Virus record (IMG/VR): IMGVR_UViG_2585427792_000017
Direction: 5' to 3' (one strand)
Origin: a virus
Lineage: Duplodnaviria; Heunggongvirae; Uroviricota; Caudoviricetes
Length of the DNA stretch: 7,149 bases
In this document: one piece after another, positions 1-7,149 of the stretch
How positions within the stretch are numbered: the first letter of the stretch is position 1
How the letters are laid out: each line of letters starts with the position of its first letter
Program-made: the position numbers and the translations under genes
Notes under the pieces: model-generated
Told to the model about the DNA's origin: nothing
Seen by the model: the letters and a program-made list of their open reading frames with translations, nothing else
Databases searched by the model: none

Positions 1-840
1 TTCTCTCCACTCGCAACGTAACAGCCACAGTTTGCGTTTCCACCATTCCGCACAGGTCAGGCGAAGGATTGCGCCCGGCAGCAGCTCCGTGTCCGGTTCG
101 TTCCTCCGGTCTTTGTCTGTTGTCAGTGCGTCATAATGTGGAGGCATGGCGTGCAGGTGTAACGCCATGCGGGCCAGCATCTGATACGCCTTCAGCGTTA
201 CATCCATGGTCAGTTCGCCATCGGTCGCGCCAAAGCCATCGCAGAGTTTTTCGAAGGTGCTGCTGAACATCGCCGCCGTCATGGTGGCCAGCGTCTGTAT
301 CTGGTGTTTGTTGAGCTGCGGCAGGTAAAGCAAATCGTCCAGGCGTTCGCGTCCGGCAAGGGAGCGATAACCCGGTGTCAGCCAGCGGTGGTCGGTGCGC
401 TCCAGACGTTCGAATATTTTGCGCAGGTTTCCGCGCGCGTAGCGTTCAGCCTGCCAGCTCTTTTTGCCTTTCTGACGATCGGCTTCCTGTTTTTTGCGCA
501 GGAAGGAGAGGTGGCGAATAAGCGGATCGCGCAGATAGGACGGCAGCAGGCGCAGCGAGGCCATGGCTTCATCCACCGCACCGCGTGCCTGTTTTCTGGC
601 GTCTCCTGCCAGTGTGATGGTTTTGTCCTGTTTTTCCTGTGCGTCCAGGCTTTTATTAATCAGGTTGCCCAGCGGCGTGGCGGAGAACGCCGCATCAGCC
701 ATTTCCTGGCGGCGCTCGTTCTCTACCCGGTAGGCATCCAGCCAGGAGGAAAGCGCGGATTCAGGAGCGGGGATCCCCGTTCCTTCACGCCCCACTGCGT
801 GGCGCGGTTGTTGCCAGTCCCTGATGTACTCTGCCGTCAT
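1..840 (-). CDS. Replication initiation protein gpA-like (rolling-circle initiator), N-terminal 280 codons; partial, ORF runs off the window start
   Basis: Reverse-strand translation from ATG 840..838 is open for 280 codons to position 1 (checked codon by codon): MTAEYIRDWQQPRH...FEKLCDGF...LTCAEWWKRKLWLLRCEWRE. It resembles the N-terminal region of P2 gpA as I recall it, and it is the last gene of the early operon, 6 nt after the stop of the preceding gene. Confidence 0.6.
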   Translation of the reverse strand, partial: MTAEYIRDWQQPRHAVGREGTGIPAPESALSSWLDAYRVENERRQEMADAAFSATPLGNLINKSLDAQEKQDKTITLAGDARKQARGAVDEAMASLRLLPSYLRDPLIRHLSFLRKKQEADRQKGKKSWQAERYARGNLRKIFERLERTDHRWLTPGYRSLAGRERLDDLLYLPQLNKHQIQTLATMTAAMFSSTFEKLCDGFGATDGELTMDVTLKAYQMLARMALHLHAMPPHYDALTTDKDRRNEPDTELLPGAILRLTCAEWWKRKLWLLRCEWRE

Positions 841-846
841 AGTGAT

Positions 847-1212
847 TTACTTCGTCATGCCATTCAGGGTGTCGCGGCAGGCTGTAGCCAGCCGCTGAAT
901 TTCCAGCACGGTGTCTTCTGTGTCGGCATGGCGATGTGTGATGCGGATGCTGTCGGCAATCACATCGACGATTGCAGAGGATGGGCGCTGGTAAATGCCA
1001 ATAACGGACGGGGTGCCACCTTCAATGCGGTAAAGCCTGTAATTTCCCTCGTGGCTGTCAATCATGTAGCGACCATCAATAACAATCTTTCCGTCAGCGA
1101 GCTGCGGTACAGGCAGGGATTTCTGGTACATGTCATAACGATCACGCACGCGAGCGGCAAGATCACGTTCTGTGTTGAGCAGGTATTCAAGAAAGTCGTT
1201 GGCGAGAATCAT
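847..1212 (-). CDS. Hypothetical early-operon protein, 121 aa
   Basis: ORF in track. ATG 1212..1210 preceded by AGAGGA with 8-nt spacing. Stop TAA 849..847 lies 6 nt before the gpA ATG. Confidence 0.6.
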   Translation of the reverse strand: MILANDFLEYLLNTERDLAARVRDRYDMYQKSLPVPQLADGKIVIDGRYMIDSHEGNYRLYRIEGGTPSVIGIYQRPSSAIVDVIADSIRITHRHADTEDTVLEIQRLATACRDTLNGMTK

Positions 1213-1284
1213 TGCGGCAATCCTCTTGTTACAGATGTGCGAAGGCCTCCCGCCGCAAGGTGCAGGAAAGGCCCGGAACAGGAA

Positions 1285-1515
1285 TTAATGGAGTTTGTTT
1301 TGCTGCTGGATGAGCTGTTGAAGCTCGTGCAGATCATCCGCCAGATAGCTGAAAACAGAGGCGGAATAAATGTTTGATAGTGCGTGGCTGCGCTCATGCA
1401 GCATATTGATGTGCATGATTTGCGCGACGCGTGATGCGCGGGAAAGTCTGCGGTTGATTTCAGTCTGGATGTGACGACGCTCCGCGATAGCGCGGTGTGG
1501 TTTGCGGTTTGCCAT
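1285..1515 (-). CDS. Hypothetical early-operon protein, 76 aa
   Basis: ORF in track. ATG 1515..1513 preceded by AAGGGG with 7-nt spacing. The overlapping 205-aa ORF in another frame looks like low-complexity junk. Confidence 0.5.
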   Translation of the reverse strand: MANRKPHRAIAERRHIQTEINRRLSRASRVAQIMHINMLHERSHALSNIYSASVFSYLADDLHELQQLIQQQNKLH

Positions 1516-1577
1516 GGTGTGGCCCCTTGTGTAGTAAGTTGTGAAAACTCACCATCCAGAGCTGCGAAACTGTGGGT

Positions 1578-1653
1578 GGCGAGACGTACGAGGTTCGCAG
1601 TACCGGCTACAAGAGATCCCGGCCCGACCGAAGTCGGCCCCGTACGCCCCGCC
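1578..1653 (-). ncRNA. Putative structured RNA element: 16-bp closing stem enclosing two hairpins, one with a C(UUCG)G tetraloop
   Basis: Arms 1578-1593 and 1638-1653 are inverted repeats. The three non-Watson-Crick positions are A-C on the + strand, which become G-U wobbles on the - strand RNA. Inner hairpins 1602-1623 (one further A-C/G-U position) and 1624-1637 (loop reads UUCG on the - strand). No credible ORF covers this region. Confidence 0.35.
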
Positions 1654-1693
1654 ATAATTCTGACGCGAAAAAAACGTGGCAATACAGTACGCA

Positions 1694-1715
1694 CAAAAAA
1701 ACCGCTGGCGCGGTT
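1694..1715 (-). terminator. Putative intrinsic terminator inside the early operon
   Basis: - strand reads AACCGC-GCCA-GCGGTT (6-bp stem, 4-nt loop) running into a U7 tract (about 1701..1695), 122 nt after the stop of the 99-aa gene. Confidence 0.4.
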
Positions 1716-1837
1716 GTGCGCTTGTGTAGTCAGCAGGCTGCGAAACCCGACACCCGTTTTGTGAGGTGCAGCGGAAATGTAACCTGACTGATTGCGGCAT
1801 GGCAAGCGGTTTTTTTGTGTGTGCATGTTCTGGTTTC

Positions 1838-2137
1838 TTACTGGTTCAGAAAAAAATCAAAAACCTTGTCAATGCGTTGCAGCAGCTCTTGCTGTATTGC
1901 TTCCGGTGTTTCCGGTTCGCCTGGCGCCTTCAACGTCGCGCAGAAATCAGCGATTTCATGATGGAGCGTCAGGCGAATGGCAGGAGCCGTGGTTCTGGCG
2001 TGCTCCAGCTCATCCAGCAATGCCAGCGCAGCAGACGGCGAGAGCATTGCGCGAAATGCCAGTAATTTTTGAGGCGTTGCCATTCGTTGCAGGGCAAATG
2101 CCAGTTCGCGTAGCTTCTGGTGGTTGATGGTGCTCAT
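1838..2137 (-). CDS. Hypothetical early-operon protein, 99 aa
   Basis: ORF in track. Its ATG (2137..2135) overlaps the TGA (2136..2134) of the upstream gene in an ATGA arrangement, indicating translational coupling. Confidence 0.6.
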   Translation of the reverse strand: MSTINHQKLRELAFALQRMATPQKLLAFRAMLSPSAALALLDELEHARTTAPAIRLTLHHEIADFCATLKAPGEPETPEAIQQELLQRIDKVFDFFLNQ

Positions 2138-2400
2138 GTTCTGGCTTCCTTCAGTAGCTGGTTAAACATGTGAGTAAGTGGATTGCTACACCCGAACGGC
2201 ATCGGGTTTACGTGGTAAGAAGCCTGGCCTCCAGTTTTGCGAGCGCGACCACCTGTGCTGCGGTTTGTTCTGATGACTAAGCCGCTGCGCCAAAGTCGGC
2301 GTAACTCAGCATTAATAGCTGTGGTTGGAGTATTCAGTGCTGCGGCGATCTCTCCGCCGCTACACCCCGGATGAGTAGCGATGTAGTCCAGAATGGTCAT
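2134..2400 (-). CDS. Hypothetical protein, 88 aa, probable winged helix-turn-helix DNA-binding fold
   Basis: ORF in track. Sequence ILDYIATHPGCSGGEIAAALNTPTTAINAELRRLWRSGLVIR followed by a basic, Gly-rich wing. ATGA start/stop overlap with the upstream 67-aa gene. Confidence 0.55.
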   Translation of the reverse strand: MTILDYIATHPGCSGGEIAAALNTPTTAINAELRRLWRSGLVIRTNRSTGGRARKTGGQASYHVNPMPFGCSNPLTHMFNQLLKEART

Positions 2401-2600
2401 CTGCGTGGCTCCTGTACCTGTCGGATAAGATTCACCCGCGCCACGTTGGTGGCGCAGAAGTAAGTGCCGTCAGTGAGGTAGATGTGGTGTGCATCCTTTT
2501 CCGAACGATGTTTGTCGATAGTGGTAATCAGGCGTTCGTCGACCTCGTATTCGCGCCCTCTGGAGGTAAAGCGAACGATGGGAAAATGCTTAATTGCCAT
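2397..2600 (-). CDS. Hypothetical early-operon protein, 67 aa
   Basis: ORF in track. ATG 2600..2598 preceded by AAGGGGG. Stop overlaps the start of the next gene. Confidence 0.55.
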   Translation of the reverse strand: MAIKHFPIVRFTSRGREYEVDERLITTIDKHRSEKDAHHIYLTDGTYFCATNVARVNLIRQVQEPRR

Positions 2601-2623
2601 TGCGCCCCCTTTGTCCAGTAACC

Positions 2624-2938
2624 CTATGCGTGAAATACGGCACGTTGCGCGTCATCAATGAATACAGCTTGAGATCGTTCTATCAGGCGGAGATTTGTCA
2701 GAAGCTCTGACTCTTTTGTGGGGTAAGGAGTGATCAGGTAGTTACCCTGCAACCCGGCGATAATGGTGTATCGCTGTAGCTCCGAGCCAATTGTGTAAAT
2801 AAGGCGTCCGGTGTTAGACAAATCCAGTCCGGTGACTGGTTGTGTTCTGAAAACCGCCATTTCTTTGCCCTGTTCCTCAATAATTTTGGCTGCTTCAGAG
2901 GTGGCTATTGCGATGGTCAGTGCGTAAAGCGCTGCCAT
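2624..2938 (-). CDS. Hypothetical early-operon protein, 104 aa
   Basis: ORF in track. ATG 2938..2936 has only a weak Shine-Dalgarno; a small upstream ORF ends 7 nt before it (see 2946-3032). Confidence 0.6.
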   Translation of the reverse strand: MAALYALTIAIATSEAAKIIEEQGKEMAVFRTQPVTGLDLSNTGRLIYTIGSELQRYTIIAGLQGNYLITPYPTKESELLTNLRLIERSQAVFIDDAQRAVFHA

Positions 2939-2945
2939 ATGTTGA

Positions 2946-3032
2946 TTATCTTTCTGGGCTGCCCTGGACAGCTTGTCTTGTCTGTGAAACTACTTTCAAT
3001 GCACTGATAATACCTTCTTCTTTTGCGTGCAT
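2946..3032 (-). CDS. Candidate 28-codon leader ORF (MHAKEEGIISALKVVSQTRQAVQGSPER)
   Basis: Below the 60-aa cutoff of the track. ATG 3032..3030 with GGAG 8 nt upstream; TAA 2948..2946 ends 7 nt before the ATG of the SD-poor 104-aa gene. Confidence 0.25.
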   Translation of the reverse strand: MHAKEEGIISALKVVSQTRQAVQGSPER

Positions 3033-3119
3033 TTTTGTATCTCCGTTATTTGCGTGTGCGAATACCTCCGTTAATGCGGATAGTTTTCAGGTTTTCTTAT
3101 TTAATTTGATGTTTTATTT

Positions 3120-3239
3120 GTATCGTTATTCACCAGTGAAAAAACGTTCAATCTTTTTTACTGAATGAATAATTCGCATAATTCCAATGGCGCAGGCCAC
3201 CGAAATAATCAGAACAAGCCATGAGATAAATATACTCAT
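3120..3239 (-). CDS. Candidate 39-aa single-pass membrane peptide (MSIFISWLVLIISVACAIGIMRIIHSVKKIERFFTGE)
   Basis: Below the track cutoff. ATG 3239..3237 overlaps the TGA 3238..3236 of the upstream 80-aa gene (ATGA). About 20 hydrophobic residues followed by a basic tail. Translated by hand from the reverse complement. Confidence 0.35.
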
Positions 3240-3478
3240 GCGATATTCCCCAGCTTATACGGTTCAATGTGTTCCCCGCATTCTGCGGCACAGATCAGCT
3301 CGGAAAGTTCGTTAAGTGCATCCAGATCATCAGCGTAAAAAGCGACGTCATACAAACTCCGGATTGCCCTGGTCAATGAGTCACGGGCTGCACGTTCAGC
3401 ATGAGCGCCTGATGCACTTAAGCGAAAATAAAATCGTTCAAGTGCTTTGTTAATGAGAGTTTTATATTCTTTGCCCAT
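3236..3478 (-). CDS. Hypothetical early-operon protein, 80 aa
   Basis: ORF in track. ATG 3478..3476 preceded by AGGG, 11 nt after the stop of the upstream gene. Confidence 0.6.
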   Translation of the reverse strand: MGKEYKTLINKALERFYFRLSASGAHAERAARDSLTRAIRSLYDVAFYADDLDALNELSELICAAECGEHIEPYKLGNIA

Positions 3479-3489
3479 CGCAACGCCCT

Positions 3490-3768
3490 TTAATCTGCTT
3501 TCTGAATTTCAGCTTCTGAATCCATACAAATAATTTCGATATAGGGTTCATCGCCATTAACCTGACGTGCCTTTTCAGCTTCGCTAATGATTTCTCGTAC
3601 GGTCTGGTACGGAAGCTCCACAGTCAGGTGCGTACCGTTCAGATAAACGTAAGTAGCTGCGTTTTTTTCGGATGGAACAACTCCGTCAATGGCTGATGCG
3701 CGTAATAACAGTTCACCGCGAAAATCAATAAAACGGATAAATACACCTTGTGCATGGTCTTTGGTCAT
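3490..3768 (-). CDS. Hypothetical early-operon protein, 92 aa (track ORF trimmed to the internal ATG)
   Basis: The track ORF 3490..3882 overlaps the upstream gene. The in-frame ATG 3768..3766 has AGGTG upstream and sits 10 nt after the TAA (3781..3779) of the 113-aa gene. Confidence 0.6.
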   Translation of the reverse strand: MTKDHAQGVFIRFIDFRGELLLRASAIDGVVPSEKNAATYVYLNGTHLTVELPYQTVREIISEAEKARQVNGDEPYIEIICMDSEAEIQKAD

Positions 3769-3778
3769 AAAGCACCTG

Positions 3779-4120
3779 TTATAAATCAGCCTGTTTAATA
3801 AAACTTTGCCCGCGAAGCAGACGATCAACCGTGCGAAGTGCTTCGTATAATGTGAAATCCTGCCCGAACTGATTGTCACCACAGCTCAATGCAAAAATGC
3901 GGTTTCCGGTAAACGGATTGCGTGGGCATTTGTGGATCACGATTCCAGCTTTCTCAATCAGCCAGGCGTGCTCGCCGATTTGTTTTACTGGGTAGCCATC
4001 CGGCGTTGCGTGTGTATCACTCAGGCTGTAGCGGATGTTACTGCGTGATGCACTGGTAGCGAAACGGTTAGCGTGGCGTTCAGCACCATTACGAAAGCGT
4101 GAATTACGTTGCTGTTTCAT
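3779..4120 (-). CDS. Hypothetical early-operon protein, 113 aa, basic N-terminus
   Basis: ORF in track. ATG 4120..4118, 29 nt after the stop of the 69-aa gene. Confidence 0.6.
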   Translation of the reverse strand: MKQQRNSRFRNGAERHANRFATSASRSNIRYSLSDTHATPDGYPVKQIGEHAWLIEKAGIVIHKCPRNPFTGNRIFALSCGDNQFGQDFTLYEALRTVDRLLRGQSFIKQADL

Positions 4121-4149
4121 ATTCCGACTTGCCTCAATGTGTTGAAGAT

Positions 4150-4359
4150 CTACAGTCTGATGTTTCTTGTAAGTTTAAAAATTACTTCGGCCATAACTTC
4201 ACTAATTACTCCAGTATCCCGGTTGGTCAGTGCCACTTCCCATGCGGCTTTTGCTCGTGTAGGGTCTAGCCGACCTGATTTTTGTTGTGTAATGATGGAA
4301 CGTAAATCGTCATATAGTTCTTTTATGGCTGTTTCTTTTGTCTGTGTGAGGTTATCCAT
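4150..4359 (-). CDS. Hypothetical protein, 69 aa, in the AT-rich island
   Basis: ORF in track. ATG 4359..4357 preceded by AAGGTG with 5-nt spacing. Its start codon overlaps the start codon of the divergent + strand gene by 2 nt. Confidence 0.5.
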   Translation of the reverse strand: MDNLTQTKETAIKELYDDLRSIITQQKSGRLDPTRAKAAWEVALTNRDTGVISEVMAEVIFKLTRNIRL

Positions 4360-4798
4360 GGCAACACCTTCAAATATTGATGTTTTTAATGAAACTGTTG
4401 GTAAAACTTTTGCGTTTCTTTATGAGTCATTTCCCCGAAAAGTAACCATTGATGTTTGTGCTTTAACCGGTGTTTCCGCTCCAACGTTTGAAGAGAAGGA
4501 CCCGGCGGTCAGAAAGCAAAAACATGAAGCTCTTGTTCTTCGTTATTACTCCATTGAGTGGCTTATTGCTGCTGGTTATGTATCTGCTGATGCTGTTCCT
4601 TTTGAAAGTTTCGATAAGGCGGTACTTACGGCTAAAGGACTTGAATTATTGAAACTTGATCCAGAGTCACTTAAGCAATCGCTTGGAGATAAACTTGTCG
4701 ATGCAACCAAGAGTGGGGCGATAGATGCAATAAAAAGCACCGCCTCATCTGCACTTACTACAGGTATCTCCTTTGCTTTTAAACACTTGTTTGGCTAA
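4358..4798 (+). CDS. Hypothetical protein, 146 aa, opposite-strand cargo gene; function unknown
   Basis: The track ORF starts at TTG 4109. The credible start is ATG 4358 (MATPSNIDVF...) with GAGGT 5 nt upstream; stop TAA 4796-4798. AT-rich relative to flanks. C-terminus ends in a hydrophobic tail (TTGISFAFKHLFG). Confidence 0.6.
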   Translation: MATPSNIDVFNETVGKTFAFLYESFPRKVTIDVCALTGVSAPTFEEKDPAVRKQKHEALVLRYYSIEWLIAAGYVSADAVPFESFDKAVLTAKGLELLKLDPESLKQSLGDKLVDATKSGAIDAIKSTASSALTTGISFAFKHLFG

Positions 4799-4842
4799 TC
4801 GATTGATGCATCCTACATAACGTCCATTTTTGAAGTATCTAC

Positions 4843-4880
4843 GGCGAAACCTCATGTGATGGGGTTCGCTGTTTTGCTGT
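4843..4880 (+). terminator. Putative terminator between convergent genes
   Basis: Imperfect hairpin GCGAAACC / GGTTCGC (7 bp with one bulged A, 11-nt loop) followed by a T-rich tract TGTTTTGCTGT, 45 nt after the stop of the 146-aa gene. Confidence 0.35.
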
Positions 4881-4902
4881 TGCTTATTCATTTTTTGTGT
4901 CT

Positions 4903-5109
4903 CTACCCAATGAGCCAAATAACAAACGCTATGAGCACCGCGCCAATAGTGGTCGGAAAAAGACCTCTTGTATAGGCGGCGAGGTAATGAACGTTGAGAA
5001 CAATAAAGCGCTCTTTTTGTCCTGTTAGCTTGTTAAGCAGATAAATCGCTATTACACCCACTTCCAGGTACACAAAGCTCAAAATGGCGCTGATGATATT
5101 GCTGGTCAT
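4903..5109 (-). CDS. Small membrane protein, 68 aa, two predicted transmembrane helices
   Basis: C-terminal part of track ORF 4903..5358, taken from ATG 5109..5107, 10 nt after the cox TAA: MTSNIISAILSFVYLEVGVIAIYLL...LFPTTIGAVLIAFVIWLIG. No Shine-Dalgarno, only an A-rich leader. The upstream 83 codons of the track ORF overlap cox in another frame and look non-protein-like. Confidence 0.45.
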   Translation of the reverse strand: MTSNIISAILSFVYLEVGVIAIYLLNKLTGQKERFIVLNVHYLAAYTRGLFPTTIGAVLIAFVIWLIG

Positions 5110-5119
5110 TTTTGTGTGT

Positions 5120-5641
5120 TTAGTTGCCTTCGCTGCTTTTGAGTCGTTCCAGCTTTGAGCTTCTACCCATATAAACCCGTTTTCCGTTAACGGTCTGGCA
5201 GTCTTCTTTGTCGGCTGGAGAGAACTTTCTTTTCTGGCGGTCATACGTCCAGTAACTTTTCCAGTTGTGCCATTCTGGGGGCTCGTGCTCTGGTAGCTCA
5301 TCAGCCAACTTGTCCCACTCTTTGGCGTTAAACCACCATACTCCGTCTGAGTTTTCATCTTCCGGGTTTGTGCGCGTCTTGTGTCCCGGCATTTGACCGC
5401 GATGAATGGCTACGCGCAGTGCAGATTTTGTTAGCCCAATATATGCCGCGCCTTTTTCCAGAGAGCAAAGCCCGGCGATCGGACCATCCAGCCGCAAAGT
5501 CGCTCCTTTTTTGTAGGAACGCTTTTTCTTGTTTTCTTCGTGCTCGTCGTCGTTGGCGGCATCAATGGATCCGCTGAGTGCGTCACTTTCCTGAAGTGGT
5601 TGGTGGTCAGATAACTCTTTATCGGCAATGAAGTCCCGCAT
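5120..5641 (-). CDS. cox: Cox-like excisionase/transcriptional regulator, 173 aa, with N- and C-terminal extensions
   Basis: ATG 5641..5639 with GAGG 7 nt upstream. The core (LEKGAAYIGLTKSALRVAIHRGQMPGHK...DGVWWFNAKEW) resembles the HTH and following region of P2 Cox as I recall it. It is the first gene of the operon divergent from C. Confidence 0.65.
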   Translation of the reverse strand: MRDFIADKELSDHQPLQESDALSGSIDAANDDEHEENKKKRSYKKGATLRLDGPIAGLCSLEKGAAYIGLTKSALRVAIHRGQMPGHKTRTNPEDENSDGVWWFNAKEWDKLADELPEHEPPEWHNWKSYWTYDRQKRKFSPADKEDCQTVNGKRVYMGRSSKLERLKSSEGN

Positions 5642-5660
5642 TTGTTATCCTCTTGCGTTG

Positions 5661-5700
5661 GTGCGCTTGTTGCGCCTTGTGATGGTTTGTTTTGGCTTGT
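5661..5700. repeat. Four direct repeats with 10-bp periodicity, each ending in TTGT
   Basis: GTGCGCTTGT / TGCGCCTTGT / GATGGTTTGT / TTTGGCTTGT, at 5661-5670, 5671-5680, 5681-5690, 5691-5700. Helical phasing suggests a protein array on one face of the DNA. Confidence 0.4.
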
Positions 5701-5724
5701 AAAGATAACCAAAAGGTTATCTTT
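5701..5724. promoter_or_regulatory. Candidate repressor operator: perfect 10-bp inverted repeat with 4-bp spacer
   Basis: AAAGATAACC-AAAA-GGTTATCTTT. Further GGTTATCTT copy at 5748-5756 (overlapping the C start codon) and a related TGTTATCCT at 5643-5651 next to the cox start. Confidence 0.45.
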
Positions 5725-5734
5725 GTGCGAGAGG

Positions 5735-5761
5735 TTAATACTCAAATGGTTATCTTGTCAA
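5735..5761 (-). promoter_or_regulatory. Candidate early promoter Pe (- strand)
   Basis: Perfect -35 TTGACA (reverse complement of 5756-5761) and -10-like TATTAA (reverse complement of 5735-5740). The spacer is only 15 bp, so this is tentative. The -35 overlaps one GGTTATCTT half-site and the palindrome lies just downstream. Confidence 0.3.
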
Positions 5762-6087
5762 TAGACTACGCAAAAAAGTTACGTCAGATACGTAAGGCGG
5801 AAGGGTTAACACAAAAGCAGTTTGCGGATATTACTGGGTTGTCTTTGGCAACCATAAGGAATTACGAATCGGGGCAAAAGAACGCTAGAGCAAAAATCGT
5901 TGAGGCGGTTCTGCAAGTCGATCGCTTTGAAAAATACATGCTGTGGCTAATAAAAGATAAGACGCTACCTGTCGCCGGGCAGATTGCTCCGGCTCTCTCT
6001 CTTGATGGATCTATTCAGTCGGAGGGCGATCAGGTTTCAATCGGTATTACCCAAAAATCACCCCGATCAGGCCGCAATGTTGGCTGA
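5746..6087 (+). CDS. C: Immunity repressor C (P2 C family), 113 aa
   Basis: The track ORF starts at TTG 5692. ATG 5746 (MVILSIDYAKKLRQIRKAEGLTQKQFADITGLSLATIRNYESGQ...GQIAPALS) aligns by eye with P2 C (HTH, YESG, GQIAPAL). GAGAGG lies 11 nt upstream. Confidence 0.75.
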   Translation: MVILSIDYAKKLRQIRKAEGLTQKQFADITGLSLATIRNYESGQKNARAKIVEAVLQVDRFEKYMLWLIKDKTLPVAGQIAPALSLDGSIQSEGDQVSIGITQKSPRSGRNVG

Positions 6088-6156
6088 CTCTACACATTGA
6101 GCGAATTACATATCGCAAGGAGTGTTTAGTTAATTTATCCGTTGGAGGGGCTAATC

Positions 6157-7149
6157 ATGTCGATTAAGCAACTCAAAGACGGACGTTATCAGGTCGATGT
6201 CAGACCGCAGGGGGCGGAAGGAAAGCGGATTCGAAAAATCTTTGCCCTGAAATCAAAGGCTCAGGAGTTTGAGAAGTATGTGTTACAGAACTTTCATGAC
6301 AAGCCATGGCAGGCTAAGCCAGCTGATCAGCGGCGATTATCAGAGCTGCTTGATGCGTGGTGGATGCTTGATGGGCGTAATCAGGCTTACGGGGATAGCT
6401 ACAGGGTTAGGCTAGGGAAGGTTGTTCGTGAAATGGGAGATCCTCGCGCCAGTCAGATGACGCGAAAATTTATGCTTGAATATCGGTCAGAGAAATTACA
6501 GGCCGGATTAATGCCGTCCAGTATTAATCGTGACTTATGCGTACTGTCTACCATGTTCACGGTGCTGATTGAAGCTGAGGTCTTTCACAACGCGAACCCT
6601 GTACGCGGTATACGAAAACTGAAAGTTCAGAACACAGAGATGGCCTTTCTTTCTGATGATGAGATTGAACGGCTTCTTGAGCGACTGGAGGGTGATGCGC
6701 GTCGTGTTGCCATTCTGTGTCTTTCTACTGGTGCCCGATGGAGTGAAGCATCGGAACTACGTGGAGAGCATATCGTTGGCAACCGGGTGACGTTCTTTAA
6801 CACCAAAAACGGAAAATCCCGTTCGGTTCCTGTGGCGGATTCGGTCGTGCCTCTGATTAAAACCCGTCGAACGGGGTTATTGTATCAGGTTGATTATCTG
6901 AAGTTCCGGGAGATTCTTCAGGAGGTGAAACCGGATTTGCCGAAGGGGCAGGCTACGCATGTCATGCGTCATACATTTGCCACACACTTTATGATGAATG
7001 GCGGAAATATTGTTACGTTGCAACGAATCCTGGGGCACGCAACGATTCAGCAAACAATGACGTACGCTCATTTTTCGCCGGACTTTTTACTGGACGCGAT
7101 CAACTTTAATCCGCTGGCTGAAAGTGTCCATAAACTGTCCATCGATTAG
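6157..7149 (+). CDS. int: Tyrosine recombinase, P2-type integrase, 330 aa
   Basis: The track ORF starts at TTG 6142. ATG 6157 has GGAGG 8 nt upstream. MSIKQLKDGRYQVDVRPQG..., TGARWSE, HVMRHTFATHF and TMTYAHF match the P2 Int pattern including the catalytic R, H-x-x-R and Y. Stop TAG 7147-7149. Confidence 0.9.
   Translation: MSIKQLKDGRYQVDVRPQGAEGKRIRKIFALKSKAQEFEKYVLQNFHDKPWQAKPADQRRLSELLDAWWMLDGRNQAYGDSYRVRLGKVVREMGDPRASQMTRKFMLEYRSEKLQAGLMPSSINRDLCVLSTMFTVLIEAEVFHNANPVRGIRKLKVQNTEMAFLSDDEIERLLERLEGDARRVAILCLSTGARWSEASELRGEHIVGNRVTFFNTKNGKSRSVPVADSVVPLIKTRRTGLLYQVDYLKFREILQEVKPDLPKGQATHVMRHTFATHFMMNGGNIVTLQRILGHATIQQTMTYAHFSPDFLLDAINFNPLAESVHKLSID

Follow-up and report, generated by a model that had tools for sequence, protein, structure and literature searches.

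The 322-bp gap between the stop of a 99-aa gene (1838) and the ATG of a 76-aa gene (1515) holds, with a probability that we put at about three in four, an RNA-based immunity cassette that is self-contained and of the P4/P1 type. The window, i.e. the whole 7,149-nucleotide stretch of viral DNA analysed here, comes from a P88-like (Xuanwuvirus) P2-type prophage, in whose early operon the cassette lies, directly upstream of an epsilon homologue, a 121-aa gene and the replication gene gpA. Two tandem small RNAs, IsrK and the C4 antisense RNA, make up the cassette; jointly they probably control access to the anti-repressor gene and the replication gene, in steps that we infer by analogy with P1 c4, P4 CI and Gifsy-1 IsrK. 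The features are the following.

1776..1816, minus strand: predicted IsrK promoter (-35 TTGCCA at 1805-1800, -10 TACATT at 1781-1776, spacer 18 nt; promoter scan)
1816-1810, minus strand: A7 tract resembling an UP element, at about -46 to -40
1695..1769, minus strand: IsrK sRNA (P4 seqA leader; Rfam RF01394)
1744-1738, minus strand: b1, loop of IsrK hairpin 2, TTCGCAG
1729-1721, minus strand: a1, single-stranded in IsrK, CTACACAAG
1715-1700 (stem) with U-run to 1695, minus strand: IsrK intrinsic terminator (terminator scan)
1572..1659, minus strand: C4 antisense RNA, homologue of P4 CI and P1 c4 (Rfam RF01695)
1577-1593 with 1638-1654, minus strand: closing stem of C4 (RNAfold)
1624-1637, minus strand: C4 hairpin 1, with the UUCG loop (RNAfold)
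1602-1623, minus strand: C4 hairpin 2, with the a' loop GAUCUCUUGUAG at 1618-1607
1601-1594, minus strand: b' junction of C4, ACUGCGAA
1562..1568, minus strand: b2 target site, UUCGCAG, 3 nt past the C4 3' end, 7 bp with b'
1523..1534, minus strand: a2 target site, CUACACAAGGGG, overlapping the Shine-Dalgarno AAGGGG (1528-1523), 7 nt before the 76-aa ATG
1209..1826, minus strand: 205-codon leader ORF through IsrK, C4 and b2/a2, with an ATGA overlap with the 121-aa gene
1285..1515, minus strand: 76-aa gene, homologue of the P4 epsilon helper-derepression (anti-repressor) gene (Pfam PF25738 'Derepression')
847..1212, minus strand: 121-aa gene (PHROG 3237), its start overlapping the leader ORF stop
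1..840, minus strand: gpA (replication gene A, replication endonuclease), 5' part, 6 nt downstream of the 121-aa gene

Two tandem RNAs in the gap

The gap matches two Rfam families over their full length: IsrK (RF01394, model positions 1-77 of 77) at 1695-1769(-) with 61.9 bits, the gathering score being 50, and C4 antisense RNA (RF01695, model positions 1-87 of 87) at 1572-1659(-) with 81.1 bits, the gathering score being 45. C4 lies 35 nt downstream of IsrK. Against R2, a model of our own, IsrK scores 88.6 bits. The original prediction regarded the gap as non-coding and all of its ORFs as junk. Two RNA genes do lie there, but a purely non-coding gap is probably wrong, given the 205-codon minus-strand ORF (1826-1209) that spans it.

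IsrK comprises, in this order, hairpin 1, hairpin 2, the single-stranded a1 and the intrinsic terminator, whose hairpin (loop GCCA) and U-run had been noticed before on the same strand. The fold is backed by covariation (55 distinct sequences), and IsrK alone is thermodynamically ordinary (z = -0.4). The predicted start of the RNA is G1769, and the -10 hexamer ends 7 nt before it. The -35, the -10 and the A7 tract are invariant in 12 P2-like modules with four different upstream gene contexts, and 52 distinct modules, among them the P_LE region of P4, have a -35/-10 pair equally far ahead of IsrK; the predicted sigma-70 promoter of IsrK is conserved across contexts and across the family. The hairpin plus U7, which had been proposed to be a plain attenuator of the operon, is not simply that, because it is the terminator of IsrK, an RNA with its own conserved promoter within the gap.

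In the MFE fold of the whole gap, an A7CCGC stretch (about 1816-1806) pairs with the GCGGU7 half of the terminator. This stretch, which coincides with the UP-like/-35 region of the predicted IsrK promoter, does not vary and so offers no covariation by which the pairing could be judged. Such an anti-terminator would form only in transcripts from the early promoter, and it is without comparative support.

The three-way structure proposed for the downstream part of the gap is recovered by RNAfold within 1572-1659(-), with a closing stem of 17 bp (1577-1593 with 1638-1654) instead of 16 and with both inner hairpins, 1624-1637 (C-UUCG-G loop) and 1602-1623, as described. All four of the non-Watson-Crick pairs (1649/1582, 1647/1584, 1640/1591 and 1623/1602) are indeed G-U on the minus strand. 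This strand folds at -47.0 kcal/mol (z = -4.18, 0 of 200 shuffles as stable, MFE identical to the centroid), whereas the plus strand reaches -30.9 kcal/mol (z = -1.14, 25 of 200 shuffles as stable), in agreement with the claim of a strand-specific RNA structure. Among 60 distinct homologues, 99.5% of the cells are paired and 19 of 27 C4 pairs are altered on both sides, shuffled and slid controls being nowhere near these values; as a caveat, the alignment behind these figures was itself made to fit the model, and the search pattern that retrieved the loci holds hairpin 2 and the UUCG loop constant. The earlier observation is thus confirmed, and its interpretation is in part supported. RNAs of the C4 family are expected to be cut from a longer transcript to a stable RNA of ~77-88 nt, as by RNase P in P1 and P4.

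Target sites and the chimeric a' loop

The exposed a' and b' segments of the c4 antisense RNA reportedly target a2 and b2, which lie at the ribosome-binding site of the gene that opens an anti-repressor operon, and heteroimmune variants are said to differ in these two segments, both points being ascribed to work of Citron & Schuster in 1990. Sites of this kind are found in the window on both sides of C4, a putative antisense RNA acting in trans and in cis, and b' can form 7 bp with b1 and 7 bp with b2. In 58 of 59 modules, C4 is followed at a distance of 0-6 nt by a b2 site, which co-varies with b'. The a2 site falls on the Shine-Dalgarno in all 59, with the ATG 8-10 nt further on, and the cognate a'-a2 helix measures 7-12 bp.

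The longest helix was compared between cognate and non-cognate partners in these 59 distinct modules. Cognate helices are longer for every pair: 8.5 vs 4.6 bp for a'-a1, 6.9 vs 3.7 bp for b'-b1, 9.7 vs 6.6 bp for a'-a2 and 7.0 vs 5.4 bp for b'-b2. In the 12 P2-like modules, variation is confined to six patches (a', b', a1, b1, a2 and b2); no other part of the cassette is hypervariable, and the six co-vary among phages. This covariation supports antisense control of the anti-repressor by C4, with IsrK as a putative target mimic. The Rfam family c4-a1b1 (RF03163) matches 1730-1782(-) at 19.9 bits (E = 0.011), below its gathering score of 46.7, yet the a1/b1 complementarity is present; the same family scores 48.1 bits in Gifsy-1.

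The a' loop of the window is a chimera and matches its own a-sites only partly. The a'-a1 helix has 5 bp (-5.3 kcal/mol), compared with 9 bp (-14.4 kcal/mol) in the closest relative, and because the loop is chimeric the a'-a2 helix is also weak, with 8 bp (ACAAGGGG, including two G-U; -9.1 kcal/mol) against 11 bp (-13.7 kcal/mol) in the matched closest relative. The three a' positions concerned are 1612, 1613 and 1617, the matched a' sequence being GTTCTTGTGTAG, and the best complete E. coli genome differs from the window at exactly these three. The C4 of the window fully fits the sites of another natural type (a1/a2 CTACAAGAG, loci L128-L144). The linked pattern of a' (GATCTCTTGTAG) and a2 (CTACACAAGGGG) had no match in viral contigs, metagenome contigs or species-representative genomes. 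Since a' fits its own a1 and a2 poorly, C4 control may be weakened or altered in the window.

Downstream genes, leader ORF and possible modes of control

The 76-aa protein matches Pfam PF25738 'Derepression' at 32.5 bits (gathering score 27) and P4 epsilon in BLASTP (29% identity over 66 aa, E = 4e-9), and its relatives are named 'derepression protein' in their source records. An anti-repressor-type gene follows C4 everywhere sampled, be it Rha, Bro-N, P22 anti-repressor or ORF6N, and it is epsilon-like in the window. The 76-aa gene would be the first gene under C4 control and the immediate target, with an indirect effect on gpA. The original prediction, which proposed a small RNA, a processing site or control of gpA expression, pointed in the right direction. 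The 121-aa protein has no Pfam or NCBIfam match and belongs in PHROGs to a family of unknown function; it was also considered as a homologue of P4 orf151 or orf106, and no homology was found. The gpA product matches Pfam Phage_GPA at 82 bits, and its relatives are annotated as replication endonuclease.

The leader ORF crosses the epsilon-like gene in the +1 frame of that gene. Its ATG (1826) lies 11 nt past the 99-aa stop and upstream of the IsrK start, and this position, before IsrK and <=12 nt from the preceding stop, recurs in three different contexts. A conserved in-frame AUG is found at the 5' edge of C4 (1655-1653), from which the ORF has 148 codons. The translation scores 25.7 bits against Pfam PF10554 Phage_ASH, just under the gathering score of 26 (24.5 bits for the gap-internal part), compared with 59.7 bits for the CI-overlapping ORF of P4. 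All of about 25 P2-like variants keep the leader ORF open, with a poorly conserved C-terminal half; one frame runs without stops across IsrK-C4 in 42 of 56 modules, and of 71 modules 11 have the ORF stopping inside C4 and 6 lack the AUG. When the codons of the epsilon-like gene are shuffled synonymously, between 5% and 65% of the trials for a given variant (typically 20-50%) leave the +1 frame open, so the open +1 frame alone is weak evidence. Translation of the leader ORF is putative in this phage.

The tandem has been given other names elsewhere: seqA/CI in P4, c4 in P1/P7 and IsrK/STnc1160 in Gifsy-1. The P4 immunity region reads P_LE - seqA - CI RNA - seqC - eta/kil - epsilon - alpha, and both Rfam families match there (C4 74.9 bits, isrK 60.8 bits). 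As in P4, the two RNAs of the window stand in the same order with a promoter directly upstream; seqA-, CI- and seqC-like elements precede the replication genes in that order; complementary b/a sites flank the antisense RNA on both sides; an ORF runs through both RNAs (P4 eta is in the same frame and is reported to be translated); and an epsilon homologue and then a replication gene follow. According to passages on the P4 mechanism in PMC4825925, PMC3632133 and PMC10111431, CI pairs with seqA and seqC, which leads to premature termination and leaves the replication genes unexpressed, and IsrK is a structural homologue of seqA (PMC4825925); the phrase 'IsrK-C4 immunity system of P4' is from PMC3632133. 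Unlike the satellite P4, the host of the window is a complete phage of the P2 type, which has a Cox and a C repressor of its own, the latter encoded at window 5746-6087. The spacer between IsrK and C4 is 35 nt in the window vs 107 nt in P4; the epsilon-like gene comes directly after C4 and out of frame with the leader ORF, whereas in P4 CI is followed first by kil/eta, in frame, and further on by epsilon; gpA stands as replication gene in place of the alpha primase; and the a/b specificity differs.

The layout also resembles Gifsy-1 isrK - orf45/STnc1160 - anrP (Hershko-Shalev et al. 2016, PMC4825925), where an IsrK with its own promoter and leaky terminator is followed by a C4-family element and an anti-repressor gene, and where translation from a conserved AUG, situated at the 5' edge of C4, yields an ORF whose end overlaps the downstream gene by AUGA. 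That ORF has 45 codons, compared with 148 from AUG 1655 (205 from ATG 1826) in the window, and it couples to the anti-repressor, whereas the window ORF runs across the anti-repressor gene in a different frame and would be coupled to the gene after it. The host of the Gifsy-1 system is a lambdoid phage, and the read-out is the Q-like antiterminator AntQ. The short IsrK of Gifsy-1 activates translation of the downstream ORF and of the anti-repressor; Hfq binding and trans activation of translation of the read-through mRNA are shown for Gifsy-1 only (PMC4825925). In P1/P7, c4, from which the family RF01695 was defined, targets ant mRNA (PMC12197685); in immI (c4 - icd - ant), compared here by description, icd/ant stands downstream in place of the epsilon-like gene. 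Lambdoid Stx phages carry IsrK-C4 tandems with 68-72% nucleotide identity to the window over both RNAs (LC710660.1 annotates an 'isrK Hfq binding RNA' beside a 'C4 antisense RNA') and likewise have b2/a2 at the ribosome-binding site; unlike the window, they have a Rha/Bro-type anti-repressor downstream, fused in frame with the leader ORF.

On these precedents, most transcripts from the IsrK promoter would end at the terminator and give an IsrK RNA of roughly 75 nt. C4 would be contained in read-through and early-promoter transcripts and be excised from them as a stable RNA, which would pair with b2/a2 and keep ribosomes off the epsilon-like gene. Left untranslated, the mRNA would then be subject to premature (Rho-type) termination, and for this reason the 121-aa gene and gpA would also stay low. 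The target mimics in IsrK may sequester a'/b' in cis or titrate C4 in trans, which would turn expression on. The cassette would thus act as a second, RNA-based lock on the anti-repressor and replication genes, with its specificity set by the a/b sequences. An IsrK-like element lies 0-110 nt upstream and on the same strand for 68 of 78 C4 matches. The precedents differ in read-out, with translation block in P1, termination in P4 and activation by IsrK in Gifsy-1, and the sequence does not single out one of them.

Control could lie in termination only, as in P4: C4 would pair on the nascent transcript with the IsrK-like element and b2/a2, transcription would end before the 121-aa gene and gpA, and translation of the epsilon-like gene would be secondary. 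This version, which comes nearest to the gpA attenuator proposed originally, is possible but not our preference. The order IsrK-C4-epsilon-like-...-replication gene mirrors seqA-CI-...-epsilon-...-alpha, the strong IsrK terminator separates the early genes from gpA, and passages in PMC4825925 describe CI as acting through premature termination, with the replication genes not expressed. However, the position of a2 exactly on the Shine-Dalgarno in all 59 modules is a hallmark of translational control, from which termination may just follow, and a scan of 1200-2200 shows no terminator-like site between the epsilon-like gene and gpA. A Gifsy-1-like mode, which we consider rather unlikely, would make the C4 element mainly an mRNA leader: IsrK would pair with the C4 region in cis and keep the read-through transcript inactive, short IsrK in trans would open the leader for translation of the ORF from AUG 1655-1653 with coupling to the downstream gene(s), and free C4 antisense RNA would be dispensable. 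The ORF orf45 starts exactly at the conserved AUG (C4 positions 5-7) and ends with AUGA on the anti-repressor gene, its translation and coupling have been demonstrated experimentally (PMC4825925), and the window has the equivalent AUG, in frame with the ORF that ends in ATGA on the 121-aa gene. The covariation of b2/a2 with a'/b' is unneeded in such a cis-only model, though, stable processed species are reported from the region (STnc1160; CI in P4), and the modules whose ORF stops within C4 (11/71) or that lack the AUG (6) do not fit it.

It is very improbable that the region is instead a protein-coding 'Ash family protein' gene with incidental RNA folds. Frame 1826-1209 does match Phage_ASH, some RefSeq/GenBank records carry 'ash family protein' here, and the IsrK-C4 frame is stop-free in most modules (42/56); the Pfam score nevertheless stays under the gathering score, the C-terminal half of the protein is poorly conserved, and an open +1 frame on the epsilon-like gene, with P about 0.2-0.5 for each variant, is only mildly unlikely. 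Numerous base-pair changes are compensatory, among them G-U intermediates confined to a single strand; the hypervariable patches vary together as partners in RNA duplexes and not as codons; and distant modules keep the RNA while the ORF is broken. Another role, in competition between elements, is doubtful as a replacement for self-regulation: the C4 of the prophage would act in trans on incoming phages or satellites with matching a/b, as superinfection immunity or as a defence against satellites. For the IsrK-C4 of prophages, a role in defence has been proposed (PMC3632133), the a/b sequences are hypervariable and reassorting, with 10 (a',b') combinations in the P2-like group alone, and the window C4 fits the L128-L144 type better than its own sites. 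Yet no (a',b') pair in the sample is common to P2-like and P4-like or lambdoid modules, and the default is self-control, because C4 fits its own sites in nearly all modules; the two roles are not exclusive.

Within the preferred reading of an RNA immunity cassette, the 205-codon ORF might serve as an eta-like bypass, combined with a chimeric a' that aims C4 at a rival type and loosens control of the phage's own anti-repressor; we regard this combination as speculative. ATG 1826 would be present only in transcripts from the upstream early promoter, on which ribosomes would cross the IsrK terminator, C4, b2/a2 and the epsilon-like gene, suppressing termination and C4 action, and ATGA coupling would then pass translation to the 121-aa gene and gpA.

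Distribution and implications

The cassette is present in 1153 of 5426 complete E. coli genomes, and the tandem IsrK-C4 is also found in P4, Gifsy-1 and about 110 lambdoid Stx phages. Generality among P2-type phages was considered and rejected, as models R1 and R2, with filters off, give no match in the regulatory/early regions of P2 and 186. Cross-immunity with P4-like satellites was likewise rejected, since no (a',b') pair is shared in the sample. Our literature search returned no description of IsrK/C4 in P2-like (Peduoviridae) phages. Both RNAs are already catalogued in Rfam, and the basic picture is unchanged, since P1, P4 and Gifsy-1 already provide examples of this class of mechanism; the host phage is little described.

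In RefSeq the cassette is left blank or labelled 'ash family protein', and a widespread RNA regulator of an anti-repressor and a replication gene is thus invisible in standard annotation. A helper-type phage and the satellite P4 share a homologous immunity-RNA block together with an epsilon gene, which bears on the origins of satellite functions and affects pipelines that detect P4-like elements by the Ash/epsilon Pfam profile (PMC8628076). In their a/b sequences, which are hypervariable and reassort, these phages offer a natural collection of orthogonal pairs of antisense and target. If the bypass operates, the replication genes would be RNA-locked in the lysogen and freely expressed once the early promoter is derepressed; with the chimeric a', C4 would in addition be aimed at a rival specificity type, while control of the phage's own anti-repressor would be loosened.

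The gap and its surroundings in a P2-type prophage

The window covers the regulatory and early part of a P2-type prophage, in which an integrase and an HTH repressor on the plus strand are opposed to an early operon on the minus strand. The closest phages are Xuanwuvirus P88 and its relatives, which share 93-98% identity across 1200-2150 and have an identical gene order.

6142-7149 (+): integrase
5746-6087 (+): HTH repressor
5120-5641 (-): Cox-family gene, first gene of the early operon
1516-1837: gap of 322 bp between the 99-aa Ead/Ea22-like gene and the 76-aa gene
1-840 (-): 5' part of replication gene A (gpA), last gene of the early operon in the window

Between the Cox-family gene and the remaining early operon lie a plus-strand ORF (4359-4798) and a small hydrophobic minus-strand ORF (4903-5112) without a Pfam match. 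Other genes occupy this position in relatives (L001, L002), so it is probably a cargo hotspot. At about 2939-3036 (-), relatives encode a 136-aa protein (MHAKEEGII..., compared with L001 4425-4835); its 28 N-terminal codons are found in the window out of frame, with a TAA stop leading to a 104-aa ORF (2624-2938). This looks like a frameshift, and explains most of the second large ORF-free stretch of the operon, 2939-3125.

C4 and IsrK RNAs, the predicted IsrK promoter and the gene that follows

Exactly two Rfam families match at the gathering threshold, both full length and on the minus strand. The three-way structure that the original prediction described from the sequence is therefore a C4 RNA, and the terminator hairpin with U7 is the 3' end of IsrK.

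1695-1769 (-): IsrK (RF01394), 61.9 bits, gathering score 50
1572-1659 (-): C4 antisense RNA (RF01695), 81.1 bits, gathering score 45
1577-1593 with 1638-1654 (-): C4 closing stem, 17 bp (RNAfold)
1624-1637 (-): C4 hairpin with the C(UUCG)G loop (RNAfold)
1602-1623 (-): C4 second hairpin (RNAfold)

The predicted terminator is present on the minus strand, with its stem at 1715-1700 and a U-run that extends to 1695. RNAfold recovers the three-way junction in 1572-1659 (-), with the C(UUCG)G tetraloop; the closing stem is 17 bp long instead of the 16 bp first proposed. All four non-Watson-Crick pairs are G-U on the minus strand, and the strand specificity that they implied is borne out by folding: the minus strand reaches -47.0 kcal/mol (z = -4.18, with none of 200 dinucleotide shuffles equally stable) vs -30.9 kcal/mol for the plus strand of the same segment (z = -1.14). 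Compensatory changes back both the C4 and the IsrK fold, in alignments that were fitted to models and with hairpin 2 fixed by the sampling pattern.

A promoter scan returned TTGCCA-18-TACATT at 1805-1776, with a predicted start at G1769 that coincides with the 5' end of the IsrK match. In 12 P2-like modules (tandem IsrK and C4 loci) with four different upstream genes, conservation sets in sharply just before this promoter; neither the -35 nor the -10 hexamer varies, and nor does an A7 tract (about -46 to -40). A -35/-10 pair also stands at this distance in 52 distinct modules drawn from a wide range of phages, among them P4 (P_LE region). Just upstream of the -35, A7CCGC at 1806-1816 (-) can base-pair with the GCGGU7 half of the terminator (1695-1712 (-)), and the two do so in the minimum free energy fold of the whole gap. 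A7CCGC could be an anti-terminator for transcripts arriving from upstream, or merely an UP-like A-tract; it is invariant, hence this pairing carries no covariation signal.

The 76-aa gene after C4 (1285-1515 (-)) matches the Pfam 'Derepression protein family' above the gathering score and aligns from its N-terminus, over 66 residues, with epsilon, the protein by which P4 achieves helper derepression (29% identity, E = 4e-9); relatives of the 76-aa ORF are named 'derepression protein' in databases. The gene directly behind C4 in other modules encodes Rha, Bro-N, a P22-type anti-repressor or ORF6N. In the modules sampled, C4 upstream of an anti-repressor is thus the rule, the window's putative anti-repressor being of the epsilon type.

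Antisense and target pairing across modules

Using a loose C4 pattern, 120 viral contigs were retrieved. Covariance models for C4 and IsrK, built from six seeds, were searched against the window and 99 loci and gave 78 C4 and 68 IsrK matches; for 68 of the 78 C4 matches, an IsrK match precedes C4 by 0-110 nt on the same strand. Two exposed C4 segments, a' and b', have partner sites in IsrK (a1, b1) and after C4 (a2, b2). In the window these are:

1744-1738 (-): b1
1729-1721 (-): a1
1618-1607 (-): a'
1601-1594 (-): b'
1568-1562 (-): b2
1534-1523 (-): a2 and the Shine-Dalgarno sequence

In 59 distinct modules, the longest helix is longer between cognate than between non-cognate partners for every pair, and an ATG follows a2 by 8-10 nt.

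Longest helix with cognate and non-cognate partners in 59 distinct modules
a' (C4 hairpin-2 loop) with a1 (in an unpaired segment of IsrK): 8.5 bp vs 4.6 bp
b' (C4 junction) with b1 (IsrK hairpin-2 loop): 6.9 bp vs 3.7 bp
b' with b2 (0-6 nt past the end of C4): 7.0 bp vs 5.4 bp
a' with a2 (some 35 nt downstream of C4, covering the Shine-Dalgarno sequence): 9.7 bp vs 6.6 bp

The a and b sequences vary widely among modules, giving dozens of specificities, and partners change jointly; nearly all variable positions of the 12 P2-like modules fall within b1, a1, a', b', b2 and a2. The a and b determinants also reassort. Some contigs (L032, L033, L076) carry two modules of differing specificity a few kb apart, and in L036 and one L076 module b' is unmatched to its own b1, which suggests that reassortment is frequent.

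The window's own copy, hereafter the cassette, is chimeric in this respect. Its a' loop (1607-1618) is GATCTCTTGTAG, one natural specificity type, and both its a1 and a2 cores are CTACACAAG, which belong to another. All 17 viral contigs with the window's a' loop have a1/a2 of CTACAAGAG, a perfect match, and the partner of the window's a1/a2 elsewhere is a' GTTCTTGTGTAG (L070, E. coli AR_0013); the loci compared for a' types were L070, L128-L144 and L145. Among complete E. coli genomes, the best match departs from the window gap at three positions only (1612, 1613, 1617), all in a', and the chimeric combination is absent from every collection searched. The predicted a'-a1 duplex weakens from -14.4 to -5.3 kcal/mol and the a'-a2 duplex from -13.7 to -9.1 kcal/mol; the residual a'-a2 helix, in an 8-bp register, still covers the Shine-Dalgarno sequence, and b pairing is intact. 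By its sequence, the chimera looks like the product of short-patch recombination between two specificity types. It could mean weaker self-control, retargeted immunity, or have no effect.

A reading frame through the RNAs, and the proposed mechanism

The view that the ORFs of the gap are junk has to be qualified for one of 205 codons (1209-1826 (-)) that has counterparts in P4 eta and Gifsy-1 orf45. Its ATG (1826) lies ahead of the IsrK start, and the stop codon of the 99-aa gene precedes that ATG by 11 nt. From there the ORF traverses IsrK, its terminator, C4 and b2/a2, then reads across all of the epsilon-like gene in the +1 frame and overlaps the start of the 121-aa gene (847-1212 (-)) by ATGA. 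Its first 100 residues score 25.7 bits against Pfam Phage_ASH, slightly under the gathering score of 26, and it accounts for the 'ash family protein' label in some annotations.

In P4 the counterpart frame is eta, with kil nested in it; eta translation from a late promoter farther upstream, in coupling with the gene before it, reportedly prevents CI/seqA-dependent termination (PMC10111431). The orf45 published for Gifsy-1 (first AUG at nt 107) is the very ORF that opens with a conserved AUG at C4 positions 5-7 and overlaps anrP at its end by AUGA; its translation and coupling have been demonstrated experimentally (PMC4825925). The window has the conserved AUG too, at 1655-1653 in the frame of the 205-codon ORF. 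Of 71 distinct C4 sequences, 65 have this AUG. The fate of the ORF varies: 29 modules have it fused in frame with the gene that follows, in 21 it overruns that gene, in 4 it adjoins it and in 11 it ends inside C4, which makes the RNA universal and the ORF lineage-specific. The ORF is open in about 25 P2-like variants; since its C-terminal half is poorly conserved and synonymous shuffles make its openness only mildly improbable, we keep a translated regulatory leader as a rather doubtful hypothesis and not as a finding.

In P4 (L007 2669-3085, 2389-2676), Phage_ASH (PF10554) matches the ORF overlapping CI RNA, the old 'cI gene product' in the eta frame, and the window's epsilon homologue matches PF25738 (Derepression). 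A published scheme for detecting P4 satellites uses PF10554 as its 'epsilon' marker (PMC8628076); this marker could also catch the IsrK/C4 regions of P2-like and lambdoid prophages.

The class of element and its mechanism are already known. P4 has a C4 match at the CI RNA position and an isrK match in the P_LE leader, followed by epsilon, orf151, orf106 and the alpha primase. Gifsy-1 has isrK, C4 (69 bits) and the Rfam family 'c4-a1b1, a1, b1 targets of C4'; IsrK, its leaky terminator, orf45/STnc1160 and the anti-repressor AnrP were described there by Hershko-Shalev et al. 2016, who liken these elements to P4 seqA/CI (PMC4825925). The IsrK and C4 pair is also found, at 68-72% identity, in some 110 lambdoid Stx phages, and one of their records annotates the two RNAs next to each other. 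The cassette has the tested defining features of the C4 family, the IsrK family and the P4-type arrangement, and scores below threshold for c4-a1b1 and Phage_ASH. In the literature we found no P2-like helper phage described as carrying it, along with an epsilon homologue, ahead of gpA; it is present, unannotated, in 1153 of 5426 complete E. coli genomes.

Taking the cassette architecture and the a/b co-variation, both established here, we infer the most likely mechanism by analogy with these systems. The IsrK promoter would fire and the terminator would halt most transcripts, yielding IsrK; C4 would be contained in read-through and early-promoter transcripts and processed to a stable RNA. C4 would then pair with b2/a2 and occlude the ribosome-binding site of the epsilon-like gene, a block that, via polarity, would hold the 121-aa gene and gpA low. 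IsrK, with its target copies, would sequester or titrate a'/b' and relieve the block. The main read-out may be translational, as in P1; it may also lie in termination, as in P4, where CI pairing with seqA and seqC leads to premature termination and the replication genes are not expressed (PMC4825925), or in activation by IsrK, as in Gifsy-1.

The cassette is missing from the regulatory and early regions of P2 and 186, which marks it as an accessory module within the P88-like lineage. By the same analogy, this lineage would thus have an RNA lock besides the C repressor.

Follow-up and report, generated by a model that had tools for sequence, protein, structure and literature searches.

Does the AT-rich gap at positions 2939–3239 of the window (the whole stretch of 7,149 nt of viral DNA analysed here) hold two overlooked small genes, one for a toxin- or holin-like membrane peptide and one for a leader peptide coupled to the ORF behind it, with a duplicated motif between them, as a preliminary description suggested? 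We propose, with a probability of roughly 0.85, that the interval as a whole is an ordinary stretch of early (cox-side) operon, in which a membrane-protein gene is followed by a spacer with a hairpin and by a frameshifted cassette gene.

The window represents the minus-strand early operon of a P88-like (Xuanwuvirus; P2-family) prophage in E. coli 1-392-07_S4_C3 (GCA_000713615.1, contig JOSH01000193.1). The interval lies among genes for integrase, a C-like repressor, Cox, DUF4761, DUF4754, a derepression protein and GpA, and is 90–94% identical to P88-type phages and prophages. Its GC content is 36%, compared to 49% for the whole window; the 17 G+C counted earlier in 3061–3120 could be confirmed exactly, as could, from the ORF list, the lack of any minus-strand ORF above 60 aa in the gap. 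Of 5426 complete E. coli genomes, 1357 contain a match to a 901-nt query spanning DUF4754 and the small gene behind it, and the scan of species-representative genomes for DUF4754 gave at least two loci. Searches of Pfam, PHROGs, NCBIfam, PADLOC and PDB sequences returned no homologue with known function for DUF4754, for the family phrog_9338 or for the 37-aa peptide, the latter having no match at all in these collections, and literature on P88, DUF4754 and small membrane proteins of P2-like phages held nothing on these genes. The features on which the argument is built are the following.

3236–3478, minus strand: DUF4754 gene, 80 aa (Pfam PF15946, E 2.8e-54; same annotation in relatives)
3126–3239, minus strand: gene for a 37-aa predicted small membrane protein, MSIFISWLVLIISVACAIGIMRIIHSVKKIERFFTGE (RefSeq/GenBank annotation, conservation, selection)
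3033–3125, minus strand: AT-rich spacer of 93 nt and 33% GC, putative 5' UTR of the variable-slot gene (composition, folding)
3067–3080, minus strand: small conserved hairpin, consensus UCCGC-AUUC-GCGGA (pairing, covariation, RNAalifold)
3022–3073, minus strand: imperfect tandem duplication of the translation-initiation region (two interleaved octamer repeats)
3041–3048, minus strand: proximal copy of TAACGGAG, whose GGAG is the Shine-Dalgarno (SD) sequence of the phrog_9338 gene, 8 nt before its ATG at 3032–3030 (sequence)
2946–3032, minus strand: 28-codon ORF, 5' fragment of the frameshifted phrog_9338 gene (alignments, three-frame translation)
2979–2980, minus strand: frame break, 2 nt missing relative to both parental allele types (alignment)
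2624–2938, minus strand: 104-aa ORF, 3' remainder of the phrog_9338 gene, opening at the internal Met33 (phrog_9338, E 1.1e-54)

The downstream half of the interval is explained by comparison with relatives. Intact phrog_9338 proteins of 136 and 138 aa begin at the very ATG of the 28-codon ORF, and 34 of the 35 other cassette-bearing loci carry one continuous ORF of 136–138 aa; broken copies were found only in the window (on its own contig, L006) and in an O121 copy annotated as 'frameshifted', while most of the 85 database cluster representatives of the family have 136 aa. Codons 1–18 of the short ORF (MHAKEEGIISALKVVSQT) correspond to the conserved N-terminus of the family, M[NH]AKE[EK]GI..LK, and codons 19–28 are an out-of-frame run to TAA, so that the ORF exists only because of the 2-nt frame break. 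The 104-aa ORF covers positions 33–138 of the 138-position profile, which intact relatives cover from 1 to 138, and upstream of its ATG the +1 frame reads ...QDKLSRAAQKDNQHM, identical to the protein of locus L004. It lacks an SD because Met33 is not the native start, and its exact predicted product occurs on a single contig, the window's own. From these alignments, the window's phrog_9338 copy is best described as a pseudogene or split gene, a disrupted member of the family. Translation from the native ATG would end after 28 codons and the longest remaining ORF begins at Met33, which after the frame break gives the look of a leader peptide in front of an SD-poor 104-aa gene. Such an arrangement can signal a frameshifted gene, and one comparison with relatives resolves it.

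An AF2 model of the phrog_9338 protein (pLDDT 77.6) displays an N-terminal helical hairpin and an SH3-like small beta domain. Residues 3–28 form helix 1 of the two-helix hairpin in this model, and the truncation would therefore remove that helix. Foldseek comparison of the model to PDB and BFVD gave no match at E ≤ 1e-3, the C-terminal half only weakly resembling SH3/Tudor/chromo-like barrels.

Compared to family members such as WP_001378016.1 and WP_000991914.1, the window's copy differs in that it is mosaic, with two alleles contributing, and that its frame is broken by 2 missing nt. Segment-wise mismatch counts assign 3141–2995 to an L001-like allele, while 2966–2877 is identical to the L004 type; further 3', 2846–2763 is identical to the L001 type and 2702–2600 again to the L004 type. 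The frame break falls within the crossover zone 2994–2967. A 97-nt query across the break has only 99-nt counterparts among the top matches listed in complete E. coli genomes. The gene is here a recombinant of two alleles that lacks 2 nt at the junction. That the gap is instead an error of assembly or sequencing, and that the strain's gene is intact with 136–138 aa, is unlikely, although the source is a draft assembly and some further database entries for this phage group contain indel errors, e.g. phage 503458. The gap, however, lies outside any homopolymer and coincides with the junction of allele recombination, and in O121 genomes the gene is annotated with an independent frameshift; this accessory gene does decay. 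Programmed ribosomal frameshifting was also considered as an origin of the two frames and was rejected, since the relatives are single-frame and the break is unique to the window's contig.

Upstream of the spacer, the second small ORF proved to be a known gene. It had been described as an unlisted ORF for a hydrophobic peptide of 39 aa with its ATG overlapping the upstream stop; hydrophobicity and overlap hold, the TGA of DUF4754 and the ATG sharing the sequence ATGA, but its length is 37 codons, and it is already a CDS in RefSeq (WP_000021656.1, WP_000021655.1) and in GenBank phage records. Gp07 of Escherichia phage P88, annotated 'membrane protein' (YP_009113050.1), is the same gene, 100% identical by tblastn, in the same place after DUF4754 and with the same 4-nt overlap, without any difference to the window. 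The exact peptide is present on at least 1000 contigs and carries the UniRef name 'Prophage membrane protein'. The significance of the interval is mostly one of annotation hygiene.

The peptide consists of an N-terminal hydrophobic helix, with a mean Kyte-Doolittle hydropathy of 2.5 over residues 2–21, followed by a basic C-terminal tail, and is predicted to be a single-pass peptide of the inner membrane. According to the positive-inside rule, its short N-terminus would be located outside and the basic tail, with R22, K28, K29 and R32, in the cytoplasm. Its translation is predicted to be coupled to that of DUF4754, by means of the ATGA overlap together with an SD-like GGGGA/GGGAG 8 nt upstream of the start. 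In P2-type phages, the immunity repressor C silences the early operon of the lysogen, and the small gene lies within this operon. From this position we infer that the peptide may act during lytic development, at the inner membrane of the host and with or alongside DUF4754.

A peptide of this kind could also damage the membrane directly, as a type I-like toxin, or serve as a holin- or antiholin-like lysis factor, which we judge to be quite improbable. The combination of a strongly hydrophobic helix and a basic tail in a short peptide is common to Hok, Ldr and TisB-type toxins and to the C-termini of holins, the type I toxin peptides (Hok, Ldr, TisB, Ibs, ShoB) share with the 37-aa peptide a similar size, a single hydrophobic helix and a charged tail, and an early lytic operon would tolerate a product that harms the host. 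In contrast to these toxins, however, the gene is not a stand-alone unit: in every locus its start overlaps the DUF4754 stop within the operon, to which its translation is predicted to be coupled, and it has no separate promoter, structured leader or sequence-family match, nor any antisense RNA partner recognised from the sequence. No minus-strand promoter-like site was detected in the 3' end of DUF4754 upstream of the ORF, neither an Rfam antisense RNA family nor a plus-strand promoter-like site was found over 3100–3260, and PADLOC, Pfam and NCBIfam, as mentioned, do not recognise the peptide. A lysis function is similarly not reflected in the gene neighbourhood, as the peptide is encoded in the early region near regulators, and no lysis genes are annotated nearby, whether in the window or in related loci; where a lysis cassette was looked for, the neighbours were DUF4761, DUF4754, phrog_9338, a MarR-like regulator and the derepression protein. 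Characterised holins are moreover longer than a peptide of 37 residues with one transmembrane segment, which counts against the holin variant. Judged by these features, the peptide lacks the anatomy that defines type I toxins and holins.

Between the two genes, the spacer is largely unstructured except for one hairpin (z = −0.52 for the fold of the whole spacer). Neither minus-strand promoter-like nor minus-strand terminator-like sites were found in it by pattern scan, and Rfam, applied to the whole window and in permissive mode to 2900–3280, gave no match in the gap. The spacer is conserved across loci irrespective of the gene that follows: in about 50 loci the slot is occupied by MAIK (67 aa), elsewhere by phrog_9338 or other genes, and at least four different genes use it among the loci seen. 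The pair cells of the hairpin are paired in 99.2% over 49 distinct spacers, compared to 33–60% in slid controls, and covariation is visible at one pair, changing from C-G to U-A in 14 rows, together with two G·U variants on the sense strand. RNAalifold recovers the hairpin at −7.6 kcal/mol, and the most divergent allele retains the stem, with the loop ACCC. The window carries the variant UCCGC-AUUA-ACGGA, with a C·A mismatch at the closing pair. On the operon strand, the hairpin lacks the form of an intrinsic terminator, its tail being GGUAUUCGC. An alternative pairing of the 5' arm with the true SD was considered as well and was rejected because it is not conserved across allele types. We propose that the spacer would serve as 5' UTR of the variable gene slot, with the hairpin followed 25 nt further by the SD of the slot gene.

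The duplicated motif of the preliminary description finds its place in this arrangement. There are indeed exactly two copies of TAACGGAG in the window, both on the minus strand, although the positions given for them were off by 3–4 nt: the copies are the reverse complement of 3041–3048 and 3066–3073, and their starts lie 25 nt apart instead of the reported 22 nt, leaving an interval of 17 nt. The distal copy is carried in the 3' arm of the hairpin. At the position of the proximal copy, other loci show (A)ACGGAG or ACGAGG before differing slot genes, and AGGAGG in the MAIK-type loci. When the region is shuffled with its dinucleotides kept, a single octamer repeated within 40 nt turns up in 17% of the shuffles. 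A second octamer, CACGCAAA, is however interleaved with the first (reverse complement of 3022–3029 and 3049–3056, 27 nt apart), and such an interleaved pair with periods of 25 and 27 nt was obtained in 0.1% of 5000 shuffles only, which is so rare that we consider the imperfect tandem duplication of 25–27 nt to be real. Its first unit, TAACGGAGGTATTCGCACACGCAAA (3073–3049), lacks a start codon, while the second, TAACGGAGATACAAAAATGCACGCAAA (3048–3022), comprises the SD, the ATG and codons 2–3. Tandem Repeats Finder reported no array over 2900–3300, the duplication being too short and too imperfect for it. In 58 of 88 related spacers, the distal copy reads GCGGAG and not AACGGAG (51 of them as TCGCGGAG), leaving CGGAG as the only common core; by this comparison, the exact octamer duplication appears as a property of the allele. 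The occurrence of CGGAG both in the hairpin and in the SD of the slot gene explains the motif, and the duplication of TAACGGAG is thus real yet mundane, a Shine-Dalgarno sequence and a hairpin arm.

Two further readings are conceivable, though rather unlikely. DUF4754 and the 37-aa peptide, strictly linked and with predicted translational coupling, could constitute a two-part early effector, and hairpin plus SD could be a standard 5' module for the exchange of slot genes. If true, the soluble protein would be brought to the inner membrane, or controlled there, and might manipulate a host membrane function in lytic growth, and the 5' module would provide a recombination boundary that lets P88-like phages exchange accessory genes in one slot. 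The variable slot behind the hairpin/SD module presents a tidy case of accessory-gene exchange in P2-like phages, and the 37-aa peptide and DUF4754, both being widespread, are reasonable low-cost targets for studies of small phage proteins.

The conservation of the hairpin could also stem from the opposite strand, where it might terminate an antisense RNA of about 75 nt that represses translation of the cassette gene. Transcription of such an RNA would start near 3018, from a promoter within the first cassette codons, and would cover both copies of TAACGGAG and the start codon. On the plus strand, pattern scanning indeed finds the hairpin followed by a T-rich tail in terminator-like manner, for the window as well as for three further allele types. 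Three cassette alleles have a sigma-70-like match at homologous sites of this strand, 52–55 nt upstream of the hairpin, and where the minus strand of the window's hairpin has the C·A mismatch, the plus strand has a U·G wobble. Two other hairpin variants point in the opposite direction, being G·U on the minus strand where the plus strand would have A·C, and the stem comprises merely 5 bp. For the promoter, sigma-70-like plus-strand sites were scored in 46 distinct versions of the sequence from hairpin to codon 30 against 300 synonymous recodings each; the scores were no better than those of the recodings (p = 0.05–0.82 for the versions scored, and 0.05–0.46 for the proposed promoter), the number of promoter-like sites equalled the shuffle expectation, and cassette-less phages contain the hairpin and not the promoter-like site. 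No supported promoter thus feeds the plus strand, and we dropped the promoter as unsupported, its scores not being unusual among synonymous recodings. As the RNA has no Rfam match either, we consider its existence very unlikely.

Returning to the 37-codon gene, its substitution pattern bears on whether the ORF is translated at all. In a first set of 89 loci, all carry it (82 with 37 aa, 7 with 45 aa due to an indel in a C-terminal T-run), and 5 further, more divergent loci carry it with the ATGA overlap kept, so that the in-frame conservation in homologous prophages, which had been named as a check, is found in all 94 loci read. Over 32 versions (496 pairs) dN/dS amounts to 0.23, and compared to an allele of 24% nucleotide divergence to 0.14 (dN 0.15, dS 1.07; 7, 3 and 16 differences at the three codon positions), estimates that rest on limited divergence because the peptide family is narrow, comprising P88-like phages of Escherichia, Shigella, Citrobacter and Salmonella at 78% identity or more. 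DUF4754, with a dN/dS of 0.09, displays a similar level of purifying selection. Of the variant types, 18 of 37 are synonymous where 22% would be expected, and the other two frames fare worse and acquire stops. Phage 503458, initially taken as a 'distant' homologue of the peptide, was dropped from the comparison, as its record has several indels in DUF4754 and in the small ORF. The ORF is very short and outside of known families, which would be compatible with conservation imposed by a constraint on DNA or RNA level in an untranslated sequence. We regard this as highly improbable, since substitutions accumulate at third codon positions, a single frame is kept open throughout, and both the ATGA overlap and the SD-like sequence persist at 24% nucleotide divergence. 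The conservation pattern thus identifies the small ORF as a genuine conserved gene, with predicted translational coupling to DUF4754.

For the 28-codon ORF, the geometry reported earlier is accurate: its GGAG precedes the ATG by 8 nt, and its stop is 7 nt away from the start codon of the 104-aa ORF. Over 7 nt, termination–reinitiation is mechanistically possible, so that some N-terminally truncated product could arise by accident. That it is a leader peptide controlling or coupling an independently encoded, SD-poor 104-aa gene is nevertheless so improbable that we set it aside: the preliminary description had itself tied the idea to conservation in frame among related prophages, and there the same ATG opens a continuous ORF, both pieces are one gene, the split is confined to the window's contig, the 104-aa ORF lacks profile positions 1–32, which the short ORF encodes in part and in another frame, and neither alternative terminator/antiterminator structures nor a minus-strand terminator-like site exist in the spacer with its unremarkable folding score. 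Leader peptides of amino-acid operons such as pheL resemble the window in that a short ORF with a good SD directly precedes a longer one; unlike these attenuators, the window's short ORF is not conserved separately and features neither a run of regulatory codons nor alternative folds. As a separate observation, pheL adjoins the prophage integration site in locus L001.

The gap at 2939–3239 is surrounded by genes on the minus strand of a P88-like prophage, the exact source of the window being E. coli 1-392-07_S4_C3 (GCA_000713615.1, contig JOSH01000193.1). The 901 nt around the gap share 90–91% identity with prophages in many E. coli genomes, with matches in 1357 of 5426 complete E. coli genomes, and 84–94% identity with P88-like Peduoviridae (Xuanwuvirus) phages. 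The relevant features are:

6142–7149, plus strand: tyrosine integrase
within 5692–6087, plus strand: C-type repressor
5120–5641, minus strand: Cox
3779–4120, minus strand: DUF4761
between DUF4761 and DUF4754, minus strand: 92-aa ORF
3236–3478, minus strand: DUF4754
3126–3239, minus strand: 37-codon ORF
3067–3080, minus strand: hairpin in the 93-nt spacer (3033–3125)
2946–3032, minus strand: 28-codon ORF
2624–2938, minus strand: 104-aa ORF
after the gap, minus strand: a 67-aa gene (MAIK; 2397–2600), a MarR-like wHTH gene, a derepression protein (1285–1515) and the start of the GpA replication gene

We consider it about 85% probable that the structural account as a whole is correct, in which the gap comprises a coupled peptide gene, a spacer with a hairpin and a broken gene in a variable slot. 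The AT-richness in the preliminary description is borne out, with 36% GC in 2939–3239 versus 49% overall and exactly 17 G+C in 3061–3120. Its unlisted hydrophobic peptide of 39 aa is indeed hydrophobic and its ATG does overlap the DUF4754 TGA (ATGA), but it has 37 residues and is already annotated, in RefSeq as WP_000021656.1 or WP_000021655.1, in phage P88 as gp07 'membrane protein', which is the same gene, and in vB_EcoM-569R5 as 'putative membrane protein'. The exact peptide is found on at least 1000 contigs, and one variant is named 'Prophage membrane protein' in UniRef. Conservation in homologous prophages, proposed as a check, could be confirmed: the ORF follows DUF4754 in 89 of 89 loci (80 IMG/VR contigs, the window and the contig it comes from, plus E. 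coli genomes, phages and contigs carrying an E. albertii or Vagococcus label), and the ATGA overlap is kept even where DUF4754 is only 78–79% identical. Among 32 distinct intact versions, variable sites are distributed 10/4/15 over the codon positions, synonymous changes account for 18 of 37 variant types (22% expected), and mean dN/dS is 0.23, while the other two frames show fewer synonymous changes and acquire stops. In the most divergent allele 26 of 111 nt differ, affecting only 8 of 37 residues (dN 0.15, dS 1.07; for DUF4754 itself dN 0.15, dS 1.58). Judged from these sequence comparisons, the 37-codon ORF behaves as a real, previously annotated gene.

Of the 89 loci, 82 encode 37 aa; the remaining 7 encode 45 aa because an indel in a T-run changes the frame of the final codons. 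In the 45-aa forms (e.g. related loci L035, L036, L061, L076, L077 and L079), the T6 run homologous to window ~3140–3146 is one base shorter and the tail changes from ...ERFFTGE to ...ERFSL(V/M/A)N...; this is either a sequencing error in the homopolymer or a genuine variant in length. Several database 'DUF4754' proteins of 103–116 aa (P0101, P0104, P0116, P0117 and others) could have arisen where single-base indels at the ATGA overlap fuse DUF4754 to the 37-aa ORF by read-through. The RefSeq record of Escherichia phage 503458 (L089, NC_049341.1) has indels, apparently sequencing errors, that disrupt the small ORF as well as DUF4754, the latter being 70 aa long with a changed tail. The contig labelled Vagococcus sp. 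WN89Y (L007, NZ_JBQPOM010000071.1) carries an E. coli-type prophage region with DUF4754 98% identical, and its label probably reflects assembly contamination or mislabelling.

Residues 2–21 of the peptide are strongly hydrophobic and are followed by a basic tail; no match was found in Pfam, PHROGs, NCBIfam, PADLOC or PDB sequences. The small membrane toxins invoked in the preliminary description resemble it in composition only. Unlike type I toxins, the gene is not a stand-alone locus, and no antisense RNA partner was detected. Among phage records it occurs in P88-like phages only, always adjoining DUF4754. The gene lies outside any lysis cassette and is therefore, by context, not a holin. Our confidence in any specific biochemical role is low.

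The 28-codon ORF had been taken for a leader peptide coupled to the 104-aa gene. Its geometry is as described, with GGAG 8 nt upstream of the ATG and the 104-aa ORF's ATG 7 nt beyond the TAA, but a leader peptide is rejected, since it is not conserved as a separate ORF. Related prophages read through the 28-codon and 104-aa region from the same ATG as a single CDS of 411 or 417 nt, and the phrog_9338 profile matches the 104-aa ORF at positions 33–138 only, versus 1–138 in intact relatives. In three-frame translation, frame 0 reads MHAKEEGIISALKVVSQT, ten unrelated residues and a stop, while the +1 frame goes on with ...QDKLSRAAQKDNQHMAALYAL..., the sequence of the intact 138-aa allele; aligned to either allele type, the window lacks 2 nt between 2980 and 2979. 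The 104-aa ORF opens at an internal methionine codon, which explains its poor SD. Ribosomes might reinitiate by accident 7 nt past the premature stop, which would not amount to an evolved leader mechanism.

The gene is intact in 34 of 37 cassette-bearing entries. The three broken ones are an O121 copy and the window's copy, the latter entered twice because contig L006 is where the window comes from. The 85 database cluster representatives of phrog_9338 are mostly 136 aa long with a well conserved N-terminal motif, and the exact 104-aa product is on one contig only; among the top matches listed from complete E. coli genomes the shortened version was absent, all of them spanning 99 nt for the 97-nt query. 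In an AlphaFold model of the phrog_9338 protein (pLDDT 77.6), a small beta domain follows a hairpin of helices 3–28 and 32–64, and the truncation is predicted to take away helix 1. The window copy (2600–3140) combines two allele types, represented by loci L001 and L004, in a mosaic with three crossovers, its blocks of 80–100 nt being identical to one or the other: L001-like from the spacer to about 2995, L004-type at 2966–2877, L001-type at 2846–2763 and L004-type at 2702–2600, with the frame break in the first crossover zone. The O121 copy (L005 1259–1676, E. coli O121 RM8352, also in other O121 genomes) is 'frameshifted' in RefSeq by an independent event, the gain of one A in an A-run near codon 6.

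Comparison of window 2600–3049 with related loci L003, L008, L015, L040, L090 and L092 characterized the slot as variable. It holds phrog_9338 (136–138 aa) in 37 entries, while about 50 loci have nothing in it, the MAIK gene coming directly next, 85–87 nt after the small ORF; elsewhere it holds a 137-aa gene (MNAKDTV start), a 92-aa gene (MCSNEK start) or a ~265-nt insert (MLRTNQK start). The upstream spacer is conserved regardless of the gene that follows, and the same hairpin/SD module precedes all slot genes.

The only structured element in the spacer is the hairpin (consensus UCCGC-AUUC-GCGGA), in which 99.2% of pair cells are paired over 49 distinct spacers versus 33–60% in slid controls. 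The closing pair changes from C-G to U-A in 14 rows, probably a single covariation event, and in two cases a change on one side only leaves a G·U pair as read on the operon strand; the window's own hairpin has a C·A mismatch at this pair. The form UCCGC-N4-GCGGA is kept in every P88-like spacer (window 3067–3080 and homologous sites in L001–L094), whichever gene follows. No Rfam family matched in the gap. The hairpin could act in mRNA processing or stability, serve as a palindromic protein-binding site or insulate against antisense transcription. Read on the operon strand it is no terminator; read on the opposite one, where a T-rich tail follows, the hairpin was called terminator-like, and a promoter-like site lies 52–55 nt upstream of it in three cassette alleles. 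The score of this site does not exceed what protein sequence and codon usage would give, and cassette-less phages lack the site; we therefore do not claim an antisense RNA.

The duplicated motif noted earlier, TAACGGAG, does occur twice in the whole window, both times on the minus strand, but at corrected positions, 3041–3048 and 3066–3073, 25 nt apart. Shuffled sequences contain a single octamer twice within 40 nt in 17% of cases. Interleaved with the first repeat is another, of the octamer CACGCAAA with its copies 27 nt apart, and such a pair occurs in only 0.1% of shuffles. The repeat is therefore a genuine imperfect tandem duplication of 25–27 nt, TAACGGAGGTATTCGCACACGCAAA then TAACGGAGATACAAAAATGCACGCAAA. 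The distal TAACGGAG forms the loop end and 3' arm of the hairpin, and the proximal one is the SD of the slot gene. The distal site reads GCGGAG rather than AACGGAG in 58 of 88 spacers, so that only CGGAG is common to both copies. Read from the sequences, the distance from hairpin CGGAG to SD is 25 nt before the different slot genes examined and 21 nt in MAIK-type loci.

We propose a model in which ribosomes translate the early operon mRNA through DUF4754, terminate at its TGA and would restart at the overlapping ATG, aided by a GGGGA 8 nt upstream. The product would be a 37-residue single-pass inner-membrane peptide, whose topology and action on the host membrane in lytic growth are putative. 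The A-rich spacer with its hairpin then leads into the SD of the slot gene, which in E. coli 1-392-07_S4_C3 is a recombinant phrog_9338 allele that the 2-nt loss would inactivate. All components are either already annotated or a routine pseudogene.

Elsewhere in the window, an insert at 4150–5110 between cox and DUF4761, which is not in L001 or P88, carries a 69-aa ORF (4150–4359, minus), a 146-aa ORF (4358–4798, plus) and a 68-aa two-TM-like hydrophobic ORF (4903–5109, minus). These gave no Pfam match above cut-off and no PADLOC match, and the insert looks like a moron. Rfam strongly matches C4 antisense RNA (RF01695) at 1572–1659 (minus; 81 bits, E 3e-15) and isrK (RF01394) at 1695–1769 (minus; 62 bits, E 9e-12), with a sub-threshold c4-a1b1 target site at 1730–1782. 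All three lie in the gap of ~320 nt that precedes the derepression protein gene, and the region resembles a P1/P7-type C4 immunity RNA module within a P2-like prophage.

Follow-up and report, generated by a model that had tools for sequence, protein, structure and literature searches.

The window analysed here is a stretch of 7,149 nt, and its minus strand carries, in order, cox, a gene for a 68-aa protein, an antisense gene for a 146-aa protein, a gene for a 69-aa protein, and a DUF4761 gene (Table 1). The prophage in which they lie is P88-like (Xuanwuvirus, P2-family). An earlier note on this DNA had called the three island ORFs, for the 146-aa, 69-aa and 68-aa proteins; all exist as described and are annotated by RefSeq in E. 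coli FDAARGOS_943. The 146-aa gene reads against the lytic operon, as that note had it, and also has the Shine-Dalgarno sequence claimed for it (GAGG), which is 6 nt upstream of its ATG.

Table 1. Features of the locus, by position in the window
Feature	Position	Strand	Remarks
DUF4761 gene	3779..4120	-	left-hand anchor of the slot; Pfam DUF4761, E 1e-69
Mobile two-gene cassette	4100..4815		insertion relative to relatives lacking the cassette
69-aa basic partner protein, three helices predicted	4150..4359	-	reads with the early lytic operon
Shine-Dalgarno GAGG of the 146-aa gene	4348..4351	+	inside codons 3-4 of the 69-aa gene
CATG, overlapping start codons of the 146-aa (+) and 69-aa (-) genes	4357..4360		read from the sequence
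146-aa acidic protein ('BIG'), winged helix predicted	4358..4798	+	lysogeny strand, antisense to the early lytic operon
Shine-Dalgarno GAAGGTG of the 69-aa gene	4365..4371	-	inside codons 3-5 of the 146-aa gene
Hypervariable segment, codons 27-60 of the 146-aa gene	4436..4537	+	indels; strand 1, helix 2 and N-terminal half of helix 3
Terminator-like hairpin (4841-4872) and T-rich tract	4841..4898	+	backbone sequence, about 45 nt past the stop of the 146-aa gene
68-aa two-helix membrane protein	4903..5109	-	backbone gene, outside the cassette
Cox-family regulator, 173 aa	5120..5641	-	first gene of the early lytic operon; right-hand anchor of the slot

The 146-aa and 69-aa genes are arranged head-to-head, with 2 nt of their ATG codons in common. 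A partner of the 69-aa type adjoins the 146-aa homologue at 54 of 93 non-redundant loci, in hosts ranging from E. coli to Pseudomonas, and the start overlap is exactly 2 nt at 44 of these 54; at about 40% of the non-redundant loci, some of them in the same slots, the large gene has no recognisable partner beside it. GGAG-like bases at -13 to -9 of the large gene, and CTCC at +8 to +12 (GGAG on the opposite strand), are kept across 50 loci, and dN/dS values of 0.05-0.34 show purifying selection on both genes. Both ORFs are real, and the two genes are one unit in which each ribosome-binding site is inside the other gene.

The right-hand neighbours of this unit belong to the phage backbone. The earlier note had treated both minus-strand genes as flanks; this fits the 68-aa gene, which lies outside the cassette, but not the 69-aa gene, which is the conserved partner. 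The 68-aa protein matches phrog_14475 (E 9e-29) and has two hydrophobic helices (maximum KD19 2.23), and its gene stands beside cox in 96 E. coli genomes, of which 95 lack the cassette. The Cox-family regulator matches Pfam Phage_Cox (E 1.8e-7) and phrog_23196 (E 3e-113), and its relatives are annotated as cox-family regulators. A hairpin with a T-rich tract is present after the 146-aa gene as had been reported, but it is not private to the island, the same DNA being found in Citrobacter phage Shae_phiSM, which is without the cassette. The 68-aa gene and the hairpin are thus assigned to the backbone because both are present in cassette-free relatives. On the minus strand no T-tract follows the hairpin stem, and folding of the 116-nt hairpin region is no better than that of shuffles (z = -0.68). 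Consensus and PWM scans for a sigma-70 promoter of the 146-aa gene gave nothing convincing and nothing above shuffles, and a promoter scan across loci gave no consistent position. An apparent conservation upstream (TTGCTG...TATATAG), considered as a promoter, is accounted for by codons of the partner.

The cassette as a mobile element

Comparison with related phages showed the cassette to be a compositionally foreign indel in a P2-like prophage backbone that is collinear elsewhere. Homology of Shae_phiSM to the window ends at 4099 and restarts at 4816, with just 62 bp in between in Shae_phiSM, and in the closest phages, ON470599 and PV468777, other DNA replaces 4100-5119 of the window. The earlier extent of 4150-5110 stands as an indel with altered limits, 4100-4815 when set against Shae_phiSM and 4100-5119 by comparison with the closest phages, with the 68-aa gene being backbone. 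The stretch 4100-4815 is the most AT-rich of the window; the 696-nt island at 4121-4816 has 40.9% GC versus 49.2% for the whole window, and just 1.9% of windows of this size (696 nt) are equally AT-rich. A further AT-rich dip is found at 3001-3300. The hand counts of GC in the earlier note (18, 26, 36 and 29) were exact, and its view of the island as AT-richer than its flanks extends from the window to related loci, the cassette being lower in GC than its +-3 kb flanks at 58 of 59 non-redundant loci (median -6.5 points). Repeat and junction analysis revealed no insertion scars at the cassette ends, and Rfam no RNA families in the island.

The suggestion that the island is cargo rather than core was borne out, since the closest phages lack the cassette, as do nearly all E. 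coli prophages of the same backbone: the cassette occurs in 3 of 5,426 complete E. coli genomes, with a P88-like backbone in 1,397 of the 5,426. Presence or absence in collinear genomes and deviating composition are both features of morons in the sense of Hendrix and Juhala, and the cassette (4100-4815) is a mobile two-gene moron. For a third such feature, a promoter and terminator of their own, the scans gave a terminator-like hairpin in backbone DNA and no promoter above shuffles. The slot between DUF4761 and cox in P88-like phages is itself a cargo site, with at least three alternative inserts, and the integrase-to-primase region is a minor defence hotspot of P2 phages.

The cassette family is common in prophages of Pseudomonas and Enterobacterales. 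A lytic-operon layout, in which the small gene runs in the direction of the operon and the large gene in the opposite one, was found at 51 of the 54 partner-bearing loci, in unrelated temperate phages, and at 51 of the 54 the next gene beyond the large gene converges on it, often 2-4 nt away. The sites include the P2-like early operon beside cox (in the window, Morganella and Yersinia), the interval between TerL and gpW-portal (14 loci), that between the tail tube and chaperone-tape measure genes (10 loci), and the region upstream of TerS (at least 4 loci). The large gene without partner is also found in defence-island and ICE contexts. P2 cargo had been said to sit elsewhere in the genome; the same cassette is, however, also found at the classical P2 cargo site, the A-Q defence hotspot, where in other P2-like phages it adjoins a type VI retron or a Fic/PDC-S04 gene, a setting in keeping with cargo.

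The two proteins

The 146-aa protein, previously thought unplaceable in any family, belongs to phrog_2266 of PHROGs v4, to which it has a full-length HMM match (E 3.3e-29, residues 4-141 on profile positions 2-143 of 144). This type of protein forms about 1,600 clusters at 50% identity, with hundreds of full-length homologues, and carries no functional annotation in PHROGs v4. Pairing of phrog_2266 with a divergent small gene is not recorded in accessible sources, and a literature search on the protein accessions and phrog_2266 found nothing. Pfam, NCBIfam and PADLOC hold no family for the three island proteins or for 93 family members. PADLOC-DB 2.0.0, a 2023 database that is also without Tai and Tab, gave no match for either cassette protein or for a Pseudomonas homologue, a negative that covers P2 cargo (old, tin) only as far as included there. 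A sequence-profile search of the PDB gave only noise, with no match for the 146-aa protein. The label DUF2513, attached in a UniRef source to a 46%-identical homologue, was discarded, as Pfam PF10711 was unmatched in the 93 members at E <= 1 to 5.

Modeling predicts a generic winged helix for the 146-aa protein (by fold search of the model), and the AF2 pTM of 0.81 suggests a compact, soluble protein. The family is acidic (median pI 4.8, 10-90% range 4.4-5.7), and the partner is basic (median pI 8.2). Column entropy among 90 homologues is 2.1-3.2 bits in residues 27-60 versus 0.2-1.3 in conserved blocks, and a second variable patch, residues 76-85 (4583-4612), forms the wing tip of the model; variability in these two regions would fit a recognition surface that is diversifying. 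Gly, Ala, Ser and Thr abound in the C-terminal helix. A "hydrophobic tail" had been ascribed to this protein, but KD19 reveals no transmembrane segment: the maximum is 1.02, at residue 58, and the family median maximum for the C-terminal 45 residues is also 1.02, versus 2.23 in the 68-aa neighbour. Hydropathy thus rules out the tail as a membrane anchor.

The AF2 model of the 69-aa protein (pI 8.1) has three helices with a pLDDT of 91.3; a fold search with it found generic three-helix bundles only, and Pfam has no family for the protein. Homologues at the 54 partner-bearing loci contain the motif Q..G.MD..RA..W...L....LAE.L. Identity of the partner with lambda gpW was ruled out, because a separate 68-aa gpW gene adjoins the partner. 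In seven E. coli genomes the partner is intact and only 13 codons of the large gene are left. An intact orphan partner, together with the acidic/basic charge pairing, is consistent with an antidote role for the 69-aa protein; orphan partners and gene linkage are also possible under other two-component models.

Function of the pair and its relation to known systems

The layout of the cassette matches those of Tai/Ati, Tab/anti-Tab and Tha/Ith, without sequence homology. TaiEcA of phage phi80 targets the tail fibre and so prevents tail assembly (He et al., Nat Commun 2024, PMC11364771), and its lysogen-expressed gene lies antisense in a lytic operon (a "noncontiguous operon"), a position shared by the 146-aa gene; the small adjacent counter-defence gene, atiEcA, reads with the operon, as does the 69-aa gene (PMC11364771). 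Tai genes, a family defined by PSI-BLAST, occur in phage moron loci and hotspots (PMC11364771). The window thus has the Tai/Ati combination of an antisense gene, here a candidate defence gene, and a small operon-directed gene. The 5' ends of the divergent genes taiEcA and atiEcA overlap by 20 nt (NC_021190), compared with 2 nt in the window cassette. TaiEcA, however, has 204 aa and no recognisable winged helix, its host operon is Q-dependent and late whereas the window cassette lies in a P2 early operon, and hhalign gave no homology to Tai/Ati (probability 0.1% for profile A1 versus TaiEcA, 0.06% for profile A4 versus AtiEcA).

For Tab and anti-Tab of Pseudomonas phage JBD26, the antidote and the defence protein interact directly (Patel et al., Nat Commun 2024, PMC10884400); tab is an opposite-strand gene with its own promoter in the late operon, and the antidote is co-transcribed with lytic genes (PMC10884400). 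The tab and atab genes are convergent with overlapping 3' ends, in contrast to the head-to-head genes of the cassette, and Tab has 83 aa, with homologues only between TerS and TerL, whereas the cassette occupies many sites; hhalign against Tab and anti-Tab gave 0.2% and 0.1%, so that neither homology nor the TerS-TerL position is shared. In Tha/Ith of Staphylococcus phage 80alpha, an antisense overlap leads to mutually exclusive expression in lysogeny and lysis (Nat Microbiol 2024, PMC11087260). Ith is a small inhibitor, like the small partner here, but it is the inhibitor gene that is antisense and Tha that rides the cI operon, whereas the cassette's large gene is antisense; Tha is, moreover, a HEPN RNase, and its hosts are Gram-positive. 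Classical morons and P2 cargo (HK97 gp15, lambda bor/lom, P2 old, tin and fun/Z) are likewise indels in collinear genomes with deviating composition and presumed prophage expression, and many of them exclude other phages. The cassette also occupies the A-Q site that holds old and tin. It has no homology to these genes, however, which are single genes or ordinary operons, none with an obligate head-to-head partner.

The best explanation of these findings, with about an even chance of being correct, is that a lysogen-expressed 146-aa anti-phage protein is accompanied by a 69-aa antidote of the lytic cycle. The 146-aa protein would be made in the lysogen from its own promoter and would act against other phages entering the cell, most probably by attaching to one of their proteins with the hypervariable helix-3/wing face. 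[quoted passage not shown] The same transcript would yield the 69-aa protein, which may bind and neutralise the 146-aa protein, so that the phage is spared by its own weapon. A scheme of this kind has been demonstrated by experiment for Tai/Ati (phi80), Tab/anti-Tab (JBD26) and Tha/Ith (80alpha). Since about 40% of loci have no recognisable partner, an antidote may not always be required, or may take other forms.

Other roles for the pair were weighed against this explanation. The winged-helix protein could be a DNA-binding regulator in the lysogen (e.g., an accessory repressor, of phage or host genes), with the 69-aa protein as an anti-repressor on induction; the fold itself, weak matches to MarR/Rrf2-type regulators, and variability that falls on the canonical recognition helix and on the wing, as it does in immunity repressors, all point this way, as does a divergent layout reminiscent of mnt/arc of phage P22. 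Such a regulatory pair is nonetheless considered unlikely. The low pI of the family is unusual for a DNA binder, positions 3900-5300 contain no operator-like inverted repeats, and movement of the cassette among unrelated phages and among early, late, head and tail operons leaves it no fixed regulatory target. Exchange of the proposed roles, by which the small protein would be a lytic anti-defence factor against host immunity and the winged helix an Aca-like regulator, would suit a partner that is small, helical, fast-evolving, expressed with lytic genes, and kept alone in the seven E. coli genomes. Known acr-aca pairs are, however, co-directional operons whereas the cassette is divergent, the large protein is acidic, and its gene without partner in defence-island and ICE contexts is not expected of a dedicated regulator, making such an exchange improbable.

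A two-gene unit whose small partner evolves fast and has a complementary charge also recalls toxin-antidote or abortive infection systems, in which a toxic 146-aa protein (e.g., acting through its C-terminal helix on the membrane) and a 69-aa antitoxin would stabilise the prophage or kill infected cells. The small-residue-rich C-terminal helix and the existence of orphan partners would agree with this, but the likelihood assigned to it is low: the genes are not co-transcribed, so that a lysogen would make toxin without antitoxin, the tail is too weakly hydrophobic for a membrane span, the model suggests a compact soluble protein, and the large gene often stands alone. Being divergent, the genes do not form the co-directional bicistronic operon of type II toxin-antitoxin systems, and Pfam and PADLOC contain no toxin-antitoxin families for the cassette proteins. 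As for the ORFs being spurious, with the island as non-coding filler or a decaying remnant, neither protein is in Pfam and neither has a known function or expression; purifying selection on both genes, the conserved Shine-Dalgarno sites, confident structure models, and the hundreds of full-length homologues nevertheless refute this reading, which is given almost no credence.

Returning to the defence protein and its antidote, a broader proposal is made tentatively and with some doubt: the pair may represent a widespread, undescribed family of antidote-bearing prophage defences in which the head-to-head starts act as a lysogeny/lysis switch and the helix-3/wing face senses phage. With each ribosome-binding site inside the other gene, the two mRNAs would be antisense to each other's translation start, and defence protein and antidote could then not be made together.

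Work on prophage defences that must leave their own phage unharmed is recent; four or five examples have been worked out since 2021, all of them found singly. The cassette belongs to a sequence-unrelated family with the same genetic grammar as those examples, one absent from Pfam, NCBIfam, PADLOC-DB 2.0.0 and the PDB, and its small size would allow cloning and testing within a week. If the proposed roles hold, a defence/antidote family would be added to those examples, an antisense gene in a lytic operon with a small head-to-head partner would become a search rule for similar systems, and the cassette would offer a natural case of mutually exclusive expression from overlapping start codons.

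The island, its boundaries and its setting

The AT-rich island described in the earlier note is confirmed, since its hand GC counts (all four exact on recount), the GC contrast, the ORFs, the Shine-Dalgarno sequence of the 146-aa gene (GAGG, 6 nt before the ATG) and the hairpin all check out, with two corrections. Positions 4121-4816 have 40.9% GC against 49.2% for the whole window, and only 1.9% of windows of the same length are as AT-rich; a shorter AT-rich dip also occurs at 3001-3300. The three ORFs of 146, 69 and 68 aa are as claimed and appear in the RefSeq annotation of E. coli FDAARGOS_943. The hairpin, with a T-rich tract after it, exists but is not a private terminator: it is backbone, as is the 68-aa gene once counted in the island, both being kept in the cassette-less Citrobacter phage Shae_phiSM.

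The window represents the early/lysogeny region of an E. coli prophage of P88-like type (Xuanwuvirus, Peduoviridae) in the P2 family, and the closest deposited phages (ON470599, ON470623, PV468777) cover 86% of the window at 96.7% identity. Against these, homology ends at 4099 and restarts at 5120, with a different 792-bp insert in between there. Against Shae_phiSM the break is 4099/4816 with just 62 bp between and the 68-aa gene and hairpin retained, and the cassette proper therefore comprises the 69-aa and 146-aa genes only. Reading the island as cargo was thus right in outline, the collinear comparison showing the cassette present or absent between relatives. Among 5,426 complete E. coli genomes, backbone 3500-4099 is found in 1,397, the 792-bp alternative insert of the slot between the DUF4761 gene and cox in 272, the 68-aa gene in 96, and the whole cassette in three (one at 99.5% identity, two near 75%). 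Cassette GC is below that of the flanks in 58 of 59 loci.

Features of the window
Feature	Position	Strand	Remark
C4 antisense RNA	1572-1659	-	Rfam, 81 bits
isrK RNA	1695-1769	-	Rfam, 62 bits
C4 a1/b1 target	1730-1782	-	Rfam, weak match
Segment with 104-aa ORF	2612-3048	- (ORF)	missing from FDAARGOS_943
DUF4761 gene	3779-4120	-	after 69-aa gene; replication endonuclease further along
Cassette	4100-4815
69-aa gene (partner)	4150-4359	-	ATG 4359-4357
146-aa gene (large gene)	4358-4798	+	ATG 4358-4360
Hairpin	4841-4872	+	backbone
14-nt direct repeat	4892-4905		TTTTTGTGTCTCTA
14-nt direct repeat	5109-5122		TTTTTGTGTGTTTA
Recombination joint	5115-5119		between 68-aa gene and cox
cox-like regulator	5120-5641	-	173 aa; first in - strand order, then 68-aa and 69-aa genes
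C	5692-6087	+
int	from 6142 onward	+

The window itself is a mosaic recombinant: 3049-5114 matches FDAARGOS_943 at 97.6% and 5120-7149 matches PV468777 at 99%, and the joint is placed where the match switches from the one type to the other. The direct repeat covers the - strand stop codons of cox and the 68-aa gene and may mark a junction between modules. In PV468777 (locus L001, 5602-6393) the alternative insert has a + strand gene of 63 aa that runs antisense to the early operon, next to a - strand gene of 140 aa; no family was found for either, and the insert resembles another cargo unit embedded in this slot. The Pfam Phage_Cox match is confined to residues 58-129 of the window's Cox-family protein, and the Cox proteins of Shae_phiSM and Morganella relatives have 92-95 aa, which makes the window's protein about twice as long. 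The Rfam matches constitute a P1/P7-type c4 immunity RNA module within a P2-like early region, near genes named 'derepression' and 'ash' in relatives' annotation.

A conserved head-to-head gene pair

The finding is real, and its unit is a conserved head-to-head pair of the 69-aa and 146-aa genes rather than one gene flanked by two neighbours. Their start codons read CATG, with 2 nt in common. Besides loci from annotated collections, 108 further loci with homologues of the 146-aa protein were collected, and a homologous small divergent gene (motif Q..G.MD..RA..W...L....LAE.L) is recognisable in 54 of 93 non-redundant loci, from E. coli, Yersinia, Morganella and Pectobacterium through to Pseudomonas and a Phycisphaerae MAG. 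The start overlap is exactly 2 nt in 44 of these 54, the others having 0, -1, -4, -14 or -17 nt. Relative to the large gene, GGAG is conserved at -13 to -9 and CTCC, which on the opposite strand is the GGAG of the partner, at +8 to +12, so that each ribosome site lies within codons 3-5 of the other gene. Purifying selection acts on both genes (dN/dS 0.05-0.34, 18 pairs); with the conserved ribosome sites and 1,593 homologue clusters, this excludes spurious ORFs.

The 146-aa protein, previously considered placeable in no family, matches phrog_2266 (E 3e-29), with no match in Pfam, NCBIfam, PADLOC or PDB sequences; the clusters were obtained by profile search (50% identity, E <= 1e-3), and most of the best 150 of the 1,593 matches are about 130-160 aa long. 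Family members are acidic (median pI 4.8). The tail called hydrophobic in the earlier note was examined as a membrane span and rejected, the C-terminal helix being too polar (family median of the maximum KD19 hydropathy in the last 45 residues, 1.02). Residues 1-26, 61-75 and 86-136 are conserved; the variable residues 27-60 and 76-85 lie in helix 2, in the N-terminal half of helix 3 and at the tip of the wing. The partner is basic (median pI 8.2) and is modeled as a confident three-helix bundle (pLDDT 91.3), for which no informative structural neighbour was found.

A recognisable partner is missing in about 40% of loci, and most copies of the large gene that lack a partner are likewise prophage-borne. 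One such copy (L013; 83-3957, 11455-12444) adjoins an IS in a chromosomal defence island with Hachiman (HamA and a DEAD helicase), a MazG-like gene and an SLFN-type helicase, and another lies in an ICE. In three loci of the Pseudomonas-type TerL-gpW slot (L025, L101, L106) the place of the usual partner is taken by a shared S-, T-, P- and R-rich ORF of 70-78 aa; the overlap is 0-2 nt in two of them, and L025 has a gap of 17 nt. This ORF may be either another type of partner or a shadow ORF. Conversely, in seven E. coli genomes the partner is intact and the large gene ends after 13 codons; in these (EC2, L127 3489-3720, and six other complete genomes, with a 64-aa partner) the remnant still supplies the partner's ribosome site.

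Genomic placement and related systems

In every site class the small gene is co-oriented with the lytic operon and the large gene opposed to it. The cassette occupies the P2-like early operon next to cox (in the window, in two more E. coli prophage types, and in Morganella and Yersinia), the P2 A-Q hotspot (Klebsiella phage ST147-VIM1phi7.1, Salmonella phage FSL SP-004), the slot between large terminase and gpW-portal genes of lambda-like Pseudomonas prophages (14 partner-bearing loci), that between tail tube and tail chaperone/tape-measure genes (10 loci), and the position directly before the small terminase gene (at least 4 loci). In 51 of 54 loci the next gene after the large gene faces it convergently, and the gap between them is often only 2-4 nt. 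In P2-like phages A-Q is reported as the main defence hotspot and the integrase-to-primase region as a minor one. In the Klebsiella phage (L005 3562-4798) the immediate neighbour of the cassette is a type VI retron (RT_VI E 5e-104, HTH_VI E 4e-31), and in FSL SP-004 (L006 1068-2108) it is a Fic protein with matches to PDC-S04 and SoFic. In a Yersinia enterocolitica prophage (L010 4268-7059) the cassette sits between cox and the C repressor gene, at the lysis/lysogeny switch; that early operon also holds an antisense + strand 155-aa gene with no family match.

Published systems with exactly the same genetic grammar exist in phi80, JBD26, 80alpha and Listeria. The phi80 taiEcA gene is antisense within the Q-dependent late operon, made in the lysogen and lowered on Q expression, and atiEcA is small and co-oriented with that operon (PMC11364771). 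As in the cassette, a gene antisense in a lytic operon is paired with a small divergent partner co-oriented with that operon and the 5' ends overlap, by 20 nt in phi80 (NC_021190) and by 2 nt in the window. JBD26 tab lies on the opposite strand between the terminase genes with its own promoter; atab is transcribed as part of the late operon, and anti-Tab binds Tab (PMC10884400). For 80alpha Tha/Ith the two states are mutually exclusive through antisense overlapping transcription (PMC11087260), and the principle of Listeria TerI/anti-TerI is the same as in Tha/Ith, Tab/anti-Tab and Tai/Ati. Profile comparisons of the window proteins with Tai, Ati, Tab and anti-Tab give no homology.

Proposed role

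By this analogy, the 146-aa protein would be made in the lysogen from a promoter of its own and would interfere with other phages, probably via its variable face binding a phage protein. On induction, the transcript from Pe, the early lytic promoter, would run antisense across the 146-aa gene, lowering expression, and would also yield the partner, which would neutralise 146-aa protein already in the cell. We give this pairing of a lysogen-made anti-phage protein with a lytic-cycle antidote an even chance of being right. The complementary charges of the two proteins and the seven orphan-partner genomes fit it but do not prove it; the loci without a recognisable partner count against it, as does a promoter search for the 146-aa gene that located none. 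A winged-helix regulator with its anti-repressor is a doubtful alternative, for the acidity of the 146-aa protein argues against DNA binding. Still less probable is a toxin-antidote module, and equally slight is the chance that the partner itself is an anti-defence protein. The defence and antidote pair is a putative assignment, and for now the cassette is most fittingly classed as a variant, novel in sequence, within a recently defined class, prophage defence genes with lytic-cycle self-immunity.

Follow-up and report, generated by a model that had tools for sequence, protein, structure and literature searches.

A constrained accessory gene directly downstream of cox in P88-like prophages encodes a predicted two-helix membrane protein

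Organization of the switch region and early operon around smp

The DNA analyzed here, hereafter the window, is a 7,149-nt stretch of viral sequence (IMG/VR record IMGVR_UViG_2585427792_000017). It contains the lysis-lysogeny switch and the early operon of a P88-type P2-family prophage (genus Xuanwuvirus, Peduoviridae), and close relatives of the region are annotated in many Escherichia coli chromosomes as well as in phages P88_4B11 and Shae_phiSM. The order of genes on the minus strand is cox, smp (the gene for a small membrane protein considered in this work), a 48-codon ORF (orf48), an inserted island, DUF4761, a gene for a phrog_3800 protein, DUF4754, and a 37-aa one-helix peptide, followed by several small ORFs, a MarR-like gene, and the start of the replication endonuclease region. 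The divergently oriented immunity repressor, whose length and start were taken from 342-nt RefSeq homologues, and the integrase complete the window (Table 1).

Table 1. Coordinates of features in the window. TM, transmembrane; KD, Kyte-Doolittle maximum; AF2, AlphaFold2. Hessa-type values are simple sums.
Feature	Coordinates	Strand	Basis or remarks
smp, CDS of the 68-aa small membrane protein	4903..5109	-	ORF and translation, phrog_14475, 27 homologous protein clusters, dN/dS
smp predicted TM helix 1, codons 4–26	5032..5100	-	KD 2.16, Hessa-type +0.23, AF2 helix 2–29
smp loop, codons 27–48	4966..5031	-	4 Lys/Arg, predicted cytoplasmic; AF2 short helix 32–47, moderately hydrophobic
smp predicted TM helix 2, codons 49–68	4906..4965	-	KD 2.23, Hessa-type −0.04, AF2 helix 53–67
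A-rich spacer ACACACAAAA, 10 nt, cox stop to smp ATG	5110..5119	-	Sequence
Long-form cox (173 aa), first early-operon gene, directly upstream of smp	5120..5641	-	Pfam Phage_Cox, phrog_23196, RefSeq homologue names
Switch region, C-cox intergenic	5703..5761		Candidate operators and candidate −35
C-type HTH immunity repressor (113 aa, ATG 5746)	5746..6087	+	Pfam HTH_3, E = 3.8e-11; divergent from cox
Tyrosine integrase	6142–7149	+	
orf48, next cistron after smp	4745..4891	-	Homologous to P88_4B11 gp43 and the DUF4761 N-terminal extension
Inserted island, ~716 bp, ~41% GC	4100..4815		blastn breakpoints versus L001 and L002
orf146 (146 aa), island	4358–4798	+	phrog_2266; hypothetical in Enterobacterales
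orf69 (69 aa), island	4150–4359	-	

The gene upstream of smp had been called cox in a first-pass annotation, and profile searches support this name. The product scored 31.3 bits against Pfam PF10743 (E = 1.8e-7; gathering cutoff of 27.5) and matched phrog_23196 with E = 2.6e-113, and its RefSeq homologues are named “Cox family DNA-binding protein.” Exactly 10 nt separate the cox stop codon (TAA, 5122–5120) from the smp start codon (ATG, 5109–5107); smp, also read from the minus strand, ends with TAG at 4905–4903. Its translation product is MTSNIISAILSFVYLEVGVIAIYLLNKLTGQKERFIVLNVHYLAAYTRGLFPTTIGAVLIAFVIWLIG. Coordinates, reading frame, and hydropathy all agree with the earlier description of a 68-aa protein with two hydrophobic segments that begins 10 nt after the cox stop.

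The spacer between the two genes is reduced to 6 nt in relatives with a short Cox. The sole purine-rich stretch upstream of smp, GAAGG, ends 17 nt before the ATG; there is no Shine-Dalgarno sequence, as had been noted previously, and smp expression could be very low. A recognizable Shine-Dalgarno sequence lies 5 to 9 nt upstream of most of the remaining operon genes (e.g., AGAGGA, AAGGGG, CAGGAG, and GAAGGAAG). When folded, the RNA of the cox-smp junction was no more structured than shuffled sequences (z = +0.76), and the junction therefore gives no sign of a structured regulatory element. Judged from its sequence, the 10-nt spacer is a probable site of coupled or reinitiating translation.

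No promoter of its own was found for smp: the lone promoter-like match between positions 3700 and 6200 straddles the smp ATG and cannot serve the gene, and there is no space for a separate promoter between the switch region and smp. Three copies of AGATAACC are present in the window (5703–5710 on the plus strand; 5715–5722 and 5748–5755 on the minus strand) versus 0.17 expected, and all three lie inside the 104-nt C-cox intergenic region. A TTGACA hexamer at 5761–5756 (minus strand) is placed like the −35 element of the P2 Pe promoter. We infer that the AGATAACC copies are candidate repressor operators and that TTGACA is a candidate −35 element of an early promoter driving cox-smp; this layout is analogous to the annotated Pe/O1/O2 arrangement of P2.

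Downstream, orf48 begins 11 nt past the smp stop, has the leader ACACAAAAA as at smp, and also lacks a Shine-Dalgarno sequence. Its 3′ part is replaced by the island, which is missing from close relatives (~716 bp in the window versus 62 nt in L001 and L002). Since the insertion point lies within the N-terminal extension of the DUF4761 reading frame, orf48 is a truncated fusion. An origin of orf48 as a duplicated 5′ end of DUF4761 was considered and rejected, as an intact N-terminal extension or small upstream ORF is found in Shae_044, L001, and P88_4B11 gp43. E. coli FDAARGOS_943 carries the same island, likewise after smp. The first-pass annotation had located smp at the edge of an AT-rich island. 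The gene is modestly AT-richer than the window (44.4% versus 49.2% GC; the stretch from smp to DUF4761 has 40.8%), but the island ends 87 nt past the smp stop (~4815) and is a separate insertion that is not part of smp.

Conservation, family, and distribution of smp

With 84 ORFs of at least 30 aa in the window, the length of the smp ORF is not significant on its own. An ORF of this kind, lacking a Shine-Dalgarno sequence, might have arisen by chance and been conserved through a cis-acting site or recent sharing of prophage DNA. Conservation and substitution patterns show that smp is more than a chance ORF. Homologues were found at 43 loci in IMG/VR viral contigs, and in 41 of them the ORF is intact (40 with 68 codons and one with 72) and free of indels down to 76% nucleotide identity; the other two are truncated. 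Compared with the window allele, dN/dS ranged from 0.15 to 0.46 at dS of up to 0.84 (Nei-Gojobori), with a median of 0.28 for the 152 pairs with dS > 0.1; the excess of synonymous changes was significant against L036 (Fisher P = 2.8e-5). Variable sites are distributed over codon positions 1, 2, and 3 as 30, 16, and 39. A dN/dS of ~0.2 to 0.3 at such synonymous distances, the dominance of third positions, the lack of indels across 24% nucleotide divergence, and a ~30% identical Salmonella protein with conserved synteny and a Shine-Dalgarno sequence (see below) argue against a chance ORF, which we regard as scarcely credible. By these sequence criteria, smp is a genuine protein-coding gene under constraint. 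A longer product was also considered, since no stop interrupts the frame between smp and an ATG at 5358 (151 aa), the added part overlapping cox in another frame. The ORF list of the window indeed gives 4903..5358 as one ORF, and one metagenome gene call (P0028, 125 aa) has such an extension. However, the extension is available only where a long cox lies upstream; in relatives with the short (95 aa) Cox, an in-frame TAA directly abuts the smp ATG. In the Salmonella branch, a stop closes the frame 15 nt upstream, and homologues all align from Met1. Since the N-terminus MTS(N/H)I is conserved among homologues and the TAA abuts the ATG in short-Cox contexts, the start codon can be considered fixed. 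The 151-aa reading, very improbable in our view, was discarded because of this in-frame TAA.

The smp product belongs to phrog_14475 (E = 9.4e-29; residues 1–68 aligned to positions 1–68 of the 68-position profile). This profile was matched by 18 of 18 family members from two branches, E. coli and Salmonella, with a best E of 1.3e-38. A search of 5.8 billion proteins returned 27 smp clusters with 65 to 94% identity, nearly all exactly 68 aa long, whose hosts are Escherichia, Shigella, Citrobacter, and Salmonella only. The same family includes WP_000203251.1, WP_000203252.1, WP_097445548.1, P88_4B11 gp41 (YP_009877430.1), and Shae_045 of Citrobacter phage Shae_phiSM; these RefSeq and phage proteins are 65 to 97% identical to smp, equal in length (68 aa), and encoded in the same slot directly after cox in P88-like (Xuanwuvirus) prophages. 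The nearest alleles differ from that of the window by two to three residues (96 to 97% identity). The Salmonella branch, founded by P0030 (71 aa, ~30% identity to smp), comprises 39 clusters. Here, in a different P2-like prophage (locus L052), the homologue lies just downstream of a Cox-family gene, from which it is separated by a single 33-aa hydrophobic ORF, and has a Shine-Dalgarno sequence, GAGG, 8 nt before its ATG. A position just after a Cox-family gene is thus seen for phrog_14475 in the window, in the E. coli prophages L001–L003 and L053, in P88_4B11 and Shae_phiSM, and in Salmonella L052.

More distant relationships were not found. A profile hidden Markov model run against 1.84 billion representative proteins gave five matches, P0030 among them, and since all five belong to the smp family itself, no remote link to a characterized family emerged. 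When the family alignment was compared with one genome per species, 71 pattern matches were obtained, none of which was confirmed by tblastn. There was no match in NCBIfam, none in PADLOC-DB at E ≤ 0.1, and no Pfam family at E ≤ 0.1; when the Pfam threshold was relaxed to E ≤ 10 for 18 family members, scattered unrelated membrane families (Cation_efflux, DUF5540, and others) were matched by one to three members each, which we judged to be noise. Foldseek searches with the AlphaFold2 model yielded no matches in the PDB and none better than E = 3.3 in BFVD. The sole match of the profile among PDB sequences, an adenovirus fibre (E ≥ 0.059), was judged spurious. The family is annotated as “hypothetical protein” in RefSeq, PGAP calls the gene in each E. 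coli genome inspected, and no report on the protein was found in the literature searched by accession, PHROG identifier, locus tag, and genus name. The smp family is therefore one already listed in RefSeq and PHROGs, and its product adds an uncharacterized member to a well-known type of small, early phage membrane protein and does not represent a new kind of system.

DNA of smp is present in 328 of 5426 complete E. coli genomes (~6%), always on the chromosome. The DUF4761 gene, used as a marker for early operons of the window’s type, is present in 1419 of the same 5426 genomes (1591 places), and smp occurs in about one in five related prophages. In the sampled prophages, the region between cox and DUF4761 was seen in three different states. 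The slot contains smp behind either a long or a short Cox; or it contains an unrelated 140-aa gene together with an opposed 63-aa gene; or it is empty, in prophages with an Apl-like 67-aa protein. This variation indicates that smp is dispensable and mobile among immunity types. The 140- and 63-aa proteins and the neighbors of the Salmonella homologue gave no Pfam, PHROG, or PADLOC function hinting at a shared role. A link between smp and the SPFH-domain gene found in early operons of relatives was rejected, as smp occurs both with this gene (L001 and L002) and without it (the window, L003, and L053). Tiny hydrophobic peptides also cluster beside cox and smp in relatives, namely, P88_4B11 gp42 and the Salmonella 33-aa ORF. 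Hotspots described in the P2 family are located at gpA-gpQ, Z/fun, and tail-CI (PMC9122126; bioRxiv 10.1101/2024.10.15.618418), and the post-cox slot is distinct from these three. With the ORF conserved after cox in viral contigs, in E. coli genomes, and in the distant Salmonella branch, the earlier suggestion that smp is a non-canonical gene holds insofar as P2 and 186 have no counterpart, but the gene is not a one-off: its distribution is that of an accessory gene that recurs among P88-like (Xuanwuvirus) prophages.

Predicted topology and comparison with known proteins

Hydropathy of the smp product reaches 19-residue Kyte-Doolittle maxima of 2.16 (residues 5–23) and 2.23 (residues 49–68). 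Simple sums on a Hessa-type insertion scale were +0.23 for residues 5–25, −0.04 for residues 49–67, and +8.7 for the middle segment. AlphaFold2 run with the family alignment placed helices at residues 2–29, 32–47, and 53–67 (mean pLDDT of 72.5). The protein is thus predicted to consist of two membrane-spanning helices with one non-spanning helix between them, in agreement with the two hydrophobic segments described in the first-pass annotation. The second spanning helix reaches the C-terminus (…VIWLIG) without a hydrophilic tail.

All lysines and arginines of smp lie in the loop (four in smp and seven to eight in the Salmonella branch), with none at either terminus. According to the positive-inside rule, the loop would therefore be cytoplasmic and the termini periplasmic, i.e., an N-out/C-out topology is predicted, with periplasmic exposure of about three N-terminal residues and none at the C-terminus. 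Because the net charge of the loop is zero in the commonest E. coli clade (four Lys/Arg versus four Glu), this topology is a prediction and not a result.

Conservation is centered on the loop. The most conserved motif of the family consists of F35 and Y42-x-A44-A45 in the loop, followed by G49 and P52 at the start of the second helix; across both branches, Lys27, Phe35, Tyr42, Ala44, Ala45, Gly49, and Pro52 in or just after the loop and Trp65 in helix 2 are invariant or nearly so. In helix 1, again across both branches, Gly18 and Ile22 are invariant, and Tyr23 is at least 90% conserved. Halfway along the same helix, Glu16 is kept by every member of the E. coli branch, 4 of its 19 variants having Glu21 as a second acidic residue; members of the Salmonella branch lack an acidic residue at the Glu16 site. 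Acidic residues of this kind are not what would be expected of a plain membrane anchor; they would be better suited to a pore-former or to a protein with an obligate partner.

In P2, the corresponding position is occupied by Orf78, a small non-essential ORF of the early operon that, like smp, starts ~10 nt past the end of cox. As had been stated in the first-pass annotation, the P2 slot holds a soluble protein: Orf78 is basic, 56 aa long, and has a maximal Kyte-Doolittle value of only 0.17, which makes it a positional analogue of smp and not a homologue. Phage 186 Fil, a member, with Kil, of the class of early division inhibitors, occupies a place in the early operon comparable to that of smp, but neither Fil nor Dhr is a two-helix membrane protein. 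BLASTP at E ≤ 100 aligned smp with Dhr over just 13 residues (E = 1.1) and did not match it to Orf78 or Fil.

In size (68 aa) and in having two transmembrane domains, smp resembles class II holins and pinholins such as S68 of phage 21, also of 68 aa. However, these proteins are N-in/C-in and have a highly charged cytoplasmic C-terminal tail, while smp is predicted to have the opposite topology and has no tail. Class II holins are, moreover, encoded in the late lysis cassette beside the endolysin, whereas smp lies between cox and orf48/DUF4761 in the early operon. Given the topology, the missing tail, the gene position, and the lack of a holin profile match, the assignment of smp as a holin was rejected. 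Matches to Hok/Gef/TisB-like proteins and GhoT were likewise not obtained in Pfam (E ≤ 10) or NCBIfam. As for a possible antitoxin, no antisense gene was found in relatives without the island, and neither an antisense promoter nor an own promoter was found.

T4 Imm is a small inner-membrane protein with two hydrophobic segments that is made early in lytic growth, is non-essential, and blocks entry of superinfecting DNA. Like Imm, smp is small, has two hydrophobic segments, is non-essential, and is predicted to be expressed early in the lytic cycle; unlike Imm, it comes from a temperate P2-family phage, and the two share no sequence kinship. Imm_superinfect was absent among the Pfam matches of 18 smp family members at E ≤ 10. 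Gp11 of Staphylococcus phage PhiNM1, an early, small, non-essential membrane protein, blocks division via MurG and DivIC (PMC11237401). It is similar to smp in being a non-essential small membrane protein from the early operon of a temperate phage, though the host is different.

Possible roles of smp

Our preferred model, which we consider to have an even chance of being correct, is that smp is an accessory early-operon gene whose product forms an inner-membrane hairpin acting on a host membrane component. In this model, smp, the second cistron of the early operon that starts with cox, would be under repressor control. Lacking an own promoter and transcribed only from the repressible early one, it would be made upon infection or induction and stay off in the lysogen, where read-through or a weak promoter may allow some expression. 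It would be translated by ribosomes that finish cox 6 to 10 nt before the smp ATG or by ribosomes that initiate on the A-rich, unstructured leader, and the level would probably be modest and linked to that of cox. The protein would insert into the inner membrane as an N-out/C-out helical hairpin and act within the membrane or, via the conserved loop, at its cytoplasmic face. Since the protein is dispensable, early-acting, and membrane-buried, its helices and loop would most likely bind a host inner-membrane component. As a result, either the DNA of a second phage would be blocked from entry during lytic growth, as with T4 Imm, or a host envelope or division function would be arrested, as with PhiNM1 Gp11 and the Kil/Fil class. 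By analogy, an Imm-like exclusion role can be suggested tentatively, and a host takeover or division block, which also rests on analogy, is somewhat doubtful. A membrane permeabilizer or depolarizing toxin, a counter-defense factor, and a role of some other kind are each unlikely.

A toxin of the viroporin, GhoT, or holin-like type would oligomerize and dissipate the proton-motive force, either shutting down the host or providing early timing. Small size and two hydrophobic helices are compatible with such an activity, the acidic residues of helix 1 could line a polar pore, the missing Shine-Dalgarno sequence fits a product needed at a low level, and relatives contain further tiny hydrophobic peptides beside smp. 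Yet no holin, Hok/Gef, GhoT, or other toxin profile was matched even at E ≤ 10, the charged C-terminal tail is lacking and class II holins have a topology opposite to the one predicted for smp, the gene is located between cox and DUF4761 in the early operon, away from lysis genes, and neither an antitoxin nor a promoter, be it antisense or its own, was identified. Glu16, moreover, is not kept in the Salmonella branch. Such a toxin is accordingly an improbable reading. The same can be said about counter-defense, in which smp would act early against a membrane-located defense, whether Rex-like or another depolarizing effector, and so counter abortive infection. Variable early phage genes are often anti-defense genes, and early timing, accessory distribution, and membrane location would all fit, but smp has no similarity to known anti-defense proteins.

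Constitutive superinfection exclusion through lysogenic conversion, as by P22 SieA, HK97 gp15, and P2 old/tin/fun, appears considerably less probable. Membrane Sie proteins are often small, and smp is an accessory prophage gene in a variable slot. On the other hand, smp is on the lytic strand, 10 nt past cox and downstream of the candidate operators, and exclusion expressed in the lysogen is disfavored by the lack of an own promoter in a repressed early operon. P2 conversion genes differ in both respects, as they have their own promoters and occupy the gpA-gpQ, Z/fun, and tail-CI hotspots (PMC9122126; bioRxiv 10.1101/2024.10.15.618418). The predicted periplasmic exposure of smp is also too slight to mask a receptor, and there is no PADLOC match.

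Returning to the preferred model of an early hairpin that acts on a host membrane component, a bolder and rather doubtful extension can be suggested. Together with P88_4B11 gp42 and the Salmonella 33-aa ORF, smp would represent an unrecognized class of early membrane-embedded effectors residing in a fourth variable slot of the P2 family. The acidic residue of helix 1 would make smp a cation pore or a clamp on a host protein, which would close the cell to competing phages or halt envelope synthesis in the first minutes of lytic growth.

The early operons of temperate phages contain many small uncharacterized genes, a few of which (Kil, Fil, Imm, and PhiNM1 Gp11) have been recognized as precise inhibitors that target either essential host machinery or competing phages. 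Without a phenotype, smp is one more hypothetical phage protein. It is, at the same time, a compact, well-delimited, and constrained candidate effector, and relatives in which the slot is empty or filled with other genes represent natural smp “knockouts.” If defined, an smp phenotype would provide the P2 family with an additional membrane effector and establish the slot next to cox as one more variable site.

The C-cox switch region

Three copies of the octamer AGATAACC are present in the window, compared to 0.17 expected, and all of them are confined to the intergenic region between cox and the divergent immunity repressor gene C. Two of them make up the palindrome AGATAACCttttGGTTATCT. A TTGACA on the - strand (5761-5756) lies across the opening codons of the repressor gene, the same placement as that of the −35 element of the early promoter Pe in P2. 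The octamer copies and the TTGACA (together 5703-5761) are candidate operators and a candidate early promoter.

Reading frame and first helix of smp

The frame of smp, the gene of the predicted two-helix membrane protein directly after cox, stays open for 83 codons upstream of its ATG. The resulting 151-aa open reading frame (4903-5358, - strand) overlaps cox out of frame, and the extension is not conserved in relatives with a short Cox. Some metagenome gene calls, such as that of protein P0028, use the extended frame.

All members of the E. coli branch carry Glu16 (codon at 5062-5064) in the middle of the first helix; 4 of the 19 smp protein variants have an additional Glu21 (codon at 5047-5049). 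The Salmonella branch carries Tyr/Ser in place of these residues. A Glu within this helix could be a sign of polar interaction with a partner helix or of a pore lining.

The island beyond smp

When compared to close relatives, the window contains an insertion of ~716 bp (4100-4815, ~41% GC), located within the part of the DUF4761 ORF that encodes its N-terminal extension. Its two genes are arranged back to back with overlapping start codons; one distant homologue of the 146-aa gene carries the name DUF2513. The same island is present in E. coli FDAARGOS_943. Possibly it is a moron that the lysogen expresses.

The 48-codon ORF that follows smp has the same leader as smp, ACACAAAAA, without a Shine-Dalgarno sequence. 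Its first ~27 residues (MNKQQQNS…RRRYFKNGRYVG) match gp43 of phage P88_4B11, as well as the extra N-terminal segment of long DUF4761 proteins (Shae_044 of Citrobacter phage Shae_phiSM and the protein of E. coli prophage locus L001). Since the remainder is derived from the island, this ORF is a truncated fusion.

Features of the early operon and of related loci (window coordinates unless a locus is named)
Feature	Position	Strand	Remarks
48-codon ORF	4745-4891	-	start 11 nt past smp stop
146-aa island gene	4358-4798	+	phrog_2266, function unknown
69-aa island gene	4150-4359	-	no family
37-aa one-helix hydrophobic peptide, MSIFISWLVLIISVACAIGIMRIIHSVKKIERFFTGE	3126-3239	-	4-nt overlap with DUF4754 end
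35-aa hydrophobic peptide, P88_4B11 gp42	L005 3247-3354		directly after smp, commonest E. coli clade
33-aa hydrophobic peptide, Salmonella prophage	L052 5877-5978		between cox and smp
SPFH (stomatin/HflK-like) domain protein gene	L001 135-965 (E. coli ETEC4090); L002 177-1007 (E. coli C11)
140-aa gene and opposed 63-aa gene	L004 2376-2996; L054 1813-2433		alternative slot content

Cargo and small membrane peptides in relatives

In some smp-bearing P88-like early operons, a gene for an SPFH-domain protein lies further downstream. This gene is absent from the window and from E. coli prophage locus L003 and is therefore not strictly linked to smp. In prophages that have the same long Cox but lack smp, the slot is filled by the 140-aa/63-aa pair, an alternative cargo at this site; neither gene has a match in Pfam, PHROG, or PADLOC.

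Nearly all P88-like early operons inspected have an annotation for the 37-aa peptide (WP_000021656 and variants), for which no family match was found; it adds a second conserved small membrane protein to the early operon. Judging from the relatives, the cox-proximal site seems to gather small membrane peptides.

Follow-up and report, generated by a model that had tools for sequence, protein, structure and literature searches.

Introduction

Proteins of the Cox and Apl type link the lysis-lysogeny switch with the direction taken by site-specific recombination, and they have been studied only in minimal forms of 80-90 residues. In P2-like phages, the RDF operators lie between face-to-face promoters and consist of direct repeats that follow one another at intervals of about one helical turn. 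For Apl of phage 186, seven 6-bp operators with a 10-11-bp spacing lie between pR and pL, and five are present at attP. P2 Cox superimposes on lambda Xis. In P2 Cox, C-terminal helices drive oligomerisation into a helical filament, and the C-terminal region serves both in filament packing and in presenting basic residues to adjacent DNA.

A 2011 survey of P2-like switch regions divides the Cox proteins into two groups, the proteins of group 2 being larger, with only six residues conserved between the groups; its dataset included the UTI89 prophage PhiECO5. We found that PhiECO5 carries a 522-nt Cox-family gene in the same place as the gene described here, next to dmsA. As a subgroup of larger Cox proteins is noted in the survey, and a prophage with a gene of the same length belonged to its dataset, the long form of Cox is not new. 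A search of the literature found no paper characterising the long-form Cox or its tails.

Results

Gene organization of the window

The DNA analysed here, referred to as the window, is a stretch of 7,149 nucleotides of viral origin (IMGVR_UViG_2585427792_000017). Judged from its sequence matches, the window comes from a P88-like (P2-related) prophage of E. coli and comprises its early and immunity region: three phage records match it with approximately 97% identity across 86% of its length, and its left half is matched by P88 and Xuanwuvirus records. The plus strand carries the gene of a tyrosine integrase (6142..7149; Pfam Int_N and Phage_integrase) and that of a C-type immunity repressor of 113 AA, read from the ATG at 5746 (5746..6087; Pfam HTH_3, E=3.8e-11; PHROG 147) and annotated as a 342-nt gene in relatives. 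[quoted passage not shown] It is followed by small variable ORFs and then by DUF4761 and DUF4754, beyond which lie a MarR-like gene, an Ead/Ea22-like gene and a derepression-family gene, with the start of replication gene A at the left edge.

The order of int, C-type repressor and divergent cox is the same in nine related loci from E. coli, Serratia, Salmonella and Yersinia; in the loci of the last three genera cox diverges from a 113-115-AA repressor and the integrase at the edge of the prophage. In P2 and W-phi, too, cox opens the early operon and diverges from C and int, and the three genes of P2 are arranged as they are here. Phage 186 has a CI-type repressor, whereas the repressor of the element in the window is of the P2 C type.

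Two other parts of the early region deserve mention. Matches at the Rfam gathering level to the C4 antisense RNA (81 bits; 1572-1659, minus strand) and to isrK (62 bits; 1695-1769, minus strand) lie directly upstream of a Derepression-family ORF (1515..1285, minus strand; PF25738). Together these elements are recognized, from their sequence, as a P1/P4-style RNA-controlled antirepressor module within a P2-like early operon, and the module may be a possible route of induction for the P88-like prophage group. Just downstream of cox, the segment 4109-5109 differs from the closest phage relatives. It holds an ORF for a hydrophobic protein of 68 AA (5109..4903, minus strand; PHROG 14475) and, on the opposite strand, an ORF of approximately 142 AA (4370-4798; PHROG 2266), in place of which the relatives have 140-AA and 63-AA ORFs. 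The segment looks like a cargo hotspot; no PADLOC defence match was obtained within it.

Family membership and distribution

The cox gene (5120..5641, minus strand) runs from the ATG at 5641 to the stop codon at 5122-5120 and comprises 173 codons plus stop. It encodes exactly the 173-AA protein quoted in an earlier note on this DNA, which had described it as a Cox-family protein about twice as long as P2 Cox. We can confirm both the family and the length. A match to Pfam Phage_Cox (PF10743) exceeds the threshold (31.3 bits vs. a cut-off of 27.5, E=1.8e-7) and spans model positions 11-86 of 87; it falls on residues 58-129 of 173, placing the Cox-like HTH core in the middle of the protein, as had been claimed. 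PHROG 23196, a family of long Cox-like transcriptional regulators, covers residues 1-173 with its positions 1-173 of 174 (E=2.6e-113), and PHROG 1831 covers residues 28-134.

P2 and W-phi Cox differ from the window protein in length (91 and 90 AA, respectively, vs. 173 AA) and share approximately 30% identity with it over 55 residues, the direct similarity to P2 Cox being weak (BLASTP E=0.003, 31% identity over 55 residues; hhalign probability 9%). The earlier note had also proposed an alignment with Apl of phage 186. For this protein of 87 AA, a forced alignment gave 13% identity and no conserved block beyond the HTH glycine; no sequence similarity was detectable, and the likeness to 186 is confined to the layout of the switch.

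Long-form cox is present in 311 of 5426 complete E. coli genomes (approximately 6%), always on the chromosome, and the prophage group that carries it reaches into the ST131 and UTI89 lineages. The gene is single-copy in the positive genomes, apart from one genome with two copies, and in all of the E. coli matches listed its PGAP name is "Cox family DNA-binding protein". In a large protein collection we found 64 protein clusters from Escherichia, Shigella, Salmonella, Yersinia and Serratia, of which the full-length ones measure 166-192 AA with identity down to approximately 52%. When 1.84 billion representative proteins were searched with a profile, no more than 22 relatives were recovered, which form a graded series of 100-180 AA. 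In most of these the (P)EWHxW motif is present, the N-tail is acidic and varies in length, and the C-tail is basic; no fusion to another module was seen among the 22. A scan of a genome collection gave one locus only, and the diversity of loci used below was drawn from look-ups of exact proteins.

Phage and plasmid records also hold intermediates of 118 and 126 AA. Mid-length Cox relatives of 118-129 AA, from the P2-like phages pro147 and NC_070906 and from the Arsenophonus plasmid-prophage pArsFIN13, have PPEWHxW and the core in common with the window protein; their N-tail is also acidic, though shorter, and their C-tail is basic and short. They lack the conserved 37-residue C-extension (KRKF..KEDC..GKRVY..RKSKLEQ) and the IADKELSD start of the window protein.

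The protein is an intact, widely conserved relative of P2 Cox that occurs in P88-like prophages of E. coli and related bacteria, and it very probably serves as the Cox-type switch regulator of this prophage group. The gene is common, already annotated, and neither new nor surprising; its tails pose one modest question.

Start codon and reading frame

The Shine-Dalgarno sequence of cox, GAGG (5649..5652, minus strand), was read from the sequence 7 nt before the ATG. Both the ATG and this site are without variation in the nine related loci, in keeping with the good Shine-Dalgarno that had been noticed at ATG 5641. The accompanying statement that no in-frame start precedes the HTH was incorrect, as codon 49 (5497) is an in-frame TTG with AAGGAG 5 nt upstream in the window sequence. 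Were this codon used, the functional product would be a form of approximately 125 AA starting at TTG 5497, and the 173-AA form would be minor or non-functional. The TTG is found 9 residues ahead of the first winged-helix strand, and an N-terminus that began there would resemble the N-terminus of P2 Cox. Yet even an E. coli relative with 98% identity has TTA at this position, as does a Salmonella relative, and two others have CTG; the upstream ATG and Shine-Dalgarno are invariant, and the residues just upstream of the TTG are under purifying selection. All of this makes the shorter product very improbable. The internal TTG was rejected as a general start, despite its strong Shine-Dalgarno in the window. 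The earlier note had considered that a non-ATG codon close to the HTH might prove to be the true start; such a codon is present, but it is not conserved and the 173-AA form therefore still holds as the product.

Among 51 family members the N-terminal region falls into 11 length classes, with the frame open in every one, and all N-tail indels between relatives are in frame. Apparently frameshifted forms (P0046, P0061 and P0062) are single sequences, and the reading of the long form as a frameshift or artefact was rejected. The suggested check on whether the extensions are conserved or the ORF is split in relatives thus came out in favour of the long frame. In one Salmonella allele (L013, 1411-1911) the conserved start is a TTG instead of ATG, located behind the usual ribosome-binding site. 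This form has been annotated from an internal ATG as a 136-AA protein because the start position reads TTG; its long frame is intact, and the short form is an annotation choice. The long form is genuine and conserved, and is neither a sequencing nor an annotation artefact.

Winged-helix core and the PPEWHxW segment

In the AF2 model of the full protein (mean pLDDT 56.5), residues 58-116 (5294..5470, minus strand) form the predicted winged-helix core, with pLDDT of 64-80. The elements follow in the order strand, helix, helix, strand, wing loop, strand, helix, the third helix being predicted at residues 106-115. The top Foldseek match of the model among solved structures was the P2 Cox crystal (4LHF; probability 1.0, TM 0.58 on target). 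The model thus indicates a Cox-type winged helix with a topology that matches the one described for P2 Cox; P2/W-phi Cox has a core with the same element order and is the best structural match. Searching the solved structures by sequence gave hits at chance level only, to NDUFA12 (E=4.3) and nitrous-oxide reductase (E=0.61). The first of these hits pairs residues 103-137 (5231-5335, minus strand), WW...PPEWHNW, with PPEWHGW of NDUFA12 from mitochondrial complex I, and the likeness is probably due to chance.

The core is followed by the PPEWHxW / YWTYDR segment at residues 117-136 (5234..5293, minus strand), in which E123, W124, H125, W127, W131, Y133 and R135 are invariant. The multiple alignment pairs PPEWHNWKSYWTYDR with RPKEIRDGWLMW, the C-terminal segment in P2 and W-phi Cox: RP-E-RD-W--W of these two proteins falls on PPEWHNWKSYW, and the alignable C-terminal pattern P-x-E-x-(R/H)-(D/N)-x-W-x-x-W is shared. 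The PPEWHNWKSYWTYDR stretch is also common to the 118-129-AA Cox relatives. We regard this segment as the hallmark of this Cox subfamily and, from the alignment, as the counterpart of the P2 Cox C-terminal segment. The C-terminal extension reported earlier is therefore only partly an extension: the basic tail of residues 137-173 stands, while the PPEWHNWKSYWTYDR part belongs to what P2 and W-phi Cox also possess. As PPEWHNWKSYWTYDR is homologous to the P2 Cox C-terminus, what the window protein has beyond P2 Cox is confined to residues 1-47 and 137-173. P2 Cox has a fourth helix, whereas no helix is predicted for PPEWHNWKSYW, which aligns with it and lies in a low-confidence region of the AF2 model. 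Pooled Nei-Gojobori estimates from nine loci gave dN/dS of 0.08 for the core (residues 58-116) and likewise 0.08 for the PPEWHxW segment (residues 117-136).

The acidic N-tail and the basic C-tail

P2 and W-phi Cox are without the 47-residue acidic, disordered N-tail and the 37-residue basic C-tail of the window protein. Net charges of -10 for residues 1-37 and +5 for residues 137-173 bear out the acidic N-terminus and basic C-terminus of the first description. This polarity, with an acidic front and a basic rear, holds even among members that the representative search placed in different clusters at 50% identity. Neither tail gave a significant match to a known domain in Pfam, NCBIfam or PADLOC.

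The N-terminal extension (residues 1-48; 5498..5641, minus strand) consists of the conserved MRDFIADKELSD, an acidic variable linker and the basic patch KKKRSYKK, with a net charge of +6 for residues 38-48 (KKKRSYKKGAT). AF2 assigns a pLDDT below 50 to residues 1-54, and the N-tail is predicted to be disordered. In the nine loci dN/dS is approximately 0.5 for the linker (residues 13-40) and 0.17 for the basic patch with its lead-in (residues 41-57). Even with the basic patch included, the N-tail is net negative in 50 of the 51 family members, and the acidic composition is kept in distant members whose tail sequences are unrelated.

The C-terminal extension (residues 137-173; 5123..5233, minus strand) has a net charge of +5 here and of +3 to +10 in all 51 members. 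Among the nine loci its pN is 0.26 vs. a saturated pS of 0.75, which indicates that the C-tail is under purifying selection. Two beta-hairpins and a terminal helix emerge consistently from the secondary-structure predictions. An extra folded domain in the C-tail was considered and dropped, as AF2 modelled it with low confidence (pLDDT 44-71), both within the full protein and when residues 104-173 were modelled alone (mean 54.0). Since neither tail is predicted with confidence, the models provide no structural argument for the tail roles proposed below.

A natural 157-AA variant of E. coli (P0007; 60 sequences on 12 contigs) ends in ...GKRVW and is without the last 17 residues of the C-tail. 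Its presence in 60 sequences suggests that at least part of the C-tail may be dispensable. One match in an E. coli genome (H67) covers bases 1-424 of the gene only.

A DNA-binding domain with an unstructured tail outside it is also found in lambda Xis, which like Cox is a small winged-helix directionality factor. In Xis this tail is at the C-terminus, and no sequence similarity to the window protein was detected. Unlike lambda Xis, the window protein also sits in the lysis-lysogeny switch.

Predicted early promoter, operators and a candidate lysogenic promoter over the cox start

From its sequence we infer an early promoter Pe at 5732..5761 (minus strand), with the -35 hexamer TTGACA at 5761-5756, an 18-nt spacer and the -10 hexamer TAACCT at 5737-5732; the TTGACA is invariant in the nine loci. 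By a repeat search of the window we identified two copies of an immunity operator (5701..5756, no strand assigned), a palindrome at 5701-5724 and a repeat at 5738-5756, with a spacing of 33 bp. Across relatives the operator sequences change with immunity type and the positions are kept.

The repressor start at 5746 lies within the spacer of the early promoter, and for this reason the lysogenic promoter must lie to the left and fire rightwards across a near-invariant block of DNA. This block, which extends from approximately 45 nt upstream of the cox ATG to approximately 40 nt inside cox, is common to relatives with different operators and repressors; in a comparison with the loci L001 and L005-L011, approximately 85 bp around the cox start (window ~5600-5690) were near-invariant. 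Consensus scoring yielded three weak candidates for Pc in all, and no Pc was reported in the output of the promoter scanner. The favoured candidate (5622..5651, plus strand) spans the cox start codon and comprises the -35 hexamer TCGGCA at 5622-5627, an 18-nt spacer and the extended -10 element TGnTATCCT at 5643-5651. Relative to the cox ATG, its -10 is at -10..-5 and its -35 at +15..+20, matching the geometry of the annotated pL of phage 186, which occupies -10..-5 and +14..+19 relative to the apl ATG. In 186, as for the candidate Pc, the -10 of the lysogenic promoter overlies the ribosome-binding site and the -35 is in codons 5-7. The candidate also coincides with the invariant block of relatives of different immunity type. 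By analogy with 186, Pc would thus overlap the start of cox.

The first codons of the gene show a related pattern. The motif M(R/Q)xxIADKELSD at the start of the protein has the look of a conserved peptide, but in codons 1-12 pairs with identical amino acids have 15% synonymous differences vs. 50-60% in most of the gene. The pooled synonymous proportion is 0.18 in these codons vs. 0.55-0.75 elsewhere, with a dN/dS of approximately 0.6. Conservation of the motif is explained at least as well by a constraint at the DNA level, and codons 1-12 are probably conserved as Pc overlaps them, in the way that pL does in 186. Alternatively, the 5′ end could have so few synonymous differences because a recombination junction there has been shared recently.

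Taken to its end, a constraint on DNA could leave the N-tail with no function as protein: regulatory DNA of Pc and its flanks would have been absorbed into the frame once translation began further upstream, the region would drift apart from staying open, and only the core and the C-terminal part would matter. Such an account agrees with the DNA-level rather than protein-level conservation of codons 1-12, with a linker that combines dN/dS of approximately 0.5 with many indels, with the predicted disorder of the N-tail, and with P2 and W-phi Cox functioning without such a tail. It is harder to reconcile with N-tail indels that are all in frame and a frame that is open in every lineage examined, with an acidic composition retained where the tail sequences themselves are unrelated, and with the clear purifying selection on residues 41-57. 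On this evidence we regard an N-tail devoid of protein function as unlikely.

Candidate Cox boxes and the attachment arm

Between the early promoter and the cox start codon, the cox strand carries a series of candidate Cox boxes (5658..5701, minus strand), with ACAA at 5700, 5690, 5680 and 5670 at a spacing of exactly 10 bp, and CCAA at 5661. The three-box pattern was found once in the window and was absent from all 200 shuffles, a significance that is overstated as the pattern was written after seeing the sequence. ACAA is likewise a motif of low information content, defined after inspection of the sequence. Relatives that differ in immunity type retain the boxes, and in the most divergent Salmonella subgroup they are degenerate but recognisable in the same register. 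The same layout of phased 10-bp direct repeats between face-to-face promoters is found for Apl in phage 186, the operators of which also show an xCAA periodicity on the sense strand. The P2 cox-box is different, TTAAA(G/C)NC(A/C) vs. the candidate ACAA here. These features make the ACAA boxes candidate sites to which the Cox protein may bind.

In several relatives, ACAA pairs of the same orientation adjoin the int stop codon; they bear no likeness to the P2-type Int arm-site consensus tgTGGaCa. The int-proximal attachment arm was seen outside the window, in locus L011 (6380-6493, between dmsA and int). On the int strand of this arm, GCGCCCGCAGGCGC runs into a stretch of T and has the look of a hairpin terminator; an inverted repeat, with approximately 40 bp between TTGCTCCCCCTG and CAGGGGGAACAA, and ACAA repeats next to the int stop codon are also present. 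These features recur, with sequence changes, in the Serratia, Yersinia and Salmonella relatives.

The repeats on the int side bear on whether the protein takes part in excision at all. It might instead be a Cro-like repressor of the early region only, with the directionality of excision supplied by another gene of the prophage. The TIGR01764 excisionase domain could be taken in this sense, as its match is far below the threshold (13.4 bits, E=0.076, vs. a cut-off of 28.8). P2 Cox, however, scores equally poorly on the model (14.8 bits), and this failure therefore says little on function. Moreover, the characterised relatives P2 Cox, W-phi Cox and 186 Apl combine switch and excision roles, ACAA repeats of the same orientation lie beside int as described above, and no second excisionase-like gene was found among the window ORFs scanned. 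A protein restricted to early repression is, on these grounds, distinctly improbable.

Discussion

Taken as a whole, the results are best explained, in our judgement with fair probability, by a long-form Cox of a P88-like prophage that acts on DNA in the switch and in excision and in which the tails have roles of their own. As the first product of the early operon, the protein would bind the phased repeats at 5658-5701 (four ACAA and one CCAA) cooperatively through its winged-helix core, between Pe and Pc, and in this way stop repressor and integrase from being made. At the attachment site, it would direct excision by binding comparable repeats adjacent to int. A dual role in shutting off Pc and as directionality factor is likely by analogy with P2 Cox, W-phi Cox and Apl.

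Both tails are translated in this protein. As a tentative guess, the acidic N-tail with its lysine patch may compete with DNA for basic surfaces, raising the threshold of cooperative binding as well as its specificity, and the C-tail, which comes after the segment that mediates filament formation in P2 Cox, may add contacts to the DNA backbone or between subunits. Alternatively, the N-tail could be a degradation signal or an arm that contacts Int. The tail of lambda Xis is such an Int-contact arm.

A bolder version, which we consider quite unlikely, makes the N-tail a built-in DNA mimic that restrains the winged helix and the basic C-tail, with codons 1-12 doubling as Pc DNA. If true, Cox would assemble on the phased boxes only above a sharp concentration threshold, and the 5′ coding sequence of cox would belong to the very switch that Cox controls. 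The protein would then be an autoinhibited directionality factor, a principle not described for Cox, Apl or Xis in the literature examined.

Several genera retain the character of the two oppositely charged tails. If the tails tune cooperative binding, stability or the contact with integrase, they would affect the ease with which the prophage is excised. Such tuning, if true, would extend a well-understood system in a useful but incremental way.

Follow-up and report, generated by a model that had tools for sequence, protein, structure and literature searches.

The closest described relatives of the locus analysed here are the lysis/lysogeny switches of the P2-type phages. In the P2 annotation, the −35 hexamer TTGACA of the early promoter Pe overlaps the start codon of the immunity repressor gene C, and the operators O1 and O2 flank the Pe −10; in WPhi, 10-bp repeats lying 34 bp apart flank the Pe −10 (PMC1904268). 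Repressors of the P2 C family are described as binding, as a symmetric dimer, to non-palindromic direct repeats, a pairing that the authors called surprising, and C.Esp1396I-type controllers and the lambdoid repressors are noted as structural relatives of P2 C (PMC2995052). The boxes of P2 Cox are spaced at 10–11 bp and occur at both the lysogenic promoter Pc and attP (PMC3936717), and Apl of phage 186 is reported to sit between converging start sites. Among the immunity types, that of UTI89 PhiECO5 has tentatively been named immunity class IX (Nilsson et al. 2011, PMC3448106).

The window, by which we mean the whole 7,149-nt stretch of DNA analysed, carries the gene order cox ← → C–int found in annotated P2 and WPhi. 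The cox-like gene (5120..5641, minus strand) encodes a long, 173-aa Cox, the presumed lytic regulator and excisionase; the C immunity repressor gene (5746–6087, plus strand) encodes a 113-aa HTH_3 protein; and int (6157–7149, plus strand), in the same operon as C, encodes a tyrosine integrase with the Pfam domains Int_N and Phage_integrase. With the cox start codon at 5639–5641 (CAT on the plus strand) and the C ATG at 5746–5748, the cox–C intergenic region spans 104 bp (5642–5745), the length given in the original prediction.

By tblastn, C is 50.6% identical to WPhi C and 35.5% identical to P2 C, and also aligned with the C of L-413C; phmmer matched residues 9–89 to the P2 C structures 2XCJ/2L49 (E = 1.1e-14), and Pfam HTH_3 was found in the protein. 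The cox product scores 31.3 bits against Pfam Phage_Cox (cut-off 27.5) over residues 58–129, matches the transcriptional regulator family PHROG 23196 (E = 2.6e-113), and has homologues carrying the RefSeq name 'Cox family DNA-binding protein'; a PDB sequence search with the window's Cox gave no match. By description, it fits the 'group 2' class of longer Cox proteins in Nilsson et al. (2011). Extensions flank the Phage_Cox core (58–129), an acidic N-terminal one of about 55 aa and a C-terminal one of about 45 aa. Full-length close homologues of this long form were found in the Escherichia group only, with weak matches in two other loci, and the Cox-box comparison described below was therefore confined to close relatives.

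Because C belongs to the P2 C family, cox encodes a Phage_Cox domain and the gene order matches, we read the region as the probable lysis/lysogeny switch of a P2-type (Peduoviridae) E. coli prophage, and we put the probability of the explanation as a whole at about 0.72. A 186-type CI/Apl/CII switch was rejected: C has 113 aa and matches P2 C, not a two-domain CI (~190 aa), and the ORF directly downstream of cox lacks an HTH or CII-type family match. This kind of switch is already known; its immunity type here is uncharacterised and is sister to UTI89 class IX. P2-like E. coli phages and prophages, those of ST131 among them, carry near-identical DNA, which is present in 351 of 5426 complete genomes (~6%), and the prophage integration site lies upstream of dmsA. 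Farther along the leftward early region of the prophage, the Rfam models of C4 antisense RNA (81 bits) and of the Hfq-binding RNA isrK (62 bits) match the minus strand above their gathering scores, at 1572–1659 and 1695–1769, and correspond to a P1/P7-type antisense-RNA control module.

Proposed early promoter, candidate Pc and the phased TTGT array

Pe is assigned to the minus strand, with the −35 hexamer TTGACA at 5761..5756, inside C codons 4–6 (TGTCAA on the plus strand), and the −10 hexamer TAACCT at 5737..5732, separated by an 18-bp spacer. That TTGACA serves as the −35 of a leftward promoter had been proposed at the outset, and promoter geometry across the family argues for it. A survey in which one genome per species was scanned yielded 76 loci encoding C relatives, 45 of which carry an exact TGTCAA at or near the C start. 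Measured from TTGACA on the minus strand, TAnnnT follows at an 18-bp spacer in 29 of these 45 loci and at 17 bp in nine (38/45 at 17–18 bp), with any other spacing seen in at most four. The Pe −35 is invariant in the relatives, as are the TA and final T of the −10 in five close relatives; the −10 overlaps the C Shine–Dalgarno sequence GAGAGG (5729–5734). At the level of sequence, the arrangement is thus the P2-type one, with Pe on the strand opposite to C and a −35 that lies at, or close to, the start codon of C. A consensus sigma-70 scan of 5400–6200 returned no promoter; it missed Pe because of the weak −10, which agrees with the consensus at three of six positions and follows an 18-bp spacer. 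The better-looking −10 TATTAA (5740..5735, 15-bp spacer) was rejected, since TAnnnT at 15 bp occurs in none of the related loci versus 29/45 for 18 bp. On this assignment the Pe start would fall at about 5724–5726, and Pe would fire leftward into cox from near 5725. P2-type early promoters mostly have this 18-bp spacer (29/45), which houses O1 and exceeds the 17 bp that is optimal for sigma-70.

Pc was not located by the same scan, which gave no consensus match in 5400–6200. The sole −10 candidate is TATCCT (5647–5652, plus strand), whose −35 is poor and which overlaps the cox ribosome-binding site; it lies within a conserved element (5647..5653) that holds most of the GTTATC copy at 5644–5649. 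The cox Shine–Dalgarno complement TCCTCT (5648–5653; AGAGGA on the minus strand) is invariant in five relatives, and TA(T/C)CCT adjoins the cox start in many genera. The candidate is proposed by analogy with WPhi, in which a TACCCT hexamer stands 7 nt upstream of a Pc start that we deduced from two published values, an 82-nt overlap of the transcripts and a distance of 60 nt from O2. If the assignment of TATCCT as the Pc −10 is right, the putative Cox array described below would sit between converging start sites, as reported for 186 Apl. Other Pc candidates picked by eye, TTGTGA-17-TAAAGA, TTGTAA-15-TATCTT and an extended −10 at TGTGATGGT, were discarded as not conserved or too weak.

Four tandem 10-bp units ending in TTGT, GTGCGCTTGT / TGCGCCTTGT / GATGGTTTGT / TTTGGCTTGT, occupy 5661–5700 on the plus strand exactly as had been described, with TTGT at 5667, 5677, 5687 and 5697. 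Four TTGT at exact 10-bp spacing occur once in the window, both strands considered, and in none of 1000 window shuffles or 20000 intergenic shuffles; Tandem Repeats Finder scores the array weakly (score 30, 65% matches). The array lies in DNA common to PhiECO5/class IX, a stretch that ends at 5700, and so would be independent of C specificity. At 5671, the first base of unit 2, the window has T versus C in an E. albertii locus, phage 569R5 and E. coli G6/7.

We assign the array as candidate Cox boxes, probably correctly, on the strength of a match in the att arm, the precedent of P2 Cox and the phased repeats, lineage-specific in sequence, that adjoin cox in the majority of P2-type loci. With a position matrix derived from the four units, 7 kb of a near-identical phage was searched on both strands. 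The best non-self match (score ~20) is GTTAATTTGT-TCCCCCTGT-TTTGGCTTAT in the att arm, right after the int stop codon; the arm, TTATAATTTGTGTTAATTTGTTCCCCCTGTTTTGGCTTATTCG, lies just beyond the window and carries this TTGT-like array between two Int arm sites (TGTCCA twice) and the core. That level of score was reached at 2 of 784,691 positions in unrelated P2-type loci. The Int arm-type sites TGTCCA themselves (7125–7130 and 7136–7141) are 11 bp apart in the last int codons; TGTCCA is the complement of TGGACA, the core of the P2-type Int arm site (consensus tgTGGaCa; PMC3448106), and the window ends exactly at the int stop.

A different origin for the array, as curved T-rich phased DNA, as part of Pc or as the site of another architectural protein, is unlikely but deserves some weight. 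The repeat core is short and T-rich and its Tandem Repeats Finder score low, unit 2 lacks its TTGT in relatives, Pc must sit in or near the 5661–5700 stretch, and switch arrays cross-scored against att arms across four Cox variants gave no clear signal of co-evolution. The att-arm scores drop to 9–14 in relatives with diverged Cox. Against such an origin, an array sharing the 11-mer TTTTGGCTT(G/A)T is found again in the att arm, exactly at the place where a recombination directionality factor should act, and at the low background just given; phased repeats beside cox are general in P2-type switches, with sequences particular to each lineage; and P2 Cox and 186 Apl both offer precedents. The proposal that the phased repeats are Cox sites is accordingly retained for the repeats as candidates, through the att-arm match, and not for their position over Pc, which the array was supposed to cover and which was not located. 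On the Cox-box reading, Cox would probably oligomerise during lytic development on the four 10-bp-phased boxes (versus six or more in P2) between the converging promoters, would thereby silence C/int transcription from Pc, and would probably bind the similar att-arm array, directing excision.

Proposed operators of the C repressor

The palindrome AAAGATAACC-AAAA-GGTTATCTTT at 5701–5724, read directly from the sequence, is a perfect 10-4-10 repeat, and every other perfect inverted repeat in the window is shorter. Shuffling the whole window gave arms of at least 10 in 10 of 300 trials, and shuffling the intergenic region did so in 3 of 5000. The motif GTTATC occurs at 5644–5649, 5704–5709 (minus strand), 5716–5721 and 5749–5754. 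The palindrome and these four copies were all part of the original prediction and are all in place; a fifth copy, overlooked there, lies inside cox at 5610–5615 (minus strand, GATAAC on the plus strand). The window as a whole holds eight copies against 2.55 expected, five of them inside 5610–5754. One detail needs correcting: the last copy was said to overlap the C start codon and in fact abuts the ATG. It is the extended half-site GGTTATCTTG at 5748–5757 that overlaps both the ATG and the −35 hexamer (5756–5761 in plus-strand coordinates).

Two putative C sites can be delineated around the Pe −10. O2 is the palindrome itself, at about +2 to +25 of Pe. O1 (5734–5757) consists of the consensus arm GGTTATCTTG (5748–5757) and a degenerate arm (5734–5743), and fills the spacer between the Pe −35 and −10. 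The centres of O1 and O2 are 33 bp apart, or about three helical turns. A direct repeat (5705–5723 and 5738–5756) recurs at the same 33-bp spacing; on the minus strand, AAGATAACC(A/T)TTT is present twice, with 9 of 10 bases shared at offset 33. Four of seven positions agree between the left arm of O1 and the O2 arm. Direct-repeat offsets in the family survey cluster at 31–34 bp, and the locus shows, in its sequence, the P2-type trait of direct C half-site repeats that stand two to three helical turns apart and flank a Pe promoter element. A one-mismatch half-site, GGTTGTCTTT, is present inside C at 5837–5846, 122 bp from the right arm of O2, possibly by chance.

We propose that the three GTTATC copies at 5704, 5716 and 5749 belong to C operators because all three change jointly with C in relatives. 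Relatives whose C is 87–88% identical retain GATAACC-N4-GGTTATC with a variable 4-bp spacer (AAAA, GTAC, GAAA); the third copy is intact in OkiPb and carries two changes in DG342 (GAGTATC). Relatives whose C is 71–73% identical, a group that includes a C protein identical to that of UTI89 PhiECO5, carry CTTCACC-CTGT-GGTGAAG and GGTGAAC at the same three positions, and the recognition-helix segment differs between the two groups (GLSLATIRNYESG versus GVSVGTIGNYESG). Binding of a host factor to the palindrome was rejected, as the sequence changes with the phage's own C. C codons 2–6 (GTT ATC TTG TCA ATA) also make up the O1 arm and the −35 hexamer, and the N-terminal end of C therefore varies together with the operator. 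The assignment of the palindrome arms and the 5749–5754 copy to operators O2 and O1 flanking the Pe −10 thus appears largely right. The idea of a palindromic operator is supported for O2, with the qualification that the functional unit would be two sites 33 bp apart, as in WPhi, and the idea that the GTTATC copies are C half-sites holds for those at 5704, 5716 and 5749 and fails for the unchanged copy at 5644. In a lysogen, C dimers would bind O1 and O2 and shut Pe, giving superinfection immunity.

P2 C family repressors are regarded as binding non-palindromic half-sites (PMC2995052), and O2, a perfect 10-4-10 palindrome, lacks this hallmark. Perfect inverted repeats with arms of at least 7 occur in 18 of the 45 related loci, versus 2.5% when the window's 104-bp intergenic region is shuffled, and they mostly occupy the O2 position, in several relatives without a spacer. 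A Sodalis locus has the same 10-4-10 geometry in a different sequence, with a third copy over the C start. Our literature search found no paper reporting palindromic operators in the P2 C family. A palindromic operator would therefore be a modest departure within the family and gives no ground for exclusion from it, although a role for the left arm of O2 goes beyond the family precedent of direct-repeat binding and would not have been predicted from it.

The dyad could instead act mainly in RNA, as a 5′-end stem–loop stabilising the cox transcript or, in the C leader, as a hairpin that causes pausing or attenuation, with no protein operator at all; we consider this improbable. The 10-bp stem would fold in both transcripts (minus strand −12.2 kcal/mol, z = −4.8), and the changes between types preserve arm complementarity, as would likewise be expected of an RNA stem. 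A hairpin cannot, however, explain why the third copy, which is unpaired and lies at a distance of 33 bp, varies together with the arms, and palindromes without a spacer are typical of protein sites. The immunity block described below ties the operator sequences to the DNA-binding half of C, the family offers a precedent of repressor binding at exactly the same position, and the switch region gave no match to an Rfam family.

Nor do we give more than a very small chance to the suggestion that all five copies (5610, 5644, 5704, 5716 and 5749) are C sites, with the distal two as auxiliary operators like the distal 186 CI sites that would serve looping or block cox translation, for although the presence of five copies within 145 bp, when 2.55 are expected for the entire window, and the inverted arrangement of the distal two, 34 bp apart on either side of the cox start, speak for it, the distal copies persist in EC361 and in G6/7 (GCTATC at 5644), both of which have the GGTGAAG operator, and the copies lie in a cross-genus cox ribosome-binding motif and in conserved cox codons, respectively, at 5644 and 5610. 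As single operator candidates the two were rejected on the same grounds: GTTATC at 5644 is unchanged in relatives with an altered C operator and belongs to the cox ribosome-binding region AGAGGATAAC (minus strand), a motif conserved across genera, and GATAAC at 5610 is unchanged when the C operator changes. The pair, inverted and 34 bp apart about the cox start, is in itself a persistent feature of loci with different C operators.

Returning to C operators at O1 and O2, we offer a more specific and tentative reading, which we hold at slightly below even odds as one joint claim: the half-sites described for the P2 C family may really be one arm of a dimer-sized, dyad-symmetric site, of which this phage and many relatives would keep the undegraded form, with a symmetric C dimer on O2 and a second dimer on the half-degenerate O1 inside the promoter spacer. 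If true, this would resolve the long-standing paradox of a symmetric P2 C dimer on non-palindromic repeats and make a naturally symmetric operator available for a C–DNA co-structure. The survey suggests, moreover, that operators of palindromic form are common among repressors usually presented as the textbook case of direct-repeat binding.

A 288-bp block exchanged relative to UTI89 PhiECO5

The window is 97–100% identical to UTI89 PhiECO5 over ~5216–5700, and ~93% rising to 100% identical from 5976 to 6900; the intervening block, 5701–5988, is ~60% identical overall and 45–75% in 40-column windows. Its left junction, 5701, is the first base of the palindrome, and its right edge is C codon 81. 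Since the block begins and ends at these two points, we interpret the 288 bp (O2, Pe, O1 and C codons 1–81) as a self-contained immunity cassette that unites the two operators and Pe with the DNA-binding half of C. That the region would define immunity specificity, as originally suggested, is supported both by the joint change with C and by these exact boundaries. At the right edge, inside the C ORF, a terminator-like GC-rich hairpin is followed by TCTCTCTCTT (5974–5993).

In other respects the two phages are close: cox, the TTGT array, the C-terminal part of C, int and the site upstream of dmsA are near-identical, and the operator geometry is the same. They differ in the half-sites, GGTGAA(G/C) in PhiECO5 versus GGTTATC in the window, and in C. 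Immunity classes I–VII were reportedly defined by Karlsson et al. in 2006. Because its C is 73% identical to that of PhiECO5, below the 95% criterion within a class, we assign the window to a separate, unnamed immunity type, classes IV–VII standing outside the direct comparison.

The 288-bp block, in which specificity would reside, has been exchanged relative to UTI89 PhiECO5, the window type having arisen from, or given rise to, the UTI89 type by this cassette exchange. The block is the likely immunity determinant of a prophage found in ~6% of complete E. coli genomes, here delimited at base resolution, and the window/UTI89 pair would form a ready-made system for tests of heteroimmunity and repressor specificity.

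Comparison with known switches

Set beside the characterised P2-family operators, the locus has the layout of P2 and WPhi. P2 shares with it the gene order, the Pe −35 over the C start, operators O1 and O2 flanking the −10, and, if the array is read as Cox boxes, phased boxes at both the switch and the att site (at Pc and attP in P2, spaced at 10–11 bp). It differs in a C that is 35% identical, in 8-bp half-sites that are 22 bp apart and lack dyad symmetry, and in a Pc with a perfect TATAAT, absent from the window. The comparison of cox boxes gave no such agreement, the P2 consensus TTAAAG/CNCA being unrelated to the TTGT units.

P2 Hy dis, a natural P2 immunity hybrid, resembles the present case in that a block of repressor and operators has been exchanged in a near-identical backbone; its repressor and operators are different ones, and its half-sites flank the −35 at 26-bp spacing. 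More distantly, C.Esp1396I, P22 c2 and 434 cI are likewise small HTH dimers on dyad-symmetric sites, and C.Esp1396I places two dimers on tandem palindromes. These are not homologous switches and have no Cox partner, and the C.Esp1396I spacing is 15 bp, so that any likeness would be mechanistic only.

The nearest counterpart remains WPhi (immunity class III), which has the closest characterised C (50.6%). Its repeats (GTCACCAATA) are described as non-palindromic, in contrast to the perfect palindrome at O2, and it differs further in a 17-bp Pe spacer versus 18 bp, an intergenic region of 152 bp versus 104 bp, and a Cox of 90 aa versus 173 aa. In both phages, however, the Pe −35 TTGACA lies at the C start, with one repressor site in the spacer between −35 and −10 and a second downstream of +1, 34 bp apart in WPhi and 33 bp apart here.
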